This document shows, one piece after another, positions 1-64,000 of a DNA stretch of 64,000 bases; the stretch's first letter is position 1; every line of letters starts with the position of its first letter. Below the pieces are notes generated by a model. It ran no database searches, was not told the origin of the DNA, and was given only the letters and a program-made list of their open reading frames with translations. The stretch covers positions 24,552,001 to 24,616,000 of the forward strand of contig OZ365112.1 of assembly GCA_977030845.1 (NCBI GenBank), in the 5' to 3' direction. The stretch comes from Fimbriosthenelais zetlandica (lineage: Eukaryota). The position numbers and the translations under genes were made by a program.

Positions 1-1198
1 AGACTAAGTTATTTCTCCCTAACTCTATCTTCCTGAGCTTTAAATGTCTCAGTTTGCGTATTATCATAAGGGATTCATTCACATTGCAAGCTTCTGAAGT
101 AACCTAGCTGGACTAGAAGTCACACTTTGCCAATTGAAGAATAAAAACCCAGCCCTGTTTCAATTTCACTTGAAATGTTTTCATGTGAGACCTTTTTGGG
201 TTTTGAATTTCAAACGGTTCCTCTGCCAGAGTTGCGTTGAAAGAGGTCTCAATTAAATTTGAAAGAATGAGTAAGGGGACACCGCGTGAGACCACGTTTG
301 CTTGGCATGGAAGCCTTAGCACACATGTCGCCATGGAGATAGCAGAGAGAAGAAATCCAGGTACTTAAATTGATGTCCACTTTCAAATACAAATGGAATT
401 TATTATTGATTTGCTCAATCGCTTCATGGGGTGAAAATGTGATACTCCCTGGGGATTCACTGGTGATGTCTTCAGTTCCATGCCAGGTTCTGACGCCCAC
501 ACTCCTACCAAAAGAAACCTGTTAACAGCCTGTAAGGATCTGCCTTGTGTGCCTTTTCTGAATTCTGAATTAGCTTGTAATCACATGTCAAACTACTAAG
601 GTCTAAATATAGCACGTTTACATGTTGTTTAGACTACTTTAAAGAAGTCAGATGTACAATGGACATGGCATAGATGGCATAGATCATTCATGGAATCTAT
701 TCTCATTTACAGTCTAGACAAGAAAATGTCTAGACTGTAAATGTAATAGCGGAGTTTATATCTAAAGAATCCTTTCTACCTTCACTTTTATGAATTATCA
801 TAAAGGCTAACTTTTCAATCCACTTTGAATATAGAATCCTTTCAGTTTCAAGTTTACATCTGTTATTCCTTCTTATATTATGAGTTTTGACATAAATATC
901 CATCCACCAGAGAAATTGATTTGGAAATTATAAATTGATGCTTTGATGCTGTTGTTATGTGCCCCCATACATGGACGTTTTACAACAGAGCTTTCTTATA
1001 CATGGCAATCATCAGGCAAGACCTCTGATCAGAGCAAAACAATGTGCAGGTTTCAATACAATACAGTTGACACAATGTCTGGATGAATTAGATGAATTAT
1101 AAGCATTTGAGACCATATGTCATCTTTGAGCACATGCACATTGCTCTTTACTATTATTATGCCATTGGTTGCATTGTCTCCAAGCAGTACAATCCGAG

Positions 1199-1214
1199 AT
1201 ATATATATATATAT
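1199..1214. repeat. (AT)8 microsatellite
   Basis: Direct reading. Confidence 0.85.
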
Positions 1215-3649
1215 GTCAGTAGTACATGTAATTGCTGATAGCACCCAGGTATTCAGGCTGACATCATGGGTGCCGCCAGATGGCTTATGAAACAATATGA
1301 GGCACCTTAGGTTGCTTCGCTGTAAGACCTGTCATCTTGGTGAATGTTAACAAAAGATTACTTAGTACTCCCGGATGTCTTTTCCACAAGCTATTCCCAT
1401 AGAATCTTATAAGCTCTTTCTATAGTACATATATTGCGTTTCTTCAGAACCATCATGACCATCCATTTCTACGGTTAATCATTTTGTTGAAATGTCAGCC
1501 AGTAAAATCATAGAACTGTAGCTTGCTACAGTTCTATGGTAAAATCAAGTATTATATTTCGGCCAAAGTTCAATTAAGGTAACGGAGTGACTGTGGTGAG
1601 GAGGACAGAGATGTTGGGTGAACTCTTCATGGTGTTCTGTACAGTGGTCTCGGCGTCATCTCAGGGCACCATGTCTCCTGTCATCACATGACAAGTACAG
1701 GTTGACAGCAATCTTCCATAGGGACATTACAATGTCACCATTTCTTGTCCAGACCTTTTCTACCAACACCCAACCCTCCCAGAAGAAACTCTTTCCCCCC
1801 TCCCTCCACCCATCTCAATGACGGAACGAATCTGGAACTGCATAGTGGGCCTGATGTAATCCAGGTCGGGGACATGTGACCTTCTGAACTTGGATGTCAC
1901 GTGACCGGCATAGGCCACGAGACCTGTATGGAGAGATTGTCAGGTGACTGCCATACCTAGCTCGGCTCAGGTGATAAGGCCATTTTCTCTTCATTGTCAT
2001 CTTTGGTCCACGGTGCATTATGTTCTCTACCTCTGCATCAACCTACAGCAATATTCCCTTCCATTAACCATCGTTCCCTTCAATATCATGCTTCCAAACT
2101 GAAAGATTTTAAAGTGATCATAGTACTTCCAAGTTCATTTTATGTCAACCCTGCATACACATCTGTATGCATACTGTGGCGTACGAATATCTGCTGATGA
2201 TTCTTCCCTAAGGGAATTGAATTGAATCTGCTTTGAATTGAATACGAATTGAACTCTCATTATTGTTTTATTTTAGCATAGTTGTCATCTCCATAATGTG
2301 TAAAAGGTGCATAGAATTGAGGCCCTCCATCCAAGACTTCCCCAGTTAAGTGAGTGTTCAAATTAGCATTATGTTGGCCAGCTCACACGTACGTGAGTTC
2401 TTCCCAGGTTGAGACCTGCTCATCTTGTTCAGATGAGCTTTCATTTGCTTTAGACACCTGGACAATTACTGCTATGAAGAGATGAAATATCAGGCGGTCA
2501 CAACTACTCTCGTTCTACTCTCACGTTGTTTAGACAGCCGCGAGAGTCCGCCCCCTCCCTATTACACCTGGTGAGCATACATGGAACTAAACTTGGCTCT
2601 GCGGACTGCTCGGAGGAGCTGGGGACCATTGCTGTTGTAAGAAGGTTGCTTGCTTGGGAAGGGAAAATGAATAGTTGGGAGGGAAAATGAATGGTTTGTG
2701 TTCAAGAGAAAATTCCTTTCTCACCCACAATAATGGAAATAGCTACTTGTTTTTCCTCAGCGTTCAACGCTAAATATATCTGCAGTTTAGATTCAGGTCG
2801 CTGCATAGTATTGAAATGCTGATTATTACTTGGATTTTGGACATGTAATATCTGAATAGTTTTAATTATCTCTCCAAGAATTAATATGATTCAGCTCTAA
2901 ACTGAGACATCGGCAAAGTTGAAGCCTTTGAAGTCGAGGAATCAAAAGTTTTAATAGAATTGCCGAACTGAAGAGGAGAATGTCAAATTTAAACAGGAGA
3001 TCAATAGGGATCTGTTCAAAGTATAACACTTGGTATTCATGTCCAATCCTGTTCATTCTCTTCATTAATTAAAGCTGGCTGGGGATAAAACACAACTGCA
3101 GCAAACAGATGTTTATTAGATCATTTAAGTTGTAATGTCATGATAGCGCCTCAGCATTTACTCCAATTGGTTGCAGCTCATCGACTCATCCTCTTGAATT
3201 AAATGAATGTAAAATTGGAATTGTTGATTGGATGACATTTTCAACACAATTTAAGGTTATCAACTGCATATTGATAAATTATCCAAGGGCATCTCCCATT
3301 CTGTTACGTCGATGAGTTGGTAGGCCTACTAAAAAGTAAGTAGTTCTCATCAAGGGATAAAATGATGTACCTCCTCCCTCATCAAAGATACCTTTTTACC
3401 ATCTCGCTCAACATTATGGATTAAACCAGTTCCCATTGTACGTTGGTTTATGTAGCCAGCACCTTGTCAATGTTGTGCAGTTTTCTTGAATCCATCTTGA
3501 TGCGGTATACTATGCATCTATTATGCATTATTGAATGCCTATGGTATTTACTAACTAAATAGCAATTATAATATAATTAGGCCAACGGCAAAGAACTTTT
3601 TAGTCTCCTCTACAAAAGTGAATGCCCCAACAATCCAACTTCGGAAACT

Positions 3650-3700
3650 CATCCACCCACCCGCCCATCCATCCATTCATCCATTCATCCATCCATCCAT
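3650..3700. repeat. Imperfect (CCAT)n/(CATT)n microsatellite
   Basis: catccacccacccgcccatccatccattcatccattcatccatccatccat. Confidence 0.85.
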
Positions 3701-5269
3701 AGCCCGATGTATCGGCTTATCTTTCTACCTATTTCAGTTATACATTTCCTTACCTTTGTGTCTCTGTCTGGCTGACAATTGATCTATTTTTCTCTCGTGT
3801 CTAGCCATGTTCCTCTTCCAATATAGATCTATGTTATGAATTGTTCTAAGTCAACACTGTTCACCTATCATAGGATACCTTGACCCATATATGTCAACTT
3901 TATGAGCTGTCATAAATTTCCTACTTTTTTCCTCAGGCAAGAAATTGTACTCCAGTCATCAGAGAATCATGTCAATTAACCACGGCAGTGAACAAAAGAA
4001 TTTCTAATTGAAACTGAGTGTTCATATAACTGCCTTAATTCAGTCGGTTCTTGCCAAATGAATTGTTTTCGGAATCTCATCCATACAGGTGTGGCTAAAA
4101 TGTGAGAGACAAGGCTCATACCTATAATCATTATGACAGGCCTGAGATGAAAGAGTACAATTTAAAGTTCATTAAAACACCATAATAAAGGCCCCAGGCA
4201 TTTCATATGAATCAGACCCAATTAACACACAGGTAGGCAGTTCATAGGAAACCCCCTAGGATAAAGTGCTATTTCCCAAATGAAAACATGCAAAGGTTAT
4301 TATTACACCTATGATGCGCTGTTCTGTTCTATTATACTGTTATATGTCAAGACATGGAGCCTTATTAATGGAAATGGTATCATTGTTTAGTTGGAATATA
4401 ACTCATCATCTGATGTGTATTATTATAATCGAGACTGACTGACTACACTTTTTCACTTCCTTTCATTTCGTGTGTGCACAGTTTGCCTTCATTGCCTTTT
4501 ATTTTGCAAATCGGATTAGAAAATATTGATCCCTTACATGACATGTGTCACAAAAAGACACATGTCTGCTTACGAGAATAGCATGGCAGGGACCGGGTCG
4601 CCTTAACCCCCCTGGGTCTATTTTTCTCACTCAGTTTGAAGTGATGCGGATGTGGAAGTGACAGCAATGGCCGGAATCTAATTTAACAAATACATTCAAT
4701 TCAGAGTTTCTCTAAAATAACCCACATGAGAACACAGCTGTCACGACAAAAGCTCACTTCTCCATAAACAAACGGGGAGATGATCCTGACTATGACATTG
4801 TGCCTAGTCAGCAATATTTCTCTACCCTCCCCCCATCTGTTTTCCCTTTTATCTCACACATGCCAGTAACACCCGAATAATCGTTGTACCTAATCATCAT
4901 TCAGCTTTCACACTGCATACATGTACTATGCTTCCTTGCTTTTCTTTTCAATCTTTTTGCTACAACTCCAGTCTTCACTTCTTTTGGACCCATTTCCTGG
5001 CTTTGAATTATCCTTCCCAAGAAGTGACCTTTAAAACGTTTCTCATTATCAAGCAGCCCACACATTTCATTTATGAATGTAATCAATGAAGTGCGTATGC
5101 AATATGGTCAAATTAATATTGATTACCTGCTTTCATTACGCACACTTCAGTCTTACGTGGGCTTGGCGTGGATGAGTATAATAACAATCTTATATCATTC
5201 TGTAAACTGTGACAGGGAAATGGACAGGGAAATAGCCTCCAAATATTATACCTTAAATCCTGATTTCTG

Positions 5270-5505
5270 TTTCTCACCTGTTTCCCTCACCCTTCCCTGT
5301 CTTACTCCCCCGTCATTCTCTTTTTCACTATTTTCTCTTTTATCTCTCTCATTGTCTCTCTTCTTTCTTCTCTGTCTTCCTCTTTCCCTCTCTCCCCTGT
5401 TTCTCATCCCCTCTTCTCTCTTCTATATGTCTCTAGATCTCTCTCACTCTCTCTTTCCCTGTCCCTCCCCTCTCGCTCTCTGTCTCTCTCTGTCTCTCTG
5501 CCTCT
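5270..5505. repeat. Degenerate (CT)n polypyrimidine tract
   Basis: Almost pure C/T run; source of the Leu/Ser/Phe-rich ORF 5073-5519. Confidence 0.9.
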
Positions 5506-5585
5506 GTGCATGGTTGTAAATTGTAATCACCGTTACCCCTGTCCTCAACCTCCATGCCTATAATAAATTCTGTCCCACCCTCTGG

Positions 5586-5675
5586 TCGTTTTTACGCGGC
5601 GCCAGTCGTCGCCCCACGACCCCGCCCACGCTCACTTGGGATCAACTTGGCTCATTGAGGGTTCTGAAGGTAAGC
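5586..5675 (+). promoter_or_regulatory. Mini CpG patch with GC box followed by a splice donor (candidate first exon)
   Basis: 9 CpG in 5587-5630; CCCCGCCC 5620-5627; donor AAG|GTAAGC after 5669. Confidence 0.4.
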
Positions 5676-8600
5676 AGAGCAAGAAAATATTCATCATACC
5701 CGCCCTCCCATCCCCCATCCTCCATCCAAACGCTGATCTCTGCTACTACCAGATGAATGCCAAGGCCGGGCAACCCATCTCTCATTCATTAAGCACATTG
5801 TTCTCAACATTTTTCTGCTGATGTCTCACCACATTTCCGCTTGTAGACATCACGAAATCTGAATTCAGAACATCGGATCCCACTCCTGGCTCTGATGGGG
5901 CATGTCAATTCATTGGATGAAAGGAAAATTCCAAGTGTGTATTATACATTTAATGCAGATTTCCATGCAAAATGAAATTCTATAAATGTTAGATTCTGAT
6001 TTTTCCTTTCGATGTTCAAAATGGCACCTGGATTTACTGGGTATTGATCTTAAGCCAGATAAGCAGTGCTTTATAATGTAAAAACAGACAAATATTTAGT
6101 GTGAATTATGTGCAATCTTTGTTGACGATTGGGGTGGGCTTCTTTAAGCGTCTTAAAATATTACTTCGCTTTCCAATTTCAGTAAAATGTTACACAAGTC
6201 CCACCAGGTGCATAAACCATAGCAGAAGATGCTTTAATCGTGTCATCAGCTTCAAGGATTTGAAAACAAACAGCCGTCTGAAATAACATGATGGTTTTCA
6301 TGCTATTGCTCATAAATGTTAGTCACGTTTCCCTTTCCTCCGGTTAAATCTGGGGCATGCGCAGAGCACACGCCATTACTGTTGTCATGGGTTGGAATAG
6401 AATGGGAGAGATATTACTCCCTCAAATATAATGAATTCTAATGCTTGATAAAATGATCACGTTTGAAGTAAAATGTGTTTTGGATTTAATACAACCATCC
6501 ATTCTCATCTGGCATGGGAAGATAAAGGTTAATTTAATGAAGGTCGTGTCCTTCCTGAAGAAAAACCTCAAACTATTACTCTCACGAAGGCTAATGATGT
6601 AATGTAAATACATGTGTGTGATTTACATTGTCATTCAGCCAATGTTCTGACAGGAGCCTGGCCATATATATAGGCCTTAAAAATAGGAATCTACTGGTTT
6701 AAATGGAATAATCTGAAAAGATATCTCATTAGCCCAGTATAATTAGGCACTACAATATTATCCTATGGGAAATATCGATTAAATCCTGTCCAATCTTTCC
6801 CTCATCTGTCAAAATTCCCCTGCCAACCTCTTCAAATTATGTTCCCTTTCCATCCCCACTGATTTTTGATCAGCTCCACTGAGACTTTGAAATGTATGGA
6901 GATAAAGAGTTTTAAATAAGGACTTCCTGCCCATATCTTTATATTAATGCTATCTTGATATTACATCAGAGGGAGATGGAGAAAGGTCTCTGGAGGTTGG
7001 CAGTTTCAAGGGATGTAATAACCATGTGCAGCGTGTAACAATTTGTCTGCAATGTGTCAATGACGGCGGCAGCGTATTGCACCTCTGAACCAGAGCGTTG
7101 TAAGACGAGATTCTCAAAAATGTATTTGGATCAACTTTAATGGATTGTCAATAAGAAATATAACTGAATGCCTTAACTGTCACTTTCAATCTATTCTATG
7201 TGTATCTTTCCTCTGTAAAGACTTTGTTAATAGTTGTATCCCTCAGGGGATACTGCCCATTTGTCATCTCTTGACATCTAACATGGAAAATGAATGTATT
7301 ACTTTTTGTGGAGGTGCATGCACTGCAGGTTTTTTAACCCCGTCAAAGTCATCTTTCCAACGATGTTGGTTTGGCGCAGTTTGGCCGTTCTGAACTAACA
7401 TTTATGTAGTTTTGATATAACCTTTGACTTTAACAAAGATGATTTCATTGTATTGAAGGCCCTTTGTTAGAGGTGAGTATATTAGCACCATGTAAGTGAT
7501 TTACCTGGTGTAATACATTCAGGCATGTTACATGATATGCATGTAAGCCCTTGTCATCACCTCGCTTCTGTTTAATGAATGACTTGAACTTCAGCGAAGG
7601 GACCCTCCCCACTTTTCTGTCGAAGCTTGTACAGACAATGGTCTAATTACGCATATCATCTTGGTAATTGATTCTAAAGCGTCGTCATTCAGAGCCTGAA
7701 TTGCACGCAATTGTCATGATAGCTGCCATTAATTACCAGCAGAATATTAATGCATCATCAGCAGAGGTGTTCCTCTACCTAATGTCATTTATTCATGAAG
7801 CAAGGAAACTAGAGTTTCTGAATGACAATAGAAAGATATTTCATTCACTGATCATGTCAAATTCCCAGACGTTGAACACATTAGATTTAGGTGAAAAGAC
7901 TAATATCCATTCCTATATTAATCTCTCTCCCAGAACAGTTAAATAGTTATTCTAATCTAGTGAAAGTGCATTATAATATGATGGACATGAAAGGACATCA
8001 TTTTAAATGCTTCAGATCACGTTTATGGCTGATCATTTTGGTCCTTGTTATCCCATGAATCCTGTTCATGTTCAAATGGAATCACGAAGTCTTTGTCAAT
8101 GGCTAATACCATAAAACAAACAAGTTTTAAGCTTATAAACATGTTTATTTGTTCGTGTATATGTCCAAATATATGAGCACCCCTATGGGATAAAATCCTA
8201 GATGTCCTATAGGAGGGTTGAAGCCTTTTATCTTGGTGAATCTCGTGTGAGAAGATGACAAGGATTGACAGGTTGTTTGAGTGATGTATTCCTCAATAAA
8301 CGCCTCCTCATACGATGTCGTAAATCATTACTGTTGCCACCACCGACACGGACTACGGCAGTCTCCTCACTGCTCCTAACTTCATCACAATTGACATGGA
8401 GAGCCGCGGGGACTAGTCACTTCCGGTTTGAATCTAGACCTTTATAAACCTGCTCGTGTCTCACTTTGACCTCTTTCCTGGAACGATAATTCTGAATAAT
8501 TATTGCGCATTTTGGGAGCATAAAGGGTCTTGTGTGTGGTTAGCCTTTGCACGACTATAGGCGAGGCAGGATTTGGCTTTTATAAGCTTGGGGAATACTC

Positions 8601-11600
8601 ACTTGTTTTTTTACCTTGTTAGGTCAATGGTGAAACTCCCTCGACAGCCTGGGTGTTCCTTATCAATGGTGACCTACTTTATATTCTTTGGCAATGTTAC
8701 ATACAATTTTGCCCTCACTCTATGGGAAGTGGATTGGTCATTGATATCAGAAATGCTTGGATTTATAAAAGGAAATTTCAATATTATTCTCTTATCATGA
8801 ACATATTAATTATGTGACAATATGTGGACTCCATCCATGACATCTTCTTACATTTGCCGCTCATGTCGTTCCTTCATTATTCTACCATCACAAACTATTA
8901 GTAAATGACATGTTGGGCCCTTCTCTTTATTCATTGCAAACATTATACCCGTCTATTAATTTGATGTGTCATTTCTGCAAAATGATAATCCACACGTCCA
9001 ATCCATCTTTCCCTCCATCCCATTACAAATACACAATCTCTATAACCGCGACCTCATGCCCTGCACATCATGTATAATCACATTGAACCCAGTTTTCTGC
9101 ATTAACATATCATTCACCAAAAGCTATGGAAAATTTATTCCCGCTACTGAGTGACAATTTCTCTCACATAACTTTCTTTATAGTAACTGGGGAATTCAAT
9201 CACAGAAGAATAGCTGCATTGGTCAAAATTTATATTCAGCCAGGCCTCATATCATCATGCAAAGATTGTCTCTCCCTCTCTGGGTGCATATTACATTATG
9301 GATATGAGGGACCTTGAGGTCAGTTGATACTGGACATGTTTCCGGTGCTATATTGTCAAGGAAACATGACACAAGTTAGGGCATGACGATGGAACAGGTA
9401 GGATGGATGTTCTGTCAACGTGCCACAAGCATCTACCTCCAGCCCAAGGTCCGCCACCCACAGAATCAAAGTCCACTGCCAACTCTGTGAGATATTTATA
9501 TTCTTAGACGAGCCTGCAGTGCCGTTCCACGAACGCAATATTCTTTGATATTAATAATCCAGAATTGGAGTAAGTCTGGGCATTTCGATTACACATGAAG
9601 ATAATGTTAGGGAGTCCATTTTGCAAATAAGGATTGTTAGATTACTAATGATTCTTTTTCCTGGGCCGAAGTATATTAAAGTGGGAGAAAAACAGGGAGT
9701 AATTCTAATTAGATCCAGCCGTCATAATTATGAGATGAAGCCAAGGTCCGACGGTCATTACCATGGGAATGAGTCTCATTCTATTCTCACCTGACAATAG
9801 CATGTACTTCTCCTGGTAATAGCTAACCGGAAGTACTGGCCTCTTCCATTTCCGGTTGATTGTTAAGATCCAGGAGGGAAGGACCTGGGTGTCATGGCCG
9901 TCTGATGAATTCTGATGATTAATTGGCCATTAGACCATCTCACAAACACTCCACATTCACCTACTTCCCAACGGCCAAAGGTCATCCATCAAGGGTTTAT
10001 GGCTCAGCTAGCTATAGTGATATTTCCCAGCAAATCATGCAACTGTCCTGCAAATACAACTTTGTTATTAAGAATACCATAGTTGGCTGCATGTCAGTCA
10101 ATTGAATTTATATCTGCCTTGAGGTTGGTTTTCATTGAGAAGTGTACCGTTCGTTAGTTATGAATTATGGAGGATTGACAGCAAGGCATTGGGGGTCATT
10201 AGCATCTACATACGCTATGAATATTCTATCAAATCACCAGACCTGAAAGGTCATATGCAATTAACAAATCTTATACTTGACCATCATTTGGCTTGGGAGG
10301 AATTTGACTGATAAATGCAGCGCCTGTCACTTTTTGTATTAATCATTGACCAAATATCAATCAATGTCAAATATCTTGTGGCAATCCATCATCGATATTT
10401 GAATACATACATGTATATTTCTTGTCTCCAATTAAGGATAATAAGTCAAATGAAGGTACGGGGTATTAGAATTATTTACAAAAAATGTAGAACCTGGGAA
10501 ATCTTACAGTATTTGACATCAGGAAATGAGCCTGTAAACAAATATTTGTGTGGTATTTCAATTTGGTACTTTGAGACAAAAGGTCACATGTGAGAGTTCA
10601 GTTTGAACTGTCACCGTTCTTCGTTGGCAATAAAACTGTCTGAAATGATTATTGATGGTCTGGCATGACACATGATAAATTGAACCTGTTAAGGCATTTC
10701 GTCCCAAAACAAAGAAAGTATATTAAATATATTGACCCTTTGGCTACATAACACAAATCAGCGTATAGTCTACTTATTCAAGTAGATTCTCAGTTCCCAC
10801 ATGATCATTGGGGACGTATGGGGTACTACATAAATACTCCAAACCCATATGGCCAGGGTCTATGTATGCCTAACATACATTATAATGTAGTGCCCAGATC
10901 GGCAGGAGCTATTGACGAAAAGATAATGCGCTGAGCACAAAGGTCAGCAATAGTTTAAACGACTATTTGGCAGAATATGATGAAAAAGCATAGCTTTGAC
11001 TTGCATTATTTTAGGGCAAAACTCTGATTTCTTATGATTCTGCAAAAAATGGCAATAACAAAAATCAACAAATAAATTGATGACATGCAAGATGGAAATC
11101 ATACAAAACATCATATTGATTTTGTTGGGTGAAGACAGTGAAAAATGGTGTAGAGGGAATTAATCAGATGTGCAGAATAATGGTTCAACAATAGAAAATA
11201 AGTAATGGAAATTTGAGGGCATCATTCGATCATTATAATTATGTAACTGGCTTTTGATTTGGGGACAGAAGATGATAACCAATAGTACGTATGGTAATCA
11301 ATTGTCACAAACAATGAGGACTCTGATCATTTCATTTTTATCCGATGCCCTTTAGCCCCTTTCCGGTTGTTGCAGTCGGCAACATTTCCATCCAATATGT
11401 AGTTTTATTTGACATTTGCAAGAAGCCGCAGTCATGGTTTATGTTAGTGCAATTACTGATATCATTTGATGCTTTGTTTTGTAAACTTGTTCATGGCCAA
11501 CCAAGGATTATTTTTGCAGTTGATGTGGTTATCTGTACATCAAATACAAAATGATTGTGATGACAGTATTTTACATTAATTTTCCTCTATGAATGGGGTT

Positions 11601-14394
11601 TCACCAAATTAATACAGACATCATCCAATATAGGCTATCTGAGTCTTAGTTCAAAAAGGTCAAAAATGGTTGGCTCGGGTGCAGTTCGAAGCAGTTGGCA
11701 CACATGAATATTTGAAAGTATTATCAGAAATTGGAATTGGATTAGACATAGAAGTTTATAAGCAATTTAAATAACACAAGCTGTATACTTTCTCATATGG
11801 CTTCGCTGTCTCTTATGAGATGTTTATAAAAAGAGTTTGAAGTGCAATTAATGATACGACCCAAAGAACAGCTGCGTTTTCCCATTTGCTGCTGTACTTT
11901 TGAGGGATGGACTCAGGTGTGGACTTCTTAGTTGAGATCCAATTCAACATTAAGTGCTAAGCTCTCAATACACGAGTGACACGATGGTAAATCGGGAATA
12001 ACCCTGAAAAACCTCTCCTGAAATAGAAGCTTGTTCCCAAGAGTACTTAAAAGGGGTTTTCTTGTAGCAACGTATACTCCTTAATAAAGCCTTAAAGTAA
12101 AGAATCCCATAGTAACCCTGTGCCTAAAGAAACTCTGAAATCTTTATTTTATTGTTATTTGGATGGTAGGCTTTTGTTCAAGCGACAAGTGCCCTTTTCT
12201 TGATGGATGGATTGATATTTTAACTTGACTGTTTTTTTATTACTCTATTGTGGGATGTTATTGAATGTGGTCCGTCTGAATAAAACCTCTCAGATTGGAA
12301 CTCTCGTGTGTGAGACGCCCACACGAATGAATAGAGAAGCTGGACAAATGGTGAACGGGTCTGCTCTCCATGGCATAGACCAACATGATAAATGTACTAT
12401 AACTTAGACCACAAGTATGAGGTATGGTACAAGGCTAATGGACGACAGTGTAACCACCCTATATCAAGGACATCCTCTCTCTATTTATTGTGTTTTTTTG
12501 TGTTCTGGAAATATCACTAGGTCACTGGATGGGCTCATAGTTGAGGGCTTCATAGAATAAATGGGTATTTACTTGTATTTCTGTGGAGTACCATAATCAC
12601 TCTGATAAATATACGGGAGGCAAAAAACAAAGACAAATACAACTGTTATATAGCTAACCAAAAAGTGTGCGACAAAGGCACTGACTGATGTTTTTCTTGA
12701 CCTTTCCACACTGAACCCCATGATTGTGTACATGCACTTGCATCGCATGACTTGCACTAAACCCTTTGATGAAGCAATGTTGCTAAATCCGGAAATTAGT
12801 TCATTTTAATGGAAATTGAGGATTAAGAGGGGCCATGTCCTGTCAAGGAAAGTTTTCCCGCGATACTTAGTCATTACATTTGACTTGCCTGAGAAGACCA
12901 ATTCTGCAGTTTTCAGAGACTCAAATCGTATTATACATTTGACAGTTACATGTCCTAATTTAAACCGTGTAAACTAGATGTTCTGATTGGGTTAAAAATA
13001 GAGAAGACATCTCAAGTAACACCGTATCACCCCTACCCCAACCACTGCATTGCCTTTCACTTGTCACTTATAGGCTGTTATTACATACAGAAACTTAATG
13101 ATTAACCTGAACCACTTAGCACAACTGCTCGAATGTCTCTCTCGATTGCCCATGTGGAGTATTCACGTAGACCTTTGAATGTTCTTACGCCTTTAAGAAC
13201 TAAGAACTTAATCGATCACCGACAGCCTTAAGTAGTACAAAAAAGCCTGTCCAATCGCGTGACATCCCCCTGATTAGGGATAGGAAAAGGCTGTGGAAGT
13301 TTGCTCAATGAAAAGCTGAGGATATGTCTACATTCATGATACATCAGGAGGCCTTATGCAGGCGTTAAGTTTGCTAAGTGGGCAGCTTAATGGAGCAGAA
13401 TAATCCCTCTCTCCCCTGAGTGGTCGTGCAGAGAGGCAGCTGTCACTAGTTGCATTCTGAAAACCCTAACTTGAGGCGGACCAAAGCATCGCCGTCTCCT
13501 GCTTCAATAATTCGAGAACGCGACGTGAATCTGGAACTGGTTCTGATTGAAACCTTGGGCGTGGGTGTTAATTGGGCATCAAATTCATGTCCCCTGATAA
13601 GCATTAGAACCTTCAGTTCATGATCTTAATCAGTTCTCGCCTGAAATCTCTGTTTTGATGACCTTCATGTTATTCCTGAAAATACCCATGACCTAATAGA
13701 TACTGATCAGGTCATACGGACTTCCCTAGCGAATCCAGGGTTATTTCTGAATACCAATGTCTTCATTTGGGCATGTAGCATTTAATCCTTTTGTGCACAG
13801 TTCTCTTACATGTACTGGTGCAGCCATAGTAAAATCAATATGTCATTTGTGTATCTCATACTATCAAATTAATCAAATGAACCACTCTAGAGGCCCATGA
13901 CCTAAATTCATCACCCAATTAATTTCAGGTACTGGTGCTGTTACTAGAAGCCACTGGTCGTGGGTGGTTTCTTACAGGTGAGAACTGTCAGCTAACCTTA
14001 GTGGCTTCATTTCGGGTGCATTATTGATTTGAAGTTATTATAGGATATTTAAATATATACACCCTCATACTCCCCTCCAAATTCAGGCTAATGGCCTGTT
14101 GATCCACACCGATCCAATTTAAAATTAATCAGTATGGCTCCCCAAAGACGTTGTGTACACAAGCAGGTTGTAATGCACAGTGCATCCTTGTATTTACTGC
14201 ATGCCTTTGCAAATGCCATTGCTCAACATCAGAGAAGCCTTGCAAGAGGTTGCATCTTGTTACACTTTGCCCAGAACCTCATAGCCTGGTCATTGTGTGA
14301 CCTTCTATCATGGTGCCAAGGCCCCAGGTATTTCAAGCCATCAATGGGCCATAGCACCACCCAGCCACTTCAGCAAATAGCCACCCCGTCTCTG

Positions 14395-14460
14395 ATTGGC
14401 CGTCGGTGAAACCCTTCATGAACTTCCGGCAAACGAAGTTCCGGTTGTTGCCATGGGAAC
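14395..14460. promoter_or_regulatory. Promoter-like patch (reverse CCAAT, two ETS cores, X-box)
   Basis: ATTGG 14395; ACTTCCGG 14422-14429; TTCCGG 14439-14444; GTTGCCATGGGAAC 14447-14460. Confidence 0.45.
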
Positions 14461-16216
14461 ATATTGGAGGGCGCTGAAAGGTCAGTGGATTGAGGTGTTG
14501 GGTGATTGACTAATAGCGGGATTGAAGCCGAGGTTAAAAAGAGGCGTTGCCTGTAATGGCCTTACATGGCCTGCTGGCTTCCTTATAGAATACATGGAAG
14601 AAGCTAAATATTTGTCAAGCTATGATTCAGAGGCAATAGAATGTCAGCAGCAGTGGCTAACATTACAAAACTCTGCTGGTTGAATGTGAAACCACACTTT
14701 CAGTGTCAGAGTGGTCAAATGACTTGTAGGTCTACCTTGGCTTTTTTTTCGATAAAGCATCCGTTTTTGTAATACCTTTCTTTGCTTTTCACATTACTTT
14801 TCCACTTTCTCAATGCATGTTTCTGATTGCTTTGGTGTGTCTAAATAAATTCATAAAACCAATGTTAGTCCTATATATACATGTATGTAGTATTGAATGA
14901 CTCCAAACTGCACCTTTAGATAAAAACGTCATTCTTCTTTCAGAACACCTGTGAAGACTGCTGTACAGAATCAACAAGACCAATGATTGGATGACTTCAC
15001 CAGAATGTTCCATGAGTGATAAACAGGTCAACCATCAAAGAAACCTGAAATAAAGAAGCAGGAAATATGGCATCGTAAACTTCAATCAATTCTGATCAGG
15101 TTCAAAAGACTGATGGCACAATCTATAGTGGCTGATAATCTGTTGAGGGCGTCATAACAGAACTGGAGGACAAAATCAATCCCAATCCACTCAAACACCA
15201 TGCCTGACTCTTCCCAACAAACAAGTAAGTACCCCTTTTTCTTCCTGATATAGAAATAAAATCGGATAAATGTCAGGAGAAAAATAATGCAACCGTTTGC
15301 ACCTGTCTCCTTATCAGAGCCACTGCTCGTTTCCCTGCTTATCCAGCCAAAGTGTAGCCCAAAAATAGAAGGGAGAGAAGCTCTATTTGATCAGCTTCAG
15401 TCCACTGCGGGGCCCCTCGGGAGGGTTGTAATATAATTTCAAGGCAAAGGCTGAGGCTTGGTAAATTCGATTCCACCATTATATGTGTATAAGAGTCATT
15501 CACAATGAGTGAGGCAGTCTGGACTATTGGCTGTGACCGGCTCAGAGCTGGATTACACGCGGGGTGGGGGCTGGCAGTGAAGAGAAACAAACCATGAACA
15601 ACCATATCCCATAGACGTGATACACTTATTGACAATTTATAAGCATTAAACAGCAAAGCGATGGTAAATACAGAGATTACGTGGACAACTGCAGCGAACA
15701 GCTAGTGGTCCAGGATATTACTATGAATGATATATATGGGGGTCAAACCTTATGCCAAAACGTGCTGTAATACATGAACTCGACAACATTCATATTGAAG
15801 TATTCATTTTCAAATCCATGCTCTTTAATTATGTTATGTGATTTGAGAAGCATGATATTTTCCCTTTTCAGTTTCCATTATATTATTTCGTAACTATCGT
15901 ATTTCATAACTATTCAAATAACAGTCGATAATAATTTGCGATAACTATTCAAATAGTACATAATAATAGCGAAAACTCCAGGTCATGCACCTTATTGCCA
16001 GGGGAATCCTGCATGCAGCAGTTTTACATCTCTACCTATACCTTTATATAATTTCTACCTGTGATGCCGAGGGCCATATAATAGTTTCATAACATTATAT
16101 GTCCCTAGATAAACCATCATCTATACATGCATGGCCATTCACAAGTTGCCATCTCTTAAGGCTATTGTTAAGATGCCTTGAAAGTAGCATCTTGCCATAC
16201 ATAATGCCATGGTTTA

Positions 16217-16243
16217 CCCACCCACCCACCCACCCACCTCTAC
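16217..16243. repeat. (ACCC)n microsatellite
   Basis: acccacccacccacccacccacc. Confidence 0.8.
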
Positions 16244-19200
16244 CCCCGCCCCCTCTCATTGCACCCACCCTTACTTAACATCCCACATAATTACCCATCA
16301 TCATCTTGATTATAAATAATCTAATTACATCGCTCTTGCCTTGGTGACAGCGTTCGGCTTTTATAGACATTCATTATAATGAAACTGCCTCTACCTGAAA
16401 GTGGGTCCTCCCATTGTGCACACTCAATGTCAAGCCGGACATTATGAATAATGATGCTAATGCATTTTGCACTATTAGTGAGCCAGCTGGCCGTAGCTGC
16501 AGGCCTACATAGTCCATTCTCTGATGGTTAAACTGTAAAACAAGTGATAGGGATGAGTGAGTTGGTGCTATTCTTTTCGCCACAGATAGCTGCTCCTGGT
16601 CCCGGAAGCTGGTTTGGTGGAGCTCATGGCCATTTAGTTGACAGTCGTACGATTGGTATATATGCACATAGCGTCCTCAAGACCATTTTTTTTGCCTACA
16701 TGCATTTGTCGATACATTCCCTAATGACCCATTCATTCACGGAAAATAGATCTTTAGGACGGTTTTAAATTAACCCCTTGTTGACGAGTGGAGTAGGAAA
16801 TAATCTACATGCTACAAGTTGGAAGTCAAAATTCCATTTTATTATGACAGTATGATCTCAAATGATTCCTTATTAATAATACTGCGCTTTTAGATTCAGC
16901 AGAACTTTGAGCTTTAATCCACTACCATCAAATAATTATCTGTGACTTTCAATCTTTTACAAAAGCGACAGAGCCTGTTCTAACACCAGTGATTAATGGC
17001 CAGCTTATTGGGAACATCCCATTCACGTGAACAGCCAAAAACATATTACACTCTTGTCTAGACACGCCGTATTGTTTGATATGAGGCACAATAATTCCAT
17101 CTTGGCCCATCAAAAGACGATACATCAGAGGCAAACCACAGGCATCTGGAGACCCTCTTTGATATTCGGGGGAGCAGGATGGACCTCGGCCGTGTCCAAT
17201 GTAGGTATGCAGAGCGCTCTGCCCGGCCTGCCAAGTCCACTTGTTGCATGCTAACGTGGCACTTGTTCTACCATCGTAATGCCTGGCTTGTTTCAACAAT
17301 GATTTACACTTAATGGGCGCAGCTGGCTGTGACTGAGGGCAGAAGGACAGAGCAGGCAGGTTTGTGAAGGGAGCCCTTTGATGAAGAAGCTACTGAGCTT
17401 AGCCGAGCACCTGATGAGTGCTCTCAGACAGGCAGCTATTCTGTCCTCTACTATATTGAGGGATAGAATCCATACTCTTTGTGAGATAGTATATACTTCT
17501 CCTGAGCCCCTTTTCAGATAAAGATATTGAGTAGCTCAGCATATATGAGAAGAAAAGGCCCTATATACTTCTATAAATACCAATATGGAAACATATATGT
17601 ATGCATCACTATTATATCAAAAGAGTTAAAATTCGGTTGGGGTCTTCTATTATCACGAAACCCTGAATTCACTGGGCACCATATCAACTTATCGGGTGGG
17701 TATATATAAACTAATTTGTTTTTTTCTGTTGATTTTCTTTTACAAAAGCCATACTTTATCTCTCAGTTAAAATGGTTTTCATGTTGCTCTGAGGGTATTA
17801 CTTTGAGGCAATCAGCTGATCCTTCTCATGAATTATGAATATTGCTCAAAGCTATGATCGGTGTTATTGGCAATTCTGTTATTAACTGGCTGCTTTTCTT
17901 TTTACCTAAACGATACTAAAAATATTCGGGACACATGTGCGAACAGCTACGTACGGTATTCTTCTTGGTTAACGATTTCTTATCTTGTGCCCAAAACCTG
18001 CTTTCAGCCTTGAGTAATTTTACAGGCAAACATTTTAGATCTGATTTCAATGATCGAACTCCGGGTTCTATTGGTTCTGTGAGACCTGACTTGACTTTCA
18101 TTATTGGCATTTCACATTTCGCATCACTGCTTCAAATTTCCATCACTTCCCAAGAGTCATGTCAGGGTTTAGGTCGGATAACTGATGGTGTGGAGAATCA
18201 TTTTCTGGGCATGATATGCAGTTTTGCTTTTTTTTAATGGCCATTAAACATTTTGGTGGTGATTAAATTGGGCTTCGCCCATGCAGATTTCAGACATTGT
18301 AATAAATACAGAAAAATTTCCAGATGGGGTTGGAAATTTTAATTCTGAAAAAAATGAGCGGCATGATCCAGTACGTGACGGATCAGACGACGTCTGTTGG
18401 TTTGACGAGCCCAGACCCAGCTGTCATTATTGGCATTTCTTATATTACGTCGCTCCTTTTTTCTTGCCCATCGAGTGCCAAGACTCGCGTCCAGTGTTCG
18501 TCTGACCATCGACTGACCATAACCCACTTTATGTGACACTCTATTGTAGCATACACAGATGTACAAATGATACACGTGTTTGGCCACTGGAACTGACTGT
18601 CTGCTCGCTGACCTTCCCATCTGAAACAAGGTCACTGACCTCAGTAGTTGGTGCAGGAGAATCAGCTGATATCCAGGTCCTAACAGATCTATGCATAATC
18701 TAATATGTATGTGCTTCATTTGAATACATTATCACGCTTCCACGGGGCTAGTCGTTAACAAGTCTGTGTCTTCTGACATCTGATGGACTCCATTGATGAT
18801 GGTGGCGAATTTAAGTTCATGTGGGCAATATTAGATATAGAGTGAACCACAAACCATCAGTGGTTTATATCACAGCTATTTAAATAAGCAATTGTGATTG
18901 AATACTCAGCTTTAACAATTAACTTTATTCCTCACTTAAATCTACAGGACCTAAAATGACATTGCTGAATATTAGTGGGTGAAATTGCCTTTATATAATG
19001 TGAGGATGTTGGTTCATACCATGTCCTTAATGGTAGAACACTGAGGCAGATTTTAGGGTTGATTTGGAGCAAGGGGAAACATCCTCCCATGAATCCCAAT
19101 TGCCGTTAGCTGTCTGCCCTAACCTCGACGGTAAGTCCCTGTCAAAATTAGGCGGATAAAGCATTCTTCTTACTCCCAGAGGAGTCCAAGCCCACGCCCT

Positions 19201-21417
19201 TCGTCAACGTCCTAAAGTCACAATATTACATCTCTCAGGCTCATGGCCGTGATTTACTCAGCCTGTTCCACTAGCAGAAGTCCGGCACGTAATGTGTATT
19301 ATTCTCTGTGGGTATCTTGATTGCTAAGAGAACTCTGAGACGTTTCAAATCTTTGACATGTTACATTCGTAAACAGACGTCAGAGTCCTGCGTGAGAGAG
19401 CCTTGCAGTGCAGTTTTTGCAGCCTTCGATGTCTTTTCCTGCATTTGGAGGACTTGCGGAACAGGTTTAGGGTTGTTTCTTAATGATTAGACCAAAATGC
19501 TAAATGGACGTCAGAAACTGGCCTTAAAGACACTCAATTCCACATATATGTTTGGAGATGTACTGGTAAGCTCGCTCAGGACGTTTTAATATCTTTTTAT
19601 TCAGTATAGTCATGACTCGAAACTTTCAACTTCTCCCACAGCTAGGCTATAATGTTCATGCACATTACAGATGACGTAGGGATTGATTTCTGGCACTGAG
19701 CAAGGTGATAAAATTCCGCAGGTGATGATCGAATGGATGCCTCCAAAACTAAGATCAAACACTGGAAAATCTCCCATAGAAACCTGTCAATATAGAGAAG
19801 TCATCCTAGGGAAGAGTTTGATATTCAATCTTGCCACTTCCCTCTCAGACCTATCGCTTAACTTGCGTGTGATTCATCTTGAAATTGGACATGAATCACG
19901 TCCCTTTTAGTTGGCTCTCTCTTCCTGTCTGCATGTCTTCCTTGGAAACTTTTTCTACAACTTTTCATTGTAACAGATCAGGTTGAGCAACACTTTGTAA
20001 TTGAAACAGGTCTACTTGAAAACTTACCAAAGGAATAGCATTCTCAAATAAAGTCACCGTAATGAAACTGCTTCATGTGGCTGACATCCTGGGATGATCC
20101 CGAATAGCCTCAAATGATGAACGAGGATCAGTCTGTACATAATAATAATGATATCAGTGGGCTATAGGTGTACAGGACGTTAGTGGACTGTTACTCTGGC
20201 CAGTTATTGCCAGCTGAACAGGAGTCAATGCGAGCAGTTCTTGACCACTCCATTACCTACCCTGCTCTCCTACGTCATGGTGTCTCATTTATCCTGGACC
20301 AGATGGTGAGAGTCTCCCAGGCGAGTAAACATCACACCAATGCTTAATTCTCTGCCATCAGCCACATTGGGAAAATGCTTATTGTCTGACCATAAATTGT
20401 CAATCTTTCCAACCTCAACAACCACCCTGCCCCTTTAAGAGTCGAACACCCCCAAAATATATAAGAAGCATCGCCCGGCCCCATCCCCACTCTGTCTGCA
20501 TGAGTGATTGCCTGATTGAAGATTGGGGTAATCCGTATGTATCTTAATCTTCATGATAAACCAATTTAGAAGGCATTTACTGTATGCTATATTCTCCAAT
20601 AAACCCTCTGTTACATTCAGATGTGATTAATATTAGTATTAATATCAACACTGGCTTTGTATTTTCCTGGCATCATGGACGCAATCATCAATAGAAAAAA
20701 TGAAATGTCTGCTCACATATCTCAGAGCCGCAGGGCATAATTCATTGACAAAAAGGGTATCAAAACAAATGGTCTTTTTTTGATGGATAAAAATAACAAT
20801 GGTTTCTTGGGGAACATGTGGTTCAGGCTATCATTAAGATCCATTTATACGCCTACACACTCATTTTCATAATTGGAACAGGAACCGCCCCATCTCACCC
20901 TCTTCCAGTCATTTCCCTAAACAATGTAGCTGCCTTGAGGACCATTTTAAATGAAAGGAAATGCTTTTATCCATTGCAATTCTAAAAATCTAGCTGACAT
21001 TCCAATTGGAGTTACTCCAACTCCCCTGTCTCGTGTAGCTTCAGATTAATAATGGAGATGTACACGTGTTGTACATGTTGGAATCACCCCATTAACAAAG
21101 AAGTCATGAACCTGGCTTAATGTTGTATGGGGTAATGGCATTTTCACATAAAGAGAAAAGGCAGTGATTAATTACTCCAGGGATTATTTCTATTTATTTC
21201 CTGTCATGACTGGCAGTCTGGGTGTTGTTTAACAAGAATATATATGCTGCGTTAACTATAATGTCGCCTAATGTAGCACATCTTCCAGGCCAGTACCAAT
21301 AGATTTGTCTCTAGTTTGGGATCACCATCTCACATTGACACGTTGGAGGGTGAAAGTTGGCCGCTCAGGTAATGATATAGGACCTCATCTTCCTCTAATA
21401 AGCGAGCTCCTCCTCCG

Positions 21418-21540
21418 ATTGGATGCCAAGCCCGCGAGACGTCCACTGATTGGCTGATAGCGCCGGAAGTCTGTCGCTGTCTTTGTGTGGACCTGCTCTA
21501 GGCGTCAGCGTCACACAGACGACAAGTCGCTGCGTCATGG
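21418..21540. promoter_or_regulatory. CpG-rich promoter-like patch (2 reverse CCAAT, ETS, 3x GCGTCA)
   Basis: ATTGG at 21418 and 21449 (31 bp apart); CCGGAAGT 21463-21470; GCGTCA at 21502, 21508 and 21532. Confidence 0.5.
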
Positions 21541-24500
21541 AAGCCGATCTTGCCCGGGAAGCATTTAATTGCGTCCGTTTTATCTCTCGCTCACGTTCTT
21601 CTGTGGCGAGTGATGGATTATCCTGTATTCCCACAGTTCTCCCGGTTTGCAGGCCTACAAGGATAGTTCTCCCCCTATCTTATTAGGGCTAATTATTATC
21701 ATTAGCTGCTGGGGTGGGCGTCTATATGTCTTCACAGTACCACTCTCATCGGTCTTTGCCGTGTTTGTCAAGCTGAGGAGATGCGGAATCCATTTCCTAC
21801 TGTAGGCAGGACGTGACCATTGCTCTTACATCTGAAAGGGGGATGAGGAAAGGTGGAGAAGGGGTGGCCTTCTCAGATAATGCTTACCTTCAGTGGAAAG
21901 TCTCTCATAATTTACAATAACTACTGAAGAACATCACATCCATGTGGATCCATACGACTGAATAAGATGTCACAAAGTTTCTTACATATCTTATGTATCT
22001 TAATTATAACTTTTGCCGTCTTCTGGGGACTTCTTCTTCAGACAACCTAAAGATCATCTAGGATTGTCTTAAGAATTGCCTTAGTATCTCTCAATTGGAG
22101 TGAGTTTTCAAGATTTTAGTTTAATTAGATACCCCCATATGTTAAAATGTAGAATGATATGCTTCCTTTAGAGGGAGTATTTTATGGATTTGGGAACCAA
22201 GTTCCTCACCTAATCCTTCATCTGCATGCTGTAGAGACGACTGAACCCCAGGTTGCTCTTGAAATGATGAATAACTCTTCCTGTTATTGTCAATGAGAGC
22301 TACTTGTCGGTTGACCTTCAGTTGTTCTCAACTTCAAAGGAATTCCTGGATCCTAGAATAAATGATTTCTCACTATGAAAGAAAACTATTATCAATGGCC
22401 TCTTTTGGTTGACTCAGGAATAGCTGAGAAAACACTGATATTCCGGTGACATTTAAATTGAGTTCCCTTTCAACCAGGACATCTATAAGTTCATTTTTAA
22501 CCTGCAATAGTAATATCAGCAGTGACTTTATGAAAATCTCATCTTAATAATTGCATTCACGCTGATGTAATCTAAGTACTAATCTATCTGTCAAGTTATG
22601 CTATTGACTTCTGCCATAGATTCGTCACTCCTCAAGGATGTTAGTAACTATTGCTCTATGGCTTTTGAAACATGCAGGTTATAGATCTTGCTCTTCTCCA
22701 GGGATAAGAACTTATAGGGGTTCTTAATGCAAGCATGCTAGGTGACACTTATACACCCATGGCCTTTGAAGTATTTTGGTACATTCCATGGAAAAAGTCA
22801 AGGCCATGTTTGAGTTTGATGCTAGAAACTTAAGCCTTGAAATCCGCATAAGCAGGTCTTGCTTTTACCAACTCAAGACGCAAGAAAAGAAGGGAAATCC
22901 TTCTCTACACATGTGGCTCTTCAGTTCAGCCCAGCTTGGGAGAAGCAGGCAATAATGAGAATGTCACAAAGTGTGCCACCTTATGACCTTGCACGATTTT
23001 TACGTCTCAAAGCTTAATACTGACATCTTCCAAGGACTTAGCTTCCCTCCACCGAAATTAACTTTATATATTTTATATAAAGTATCAGTAAGTTTAATAC
23101 ATTATGGCCTACAATCCGTTTAAAGTAACGTACGTAGTGCTTGATTTCGTACCGTGGTTTCAAGGGCTAGAGTTAATAGTATCCCTGATGAATATGCTGT
23201 TGGGAATAGGAGGATATAATTTAGGAAGCCATTGATGAATAGTGAAGACATACAGTTCCCGGGGCCCGAGATATAATTAAATGACACGACCCTGGCCCAG
23301 AGGCCTGGCAAGCTTTGCATAATATACATAAACGCCTTACATATATGCCTCGCGGGGAGAGTATGTATATGACATTGACATGTATGTTTGAAGTAGCTTT
23401 TTATGGCTAAATTCAATATAGGTTGTGTGGCTTCCTCCTCCGCACAGTGTGGATTGTCAGTGACAGTCTTCTCTGCTTGTTCTTTACACCTGGCTGACCG
23501 AGAATCACAGAGACCGGAGTTGTTCAATCAGTAAAGGGGGGCGACCTCCGCAACTCCATGTGATCATAAACCTACTGGCCCCTGCACATTATCGATAGAG
23601 TCAGCCACACATTGACTATAGCCTGGCCAGCCAGTCTAATTACTGCCAAATGACAGTCTTTGATGGTAAGGCCTCGCTCAGCCTTGCTATTAGCGCTATG
23701 ACCGCGAGGTATTCCTTCGCAATCATGATATGATAGCAAGGAGAACACCTAGATCCTCAAGAAATTGATGGCTCGGAGGAGGGTGGGATTCATTAATGTC
23801 AATAAGGAAGGATATCTATGAGGGTATACTCTGGTGCTACCTGGCTGGCCCGTGGATAATGGAACACGGCTGCTCATTCAATGCTGAATATGCAGGAAGA
23901 TAGTCTCTCCAAAGTCAGCAGCAGAAAAGTTAACTTTTTCTTCCGCTGTAATCTATTTAGTATTTCCTAAACCGTTCACATTACTCTTGGCTATATACGG
24001 AATCCAAACATTACAAAAAGCTAACTTTGTTGAAGCATAGTATCGGTTTCCCCATACGTATCTGTTTAGTAGTTTTGAATGTTCTACAACTGGAAGCAAC
24101 AAAGTTCCAAGTTGCCATGTCCAGATTTACAAAGTGCCATTTTGTGTTATTGCATAGAGCCCGTGACCACGAGGGACGAGGCAATACACATGAGAAATAG
24201 CAAATATAGAAACATGATCTTGTGACGAGGTAATGTTGGTGATAATTCAGGGAGTTGCTCGTGGGCACGAGGGGTGCATTTGGAGTAGGTTTAGTGGAGT
24301 GTCCTCTCCCTTCTGCTCTCATTTCCGGTCGGGCTTGGACTCAGTTGATGGATGGATGTGGTTGGTGTTGTTGATTTGCTCCGGTCATTGTCTAGGCTGG
24401 CTAGCCTAGCTTTACTCTCCATCACCCTGGTGATCTCCATGAGGACAACCAACAAACGACCCCCTCGCCAAGGCCATGCAATCCTTCCTCTTCTCATTCT

Positions 24501-26242
24501 CTTCTCTCCCCCTAATCCCAACCAGTTTTGTGTGGCGCTGAGTGGCTATATAATGAGAGAAGAATGATATCATCATTAACAAGATAATCGATTTGGTTTG
24601 ATGTATTTGTATATCTACTAGGCTACTAGAAATATTGAATCAAGGTAGAGATACTTCACTACCAGAGAAGCGCAAAAATTGAGAGGATATTGTGAGGTTT
24701 TTTGACCAGCAATGTCAAAGAATTGGCGTTACTCAAAACTGCTTCATGTCAGTTACTGTATGTTGCCTAAGCACGTCAGGTCAATAATAGGAGTGCCACC
24801 ATTGTATTTCATGGGAAGAATATCCTAAACCTTTTTATCCTAAACCTTGTTAGTGCACAATACGTTACAACAAGATACACAACTCTGTATACTGAGACCC
24901 TTTTTGAATACAGATGGAGTTTTCCCTGTACCACAGACAGTGTTTAAATGGGACAAGGGATTTAAATGGATAACCCTGAACCCCAACCTAACCCTATACC
25001 CCAGCAGACCCGGATGTCAGGGGTACTACATCTATAACACCCCCACCCACCCCATGTCACTCTGTCAGCTTCATGGAGCAGATCAAATCTCCCGAGTCAC
25101 TGATACATCAGTATCATTCCTCCCTTACCGATCACCATTGTAAGCAAACACTGAATGAGCTGCTCTTTAATCGAGATCTTTCACTCAGGGCTGCTTCCAA
25201 TGGGCTCATAGTCCTCTGTAGAAACATCCATGTGGCAACAAATTAAAATCTGTGTTCGGCATTCATTGATTAAGGAGAGCGATATATTCATCTCCTCCTG
25301 GGATAATTATCCTGGACGATCTGATGTATAGATATCAGAGCTTTTTGCTTCCTATTTTGACGGCCGTTTTAAGCTCTTGCATTGCCCCAGATTCTTCATA
25401 TACAATTTATTGATTGTCATAGCTGTACAAACTGTACTTTCCCTCTAACACCCCTCTGAAGAGATCATGTACTCATAACAATCGTGGGTCTATATGCTTT
25501 CTTTTGCTTTCTTCCTTCCCTCAGTTCGGCACTATACACACTGGCCATCCATTCTTCTGGCTTTGAATCTTATTTCTCCTTTCCAATGATTTATGGCAAA
25601 TTATCTGCTGCTCAAGGGCATTCTGGCCTGAGAATTGATACCAGAGATCCCCATGGTAATACAGTAATGTCAGGGAAAGCTTATGAATATACACAGCACT
25701 ACCGGGTCTTAGTGGGGATTACTGCCAATGGTGGCAAAGGGTAGCACCATGGTGGAAGACTTCCCCTGCTGGTCAGTCTAGTGGGTTTACTGACATATAT
25801 CTATGTCTTCCTCTTGTCACTACCACATCACTGTCCCAAACCCCACACATGAATAATGTATTGTGATAAGCACAAGGGAGGACTACACTAGTCCTAATTG
25901 CCCTGGGATGAGAAATGGGTCAATTCCTTATACGATTTGGATGGTATTTCATAACTGAAATGTGACAATGTTGAGGTGGAATCACAGCTTTTGTAGCGGA
26001 TGTCATGAGGACTTGACTACAAAATATGTGGCCCAATGTTGCTTAGGGCATAAAAGTGAGGCTATGTATTAGATATGTTCGCCGGCGTCCTGTCGTTTTG
26101 CTATTTTATGGTTTTTTGAATTCAGGACCAACAAAGATTTGTGGAATGATCTAGGACAAAGTTTGGAATGATGTCAACAACGACATCAACTGTCTTTTAT
26201 GCTGTTCTAGGGATAGACAGTTTTTCTGATGTTAATATTCAG

Positions 26243-26329
26243 GTTGTGGCAGTGGGCAGGATGGTCCCAGTCCCATAAAAGAACCCATCACAATACAATG
26301 TGGGAGACAAGATATTTTCCATTGGATTG
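26243..26329 (+). other. Orphan 87-nt symmetric exon candidate
   Basis: Acceptor tttttctgatgttaatattcag|G; donor TTG|GTGAGT; open in two frames (xCGSGQDGPSPIKEPITIQCGRQDIFHWI or LWQWAGWSQSHKRTHHNTMWETRYFPLD). No partner exons found. Confidence 0.3.
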
Positions 26330-29300
26330 GTGAGTATGGCAATAACACAGAACATCAGCTGTTTACAATGCTCTATGTTCACCACTAGTATTTCCATTAT
26401 ATGCATTTCCCTCTGGAAATAAATGCTGAGCATAACCTTGGTGACACCGATCCCGCCTCCGTCCGGAGCAGGGTATTGGAGATTGGGATGGCCACAGGAG
26501 TCAAAGTCAGAAACTCCATTCCTCTTTGTGCTTATACCATGATCGATGATGGCCCCAGAAACGCTATTGAATCTCAAATCCCATCTGCCTTCCCTTGTGA
26601 TTCCCCCTCTAACATAAGAGTCCCTCTAGAAATTGTATGTAGATAAATCTGGAAACAAAGACATATTGCTGACACTAACTGAGTTTAACAGAGCACGGTC
26701 TCAAGGATAAATATTTACAGACATTAACTAGCTTTTGGGCTGCCCTTTAATACTCTGCGAGGGATGGATGGAAAGGACTACTTTTTTCGGGGTGTAGGGA
26801 TACATGTAGGAAATGACAGTGATGAATTAGGGACTATTTTATGTGTATAGGCCAACGTTGCAGGGTGGATTTGAGGGAGTACTGCCCGGAATTATGTTAT
26901 AATCTATAATAAGATCATGCTTTACATGCGTTTGATAAAATAGACATCGAATTTCCACTGCTTCTATATATAACATCCTGTCACTGAATCCAATGTACCG
27001 GTCCCACTAAACCTTCTCTCTCAGCTTTCTTCTGGCTTCTGCCAGTTTCATGGGTTGGAAGAAGCCTAACAACCTAAATAGGTCAGGGAAAATAAGGATT
27101 CCTTATTACATAAATCAATTGGAGTCTCATTTCACTTCATTGACCTTTCTTTCCAATCATGGATGCAATTTTCGGTCAGAGGAAGTCCTAAAGGAAATAA
27201 ATCCCGTTGAACTGTTTTCTTGAAATTAAAAGACCTTTTATAGCTTCTTGCTTAAAGGATTGTTGTTTCAAACTATGTCCACCTGAGAAATCAAATCGTA
27301 TTACTGAGATACTTCAACATATAGAGCATGAATATGGCAATACGATTTGATTGTTTTGAATGAAGAATTGAAACAAACAAATCCGTCTCGTGCAGGGATT
27401 GTATTGACTCGAATGCCGCACATCATAACGAGGAAATAACGATCGTTCACGAATGATAAACATTAATCAAAGCAACGTGTGCCTGGCATTAAAATGTCAC
27501 AGATACAGGTGATGCATTGACATGATCACTATAGCTGGCTGTACTCTAATGTTCACTTGACAATCTTCTTCAGTGACCCATCTTCAAACTGTGTCAGACT
27601 TTGAACTTCTATAAAATTCAGCCACAAGATATCAATCTAAGAGTAAATCCATGTTGCACTGACATTATATAACTGTATGTATTGCATACTTATGTATACT
27701 TTTTGAGAGAAAAACATTCACTAAAGACACAAACATTAAATAACTTTGTTCAACTGATCAGAAATATTGTTTTGTGCTCCTAATTTGATATGCATAATTA
27801 TGCCTTTTGCTATTATGCTATCTTTATAAATGCACATCTCAAATGGAATTGGTCATATACATGAGCTCAGTGCATTTAGTTTGTTCGTCAAGTATTTGTC
27901 CTACACTGATATTCTCAGGGTTTCGTTTTATTCTAGTTTCCTCTCACGTTTGCCAATTAGGTAGTGGACCACCTGGTGAGAGAATCCTTCCCTCTTTACA
28001 TATCACGCCTCCCCCCTTCACCCTGCCCATCCCCGCCCACGCCCTTGAAACATGTTTACTTAAGAAAACGTGTCTGAAATCTTGTAATTCAAAAAAGAAG
28101 TGGCCAGATTTCCTCCTGTGGCAGAAACTGCAGCTCTGGTGAATTCCAGTCTCAGAAGGAATTGTTCTTTTATCTTTATAGGTTTCGGTATCTCGACATT
28201 TAAACACTTTTTTTCTAATAGATAATAGAATTTTCTATAGGGTAATCATCTTCGTTGTCACCTAGAACTTTTGCCGGCCGATCACGAACCCATGCCTCAT
28301 CTGCATTCTCACAGAGGGAGAGCAAATCAGTGTGCATCAACCTGAATGATCCCTGATTCTTTTTCATTGAAACAACTATTTTGATTTGATTTACCAGCTA
28401 GAACAGCTATATGAAAGAATGCTAGTCTGTATACATGTAGGTTCCTTTTGTTAAGGCAGTCAGAATGATGTTAAGGGCTTCCTCCTTATAAGTATAATTT
28501 CATTATAATTTCTGGCTGCAACATTTACAATCTTATTAACAGGATCCCACCTAGTGACACTAATCAACTTTATACATCGATGTGTTCTCGATCTTTTGCA
28601 CGTGTCCATAGTAAGAGGATATGGTCAGACAGGATGGTAACCAGATGGCCCACTGAAGTGTTCTTATCACTGATAACCTTCCGTGCCGGTATAAACTTAT
28701 TTTCTCTTGACGCATCCCGTCACCAATCGGCCCTTCAAGCTAAAATTAGAACATGGGCTCTGTATAAGCTGATGAGATTGACTAAGTCCGACAGAGGCCA
28801 CGCCAAAAATAGTGTCAATAGTGCTTAGCCAGAAACACATAGTAGTCTCTGATGAATAGGCGGATAGATGAATGATAAAGTAGATTATCTATTAAAGACA
28901 TGTATGACCTTTTAAACTAATTAAATGGATTACTTTTTGGATATCTAGATTTTTACTTTGCCTATGCAACATTTCACTGTTAAAAGTGCATTTCAGAGCT
29001 TTTTGAGGAGCTGCTTGTGCACAATATAGTCAAAGACCCATATCTCTGGCTATCATCAGCCAAATAGAACATAATTTAGTAGACACATGCACAGTCCCTC
29101 GGGGTATAATCCCTATAGATATACACTGACGTCATCTGCTCTTTCTTTGAATCATGCTACTATTGCATTTTCTGCCGTTCGTTTTTCCCTTTCTGAGAAA
29201 AAAGGTGTAGGCCCTTGCCTGCTATATCTAAGGGAAGATACACGCCTGTCTTAGAAAATGAGCGACAAATTTTGAATTGAGAATAGAAGGGATATCAACT

Positions 29301-29351
29301 AGTGGAAGAGTCAGGTATTTATTCCCCTTGAAACTCATAGAAAGAACATGA

Positions 29352-30127
29352 AAAGAAGAGGTAAAGGCTTTAGAATCGCTGGAACAAGCCTGTCATAAGA
29401 AGACGCTTGATATAAAAGACCAGTATTCCAAAGGGCACCACCACACAGGACCACCCCATATAGCTGCTACTTCCGTCCCTCAGCCCCGAGGAGAATATCT
29501 GATCTTCAGGTCCAGTTTAGCAGGTGAATTACCTATTTATCGCCCACAGAATGGCTGCGACATTCTCTGGAAACCAGAGAAACTGACAGAAATATGAGAC
29601 GCATCCTCTGGTGATTCCTCAGTAAATGGCTGTCCGGGATATTCTGAGCGGACTGCTCACAACCCCTCGCCTGATGTGGCATGTCACCCTTTGATGTTCT
29701 GTCAGGTGACAGCCAGGAATCTTCTCCCAACACAGCATTTCTGGAGGAGATTTATGCAGCGTGGCTAGCTTGTATGACGTCACAACCCCGCATTCATTGA
29801 CCTCTAGGCATGTGGTCGTCATCCATCATCTTCGGGGTTTCTCGCCATTGCTGTTTCACGCCTGGAGCGGAGGTATACACCTTGCTGCCAGACATTGATA
29901 TGTCCTCGACAAGCGGCTTTGATCTGAAGATAACAGATTCCTTTTCTCCTCATCATGTTGGCTGATTCGAACTTTGCCAACATAGCCTGCCGTGAACACC
30001 TGTTGAATTTTTCATCAGAGGCAGTGTGTTGTGGGATGATCTGCCAGAGAACTTCCTGTGTGGAATGACCAGCCTGAAGGGAGGGCAATCAGGTTGGAAC
30101 CAAGTCCTCAGGACAGTTAATGCCTAG
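29352..30127 (+). mobile_element. Possible decayed non-LTR retrotransposon (LINE) ORF2 3' fragment
   Basis: Frameshifted, stop-interrupted translations: KEEVKALESLEQACHKKTLDIK (81 open codons, 29352-29594), MAVRDILSGLLTTP, and FFIRGSVLWDDLPENFLCGMTSLKG (from 30008), resembling the F..R...LWN.LP......SL..FK end motif of CR1/L2-type ORF2. Recognised by eye; no tail or TSD. Confidence 0.4.
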
Positions 30128-33100
30128 TCCCCCCACACCCTTTACACATCTCTGACACCCTGTAACTATTAGCGCTCTATATAGTTAGGCAATCTTGAGC
30201 TATTATCGACCTTGATCATACGTTGATGTTAAGTTTTCCAAAAAAGGTTTTCCTTTAAAGTAATTGCTCAATTCATGATGCTGATGACATCTTTTTGCCG
30301 AACCTTCTGTTGAACATTAGAGCATTTGGAAACATGTTAATATATCGTCCATTTATTCTCATTTCACACGATAACTTTCACTATTGGCGTTTTGACAATG
30401 CGACCAAACTTTGAGACCTTTGGAGTCTGAATCGTTCTGTGAAGATTCAGTGTCACCTCAGTAGGGACAACATTCATTCAGTACCCACGTTACATGCTTT
30501 ATCATCCATTACATGTATGTGTCTGCCACCAAGAGAGGCTGAGGGAGGCATGGGAAGTCTTAAGTGGAGAAGCCGTTCAGTGAGCACTCTATACTGGACA
30601 GAGTGTGCATGCATATAGCTCAGCATTGTTGGGTATCTGGGATTCACTGAGTAAGGTGTCACTGACTCAGTAAACCTTGGTTGACCTGCTGTGGAGAATA
30701 TGTGTCATATCTGCTGATTACCATCTGTTGATTGAAAGCCAAAAAAAGGCACGATTTATGTATAGACTTTATGCGGGAACTTATAATATTTTTCTCCCTG
30801 GATTTGACACCTTACATTATTGTCTGAGTTAGAAGGTGCTGCCACATCCTGCAGCTCCTATACCCGTTCAGTGTCCTTTTCTATGCCCCTTTGTGAATAT
30901 AGTATACAATGTAAAGACCACTATGGCTTTCTATAAGATTAACTGTCCCCAACATGGCGGAACATACCATCGTTGCCAGTTGCAGCACCCCGGGCCATTG
31001 ATGCATTAATTCCTATTTGTCATTAGAACAAAGTAAGCCCCAAAGTCATGTATCAGCTACCACACACCTCCCTCTGTGCTTTGCCGAGGATGTATTTGAT
31101 TTCATTTTCTCTGTGCGACCATTTTACTAATGGGTACAAATCGACTGGAAAGTCCTCTTTGGTGGCAATCAGTGCAAACAAATGTGTGCCTTATACTATT
31201 TAGGTATCTGTGGTATGTAATGTGCCAGCGATCACATCTCCGATTTCCATTTGTATAATATATATTATCACGCATGTTCTTACTTATTGCACAAAAATCA
31301 TCGATGACTGTACAGATGTGTTCATCTGCAGATTGACATTGGGTTAGTATGTTAGTTTTTCAAAAGACTGTGCAGAAGGTTTTTATTCCCAGAATGAGGT
31401 ATTCGCACCTAATTTATCAATCAGATCTATTTTCATTCCAAACTGAAGATATTGCGATCATTTATACAAAGCACTGTCAGGCATTCTCCCTTGGAGAATG
31501 AACATCAAATAAAGTGCACGGCCTGAGGCGACCCTCAATCTAATCTAATGTGCTTTCCTCCCATGGTCTAACTCGTCACATATCTTGCCCATAGAGTCCT
31601 CTATGAGTATTTTTTATACCTCAAATGTACATATTATATTGCATGAAAGTACAAAATATGTAAATTAGATCATAACCCATATACCCTAACTCTTTTCCAT
31701 CTTCCACATCACTGCCATTTTCATTGATCAATTACAATTGTTGTTCTCTCTGAAAGGACTATAGCTACAATGTTGCAAATTGAAAATGAAAAGGTTTTGT
31801 TGGAAAAGGTCAAAGCCTTGCACCTCCTCCCTCTTCACACGCTTTGAGTGATTTAACAGCACTCTCACCGCGGTTTTATCACAAAGCTTTGGCTTCTCTT
31901 TCACCTCACCAGGGTACTAGTGGTAAATCAAAGTCTCCTACCTTCCCTCGGGTCCTTCCCCATGGCTGGATGTGTGTGTTTGTTCAAATGTGTGTATTTG
32001 TGTGGGTAGATACTACTCATGATAACCCTTCTGACCACAGAAACCTGCACTATTGCCTTTCAGCCCCAGCCTTATATAAAACCACCTTGAGAGCTGAGAA
32101 TTAACAAGTGAGTGTTGTGGAAATCGAGGCATTCTCCAGGCTATCATTTTAAATTTACTATTCCCTCTGATGACTGTTTGCTGTGAAGCTGGGTGTGAAT
32201 TGGTTTTGTTCTCCTGACCTTAGTTGTCGCGAAGCGAGCTATCTCAGCAATTCTTATTGGTAGAGGTCATGGAGAGCAGTGTACTGGAAATATTTCTGTA
32301 ATTTCTTGGTCGGCATGATGATGTCTTTGCCTTTTAAAGTGGAAAATGACCACAGAAACACATTCCAAGATGAGCGAAGGATCGTTTTTTATATATGGAA
32401 AGTTTAATTATGGATAAAAGAAAACCAAAATCCCTTTATGTCATTTTGATAATGAATTATGGAAATGCTCCTCAATAGGTTTTAGAATGATTTTTTCGTG
32501 ATATTTCGTGATATTCCCTTACTCCATATAGCCTCCTCTATTATTACAATAATCCTTATACTACCTAGTCCTATTCTGTTCTCTGATAGGATGGTACGTC
32601 TTCCTCTCCTGGTAAATTTTTCTTTTTTTGTATTTCCTCCTCTTCCTTTGCTGATGTTTCACATCCGCTAAGAATCAATCCTGTCACCTTTTTTGTCTTA
32701 ATGACGCTGCCCTGGAGATTGGCGTGGTGTGAAGAAAGTGTTTGATATTCTGACTTGACATTTAGGTGGGATATTTAAGTTGTGAACTATCCATCAGGGG
32801 ATTCTCCAAGCTGGGCTCCCCTAACCCCCCTCTCACTGTGAGGTGTGGCTCTCAGCCTCTCACGCCGTACCCACGAGTCACTCCCCCACAAGAGACCAAT
32901 CATATTCCAGACCACTCCATCGCCTCCTTCATTGTCATACCGATGAAAGGTCCCATATCCTTGCATGCAAGGAGGGGTGGAGGTTTCTTATGATTGCTTC
33001 TGTAATTTCTGGGTGATGGTTCAATTTTCTATGAACTTTTAAAGGAGCAGTTAAAGATAGGATGTTATAATTATCGTTGATGAGGAATGTTAAAAGGAAG

Positions 33101-34359
33101 AACATTCCATATTATAATTATTAGAATGGTTCTTGTTTGGTGGATGCCATACGTTATTCCTTATAAATAATGGACGAAAGGCAAGAATAGAGAAGGGGAG
33201 CATCCTTCATGTGTTAGGTATGCCAGTCGCCTAATAGTATCCTATAATTACATTGGCATTTCCTAACAGCGGTTCACCTGACCATGCAAATAAGCCCTGT
33301 CCTTCTGAAAGACAATGCTCCTCCACACTACGCGACGTGTGGAATGCTCCGACGCTCATTAATTCTGCAATTCGAACGTCATCCCAACACATGCTTCCGC
33401 CGTGAAAATGTAGTCCATGGTTTAAGCGACGCGCAACAGGTTTAATAGGGCAAAGGGAGTAGCGCTGTTGGGGTAATTGGCAGAGTAAAGTGCGCCAGCG
33501 CTAATTGGTATGTTGGAGGTGTCCAAGGAAGCCACGAAGGGCACAGTCCCCTGCCTGACACCAAATATATCATGTTTGACATTTGCGGATTTGGGGTGCA
33601 AGATCCTGGTTGTCTTGGAAACCTTGCGTGCATATTGGAAAAGGCAGCCTCTGTGAGGTGAGGGATGAGCTGCATTATTCCATGGTGTATAATGGCCTTC
33701 AGGCCTTTTATAATTTTGTGAGGCAACCTTACAACGTAAAAACTTGCAACCCCGCAAGTTTAATTCTGACTTGCCAAGCTCCTAATTCTTACAAATAGCT
33801 TGGATACATGTTTTCAAATGTTTGCCTTAAATAGAAGAATGATCAATACTTTTCTAGGGGCCTGGATGCATGTTTGAAGTAGGATATTTAGAGATCCTTT
33901 CGGTGGTATTTAAACAAGGCAAAAAATGCCTGTGATGTTATTTCAATGAAAAGAATGGTCTGGACGCTAAAAGCAATTCCAAGGATATCCCGTTGGCAAT
34001 TTTCCCCCTGCAATATGACTAATTTGCTAATGCGTGCCTCAGTCTGATGCTAATTTCCAATCCTTTGACCAAGTCATTAAAATCTTGCTAGCAGCTGGAA
34101 CACGTTGTGGCCAATTGTTCTTCAATTACACTTCCCTCTTGTCAAGCGAGGGCACTAGCTAATGGCATTTCAGATGCTTATTTAAAAACTACCAATATCC
34201 GCTGAGACTTTACACTGGCTTTGCTGTTGCTAATTACAAGAGAAAACACACACAGCATAAGAAATAAAGTCAAATAGTCTGGTTCTAAAGAATCCATTTG
34301 GAGAAGATTATCTCTCGTCTGCACTTGAGAGGCCCCAGGAAGCTCACACTGTCAGAGTA

Positions 34360-34526
34360 AATACGCATCTGCTCTTGGTTTTATTATGATTTATTCTAAA
34401 TTTGCAATTTTTGAGATTTATCAATCAGCTGAATATAATTGACCTTCAGAGTTGGGTACAGGGTTGCCGCAGCTCAGGTAAAAATCAGATAAACGGTTTT
34501 TGTTCCCACATCGAGAAATTTAAACC
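34360..34526 (-). ncRNA. Candidate terminal exon of a short divergent non-coding transcript
   Basis: Acceptor cattttgcaatttttcag|G at 34527/34526; two AATAAA at 34395-34390 and 34385-34380; pairs with the donor at 34910 (384-nt intron). The 3' end is approximate. Confidence 0.35.
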
Positions 34527-34559
34527 CTGAAAAATTGCAAAATGATGTAGTGAATACCA

Positions 34560-34576
34560 CCCCCCCCCCCCCCCCC
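34560..34576. repeat. C17 homopolymer
   Basis: 17 consecutive C; lies within the predicted minus-strand intron 34527-34910. Confidence 0.85.
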
Positions 34577-34910
34577 GCCCACTATCCACACCACCAATAT
34601 GTCTGGAAATATGCATAATGTAATGAACAGATTAAGAATTATAAGAACAAATAAGAATTATAAGATATTATTTTAGCACATATAATTTTATTAATGTTAA
34701 ACACCTGTATTTGGGTTAAATACAAATTGCAGTCGCATTATCTTACATTTTTAACTTGTTAAATGCTAAGAAAATGTCAAATTACATACTTTTAGTTCAA
34801 AATGACGATCCATCGCAAAGAGCGCCTGGTCTGACCAAGCGGGAGATCGGGAAACCAAAGACGGTACAACGACAGGGATGACAGGGATGCAACTTTTGCC
34901 CTTTCCTTAC

Positions 34911-35251
34911 CCCCGCACATGCGCCACCTGTACGGCCGCGCCAGATCTAATTAGTCACGTGATCATCGACCAATGAGCAAGCTCCTAAGATCCACCTGTC
35001 GTTGCTTGGCAATGTAGTGTTTACATCAACATGTTAGGCTCCTCATAGCCAATGAGAAGGCTTCTACAATCTACCACCCCCTCCATCTGAGGTTGCCATG
35101 ACCTGCTGGGATTTGCATTCTCTCTGGGCCAATGAGAAGGCTGATCTGGGAAAGTCGGGTGATTAGGCATGGGTCTGCCTGCAGAAGCGACCTAGAGACA
35201 GAAAACGTCGGTCACTTGATTGCTGGACAGCAAAGGAGACTATTTATTCAG
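34911..35251. promoter_or_regulatory. Candidate bidirectional promoter with divergent first exons
   Basis: CCAATGAG at 34970, 35049 and 35129; TCACGTGA 34955-34962; octamer ATTTGCAT 35111-35118. Plus donor CAG|GTGAGT after 35251; minus donor GGG|GTAAGG after 34911. Confidence 0.55.
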
Positions 35252-35853
35252 GTGAGTGCTCTCTCATAGGAGTTATTGTATATATATTCTTTATATTTTA
35301 CCCTCCTCCCTGCCACCTTTCTCCACCTGGCTTTGGACATTCAACTGTATTTTCAAAATTTATTGAATCTTACTTTAGTAACTTACTGGGATTTTTACTC
35401 TTATTTTTGACCTTTATTAGATTAGTAATTTTTGTAATTCAACAAAATTTCTTTAGTTGTATTCTTGCATTTGCATGTTAATTATGTCCATGCCAGTTTT
35501 GTGGAGAATGACCAATGGGATTTTACAATAGTCTACACTGGTTTCTTCTTATTGTAATTTAGTTGCTATATAATATATTTGGACTTTGGTCTGAATTTCT
35601 TGATAAAATTATTGTAAATGGTTTTGAATTTAGTTGAGTTTGGGAAGCCATGCCACGTGACTCTGCCGGCACCCCTCAAACCAGTAACAATATGGTGACC
35701 ATTTTAACTTATCACAGACTGGCCCCATTACTATAATGCACTGAAACTATTGAGTTAGCTTAGTTATTTTTGTTTATATCTAAGTACAATACTGATGAAC
35801 AATTTTCTGTCTTTTCATACAGAGACGACCGGACGTGCAGGGACTCTAGGCAT

Positions 35854-36059
35854 TTTGTCCAGCCTTCCATTTGTCCAGCCTTCCATTTGTCCAGCCTTCC
35901 ATTTGTCCAGCCTTCCATTTGTCCAGCCTTCCATTTGTCCAGCCTTCCATTTGTCCAGCCTTCCATTTGTCCAGCCTTCCATTTGTCCAGCCTTCCATTT
36001 GTCCAGCCTTCCATTTGTCCAGCCTTCCATTTGTCCAGCCTTCCATTTGTCCAGCCTTC
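35854..36059. repeat. Perfect 16-bp minisatellite (TTTGTCCAGCCTTCCA) x ~12.9
   Basis: 12 full identical units from 35854 plus 14 nt of a 13th. Explains all six overlapping periodic ORFs at 35760-36210. Confidence 0.97.
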
Positions 36060-37559
36060 AAAAAGTAAGTTAACATTTTGTTCATTTTTCTTGAGCCGAA
36101 GTAAGATTTGGTGGCATTGTGGTGGCGTTCATGAAGGCAGGTCTGCAGTATCTCAATGGCTAGTGAATTACTACGCTTTCTATTATTGCCAAATTTTCCC
36201 CTTGTTTTAGGCTGTCTAACAAGGTAGCATTTTTATAAATTATCCGGAAACATTTAGAGATTAGAGCTTTATTTGTGCTCTAAATTAAATAATAAGTTTC
36301 AGAAATTCCTTTCGACAGTTAACAGCCGTTGTGCACTAAATTATCACCAAAATTCGTCTAACCTTTCAAAGCATATGTTAACTAAATTACCCCCAAATGA
36401 TTTTGTTTGCCTCATGAATGCATCAGCTATGAAGCCACCAGATTTTATTCTAGGCCTTACCTCTTTACTTGAATACAAGACTTGAGCTTTGGTTATTTTT
36501 CACACCGGTTAAAAGCTTAATTTAAAATTGTCTTTCACCCTATTGGCCAATATAGATTTTCAATTGTCATATTAGGTATTTTATCATCGGTGAATTTAAA
36601 AGTGACCAAATTCTCAGATAGTTCCAAAAATCCTTCAGTCCGCAGCTCTAGTCTTTATTCAAGCATTTTTTTTTTAGCAATTGCAACATTCAGTTATGAA
36701 AATTAAATCATGCCTGTAGCCACATGTTGTCCCAGTGGAGGTGGGCTGTGTATATATTGGTTACTAGTTTAGGGTCCTCATTGGTAATTAGGAATAGGAT
36801 ATCAATGGTTGCCTGGGGGGTGTTATATATTTGATTCGGCTTAGGTTGGAGGTTCATATACTGTATTCATTAGTTATGGTCCTAATTAGAAATTAATAGG
36901 GGAGGCCTTTTTTAAGATCCTTGTTGCGGTATAGGTCAGTATTTTCTATATTTTGAGGACTTCATATTAGTAAATTCGTTTGGTGTAGGGGTCGTATTTG
37001 CTAATTAGCTGGGTTCCTACAATGTTAATAACTTGGATAGGCGCGAGAATTGTCCATTAGATTAGTATTTAGTTAGGTGGTGGGATAGTGGGGTGGTGAT
37101 AATCTAGTTAAATGGTCGCAATTCCGAAATAGTTGGGGCGAGGGGCTTATTTGGGGGTTCAGTTTCATATTTTGTCATTAGTAGTGGGAGAAATGTAGTT
37201 GGTTGGGGGCTATTATTGAGTTAATTAGCAGGTATTTAATGAGCAATTAGTGGGTTATTTGCTTAGAACGGGGATTGTGGTACTGTTTCATATATTTACT
37301 TGGGAGGGATGGTAGGATGGGGTTGCTTATTTTAGCTCAGAATGTCAGGTCTATATTGTTCTGCAGCCAGGGACACTGCCCTCCCACAGACCCACCCGGC
37401 CCTCCCTGGCTACGGGCATGATTTAAAGTGGAATATCTAGTGGTAGAGATGCAGTAAATTTCCTAGGTTAGCAAACCTTCAATATCCTCTTAGTTGACTT
37501 AACCCGACTAGTCAAGACCTTAACTATTTCCTATTTAATTATATCCAAATTAGTCAGTC

Positions 37560-37970
37560 CCAGTAAAATCTAATTTCCATGTAGGTAATGTAGCTCTATA
37601 ATCGTCTAGCTAGGCACGTTTATTAGCAAATTCCTAGAGAAATTTGTCTAATTATGCTTATACCTAAATAAGCCAAGAAATCTAATTTCCCTGTGAGTTA
37701 TGTAGCTCTAGGTGGCAGTGAATCAAGAATTTTCCAACTATACTAGTCCGGTTTGGTGTAATTTAGCTCTAGACAGGCATGTGATAATTTTATAGCTAGT
37801 CATTTTTGCAGGCAAATTACTAGAGAAAGTGGCTACACTGTATTTATAATTTCTAAATTAGCCAAAATGTTCCCCTGTAAGTAATGTAGCTCTAGATGGG
37901 TATTTAATAACTTCTCAGCCAGTCATGATTGTTAGCAAATTCCTAGAGTAACTTTTATTAGCAAATTCCT
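37560..37970. repeat. Degenerate tandem repeat (TAGCTCTA and TAGCAAATTCCT motifs)
   Basis: TAGCTCTA at 37591, 37703, 37764 and 37887 with similar upstream context (e.g. AATCTAATTTCC(A/C)TGT); TTAGCAAATTCCT recurs near 37602, 37932 and 37958. Confidence 0.65.
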
Positions 37971-38069
37971 GCAATTTGTCTACACTGTAAATATAATGTA
38001 CATATATCAGTATATAGCCTGAGGTGAAGCTGAGTGCTCATAATTTCAGATTTGAAGAAAACAGAAGTA

Positions 38070-38255
38070 GGTATTTCTGTATGTTCAATTTTATTGTGAA
38101 GAAATGTTCTTTTCCAGTGAGGTGTCAAAATGATTATCTTGATTTCTAAGACTGTTTTATGTCCTCTTTTCCAGGGGATATCAATGCAGCAGAGGTAAAG
38201 TCCAGGAGATGTCTGAAAACCGACCATTGTAGCAGTTTGAAGTCCCAAAGAAGAC
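38070..38255 (-). ncRNA. Candidate terminal exon of the same transcript
   Basis: Acceptor cttcttgtttttcag|G at 38256/38255; AATAAA at 38095-38090. The 3' end is approximate. Confidence 0.4.
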
Positions 38256-38605
38256 CTGAAAAACAAGAAGTTGCAGCTTGATTCTTATGGTGAATAAAAT
38301 TGTTGAACTGAAATTGTATATATGTTTGTATTCCTTTTACAGCTCTTTTAATTTGTTTGGTCTTTCTTGCCCAATTAATGGGAAGATTGACTGAACAAAT
38401 TAAAAGATGTGCCTCTGGGCTTAAGTCTGGAGGTCATTTTTTGAAAAATCCTAGCCGTGTGGGCAGAACCTATCTCGAGTGTCAACGTCAACTGGCCCCT
38501 CTGGCCATTGACAGTGCGATTGGACTTAGAAGATATTCCAAACTCTACTGTCAGTAGTGACTAGTCACGACTGACAGTGGAGAAGGAAATAAAAAAAAAA
38601 AAGTT

Positions 38606-38824
38606 ACTGTCAACTAGTTGACAGTGCTTCTAATAGAAGCACTCAACTAATTGACAGTAGAGAAGAAGATAGAAATAAGAATAAAATAGAAGATAGAAAT
38701 AAGAATAAACTGTCAACTAGTTGACAGTGCTTCTAATAGAAGCACTCAACTAATTGACAGTAGAGAAGAAGATAGAAATAAGAATAAAATAGAAGATAGA
38801 AATAAGAATAAACTGTCAACTAGT
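38606..38824. repeat. 103-bp tandem duplication (2 copies plus partial) built from palindromes and a nested 24-bp purine-rich repeat
   Basis: ACTGTCAACTAG starts at 38606, 38709 and 38812 (period 103); the two full units read identical. Each has ACTGTCAACTAGTTGACAGT (20-bp palindrome), AGTGCTTCTA-A-TAGAAGCACT and AGAAGATAGAAATAAGAATAAAAT x1.9. Confidence 0.93.
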
Positions 38825-40801
38825 GTCAGTGTCTATAAGAGACATGGACAGTGACAAATGTACTTGAACTACTTTAATGAATAGAGTATTAAAGGAATCA
38901 AGATAGATTAGTTATTAAGGACTTATTAAAGGAAATAAAGTTAGAATAAGGAAAAGTACTTGAACTAAAATTAAATCTACCTGAAAAAGACAATGAATAC
39001 AAAAATTACTTAGTTCTATGCCTGTGCTAAGGTTCAAAAACTTCTAGCCACTGTGACCAATAGGAGGAGGAAATGATAATAAAGGGTGGTGGGAGGGGTA
39101 TAGGAGGGACAAAATTAAAGGAGGCTAGACTAAGGAGAGAGGGTGAATGCGGTAGTGGGTAGATTAAGTGGCAAAGGAAAAAGGTATATATAATAGGGTA
39201 AAGGCGGGGTAAGAAAGGGATTATGAGGATTATGAGAGGGAGGATGACAGGAAATAAAATAAAATACAAGGGAAGGGAATGATGACTATGTTGGCCATAA
39301 AGGGATGGAATGGAAGGTGGGTGGGGGTTAGAGAAAGGTAAGGGTGAGAAAATTAACAAGGGAATACGGATAGTCTATGGCAATTAGGCGAATGGCTAGC
39401 ACAAGCATAGGACTAAATATAAAAGGAATACATACACCTAGTTGGATTAGAAAGAAGAAACTTAATATAGAGAAACAGCACAGAATAATATCTCAAGTTC
39501 AATGGACTGACCTGAAGACAACTAGATGAAAAGATTTCAATTGAATGATACAGAATAATCTAGAGGGATAGAGGACAAAATAACGGTCCTAACACAAGAA
39601 CTAAATGGACATAAGCTACGGGGTACAACAAATACAACTGGTTGTAATCAAATGAATGGACTAAAGACGAGAGAAAATATCAATAGAATTCAATGGTCAT
39701 GACTATAAACTAAAATAACCTAACAAGCCAAATATTGCACTGAATTTAATAGACACAAAAAAATGAAGTAGAATATGACATACTAAATCTACAAAACTGG
39801 ATCAATATCAAACGAATGGACTAAAGAATATTTAATGGAAGGGAAAGGAGGACAATGCGAATTAAATTAAATTCAGATGGGCCCACAAAATGGGAGAGAA
39901 AGGACATAAATGTCAATAGAGTTAAATTCAAAATAGATAGAACGCACTCAGTACAGAGGCAATATAGAATACAACTACAATAATTATAAGGAGATAATAG
40001 GCGACAAAGTACCCCCACTCAATGAGATGATAGATTTTACAAGTAGAATTATACCAATGAGCTACAATGGGATGATCTAGGACAGAAATAAACCTCAAAG
40101 TAATAGCCATGAAAGAATTATAATGAAATTAAAGAAAATATATAAGGCCAAGAAAATGTGTTTGAATATCAACTCTTTTTTGCCAAAAATTGACATCAAA
40201 TTTAGATCATCAGGCTGAAATCTCGATAATTTAGGTGGCAATCTAGGTCATCGGTTCTGTCTTAATTCCAGAAATTGTTTTCTTTGGTTCCTTGATGGAA
40301 AGTACAGTAATTTGTATCTACATATATATGGGTCTCTCTTTACTTTTTCGCTTATAATAATAGATAACAAGATTGGCAAACCATTTAAACTGCATTAAAT
40401 GGGAGAAACATCTTTAAAATCCCGCGTCACCGCATCATTACTGGCCAGATGCAGGTGACGCCAAACAAAACATTTTGTGGCCTCAAAAAAGAGTCAAGAA
40501 TCAAAGAGAACAAACTCAAAAAGAGGTTCCGGTCTATCTACAATCTCAACTTTCATAAAACGCTAACAAACGGACAAAAGACACTAAAATAGAAGAGAAA
40601 TTGGACAAGACCTCAACAAAAAACTACCCATGTTACAAAAGACTAAGCTGAAAAGAAGGGCTGCAGACAAGACCCCTAACAAGTCAAACGTCCAGAGAAC
40701 ATGGATGTTAATAAGTGTACTTAGCTGACTAAAACATGCAAAAGGTACTTAATACCTAATAGTTATGCATCAGTCAATGTGCCGCCCTCCCCCAACCCCT
40801 A

Positions 40802-40981
40802 GGCTGACCAGGAGATTTCAGACCACGTCCCAAAAATTGTGTCTAAACAAGTCGGAAATATTGTGATTTTAAAATAGTGTCGGTGAATGGGTCTAATATT
40901 TAATGTTTTGAACTTTCCAAAGCGAAAAATCTGAAACCCACGTGGTTCTGCCCCAAACTGGTCTGAACCCCCAGGTCAGCC
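40802..40981. mobile_element. MITE-like element, 180 bp, imperfect ~24-bp terminal inverted repeats
   Basis: Left GGCTGACCAGGAGATTTCAGACCA (40802-40825) versus reverse complement of right (40959-40981) GGCTGACCTGGGGGTTCAGACCA; AT-rich non-coding interior. No TSD identified. Confidence 0.5.
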
Positions 40982-41041
40982 CGCGGGGGCGGTGTTCGGG
41001 GGCACATTGACTGGTGCATTAATTAATCTGAATTGTCTTAC

Positions 41042-41171
41042 CTTCAGCCAGGTAGTCAGGAGGAAGTCGGATGACAGCTGTGCCTGATGACATGTTCCAG
41101 TACATATCAGCTGTTGACATCAATACGAATGGCTCCGAAGATCCAGTACCAATGTCTCAGATGATCCAGTC
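41042..41171 (-). ncRNA. Candidate internal exon (130 nt) of the same transcript
   Basis: Acceptor tttttttgtgttactttcag|G and donor AAG|GTAAGA; no through-open frame, ATG at 41120. Confidence 0.5.
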
Positions 41172-41853
41172 CTGAAAGTAACACAAAAAAATATCATAAA
41201 TAGAAACAGAGATGTGATTTAAAGAGTACAATTATTAGCATGAAAAACAGTGTGGTGCTTGGAAGAGGGGTGGGAAGGGAAAAGCAATGAGGAAGAGGGG
41301 AAGGTATGGTCAAGGAGGAAACTTAGGGGCGGTGTAAGGAACAGAGGGAGGGTTGGGCTGTGGAAAAGGAGAGGATGGTGCCTCACTATTAAGCCTTAAA
41401 GTTTTTATTTTACTTAAACACACATAGGTTATTTGTCTAAGCTATTCAGCGCGGTAGTATATATTTTTAGTCACACTCAATGCTTGTAATTTTAACAGTA
41501 CTTTAGACAAGATAAATGTTTGTTTTCATATTATATTAGCCCTCTAATCTAGGAAGGCCCCGTGTAATACATGTATAGTTACCAACACATTTGGTGGTCC
41601 ATTTTAATAGAAATGATATGCCAGTGCACATATTAATTTTGGATTATGACGTTTCACAAACCTCAGCAATGTGCGAGAGAGGACGCCATATTGTTCACAC
41701 TAGTTGAATCCTGAGACAACCTGCACAATTCAAGGTGCAATTTCTCCCCGATATCCAACATGTAACATCATATTAAACGTCAATATACATTCCCTACAAT
41801 ACGAACTTGATGTTCGACACGAAAATAGTTGAAAAATCAGGTTAAAAACTTAC

Positions 41854-41983
41854 ATTTTCGTGAATATTTCCGTAGGAATTAGAACTCCAACATGCAGGCT
41901 AGCTTCAAGGGCAACGAGGGGTCCACACATTTGTCATCAAGGGGTAGCAGGAGGTGTTCGGATCAATAAGCCAGTACAATGGT
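41854..41983 (-). ncRNA. Candidate internal exon (130 nt) of a minus-strand spliced transcript
   Basis: Acceptor cttttgccttatttcag|A and donor AAT|GTAAGT; stops in all three frames. Confidence 0.5.
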
Positions 41984-42424
41984 CTGAAATAAGGCAAAAG
42001 ATATGACTTTGCACATTCCGATAAAGGCAAAAAGATATACTAAAATACTTCGGAAAATGTGTTTTTCTATCCATACCATATTTTTATGATAGATTTCGGA
42101 GTAATTGCCTTAGAGAGAAGTCATAAGGGCAACGGTTTCTGAACACACCCAGGCTGACCAGTCAATCCTGATCCGCTAATTATAAGTTGGGGGTAGGGGT
42201 GGGGGTGCCAATAGCAGTGGCGGATAGAGGAGAAAACCTGTCTGTATTGCATTTTACGGGAGATTAAATACTTTCACTTTAATATTAGAATTAATGGTAG
42301 AATAAATTCCCGGGTGAGGAGGTGTGATACCCGCATAAATATCCTACCAAATATATTGCATTTGGAGGGCGATAGCCACATAATAGTCCGGAGGGGATAT
42401 ATTGAATATGAAATGGGAAAAGTT

Positions 42425-42505
42425 TGACATTGGTGGGATTCGAACCCATGTTTTTGTTGCATGTAAAATGGCAGTCCAACACCTTAACCACTCGGCCACT
42501 GAATC
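42425..42505 (-). pseudogene. tRNA-Ser(GCT)-like pseudogene or tRNA-derived SINE head
   Basis: Minus strand GATTCAGTGGCCGAGTGGTTAAGGTGTTGGACTGCCATTTTACATGCAACAAAAACATGGGTTCGAATCCCACCAATGTCA. A box (TGGCCGAGTGG), B box (GGTTCGAATCC) and long variable region resemble eukaryotic tRNA-Ser, but acceptor and anticodon stems pair poorly. Confidence 0.75.
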
Positions 42506-42597
42506 TGTTATGATTGAGCAGGTGTATAACAATTTATTTTTTTACAAGAGAGAGGCACTGTCATTTTAGCGCAGTTGGAAAAGAAGTGAAAAACCTA

Positions 42598-42677
42598 GTT
42601 TATGGTAGGAATAGAACCCATCTTGGCACGACCCTCGTATTAGGAGTTCAATGCCGTAACCATTGCTCCACAGACTG
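42598..42677 (-). pseudogene. Second, more decayed tRNA-like relic (CCT at anticodon position, Arg-like)
   Basis: Minus strand CAGTCTGTGGAGCAATGGTTACGGCATTGAACTCCTAATACGAGGGTCGTGCCAAGATGGGTTCTATTCCTACCATAAAC. Degenerate A box (TGGAGCAATGG), CT-CCT-AA loop, degenerate B box (GGTTCTATTCC); stems disrupted. Confidence 0.5.
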
Positions 42678-42808
42678 ACTGGTTGTTTTGCTGGTTTACA
42701 AGAAATTGTAGTACACGACAAGCGACGGTATAGATATATATATATATTAATGTCATATAAATACACAATTTAAAACTTTTAAAAATAAGTGAATAAATTA
42801 GCTTAATG

Positions 42809-42883
42809 TGTCTACTATTTTTTATGTCAACTACTTTTTGTCTACTAATTTTTACGTCAACTAATTTTTATATCTACTAATTG
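42809..42883. repeat. Short degenerate tandem repeat (TC(T/A)ACTA + T-run units)
   Basis: tctactattttttatg tcaactactttttg tctactaatttttacg tcaactaatttttata tctactaattg. Confidence 0.65.
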
Positions 42884-45800
42884 TTATTAGAAGTGAAGTC
42901 GGTGTAGTGAAGGAGGGGTGACCAACTTTTTGGGCTCTGCTCTGAAAAACATCTTGGACGTAAAATTCATGCCTTTGTCTCAGATTAGATATCATGCAAT
43001 AATGGAAATGTTAAAGATTGAGAAATCAACTAAGACACACTTTTCCATTATATTAGAAATATAGAAACTCCACTGCTAAAAACATGTGACAGAATTTTGA
43101 TACGATACTTTTGCATAACAGCATAGATTGACGCTGTTCAAGGATCGTCGTAGGCTTAATTATTTAATTATATTCATTATCATTGTGTAAATGGGGGAAT
43201 TCTACACGGGATATTATGTTAGCACTGAAAATTCCTCTGCCATAAAACGTGGAGTTATACTCTGCATCTCAATAATATCGGAAGCATCGTCCCTTCAAAA
43301 GCAGAGTGACGTCAGGCTTCGTAATGCATCCGCTGACCTATGAAATTAAAAGTATCATTTATGGCCCAGCTACATAATCGCAAATGATTAGGCCATAATT
43401 GCTTGCTTCCTATAGATCTCCCGGCTTCTGTGGCCTAAAAGAGATCAGGTCCAAGAAGAGCCAGATTTCCCAAGTAGATGACCTTCTGAGAAACGCAGGG
43501 TGGTAAGGGACACTCGTCTGTAGTTGCTTTTCCCCTGTTTGTTCATTCAATACTTGCTACAGTGCCCCTACAGGAAGTGCCACTGCGTGGAATTCGTATA
43601 AATCGATAAAGGAAAGAGGCGACAAGCAGTTCTATGACCTCTACTGTCTATGGAAAGCCATTGGATTTGTTCGCAGCCTCTCGTGACATCAATACATTCT
43701 GAATTGGTGGTGCATCAACAAATATTTTTTTTGTCTTGCCGATGTTAGATAAAGCTAGCAGACTGTCTCGACACATAAATGCACTTCCGTACAGCACAGA
43801 TCGGATAGACTCTCACCGAGGGAATAAATCACAATTATCAAGTGGTAAAATTAAACGATATATCAGTTCAGTTCAGTAATATATTCAAAATATTTCCATC
43901 TATAAGTCATATAAAATGATTATGTAATCGTCATGTGAGAACAAGGACTGAACATTATTAGCAGTTGACGTCATGTACAGTCTGTTTCATGTTTCATAAT
44001 CAAGGATGCAACAGTAGGTAATAATCATAAGCTCGTGGCTTACGATACTTATGAAACAGAAGTCTCCTACTCTCATGTACGAATATAGTTCTCCCTTCCA
44101 ATGATGCCAGGAAGTTCATGATCATACAGTGAAGTCTCATTCACGGGACTTAATGATAGTCAGTGTGGTTGATTTCGGGACTATATGCCTTAACGATGTT
44201 AAAATAACATTTCTTGCTTGCATAGTGAGCTGGTCGCTTTAGTGAGATGGTCGTGAGCCAAGACTCCACAATACCAGACTTTCAATCTTACGGCCGAAAT
44301 ATTTGGAGGTTTGCTGTGTCATACTTTCCTTATGGGCCGTCTTGTTGATCCCTGACCCTGGAAATGCCTCATTAATTAGAAGATATATATAGAGAGGCAA
44401 AGACACCAAGTACAAAGCGAAAGCCCTCCCTTCATCTGCCTCCCACATATTACTGGGGGCGGCAATATTTAACACACTGCTCTATGAACAGCGGATTAGG
44501 GGCCCACCTTTCAGAAAGGCCAATTGAGCCGAGGGGTCCGCGCTTATGCCACTCATGGCCTATAGATCTAGGGATTTAATGGAATAACACTGCTCGCAAA
44601 TAGACTGAGAAGCACGGGAGGAGACTGTGCCCAACCCCTTATATACTTGACACTTACACGGGCGTGTCAATCTGTGGACGGGGGTCCATGGTGAAACTGT
44701 TCTCATTGATGTTATATCAGTATCAATACATTATATTCATGTAAGGTACCATCCACAATTCCCATGGGCTTAGGACTATAAATCCATCAGGCTATGAATT
44801 ATTTGATCTTCGGTCGTAAAGTTATCTATATTATGGGCCATATGATTAGGTATACAATGTACAAACGTGAGAAAATTCCACAGCCACAGACTGCACCAAA
44901 ATTATGGAGTACTGTAGAAATTGGTGATAATATGGATGCCCGTAATAGACTCCTGTAAAAAACGCCTTCTTGGAGGATTCACCATTCCAGGATTCCACAA
45001 AATGAATCTACAAAGACTATGCCTAAACATGCACTCACCCTAAAACAAAACCAAGGATCCGAACTTCAATATTCCACTTTTCAGTTCGGAAACTCGAAAA
45101 AAGTGTGGATCTTCTTTGGCATATCTTCAGTATGGCATGAATCTAAATCTGTGGATCCCTCTTTGCTAATCGGGTTAGATCATAAGCTCTCAGACATCTT
45201 ATCCCCCACCAAGGACACTGGGAGGGGATCTGGGACTGTAATGACGTCATATAGCGTCTCTGATGTGCGGTGATGTCCACGCAAGTGGAGGGTAAACTAT
45301 GAGAGTGGCTGGCAGCTCTTTAGGCGGCATACAAACTGCTCGCAACCAGTATAAATCATTGGATTCTTTGCCTATTTTTAGCTGCTTTCTCACAATCAGG
45401 TTCTGATACTTTTTTGCCCTTCCACACCCAACTTCCCTTCTATGCTAGGGTAGCCCAGCTTTCTTTTCACTCTCTCGCCTACGTCTATAAAGGCAGCAAA
45501 ATGAAATGCTTTGTATTTCGTTATCATTTATTTACCTAAAGAATGCAATGAGGCTGACATTCAATTACTGTGTTGCATGTTCCCCTGTCGCGGCAGGGCT
45601 TGGGTATGTTGGAGGAACTAGTCCGCCAGTTGAATGGACTTTGTTAGGCGCTCTTCCCATAAAGGAACCGAGCACTAAGCGATGTGAATGGGCAATATTG
45701 TCAAATACACTCGGCCAAGGGAGGAGGAAGGAGAAAGAGGGAGAGGGAGATTCCCATCGCTGTTGTGCACTTAGAAACTTTCCTAATGCTGTAGATGTGC

Positions 45801-48800
45801 TTTGCCACTTTAGACGCGTTGAAAAGACATGAAAAACTGATAAAGTGACAGCTGCTACTGAAGGGCAGGCCAGGAAGTACTTCACATCCCCTCCTACACC
45901 ACTAGATGACCATACGCCACCATATTACTCCAAAAAAGGGCCTCCTTTCCAATTCTGTTCACTTCCGGTTTTGTTACCTCTGCAAGGCTTCGCTCTATTG
46001 CGCTCACTTGCCCTTGGGTCTGGTGACCGGAGTCAAATGATTGAGGTACTATTTTCAGGGGCGGCATTGTTACCAGGTACTACTTTATTCGCACGATTGT
46101 GGAAGAGGTGGTCGCAGCGAGCGTCCAGGGGACAGAGATCAGTGGCTGATCGCAGTCGCCAGCTGCCCCAACCTCATCTATCAGCCGCCAGCAGGAAATT
46201 GCTCTTGCCTTCAGAGGGGGCTGTTATGAAGCCAGTATTTTGGTGATCGCCTTTGACCAACTTGTTGATCACATTTACATGAAGTCCATGATGCGAAAAT
46301 GATATCGAAACGTGTATAGTATATACACGTTTCCATCAGAGAAAGGGGATAATCTAGTATACATATCAGAGGTTCTAAGGATTTCAGTGAAATATGGGAT
46401 TCTTGGACAATAATCTTATTGTACTGATATATATATTCGTTTGAAAATCACAGAGGTTTTTAAAGAGCAAGTTATGGATGTAAGGGTTCTCCCAAATGTT
46501 ACTCCGAATGTGCTGGAGCAGTTGCACCCCATTGGGGCGCTGTGTGGTTGTTCTGGTGGAGTAGCCATAAAAGTAACGTACGTTTGAACCAGTTGGAATC
46601 CATCCAACATTACTATCACAAACAAAGATCAACCTTAAATACTGCAAACCTATAGTAAGACAGGACATAAGATGCAATAATGTACCTGCTTTAAGACACA
46701 TGAGGTGCCAACACTTGGGCAGACAGAAAAAATATCAAAAGGGTTTCGATAAAGCTATGTTATGATCCTTTGCTTAATATGCCACCACAATGCATACGTG
46801 TGCTCCAATCAACAGGAATCCCCATGTGTCTCTCAACCCCATGCCCATCACATCCGTGACGAGATATCGCGCGATTTGTTGCATCATTCATGCCCTGTCA
46901 CCCCCCGTGAACATAGTCGCCAATGATATCCTATTTTCCCCTCCGTTTACACAATTTGGGAATCAGCCTATTTGGGCACACTTGACAGAGTCCTTAGCCT
47001 GTTTATTCTGCCCAATGGTTGTCACATAGGGTGCAGATGGCTCAACAACTGACTGTATAAAGCGACAAGCTCATGATATATAACGACTACACGGTGAGAA
47101 GCAAGTTTTAAACACATGTTATATAGATTATTAAAATGATTACTAAAGCAACCATCATAAGCTGTATGACGGTATACGACCGGAGATTACTCCATAGTCC
47201 AGCAATCCCGAGTGTTATATTAGTCGCATCCCACAGCCTCATCTAAATGCATCCTCAATCAGGCATTTTTTGGCAAAACATTCTTCTGCAGAATCAGACT
47301 TTCATTTTGTTCATCCTTCCTGATTTTGTAGAAATATATTTGATTCTTTTTCCTCTGTACCTTGTTTTATGTTCTTGTTATCATGCTCTGAGCTCTTCTC
47401 TTCCTTTTTTCTTCATAAGAGCATCATTGTTACTTTGATGCAGTACACGCGCTGTATCCTCCCCCGTATTGCCGTATTAATGTGACGCCAGCACGCTACA
47501 CGTACAGACCAAGTGTCCATTCTCTACAATTCATCATTTATCATTTATCACTTTGCTCAGGATGATGCCCTGCCTCCTGGCGCCATTGGCCTATTGACTG
47601 GAGGAGATTGTGGATGTTGCTTTGTCAATCCGTGGAGAGAAGAGTCCTTCCTGGATATCACACAGTAGAAACTGAAAGCTCATGTCTATAGGGCATGTTT
47701 CATAGGACGAATTAACACTCATTCACAACAGTGAAGTGTAGTTAATAATATATAGACACGAAAAGTCACAGTCCATAACATGTATTCTAAATATTTTTCT
47801 TTTAAATATGATTATGTCCTTCCGTATTTAAGACGAACAAAGTTTGCAGTAAACGTTTTATGAAGCAAACCCTGGTCAAGGCAATATAAGCATTGGGTCA
47901 ATCCCTGCCTTTTGCTCCCACATTAGATGTTCGTCCAAGCAATAACAACTAAACAATTGTGGTGAAAATCCAATTCCGGTGAACAATGTGTCACTGAACT
48001 CCTTAAAGCACGTTGCCTTCATAACGCTTCCATGAATAGTAATTGGAGGCCTTCCCGGAATCTGAGACATAATGGCCAAACCTCTGGTGGTTGCTTGACT
48101 GTGGAAAAACATGACAAAATGAAAATTCAAATGGGAAATTATAATGATTGACTTGGTAAAACACGGAAATGCATCTCACAAAGACACAACTTTTATCTAA
48201 AAGGTTCTCGTGGAAGCAGGTAAGGCTACCAAGCAATAATGTAGCTGCGAAAGATACGCTAAGTAAAAAGCTCGTAAGCAGGATCCAAGTTAGTTTGGAT
48301 TGAAGAAGTATCTACTGGGAACTATATATAGATGGGAAAAATAACGTTGATTTAACCCCTGGGAGTGAAGTGTGAGTGAGAAGCGTCAGTGCCCAGCTTC
48401 TCCCATTCATCTGCCATAAAGCCAGGAAGCCATAGAAGCTGAGGATTAACTCTCAAGGATCATTTCAGTGAAAATTGAAACACAAATTGTGCCTTCGTCA
48501 GGAGCGACCAGCAGAGTTGTCCATGTAAAGACAAAAGGACCAAAGCACAAAGACATGGGAAGGAAAAAAGTTGTGAAGAATTCAGGAAATCTTTGGATTA
48601 TTTCCGAAGGAAGACATGTCACTCACAGTCCTTTGAATGCTGAAGATGAAATCATTATAGTGGGCCTCTGAACATTGATTCAAAATTATCAACAGTGAAA
48701 GTCTTTAAAATGGATGGGAAGAATGCGCGGCCTACAAGTTCGTGCAAATCTATTAGATGATCTGTTGTGCGATTGACCCATCTGTGTACAAAACATCTAA

Positions 48801-49329
48801 GTAGTCACAAGCCTAATCCCACTATAATCAGAAACCAACACTTCCCATAAAAAAAACAAAGCCCACGCCCCATCTCAGGGGACTCAGGGGTCAGGTGTGG
48901 GTGGGTGTAATATTTGCGTCATAATATCAGTCGCGTGGTGCTGAATGCATAACGGACCCCAGCTATGTATTTCAAGAACATGCTCATCTCTGCTTGCCGT
49001 TACCTTGATGCCCGTTACCATAATGTCCGTTACCATCGGGCATCATGGTCAAAAACTCAACAATATTATAATCAACTTTCGTCTGAAACAGGCAGGCCCC
49101 CTGCAGAAGACTTCCTATCCTGAGAGGACCCATGACAGACATGCAGCCTTGTACATTGTCAATATGTCATGTCCATATTTCATTTTACATGTTAATAATG
49201 GTTTTGTTTTGGCTGGTTTCTTTATAATTCCCCTGGTCCTCAACCACAGCTGTCCTGCCCAACTGTGAAAACATGCACACAAACAAGAATATTTGGTCTT
49301 AATGTTTTTATGCTCACGCATAAAGGTTG

Positions 49330-49738
49330 GTTTCCATGGCAATGTTAAGTACCACACCATTATGTGTTTCCCTCCATTCTTAAGTATCACCACGGCACAT
49401 AGAGAAAAGTGATATTTGGACTGCCATGCAAGCACTGACAGTGTCGTAAGGACAACCATTCCCAGGTTGCCATTGGCAACAAGCTGGATATTTACATTCA
49501 CATTTACAACGTGCAGCTCAGTGACAAGTCTCGCACAAATCTTGGCACCATATTTTATTTGGTCGCTCATGTGTGTAGTCCCAGTTGTCGTCTACTAAAA
49601 GAGGACTTCCGGTCGCGTCATGAGAATGTTTGCCACAACGTCGCCCATCATGGAATTCGGAAAGACGTTATTAGGTAGGTCATTGGTGATAGCAAGGGTT
49701 TGCAGGGTTTCTTACATTATAGACTATCTATCCTTGCG
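49330..49738 (+). promoter_or_regulatory. Candidate promoter and first exon (RFX X-boxes, ETS site, splice donors)
   Basis: GTTTCCATGGCAAT 49330-49343; GTTGCCATTGGCAAC 49466-49480; ACTTCCGG 49605-49612; donors TAG|GTAGGT after 49674 and GCG|GTAAGT after 49738. Confidence 0.5.
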
Positions 49739-51514
49739 GTAAGTAAGCTATCACAGTTCCTTATCACACAGAGTGAATTGTCCATCAGTAATAGCGCTGA
49801 TATGATAGACACAGACAAGATTTCTTTAAGAATGGGTGATACATTTAGATTGCTTTTGTCTGATTCCAGGGAAAATTCTCATCCCAACTTACACTAAAGT
49901 GCTTCATTACTTCCTGTAAGATGACGCACAGTTTTAGTTTTTGCACCTACATTTATGGAATCATATTTGAGAAATTGATAGACTGCACAAAAAAGGGTCA
50001 TAACTCCCTGTGGATTGTCCCACTCTGCTCGTGAATTGCGGTAATACCCATCAATGAAGCCACACAAGAAAACTAAATGGAACTTGACTAACAGCTTACT
50101 TAATCCATGCTTCTAGTGCCCTATCATCAACTGTATACATATATGACTTTGATTTAACATAACAGGAAATTGGTTGTTTGACCTGACATGTCTGCATATA
50201 TATCACAAAGGACAATTTTGGTGATACATGGATAGAATTTCAGCGATCTATTATAACATTCAGTATAAAAATAAATATCTATTGTGGGAATTAGGCCAAT
50301 GTATGTCTGGTCTATTTCTATTTTCTATACTCTCCATCTTATTGTTGGTCTTCGCCGTTGGTGATGTTGGAAAATGTTTTCATTTGCCTACACATGGTCG
50401 CTCACTGACACACCCACACACTCGACTCACCCACACACACTGTGGCTGGCCCCGGGCTATGTATGTAGCTGTATTCTGGGGGAGGATATTGTTGGAAGCC
50501 ATGTATTGCATGTCACACAGTTTGGGTTTATTTCTACACCTCCCCCACACGCTTAATTCACGGTATAGCTCCGAGCGTAACTCAAAATGTGGTCTACAAA
50601 GTGTAGGATTGAATCAGCGAAAAGAGATCTGGGGCCTGTATCAGAAGGTACAAAGCTGCAATGGAAAGGCCTCAGGTTGGCCTAACATTGTTTAACATGC
50701 CCTTGGACATGCTAGAAAGGTTTGCCATACACGACATACATCTTTCATAACAAAGATGAGCGACCCAGTATGGGTCAAGGTATGGTCCATGTTTTAACGT
50801 TTTCTATCTCCTTCATTTTCTCACAACACAGATCCACCTCACAGTTTCTCTATCGATTTAAGCATGACGCCTGGGAGAATCTAGCAGTAGCATATTTGCA
50901 CAGGCTATATGTTGGAGGCAATAAAACAAACTTGGAATGTAGGCATATAATAATTATATAAATTACAGGTGTGAAGACATTGCTCATCCATTTTTTATAG
51001 AAGGCACAAATGTTTCACTTCATTTTCTGAAACAGTCCCTTATATTGTAATGGTCTATCAAATTATATAAATATTAAATTGCATTGCATGAGGTTTGGCT
51101 AACATATAATATTATTTAATATATTATTGTGAAAAGTTATTGACTTATTAGATATTAATGAGCGTTCACGTTTCATGCTTATTCACTGGCAGTGGGTTTG
51201 AAAAGCAATATGGCTGTGTTATGAATTATACCTTGATTATGCGGGCGTATATAGGAAGGAACCAAATGCTATATCCCCTATACATAAATTATAGACATGG
51301 GAACGAGACGCCAAATGCAACCGAGGTCATTTTTAGGCATTTCCGACATTGAATGCCACATTGTCAGAAGAACTTTTTGGCAATGTATAATAAAACGAAT
51401 TTACCTATTGCTATATAGGACGATTTTTTTTGCTTTGCTAAGATAAAAAGATCCCTTTGCTATGTAGGATAAAGGATCTTTTTACTATTATTTTTTTTGC
51501 ATTTTCTCCTGCAG

Positions 51515-51626
51515 GGATGAAGTTTTACGTTTAGCTTACAGAATTTAGCCTTTAAAAAACTATGAACGCCGCTCAATCTAAAATGTCTATATTCTTTGGT
51601 CTTGCCTTGATCTTAATGGCGTGAAG
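51515..51626 (+). ncRNA. Candidate non-coding exon (112 nt)
   Basis: Strong acceptor tttttttgcattttctcctgcag|G; donor AAG|GTAAAA; the frames expected from either 49.7 kb donor hit early stops. Confidence 0.4.
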
Positions 51627-53389
51627 GTAAAAAAGATAGGAGGCTTGACACGAAGGTAATGAATGCAGAGCGAGAGAGAAATTAATTTGGAGAGGTTAGT
51701 GCTTTGTGGTCTTGACAGCCACTTTCTGATATTGTATCCCGGGTCCCTGGAAAACGATGAAGATGGCTGATTAATGAGTAATATGACGAGGAGATTCCCA
51801 CATGATTACTCCAATACATGGAAGACAAGATGATTATGTGAAACATATTAATTGGGTCTCTCCTTAATTGGATCAGCATGGGAGCTATTGTCAATGCATG
51901 TGCAATGATAAAACTGCAACTGTCTGTCTTTACTTATTTAAAAGCATCCAAATAACATTTGGCCGATTTTAAGTGATTTTTGACGTCCTTATGCTCTTCA
52001 TCTGCCATGGGGGAGGACTTTGAAATGTAATCAACAATGGAATGACTATTCAGAGCCTACCAGGAATTTCACATGTGTTAAAACATTTTTCTGACATTAA
52101 TTGCGTCGGAAATTATATAGACGAATTTCACACTGTCGTTAATAAGCGTGGACTTGGTAGAGATTCATTATGAATTTAGAAACCTATTAGTGTCAGATAC
52201 TTTGCAAAATCATTTATCTTTCGTAAAAAGGTTTCAAGTTGAACTCAAAATAGGAAATAGTATCTAAACGGGGCCATTACAAATCATTCAGAGTCTAAAC
52301 TGTCCATCTCGTTAGCACATTCTATTTTGTACGTTAGGCAGCTATATAAAGGTCATCATAATAGGCCTATGGGGGCCGTTTCAGAAGCAGAATCAGCTGC
52401 ATTATCCTATACTCGATGACCAGACCAAGGGTATAAATTTCTTTAACTTGAATAATTATGCAAAGCCATAGTAAACATCAATTTTAATCTAATATGGGTC
52501 AGTAATATCTCATCAGTATGCACCATGTGCATAGGACTGTCATTCAATTCACTAATTACTTTCTACATAGAGCAGAGACGTATATAAATATAGTCACCAC
52601 ATGGCTACCACCGACAAGGCCTGGACCTTTATCATAGTAAGCATGTAACGTTACTATTAACAAATGTTAAGTTTATGTGTTTTTTTAAACATGCCCCTGG
52701 AGCAAATGAGGAGCCTGTTTTATAATATGATACTATTTTCTAAATGCATAAATTGTATATTTCGGAACCGTGCTCCGGGCTGCATTCTAGCTGGGCTGAG
52801 CGAAAGCTTCAATCAAAGAATGAGTTGCAATTTAAGGGGACGCAAAATCCCTCAAAAGAGGTCTTCAAGCGTTTTGCCTCTCGCTTAGCTTTCATTTCAA
52901 CGAGCTTTAGCAAAGCAAAACAGTTCCAGATTTATAAACTTAAGCCTTAACTTTGTCTCTTGGCAAATATAGTGTCCCAAACTGGACATTCATTTTTAAA
53001 AGACCTCAAAATATAACAGTAGACAGGAGTGAAATAATGTGGATCCATGTTTCTTTTATTCATTATACACAGGAAATAAATATGTCACATCAGATCTGAT
53101 ATACAAAAATAACTGGTTCCAATTAATCTGATCGTTCCACCTGCATCAACAATACGCCAATTTCAATAAAAGATACACGTCTGCTACCTGTTATCTTTTT
53201 ATAATGTCTACACTTTGATGAGTGCGTCTGATAAGGATACTCTGTCAACAATATTACACTACACGAGCGCCTAAATCACCAACGTGATGAATGGATTGAA
53301 CAGCCAGCACATGCCTAAGTAGACACTGGTAACTTTTTTACTAGCCTTTAATTGGCATTGGCATTAATATTTTCCCCTTTTTTCCTCAG

Positions 53390-53716
53390 ACGCCATATAC
53401 ACCAAATGATGCACCTTTTTACTCCTTGCAGTAACAAGCTATGAATCCTCTAAGGTGTGATCATTTGGTTGGTGGAACATTGAATGAGCTGCAACCGGAA
53501 GGAATGTTGCGCATGCTCAGAATGATTTGGTTAAGACGATTCAACGAACGCAGACAAGTTTTGACTATGCATGCGCAAGTAATGTGATCAAAATGACACG
53601 GAAGTATTTTTGCTCCTGTTTTTAGGGATACAATATGAGCAAGACCGCTTGGGGAAAAACTGCTCCGACTCTTTAGCAAGGCAACCAACACGCCAACAAC
53701 CAAATTAGTCAATGAG
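53390..53716 (+). ncRNA. Candidate non-coding exon (end uncertain: 53454 or 53716)
   Basis: Acceptor tttcccctttttttcctcag|A; donors AAG|GTGTGA (53454) or GAG|GTATGG (53716); stops in all frames. Confidence 0.3.
53495..53605. promoter_or_regulatory. ETS / NRF1-like motif cluster
   Basis: CCGGAAG 53495; TGCGCATGCTCA 53508-53519; TGCATGCGCA 53568-53577; CGGAAGT 53599. Confidence 0.4.
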
Positions 53717-56241
53717 GTATGGAATGCAGTTAATAAATTGCGATGTACTAACTAGTGGAATGGTCAAGTGAACAATACATTGCGCTAAATGCAGCCAAAT
53801 CTCAATTGGAGGGCAAAAATAAACCATAGAGCTTCATTTTAAATGTCATCCCTCTGTATGAACTTCCTTCATCACCGAATATCAAATTAGGTAATAACTC
53901 GCGACAGTATCGCAAGGCAGTGTGCTTGCAGGTATACACACTCATGCAAGTAAGCTTATATGGGGCATACGCTCTTCGCTTGTTAATGGGGAAAGCTTGT
54001 ATGCTGATCGCTGCAAGCCAGTTGGCGTGCTGCTAAATGATTAAATTATCATCTGCATGGTGAACTAATCAGAACAACCAAATATAAAAAGCATTTTGAG
54101 GCAAGAAATTAATCGTCTTCCCTCGGCAGCATCTCGCTATATGCAATTTACTAAAATGGATGGGCGACTGCTTCAGAGGGAACAGAAAGCTTGGGAAGCT
54201 TCCCAAGGGGAAAACATAGGGATATACTATCCCCTGTGAACATCAGTCTCTAACAATGTTATACGCTACGTACAATAGTTTCCCGGGTGGAAAATAACCT
54301 TGGAGAAATGGACGACCTTGAAGTAAGACATGGGAATGCGATCGATCAATATAACAGTATTTGTGGTGTGAAGAAATGCTCAGTTACACATGAAATGGTC
54401 CAATACATGATGAGGGTTGGATGAAGTGTACATAATAGGAAAGGTCCTCTAGATAATGTAGGAGATAGCAAGACCTTGATTATTACAATTCAATGATGCC
54501 GGCGGAAGTTCTATTTTGTCTCTCAAAAGTGTTCTCAAGTCTTTTAAGAATAATACTTTTTCTCCCCTATAGTTCTAGATATACACATCAACTGTTGATA
54601 TATATTCTAGCTTTGTGACCACTACAGTAACTGGAAATCGAAGATGGGGAGACGATAACATTGCCCGACAGGGCCATTTCAGAGTAAATTATTCATTCAT
54701 GATTTGCATTGGATCTGTTGTGCTTGAACGTCCTCGAAGAAGATATCATGGTATAAAGCAAAAGAACTTAATTCCTTCAATAATGAAATTCCAAAAGAAA
54801 AAAAATACAGCAAAGGAATTTTCACATGCCAAGCAATGCAATTATCTACCCCCTTATTCGGAATTGAATGCAATAAAAATAAGCAATTGCAGTAGGAATG
54901 GTGAAAGAGTAAAACCTAAGGGAGATCCTACAGCCAAGCCAGATCTCTAGAGCCCCACCCACGCATGCTTGGGACCTCCACCCACCTACACATTGCTTGC
55001 TGGGGCAGTTCCAGCAGCACCAACAGCAGCTGTACCTCAGCAGCAGGAGTCAGACCACGTTCGCTCTACCTGTTTTTGCTCATTTCTCTGTCAAAGACAG
55101 ATCAAACTACATCGAGTAAATTGGGTTAGCCCTGCCACGAAGGAGCCGGGCACTGAGGGCCGGACGAGTTCATCTAGCTTCTGTTGGCGATCACAGGATC
55201 GTGGAAGGAGGAAAGGACATCTTTTTAGGTTTTACTGCCATCAGGGGAAGAGGAAAGTATGCGGTAGAAAAAGGGCCAGTTGGGACGTCAGGTTTTGCCC
55301 TTAATGTTTGCTTTCCCAGTCAGTTGTCTATTCTAGTAAAGGGCCTCTCTTGAGATAAGACTTGTTTGGAGATCAGGGGCCGGGGGGCAATGAGCAAATG
55401 AGCATTGAAGTAAGTACATGATTTTAACGAGCGGGGAGGATAATTTCTCACAGCGAGATAACTCAAGTCTGCTGCAAGCCACAATCTACAGCCATCAGTA
55501 GACCTACTCGGCGTAGGTTTGTCTTAATAGTAATGGAACAAGGAAAACGAGTATAGCCACAGAGCTGGATGTAGAATGCCTTTGATTATAATTTCTTGGG
55601 ATGGCATGGGATTGTGTATGAATAATCTGTATGATAAATGATGGGATATAGGTGAAGATTAACGTTAACACCGATTCTACATTCTACATAATGCATCACT
55701 TTCGTGATCATCTGGGGGCTTGTTTCATAAGTATTAGATGCGCTAGATTGGCCAGTGGTAAGACTATGGGCTAATATAGAGCATGATTTCTTTTGAATGG
55801 GGCCCCTGCCGTTGGACAACTATAGGAATGCCAAACAGCAATGTAGTCAAAAGAGAATTTTCTCCTCTTTTATGTACTTTTGAAAAATAAAACCATTGAG
55901 ATAACTTCAATGGCATTTTACAGGGATCTCCTGAAGTTCAAGCATCATGATGCCTTCTCCTTTTTTCCTTGGATGCAAAACCAAGGGTAAAGGGTGCAAA
56001 AATCAACGATAATACAATATGCTGACAACCTGTGAGCCCCTTGACAGCTCCGAGCTTCTCTGTAAATCTCTCCGGGAGAGTCTTTCTATATCTGGGAGCC
56101 TGAAGCAGTCGGGCTTCCCTGCACGTGAGCGATATCACCGGTGAATAGGGCAACGCGACCCCATCGCCACAGGACAAGAAATCGCTATGACAACGCCCTG
56201 CACCAAGCTCCAGACCATCGCTACCTCTTAATTGCTCTTAC

Positions 56242-56293
56242 TTTCTCAAGGGGGCTGCTGGTGGCGATGCTGAATGCGCAAGCGCGACCGGAA
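56242..56293 (-). promoter_or_regulatory. ETS/NRF1-like patch followed by a minus-strand donor (candidate first exon)
   Basis: Minus strand TTCCGGTCGCGCTTGCGCA (56293-56275), then AAA|GTAAGA after 56242. Confidence 0.35.
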
Positions 56294-57481
56294 CTGAATC
56301 TGTATGCTTCCACAGGACTGCCCAGCATGGTACTAGCCGAGAGCCTGAGTGGGAGACATTTTAGACTTTATGCCATAAAAACCTGACTATTTTACATCAA
56401 AGTCTGCCTCACTTTAGATAAGATAGCATAGTGAGTTTGTCATTGCACACAAGACCTTACGGAATAACATGGAACTTCGCTATCCCAGAGGAAGAAGTTA
56501 TTTTTCTCATAACGCTAGGTACTAGACAATATTGATACATGATATCATCCAATACATTTAGGCACGATCGTTTCCTGTAGTCCAGGACTATACATAACCC
56601 TCATCTTGCTGTAAAAGTCGAATGAGCCAATCCCTTTGCAAAGGTTGAATGCATTTTGAATGATTTGCATTCGTACTTCTCCTCTCGGCTGAGATGCCAT
56701 TGAAATTACAGAAATCAGTAATTAGTTATAATCTTTCACTGCAGTGTCGGGCTGATCATTAGTTTAATCAGGCAAACAGCACCCATTACATGTCCTTGCT
56801 ATAATGCTATAACTCTGGTCCAAACATACCGAAAACTCACAATGAATGTACATGTCAGAATAACATCCCTCCCCATCTAGCCAGGATTTCTGCTCAATTG
56901 CATCTTCTCCGGCGGTGGTTTAACATTTTCATGTAATTCTCTACTGAGAATCTCAAAAATACCTTCTACTACCATTACACAACCTTTTAACCAACACATG
57001 AGGCAACCTAGTCACTAATCACTAAGTAAATATAGTATTTAATAATCTCTTTCTGCCATTATGTAAGAAAGTTATAAGCTTTGTATAGGAATTTTTCTAA
57101 CAATAGGAAAATATACATTTTTTTTTCGTATGACCCATATCACCAAAAATATGATTGTGTTAAAATAGAATGATCATAAACAGCTATTATCAATTGGCTG
57201 ACACGCGTCCTAGTTAATTGAAGTCTCTTCAAAAAGGAATGATTTAAATATTGATACATTTCCTCTTATATATATCTTACACTTATATAGCGAGTCTCTG
57301 GTGAAAAATAGTACTGAATCAGCATCCAAGTGGACAACCCGTCGATGGTGTATCTTTTTTTTGTACAAGTTATTTGTAATTACCTACGATGGGATTGAAT
57401 CTAAGGAGGGAGAACTAGTGACACCTTTCGGGTCCTACATCTGGAGCTAAACTATTGGTCGGGCCCCAAACCTCAACACAA

Positions 57482-57575
57482 TCACGTGACAATCACGAGG
57501 GCACGACCTCAGTGACACCTATCAGAGAAACCATCAACCATTTGAGGGCGGGACACGTTGAATCTACGACGGAAG
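57482..57575. promoter_or_regulatory. E-box / GC-box / ETS cluster 3' of the Mist gene
   Basis: TCACGTGAC 57482-57490; GGGCGGG 57546-57552; CGGAAG 57570-57575. Confidence 0.35.
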
Positions 57576-58466
57576 CTCTATATGGTGATTTTTAACTACC
57601 TTGATTTATCAATTTCACCTTTTCAGAGGCAATTGTCTGACACATCATTATATATTTCATTGAATATACAACTCTATGTATAATATGTTTGTAATAATAA
57701 ACATCAGCATCATAGGTGTGTTTGTGGAATAACATTAACAACAACCAGTATATCATTAGTCATTATCATCGTCTGTCTTCTTCACTCACTCCTCATTGTC
57801 CTTAAACATCATAAGTATATGCCTTCTGTTTTCAGTGAATGTGGCTTGCACCTTTGTTTAAAATATACAACTTTCAGGTCTCCACAAGCCAGACCTAATT
57901 TAATCAGTGAAACTCAAAAATTTGCACAGGGTGTTTGTTAAGCGTCGCATGAGACGCAACTCAATCCATCAGCTCTGCTCGGTGACCTTTCCCTCCTCAG
58001 ATTTCTTTTTTCCTAAAGGCGTGTGGAATGTAGTGTCTGCATGATGAATTTGTCACTGGGTAGGCCTTTTAAGGAACATGCCCTTGGAAACAGGATTCAA
58101 CCTTGTAAATTTCACTTTGAATATTTCACTCAAGAAGAAATGCATGCAATGCGCCTTGGAAATCTGTTTCTTTTTTTGGTGAGGGCAGCGCACGACCAGT
58201 TTTAAACGCTCTTAAATAAAGAGAAACACGTTATGAAGATTCACTGTAAAATTCCAATCATGAGGGGGTCAGCCGAGGCCCCAGCGCCTTTAAGATTTAT
58301 AGATCAGACCCTGCTGATGCTTTGTCCCTCTTGTGTACAAGGAATATCATTGCATTGACGTTGTTGCTTAGTGCCTCCTGCTTCGCCACTTTCCTACTTT
58401 TATATCAAAAATAAAACTGTGGAAATCCTTGATAACAGGGTTGTAACATGTCGCTTGTGTTTGCAG

Positions 58467-58531
58467 ATAGCTTTCGGATTTGACCATTGATCTGTGAAAA
58501 CCTGAACTTCCTTTATTTCCTCCTTGCAACA
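58467..58531 (+). ncRNA. Candidate non-coding exon (65 nt) antisense and just 3' of the Mist gene
   Basis: Acceptor tcgcttgtgtttgcag|A; donor ACA|GTGAGT; stops in all frames. Confidence 0.4.
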
Positions 58532-58611
58532 GTGAGTCAATTGTCCTTTAGTCAATGGCAACAATTCAGTAACTGTCTCATATATAATTCTTTCCCTGTC
58601 CTATACATAAG

Positions 58612-58617
58612 TTTATT
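58612..58617 (-). promoter_or_regulatory. Candidate polyadenylation signal (AATAAA) for the Mist/dimm mRNA
   Basis: TTTATT on + at 58612-58617, about 390 nt downstream of the stop codon. Motif only. Confidence 0.3.
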
Positions 58618-59002
58618 CCTTTCAAACATGTTCCAAAGTCATAACATTTTTGGCCTCGATTGCACAAGAATGATCTTCCTTCTGACGAATCATTAAGTAA
58701 TCAGTAACAGAAGACGATTCGTCAGAAAACATGATGTAATACATTGGATGGACACTGACATAGATATCTATAACCTGTATGGTGACAAAACCTGGGCTCA
58801 GTTCAGTTACTCTCTTTGTCTGACACGAGCAGGAGGTGGAAAGCTCCTGTAGCCCCACATCACACTTTCAGAAAACATGCTATAAGTTGCCCAGGCCTCA
58901 AGTCCCTGCACAATGCTGATAAATTGGTGCATTGTATCTCAAAATGATCAGTCCCTTCTCATGCGGGGCTATGTGTTAATGAAGGAAACACAACGTGCTT
59001 CA

Positions 59003-59893
59003 TTAAATGTTCGTGTCATCCTCAAACGCCTCAATGTCCAGTAACTCATTCGGCGGGATATCCTGCTCAGCCGCTGCTGGCGTGCTCACGAAATCTGTTT
59101 TGCCTTTCGCTGAAGGCAAAACCTCGTTGTTGGATGACATTGTGTCGTCATCCATGTCTGCCTCTGACGTCTCACTGTTCCCTTGTAATCTTTTCTCCTC
59201 GTCTTTCTCTTCATCTTTCTCTTCATCTTTCTCCTCGTCCTCCTCCTCGTCCTCGTCCACCTCTTCCTCTGAGTTGACCATCTCTTTGTCGTCACCGAGC
59301 TCACCGCCCTCCTCTGGGGTGAGGTCTTTGTAGGGCAACTCTTCACCACGTATGTCACAGATTACATTCGTCAGACTTTTGATATAGTTCTTGGCTAGTG
59401 TCAGTGTCTCGATTTTCGACAGTTTCCGGCCTAGTCTCACATGAGGGATAACTTCCCTGAGTTCCTGGAAGGCGTCATTCAGCGAATGCATGCGTTGACG
59501 CTCACGTTCGTTGCTCTCCAACCTTCTCATGTTGCGCTCGCGGGCGGAAACGCCTTTCCGCCGCCGCGTTGACTTTCTTTGGGGTGCTTTACCTCCAGAA
59601 CCAGCAGTTCGCTGGTTTCTCTCAGTGAAAGCCTCGTCATTGGTGGAACTGACGCCGGAATCTGAAGGTGGAGAGCCGGGTGAGTTGCTCATTTGGCGTC
59701 TATTTCTCATGTGATAGTCAGTAGGTCGGGAGATGCTCGTGTCCCACGAGGATTCGGTGGGTTCAACAGCTAGGGAGTTTTCTCCAGCGTAACTCTGGCA
59801 GTTGGGCGGCGCATCCCCCTCAGCGACACGCAGCTCCAGCATGTGAGCCATCATAGCATTGGTTTTACCACCTCCAGCTCGTGAACGCATCTC
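59003..59893 (-). CDS. bhlha15: Mist1/dimmed (bhlha15-family) bHLH transcription factor, main coding exon (ATG at 59890 or spliced to an upstream exon; stop 59005-59003)
   Basis: Translation contains [64 protein letters not shown] (bHLH 59372-59527), matching the Mist1/Dimm signature ([24 protein letters not shown]....[15 protein letters not shown]). Acceptor gtgtgttctctttgcag|GAG ATG at 59894/59893 shows the first 19 aa of the ORF-track call are intronic. Orthology is by recalled family motif, not a search. Confidence 0.95.
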
Positions 59894-60247
59894 CTGCAAA
59901 GAGAACACACACAACTCATTTAAAAAAGTTATCAGGTAAAAATCCAACACTTAATAATGCTGATGCAAACTCTTTTTCTGTGCAATTCGAGTTCACATGT
60001 TAATTGATTGCAATGGCTGGTGATTTACACATGGATTACTGACAATTTTGTCATGCAAAGAGGTCTGTTTATAGTATAAAGACATTCAGAGATGTTTGCC
60101 TTTGTTGGTGTCGAGTCTCATTAACGGTTCTATCTGTATATATCTATATTTGTATTTAACATTCCAGATAAGTAAATCCACTGCTCTGACTGGAGGGCAT
60201 TGTTTTGTTATTTTCTTGCGCATATAATGATCTCATTCTTTTAACAG

Positions 60248-60289
60248 ATTTATTAGATGATGAAATCCATGCACTAAATTTTCCACAAG
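60248..60289 (+). other. Candidate 42-nt plus-strand exon inside the predicted Mist intron
   Basis: Acceptor ctcattcttttaacag|A; donor AAG|GTATTG; symmetric length. Confidence 0.25.
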
Positions 60290-60966
60290 GTATTGCTAAG
60301 ATATATGACCGCCAGTCTCCTGACATAAAAGGGACCTTATATGTGCTTTATTTCACCATGGTTTGGCTATACCAAGTGTCTGCCCATACTGGAGAGGATA
60401 TACTTGATGTATATCAACTGTCTCCTCTTCCTTCCAGGCGCCTTTATGATTCATTAGAGCTCTGAGATCATGACCCATGGAGAGCAGGTCAGCTTGGACA
60501 CAACTGGACCGATCATTCCCCTACTGGCCCAGTCAAGCTCCCACGCCACCTCAAGATTTATCATTTTAAATATTCACGAAGCACATGAAAACAGTTGGGC
60601 AGCAATCCAGGAAGGTCTTAAGGCGACCATCACCGGGCTTCCGGGCCTTCAGCGTCTTCTGAGGAGAGAAATTTTAAAGGGGCCAGAGTGTAATGATTGC
60701 GCCGGAGTGTACATTTAAGGCGGCTCAGCGCTCCAGTATTGACAAGCCTGAATAAATAAGCCACTGCCTTTTTTTAGGAAAGGGACCAATTGACTGACAC
60801 CACATCATAGAGAAGTGTATCTAGACACCCTATAGCATTGTTTGCTTAGGAAAAAGCACGGGCTGCCTTTTATAACACAGCCAGTCCAAACTGGTGTGTC
60901 TATACTTCAGACTGAAATATTCAGTACGCTATAGGAGGCATCGCATGTGGTCAATCTCCCACTCAC

Positions 60967-60990
60967 CGTTTGACCTTCGTCATTAGCCAT
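60967..60990 (-). CDS. bhlha15: Probable first coding exon of the Mist/dimm gene (MANDEGQT)
   Basis: Minus strand reads ATG GCT AAT GAC GAA GGT CAA ACG|GTGAGT. The consensus donor is phase 0 and joins in frame to GAG ATG CGT at 59893; predicted intron 59894-60966. Confidence 0.55.
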
Positions 60991-63900
60991 TGACACACAT
61001 TCCTGTATGCATGTTAAGCACACGAGCATTAAATTGCTCATACATTTATGTAGAGGTTTCTATGCATATCCAATTGCAAGACGTATCAATTCGCACTTTG
61101 GACAGATGTGATTGGGAGTATGAAATCGTGAAATGTCAGCAGCAGAAGGTGTTATGAAATAAGACCTGGTAAGTGTAGGCGTGAAGCAATAATGACGGCC
61201 AAGGTTTGATTTCGCCTCTCATATTGTTGTAATATGCATCGAGTCCATGGCCATTTTTCATCCTAACATTTTCACTTTGTACACAAAACCTCAGATGGAT
61301 CGGCAAGTGATGGCCTTTTGATGGATGCACATGGTTGGAGGGAACACAGTACGGCCCAGACCGTGTTGACAAACTGGTCGTAAAATTAACATTCATGCAT
61401 TTTTAATGATGCTTGATAGCTAGGGCCTAGCTGAGGTCTGCTAGTACGCCTGTATCCATATCACTCCACTCCCAGTATGACTGGAGGATACCAAGAAAGG
61501 ATGCTGAATAATTCAATTAAACAATAGCAACAATGTCATATTGTGCTTGTTCATTCATCAAACCAATTCATTCTCATTATCTCCTAGCGACTCTTTTGTT
61601 GTGCCATAATTATGAAATGGACTCTTTTGTGAGTTTTTGAAATCTATTATGGCAAGGACAATGATAGGTAAGCTTAGTTTCATCATAACTGAATAGAACC
61701 CCTGCTCGAGCAGATTTCATTGCACGGAAGAGCTGAAAAAAGAAGAATGGCCTTAACTCCAGGTACTCGCTTCTCCCAGGGAGATAGAGAGCTTTAGGTA
61801 AGGAATTTAACCAGGGGAGTCTACTTATGGCTGCTTGAATAACTTATATCTATCAGCTTTGCATTGCCTCGATCCTGAAATTGTCCACAGAACCAGGGGT
61901 CTGCTGATAGGGTGAAGCAGCCTGCACTGACTGACCTACCTCATGATGGATAAGCCCTCATATCCGGTCCCGTTCAAGAGCATCCCTGAGCTATTGACCA
62001 ATGATTCTGACCTCCAAACTAATCAGGGTTTCAATGATAGAAACGGGACTGTCATTCCAGACAAATACGTCATATAATTAAGGTGCACTGCAGGAAAGTA
62101 TAAGCACTTAGGTGAATAATGTATTATGAAGTATAGCTCAAGTTTGGGGGTATTTGTTCGAAGGCTAAAAACAGGGAAATGGCACCGGAGGCAACACAAT
62201 GATATGGAGGTCACCAGTCGATGGTTCTCTGAATGTTGATACGGTTGGCCTTGAGATACCATGCATAATCATTCTGATATCGACATTTTTTCCACTTATC
62301 CTTGCTGAAAAGCCTTGTCATTGACCCCTATGCAGACTGAGATGTGCCGCTGAATCAGATTGAAGTGGACATAAGGACGTGTTGGCTTTCCCAACAATTC
62401 TATCAGCTCTCTCACCCGGAAGTTGTCGTGGGTTCAAGAACTCAGATCCCCCGGGATGTTGCGTGACCCTCAGCTTCCCACACGGCAGCAGCGTGTCCTC
62501 CCCTGACCGACTGCCCTCCCAGCTCAACTATCAGGCAATCTCCGCACATGTAATCCTTCCCTACTGCTTACAATTCTAAACCAGCATATATCAACACTAA
62601 AAGGCTCACCAAGTTATCCCTATAGATTAAATGGAAACATTTATGTGAGCTCGAGGAAAACAAGAGCTACTTGGTATACATCTCTGTATTGAGTGGAACC
62701 CCATGTGGAGTTGGATTGTATGTATAATGATATGTGACTAAGATGCGAGCCCCTGGTTGTAAGCCTGCTAATGATCAAGTTCTTTGTAGGGCTTTTATAC
62801 GGAGTGATAGCCCGAGTGACCAGGGGCTTACCGACACTGACGACACTCGTGCAACCACTCTGTCACAATCCATCCTCCCTGTTGTTCATCTTTATTGTGG
62901 GTCACTATAGGCTCTTGTCAGATACAGTTCTCCCTTCTTTGAAAGCATTACTGTGGACCATCCAAAATAGCCTTTATGGCATTGAAACCATATTCCAGGC
63001 ACAGTCTCACAGAGTCTTTCTTAATGCGGGCAATGTCTGAAAGGTATTTGAAAGGTCATCTCTGCATGGTTGCAGCTGGTGTTTTTCTCTGAGCTGGATC
63101 TCAGGAGAACTTCGATATCAAAACAGGAAACAAAGAGTCAAAACTAGTTCAAGTACTGGACAGTGAGTGGCAGAAATGACAATAGATGAACAGATAAAAA
63201 ACACGAATCCAAGCAGCAAGAAGTAATGCTGGGTAGAACTGATTTTGTTTTATAATGAATCTCGATGGAATGGGCTCAACATGTGATTGGGTGTCGAGCA
63301 GATGTAAATGTCATGCTGACAGCGGAAGGTGCTGCGTTAATGGAAATTTGACCTCCTCCACTTCTTAAGTGCCCACATGTAAAAGGAGCTAATCCCAAAT
63401 TGAAACAAGCCATGGTGATGAAATCGGATGGATATAAGATGAGGTCATATAACACCAATGAAACCCAGGTTTTAATTTACAGGAATTTCAAAATAAATTA
63501 TTGTGAATTTGCATGAACAGCAGAATCCCTGGGGGAACCATGTTTGTCGTTGAGAAATCAGACATGATCTGTACATGACCAGAAGAGGCGTGAAACACCA
63601 AGTGATGAACAAGACGACATAGCTCTGACACTGGGGAGTTTAATCTAGCAGAGGCGTTACATAGGAAAGCAGTAACACATTAGCGTGACAATGACAAACC
63701 TTGTCCTGATATTCCATTGATAAGGATGATGCATGAGATGGTTGAGGAATCAGCGAGAAAATCTTTTGATGAATAATCTGGAGCAGCGAGCCTGTACAAG
63801 CATGGTAGGATTAGCATCAATCCATCAAGAGCACATACATAGAGCCCTTCATCAATAAACTAAGCCCCATCAATGCATTGAATATGATCCTCCACTCAGT

Positions 63901-64000
63901 GTTATACACAAAGGGGATAATTAGCCGTGTATGCCACTTGGCTACATTGAGCCCCACAATGTCATTCTACTTAAGTAGACATTTTTCACACCCTCTATAA

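Follow-up and report, generated by a model that had tools for sequence, protein, structure and literature searches.

Amplified microRNA clusters carried by non-coding host transcripts are known from primates (C19MC) and zebrafish (mir-430). The locus described here lies in a 64,000-nt stretch of Fimbriosthenelais zetlandica DNA (the window). It resembles these clusters in that many paralogous units sit on one chromosome and the hairpins are better conserved than the non-coding sequence that hosts them; one of its elements, hairpin A, also has the size of a pre-miRNA, and its conserved arms enclose a variable loop and show compensatory changes. It differs from them in that the family copies are dispersed in both orientations rather than arranged as a tandem array, and in that palindromes 1 and 2 form perfect stems with tiny loops, unlike Drosha substrates; no Rfam miRNA family was matched above threshold. 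The arms of Drosophila hpRNA loci measure hundreds of bp and derive from target genes, whereas the stems in the present family are only 14-32 bp long and are self-complementary. Two reports describe hpRNA loci that yield endo-siRNAs and that, like the present family, have inverted repeats within what is presumed to be a Pol II non-coding transcript, change rapidly in copy number and have been amplified on one chromosome (PMC10292708, PMC10317233).

Palindromes of mobile and viral DNA offer two further comparisons. The 3' hairpins and subterminal palindromes of Helitron/Helentron elements are, like the cassette studied here, short, GC-containing and multicopy, but the cassette does not lie at an element end and has no defined termini or insertion-site signature, and the units examined hold no HUH/helicase gene. 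The inverted terminal repeat (ITR) of a parvovirus such as AAV likewise holds palindromes within a palindrome and permits alternative folds. However, such an ITR has the order A-B-B'-C-C'-A' and stands at a genome terminus beside the Rep and capsid genes, whereas the cassette is internal, is without viral genes, and has a palindromic sequence in each arm (a 20-nt palindrome on either side of a centre).

The cassette is an internal, conserved module of a lineage-specific, non-coding locus that segmental duplication has spread to ~77 copies, most of them in a 17-Mb stretch of one chromosome. The reading that we prefer, at a probability of about 0.4, is that it belongs to an array of hairpins in a multicopy non-coding RNA, which may be a small-RNA precursor. 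Among the origins proposed by the first-pass annotation (termini of a rolling-circle element, parvovirus-like hairpins, or a source of hairpin RNA), the third remains the best reading. Just upstream of the palindromes are hairpins that have evolved by compensatory change, so the palindromes are most likely part of a non-coding RNA rich in hairpins. Each locus would be transcribed on the + strand from a promoter with three CCAAT boxes ~3.6 kb upstream, and the stem-loop array of the core RNA would open with hairpins A and B, pass through an invariant U-run and a small hairpin to hairpin C, and continue with palindromes 1, 2 and 3, the last three set apart by purine-rich linkers. The palindromes would fold into long RNA stems with almost perfect pairing (14-16 bp and 26-32 bp) and, together with hairpins A and B, may act as small-RNA precursors (Dicer/Drosha-type substrates) or as platforms for double-stranded-RNA-binding proteins. 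If expressed, these loci would give an annelid, a member of a group whose non-coding RNA biology is little explored, a large family of genes for structured non-coding RNAs that is specific to its lineage. Their design, palindromes built from palindromes, is unusual in that small RNAs derived from the arms would match their own family in sense.

The palindrome cassette in the window

The features from which the first-pass annotation had built the cassette are all present (Table 1). They include the 32-nt palindrome with its one A/G mismatch, the perfect 20-nt palindrome ACTGTCAACTAGTTGACAGT (at 38606 and again at 38709), the 53-nt hairpin, whose stem is interrupted by a 2-nt bulge and one mismatch, and the 103-bp period, which Tandem Repeats Finder reports over 38606-38831 (2.2 copies, 98% matches). 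The 32-nt palindrome folds at -26.1 kcal/mol (z = -6.1) and the two 53-nt hairpins at -31.3 and -29.6 kcal/mol (z = -7.2 and -7.6); folded as DNA, the whole of 38500-38860 reaches z = -11.7. The ten TGACAGT motifs that had been counted in ~310 bp do lie within 38509-38818, compared with 16 in the remaining 63.7 kb of the window, and the window total of 26, against 10.1 expected, was reached by 0 of 100 shuffles. As a motif count, this local excess corresponds to the excess of TGACAG cores that would be expected of a cluster of TALE-homeodomain sites.

The head-to-tail duplication was likewise found in the window, but it cannot stand as part of the cassette design, as it is absent from the 36 other copies sampled. 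It is a private, very recent slippage event of the window copy, with both full 103-bp units letter-identical and with breakpoints in a direct repeat, ACTGTCAACTAG, that is common to hairpins 2 and 3. The window copy as a whole is a degraded, decaying member of its family. The consensus of hairpin 3 is ACTGTCAACTA-TGACAGTGTCTATAAGAGACATTGCCAG-TAGTTGACAGT, and its core TGTCTATAAGAGACA resembles the Tn5 mosaic end. Adapter contamination was rejected as the source of this core because it occupies one position in more than 25 copies, with natural variants.

Table 1. Features of the cassette-bearing unit, in positions of the window.
Feature	Position	Strand	Remarks
Repeat unit carrying the cassette, extent in the window	34650-42190	+	Collinear BLAST blocks to 10 other copies end sharply at both edges
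Promoter-like region: three CCAAT boxes and putative first exon	34950-35251	+	GT splice donor at 35251/35252
Putative second exon	35812-36066	+	Donor AAAAAG/GTAAGTT conserved in the five other copies aligned there
Conserved core, left part	38063-38339	+	Column conservation at least 0.9 from ~38063 (37-copy alignment)
Hairpin A	38340-38411	+	~27 paired positions, internal loop, variable terminal loop; pre-miRNA-like shape
Hairpin B remnant	38412-38433	+	~17 bp lost in the window copy
Invariant ATTTTTTG run	38436-38443	+	Between hairpin B and a small 5-bp hairpin
Hairpin C	38487-38512	+	10-bp stem with the first TTGACAGT motif at its 3' edge; RNAalifold prediction
Palindrome/hairpin 1	38547-38578	.	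32 nt; one mismatch in the window copy, family consensus perfect
Palindrome/hairpin 2, first copy	38606-38658	.	53 nt in the window, with 2 nt deleted and one substituted
Private 2 x 103-bp tandem duplication	38606-38811	.	Hairpin 2 and its purine-rich spacer
Palindrome/hairpin 2, second copy	38709-38761	.	Duplication product, identical to the first
Degraded hairpin 3	38812-38852	.	3' arm missing in the window copy; imperfect hairpin in the consensus
Exon-like block	41043-41171	-	Within the cassette-bearing unit; second block at 41862-41985

A dispersed family of collinear copies

A single-copy cassette had been considered as a possible template-switch scar. The cassette is instead multicopy, with ~77 family copies genome-wide, of which 61 lie on contig C13 (23-40 Mb) and the remainder on C19, C27, C1, C25 and C10. 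A 24-mer from the core has 76 genomic sites and the 20-nt palindrome has 127 (control, 0 in each case); the latter are accounted for by the ~77 family copies with 1-3 sites each, and the palindrome is thus essentially confined to the family. Members occur in both orientations at a median spacing of ~200 kb and group into chromosome-local clades. Comparison with metagenome contigs gave no match for an invariant 23-mer; the 20-nt palindrome had four matches there, of which the three inspected were bacterial, one of them terminator-like, and unrelated to the cassette.

Detailed comparison covered 37 of the ~77 copies. In all 37 the cassette occupies the same collinear position with flanks shared for kilobases on both sides, and it is therefore internal to a larger repeat unit. 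This unit measures 7.5 kb in the window versus at least 18 kb in typical copies, and at least 17.8 kb when copy c30.43 is taken as the reference. Its left edge in the window is a truncation, since other copies run on into a tandem array of ~2.3-kb repeats. No convincing terminal repeats or target-site duplications were found at the unit edges. The view that the hairpins are termini of a Helentron-type HUH element is not supported by a cassette that is internal in 37/37 copies, with no Rep or helicase ORF in the fetched units, nor are parvovirus-like hairpins supported where the cassette is enclosed in a non-coding unit that measures 18 kb or more and, in the units examined, has no NS1/Rep or capsid ORF.

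The statement that no transposase is present holds more widely: the fetched units contain no Rep, helicase, capsid or transposase ORF and no ORF longer than 150 aa, and the ORFs of the window unit and of a full-length unit gave no Pfam match. A 145-aa ORF in a well-conserved block was discarded because it has stops and frameshifts in other copies and is part of another repeat, and a 22-codon ORF in the core because it is frameshifted in copy L002. The only Pfam match among the 17 ORFs scanned belongs to an unrelated bHLH gene 17 kb away.

Conservation within the unit is concentrated around the cassette. The left part of the core is 93-99% identical to other copies, versus 65-85% in the flanks; the window copy has lost from it a ~56-bp segment that is present in the consensus as a tandem repeat. 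Against copy c30.43, the block of hairpins A-C is 86-97% identical (88-97% in 16 of the 19 copies that were scored) and the block of hairpins 1-3 is 78-97% identical, copies on other chromosomes included, while the flanks are ~70-85% identical and often only partly alignable. Core sites ~60 bp apart show all four allele combinations, in violation of the four-gamete rule, which indicates gene conversion or recombination among copies, and this could raise identity without function.

Covarying hairpins and transcript-like signals

The elements directly upstream of the palindromes have the hallmarks of RNA structure on one strand. Hairpin A folds at -37.8 kcal/mol on the + strand versus -32.1 kcal/mol on the - strand, and in a 33-copy alignment it shows compensatory pairs (UA to GC, GC/GU/AU, and AU to CG) together with two invariant G·U pairs. 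It matches the shape expected of an animal microRNA precursor, an imperfect hairpin of ~55-70 nt whose arms are conserved, whose loop varies and whose pairing is kept by compensatory change. Intact hairpin B consists of an 18-bp stem and a 5-nt loop (e.g., L002:1414-1457), and its pairs vary as AU/GU, AU/UA/GU, UG/CG and UG/UA with 99.8% of cells paired. The loops of both hairpins are variable whereas the stems are kept. Hairpin C is nearly invariant, with 99% of cells paired. The ATTTTTTG run next to hairpin B is invariant in 33/33 copies, with TCATTTTTTGAAAAATCCT identical in 32/33, and resembles an Sm site or a terminator.

Hairpins A and B covary on the + strand. In the plus-strand structure beside the cassette as a whole, 99.6% of cells are paired, whereas all slid controls stay at or below 56%. 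Double changes occur in 4 pairs, a count reached by 1 of 500 shuffles, and in 13 cells, reached by none of the 500; the covariation score is 0.048 versus 0.034, again with 0 of 500 shuffles reaching it. The G·U pairs, of which four are invariant and several polymorphic, would turn into A·C mismatches if the minus strand were the one folded. The RNAalifold value is -76.6 (-78.9 in a second run on alignment A1) on the + strand versus -45.7 on the - strand, and a full-length copy folds at -231 kcal/mol on the + strand versus -194 on the - strand. No Rfam family was found in the region at gathering thresholds, and when the window copy and an intact copy were scanned by E-value, the only matches were sub-threshold ones to assorted miRNA families, U4atac (19 bits) and U7 (14 bits).

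Upstream on the same strand, the three CCAAT boxes and a CAG/GTGAGT donor are kept in 10/10 copies, in a region that is only 63-72% identical to the window copy. The third CCAAT box (as a 22-mer with at most 2 mismatches) has 75 genomic sites versus 0 for a control. Of the 77 cores, 73 have such a box upstream on the same strand within 25 kb, 68 of them within 2.6-4.7 kb, and the median distance from box to core is 3661 bp. These conserved positions are where transcription of the unit would start and where its first intron would begin. The promoter-like region and the + strand structure of the hairpins lend such transcription indirect support only. At the putative second exon, most copies have the acceptor AG displaced by 2 nt, and the window copy is swollen by a 16-bp tandem repeat (~13 units, 35854-36061) that does not occur in the other copies. 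The two exon-like blocks on the minus strand have splice-site dinucleotides and flanks conserved in 10 copies, and no ORF is kept in them because stops occur in all three frames and indel lengths are not divisible by 3. On the + strand an AATAAA signal stands shortly before hairpin A, and on the - strand there is one at 38093-38098; given this placement the palindromes might fall outside the RNA that would hold hairpins A and B.

Conservation of the palindromes and its possible causes

The palindromes themselves are strongly conserved. The consensus of hairpin 1 is a perfect 32-nt palindrome with 97% mean column identity (alignment A2), and that of hairpin 2 is a perfect 55-nt palindrome (27+1+27), made up of a 20-nt palindrome, a centre and a 20-nt palindrome, with 98% mean column identity (alignment A3). 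Covariation is not significant in hairpin 1, where a single CG to GC double change (copy L048) is reached by 76 of 500 shuffles, nor is it above shuffles in hairpin 2, which has 0 double changes and 97.3% paired cells versus 97.1% when shuffled. Hairpin 2 also shows no strand asymmetry, with 7 transitions to G·U and 6 to A·C on the + strand, and its substitutions fit a long-hairpin fold and a three-hairpin fold alike. Three copies (L047, L048 and L055) carry mirrored 1-nt deletions in both arms. Different lineages keep the long stem although their loops differ: most C13 copies have a 3-nt loop at the centre, whereas those on C19 and C25 carry an insert of 5-8 nt there. The number of 20-nt palindromes varies from one (L044 and L046) to three (L050 and L042). 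Since this 20-nt element reads the same on both strands, the two arms of hairpin 2 repeat each other in direct as well as inverted orientation. This explains the slippage seen in the family, namely loss, triplication and the private 103-bp duplication of the window. Animal pre-miRNAs do not typically have a perfect stem of 26 bp closed by a 3-nt loop, and palindromes 1 and 2, with their perfect stems, 3-4-nt loops and lack of significant covariation, fit a microRNA precursor poorly.

The absence of significant covariation and strand asymmetry in the palindromes is also what speaks for a functionless origin, which we consider unlikely and still a serious contender. The palindromes would then be a by-product, an unstable minisatellite generated by template switching and slippage at GACAGT beside the constrained hairpins A-C; their similarity would be maintained by gene conversion, possibly initiated by breaks at the palindromes, and hairpin-templated correction would keep the arms symmetric. 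The frequent turnover fits such an origin (1-3 copies of the 20-nt palindrome, variable A-runs and spacers, the private 103-bp duplication), as do the tandem repetition of GACAGT outside the hairpins (TTGACAGTGACAGTGGAG), the four-gamete violations in the core, which indicate conversion among copies, and the lower conservation of the cassette block on other chromosomes (0.78-0.89, versus 0.86-0.96 for the A-C block). However, the palindrome columns are 97-98% identical against ~70-85% in the flanks, and to reach this without selection, conversion would have to be focused on a few hundred bp in ~77 copies, across chromosomes too. Moreover, long perfect palindromes are normally lost, whereas most copies, in all chromosome clades, have a perfect or almost perfect hairpin 2, and its stem is preserved by the mirrored deletions. 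If the loci are not expressed, the cassette would be a well-documented but ordinary unstable palindromic minisatellite in a segmentally duplicated non-coding unit. The ~77 paralogues are of graded age and form a natural data set for following the fate of long perfect palindromes in an animal genome, whether they are kept, lost, duplicated or corrected.

Conservation without covariation is equally the prediction for a protein-binding site, and the cassette could be a DNA regulatory element whose palindromes bind a dimeric sequence-specific protein with the half-site ACTGTCA/TGACAGT, its ~10-16 sites serving as an enhancer, silencer or insulator for the transcription units of the repeat. The half-site contains TGACAG, presumably the hexamer of TALE homeodomain factors (Meis/TGIF). 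The ~100-fold local enrichment of the motif, together with a window total that no shuffle attained, its occurrence outside the hairpins within the cassette and the fixed spacing of inverted pairs are all consistent with such an element. We nevertheless hold it to be unlikely. The spacer letters GTAGTGACTAGTCACTAC and GCTTCTAATAGAAGC are as conserved as the half-sites, whereas site clusters usually tolerate turnover; independent sites have no need of mirrored deletions that preserve the pairing of the distant arms of hairpin 2; the constrained elements beside the cassette are clearly one-strand RNA structures; and the assignment to Meis/TGIF is made from a hexamer only.

An extension of the preferred reading, that of a hairpin array in a non-coding RNA, is more speculative and in our assessment improbable. 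In it, the ~77 loci would be chromosome-enriched genes for self-targeting small RNAs which, with a minus-strand spliced transcript that has conserved splice sites and converges on the core, would form an autoregulatory or chromosome-domain silencing circuit. Because the 20-nt arm is its own reverse complement, a small RNA from either arm would be perfectly complementary to the sense transcript of every member. Such loci might be comparable to amplified conflict loci that are held in check by hairpin RNAs, and hairpins A and B might represent a further, previously undescribed structured small RNA.

It is very improbable that the hairpins are termini or subtermini of an HUH (Helitron/Helentron-type) or parvovirus-like element, a foldback element or MITE, or an excision footprint, since the multicopy state in both orientations and the nested palindromes with common ends (ACTGTCA...TGACAGT) that would suggest one are set against the lack, in the units examined, of any ORF or Pfam domain of such elements, of an element-end position (kilobases of collinear sequence on both sides in 37/37 copies) and of direct repeats or target-site duplications around any palindrome, with all 127 sites explained by the family and none needing to be placed outside its context, and with chromosome-local clades that are typical of segmental duplication rather than transposition.

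The sub-threshold match of hairpin A to U7 snRNA (Rfam RF00066) deserves a separate comment. The 5' arm of the hairpin matches the U7 consensus over UUACAGCUCUUUUA and AUUUGU. It was rejected as a U7 gene, with 14.1 bits versus a cut-off of 34 and with the U7 3' hairpin missing; in addition, its U7-like letters are paired and covarying, unlike the 5' end and Sm site of a working U7. A better U7 candidate, at 29.1 bits, lies elsewhere in the genome (C10:8412478).

Plus-strand RNA structure of the conserved core

We read the cassette, the nested ACTGTCA/TGACAGT palindromes at 38509-38830, as belonging to a multicopy non-coding RNA, in which it would form the downstream part of an array of hairpins, the palindromes acting as long RNA stems. 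This is the likeliest of the explanations that we ranked, at a probability of roughly 0.4. The stems would either be precursors of small RNAs or offer platforms to proteins that bind double-stranded RNA. Upstream of the palindromes, the core of the family (about 77 copies of a non-coding repeated unit) carries three plus-strand hairpins, A, B and C, together with an invariant U-run and a small 5-bp hairpin. Between 38063 and 38700 the window is 90-99% identical to other copies, against 65-85% in the flanks, and in copies on other chromosomes identity is 86-96% over the hairpin A-C block and 78-93% over the palindrome block.

In an alignment of 33 copies, 99.6% of the cells of the hairpin structure are paired, and four pairs (13 cells) have changed on both sides (UA to GC, GC/GU/AU, AU to CG and AU to UA). 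Four double-changed pairs were reached by 1 of 500 shuffles and 13 cells by 0 of 500; the covariation score was 0.048 vs 0.034, and slid controls were all at most 56% paired. Of the G·U pairs, four never vary and seven or more others are polymorphic; on the minus strand these would be A·C mismatches. The RNAalifold energy was -76.6 kcal/mol on the plus strand (a repeat run with the 33-copy alignment of hairpins A-C gave -78.9) vs -45.7 on the minus strand, and most of the variation of this region lies in terminal loops. Together this makes good evidence of selection for hairpins A and B in an RNA read from the plus strand, with the reservation that these sequences also served to derive the structure. 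In the 5' arm of hairpin A (38336-38360), UUACAGCUCUUUUA and AUUUGU agree with the Rfam consensus of U7 snRNA, where they represent the histone-pairing region and the beginning of the Sm site. A U7 identity was rejected, as the match scores only 14.1 bits, has no U7 3' hairpin, and its letters are paired and covarying. The top U7 candidate of the genome, at C10:8412478-8412544, scores 29.1 bits.

Architecture and variation of the palindromes

The structures described in the first-pass annotation are present in the window: the 32-nt palindrome with one mismatch, two occurrences of the perfect 20-nt palindrome ACTGTCAACTAGTTGACAGT (P20, the arm element of hairpin 2), a 10-bp stem next to each P20, the full 53 nt forming a single hairpin with a 2-nt bulge and one mismatch, a 103-bp tandem repeat of 2.2 copies with both full units identical, and ten TGACAGT within 310 bp, compared with 16 in the remaining 63.7 kb. 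The folding check proposed there placed stability well above that of shuffles (single hairpins, z = -6 to -7.6; whole stretch, -11.7). The head-to-tail duplication, which had been seen as part of the design, is absent from all other sampled copies. Slippage or unequal exchange between the ACTGTCAACTAG repeats with which hairpins 2 and 3 begin explains it best, and it is recent, since its units differ at zero positions; it may also be an assembly artefact.

In the alignment of copies, hairpin 1 is mostly a perfect 32-nt palindrome, and the hairpin 2 consensus is a perfect 55-nt palindrome (P20 + GCTTCTA-A-TAGAAGC + P20), followed by a third, imperfect hairpin and then by more TTGACAGT-GACAGT-GGAG modules. 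Relative to the consensus, hairpin 1 of the window copy has one mismatched pair, hairpin 2 has lost 2 nt and carries a base substitution, hairpin 3 is cut short and hairpin B lacks 17 bp; about 56 bp more are missing further upstream. Copies L044 and L046 hold a single P20, and L050 and L042 three; A-run lengths differ between copies, and on C19 and C25 the copies have a 5-8-nt insert that opens a real loop in hairpin 2. P20 equals its own reverse complement, so that two of them are direct and inverted repeats at once, and slippage between them is expected. The centre of hairpin 3, TGTCTATAAGAGACA (L002:1749-1763 in another copy), is similar to the Tn5 mosaic end (14/15 letters). Adapter contamination was rejected because the sequence occupies an identical position in more than 25 copies and has natural variants.

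Mean column identity in the palindromes is 97-98%, far above the flanks. In the 33-copy alignment, core sites some 60 bp from one another show all four allele combinations; the copies have thus recombined or undergone gene conversion with each other, and this could contribute to the high identity. The palindromes might be a functionless minisatellite, homogenised by conversion beside a constrained A-C element, an explanation that we rank second and consider unlikely. Covariation in hairpin 2 was not significant (0 double substitutions; 97.3% of cells paired vs 97.1% in shuffles), its long-hairpin and three-hairpin folds give similar scores, and the one CG to GC double change in hairpin 1, reached by 76 of 500 shuffles, was not significant either. 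By hand count, hairpin 2 variants on the plus strand comprise 7 transitions to G·U and 6 to A·C, giving no strand signal. Single-base deletions mirrored in both P20 arms (copies L047, L048 and L055) and a hairpin 2 stem kept while loops differ between clades are some evidence that a long stem is maintained. Third in rank, and improbable as well, is a cluster of dimeric protein-binding sites acting at the DNA level.

Promoter-like region and putative exons

Three CCAAT boxes (CCAATGAG type) and the CAG|GTGAGT splice donor of a putative exon 1, on the same plus strand as the core hairpins, are kept in 10 of 10 copies, within a region that otherwise shares 63-72% identity with the window. As a 22-mer (up to 2 mismatches), the third box has 75 genomic sites vs 0 for the control, nearly one-to-one with hairpin cores: it lies upstream on the same strand within 25 kb in 73 of 77 cores (median 3661 bp), 68 of which have it at 2.6-4.7 kb. 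The putative second exon contains about 13 perfect units of a 16-bp tandem repeat, TTTGTCCAGCCTTCCA; other copies have one diverged unit, so the window's repeat is a private expansion. A plus-strand non-coding transcription unit reaching the hairpin core is plausible from these elements. AATAAA occurs directly upstream of hairpin A on the plus strand and, on the minus strand, at the left edge of the core, and the palindromes might fall outside the RNA that contains hairpins A and B. A convergent minus-strand transcript overlapping the core is possible, and two minus-strand exon-like blocks of about 125-130 nt may belong to such a non-coding transcript; their AG/GT splice dinucleotides are conserved in ten copies, among which no conserved reading frame was found. 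The units contain no ORF above 150 aa; one of 145 aa lies in a conserved block and is disrupted elsewhere in the family. Another well-conserved block holds a 35-nt inverted repeat, 77% complementary, with arms 185 nt apart.

Features of the window, in window positions
Feature	Position	Strand	Remark
C homopolymer	34558-34580		about 17 C
Repeated unit	~34650 to 42190		left end truncated
CCAAT boxes and exon-1 donor	34950-35251
Putative second exon	35812-36066	+	donor conserved
16-bp tandem repeat	35854-36061
AATAAA	38093-38098	-
Hairpin A	38340-38411	+	within conserved core
Hairpin B		+	within conserved core; adjoins hairpin A in intact copies
32-nt palindrome (hairpin 1)	38547-38578
P20	38606 and 38709
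Hairpin 3 centre	38826-38840
35-nt inverted repeat	40765-40799 / 40985-41019
Exon-like blocks	41043-41171 and 41862-41985	-
tRNA-like sequence	42425-42505	-
Intronless ORF	59003-59950	-

Genomic distribution and origin of the copies

The genome-wide similarity search advised at first pass found many cassette copies, at 81-93% identity, in the window's own genome (447 Mb, 79 contigs). Exact-pattern counts over the whole genome gave, for a 24-mer of the conserved core, 67 perfect sites and 76 when up to 2 mismatches are allowed, vs 0 for a control, and a further copy has a 6-bp deletion inside this 24-mer, giving the total of about 77. P20 has 127 genomic sites vs 0 for its control. Contig C13 carries 61 copies at 22.96-40.19 Mb, in both orientations and at a median of about 200 kb from one another; the others are on C19 (8), C27 (3), C1 (3), C25 (1) and C10 (1). 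Pattern scans of metagenome contigs found no related sequence.

Flanks were compared for 19 copies with 1.5 kb, 10 with 10 kb and 15 with 1 kb, so that 37 distinct copies of about 77, including the window's own, were analysed. Both cassette sides were collinear with the window or a reference copy in every one, and the cassette is internal to a larger repeated unit. Mobile-element termini are thus very improbable: with the cassette internal, no Pfam domain in the scanned ORFs and no direct repeats flanking the palindromes, the defining features of the HUH/Helitron/Helentron-type ends and parvovirus-like hairpins suggested at first pass are lacking, as are those of a MITE or an excision footprint. 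In a tree of the 37 cores, the C19, C27 and C1 clades are chromosome-specific, well supported and nested among C13 copies, and neighbours pair. Such a pattern is that of segmental duplication acting locally, plus a few events that seeded other chromosomes, and not that of transposition. The window copy has the longest terminal branch on C13 (0.22 vs a median of 0.038) and is a decaying family member.

With a typical copy as reference, the unit is at least 17.8 kb long. Repeats of about 2.3 kb, arrayed in tandem, make up its left part; they are much more abundant in the C13 part concerned, apparently concentrated in the same 17 Mb. Such an array occurs at L021:700-2400 (C13:30.42 Mb) and in many other C13 places, with 991 first-look candidates, far more than the hairpin family. 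Directly left of the truncated edge in the window, the C homopolymer may mark a breakpoint or an assembly-prone spot. Further along the window, the product of the intronless ORF is a bHLH transcription factor (Pfam HLH, E = 5e-19) whose tail is acidic and rich in Glu/Asp; a gene look-up gave no exact record for it. The sequence that resembles a tRNA, at 29.7 bits slightly above the Rfam tRNA cut-off, lies about 240 bp beyond the unit's right edge.
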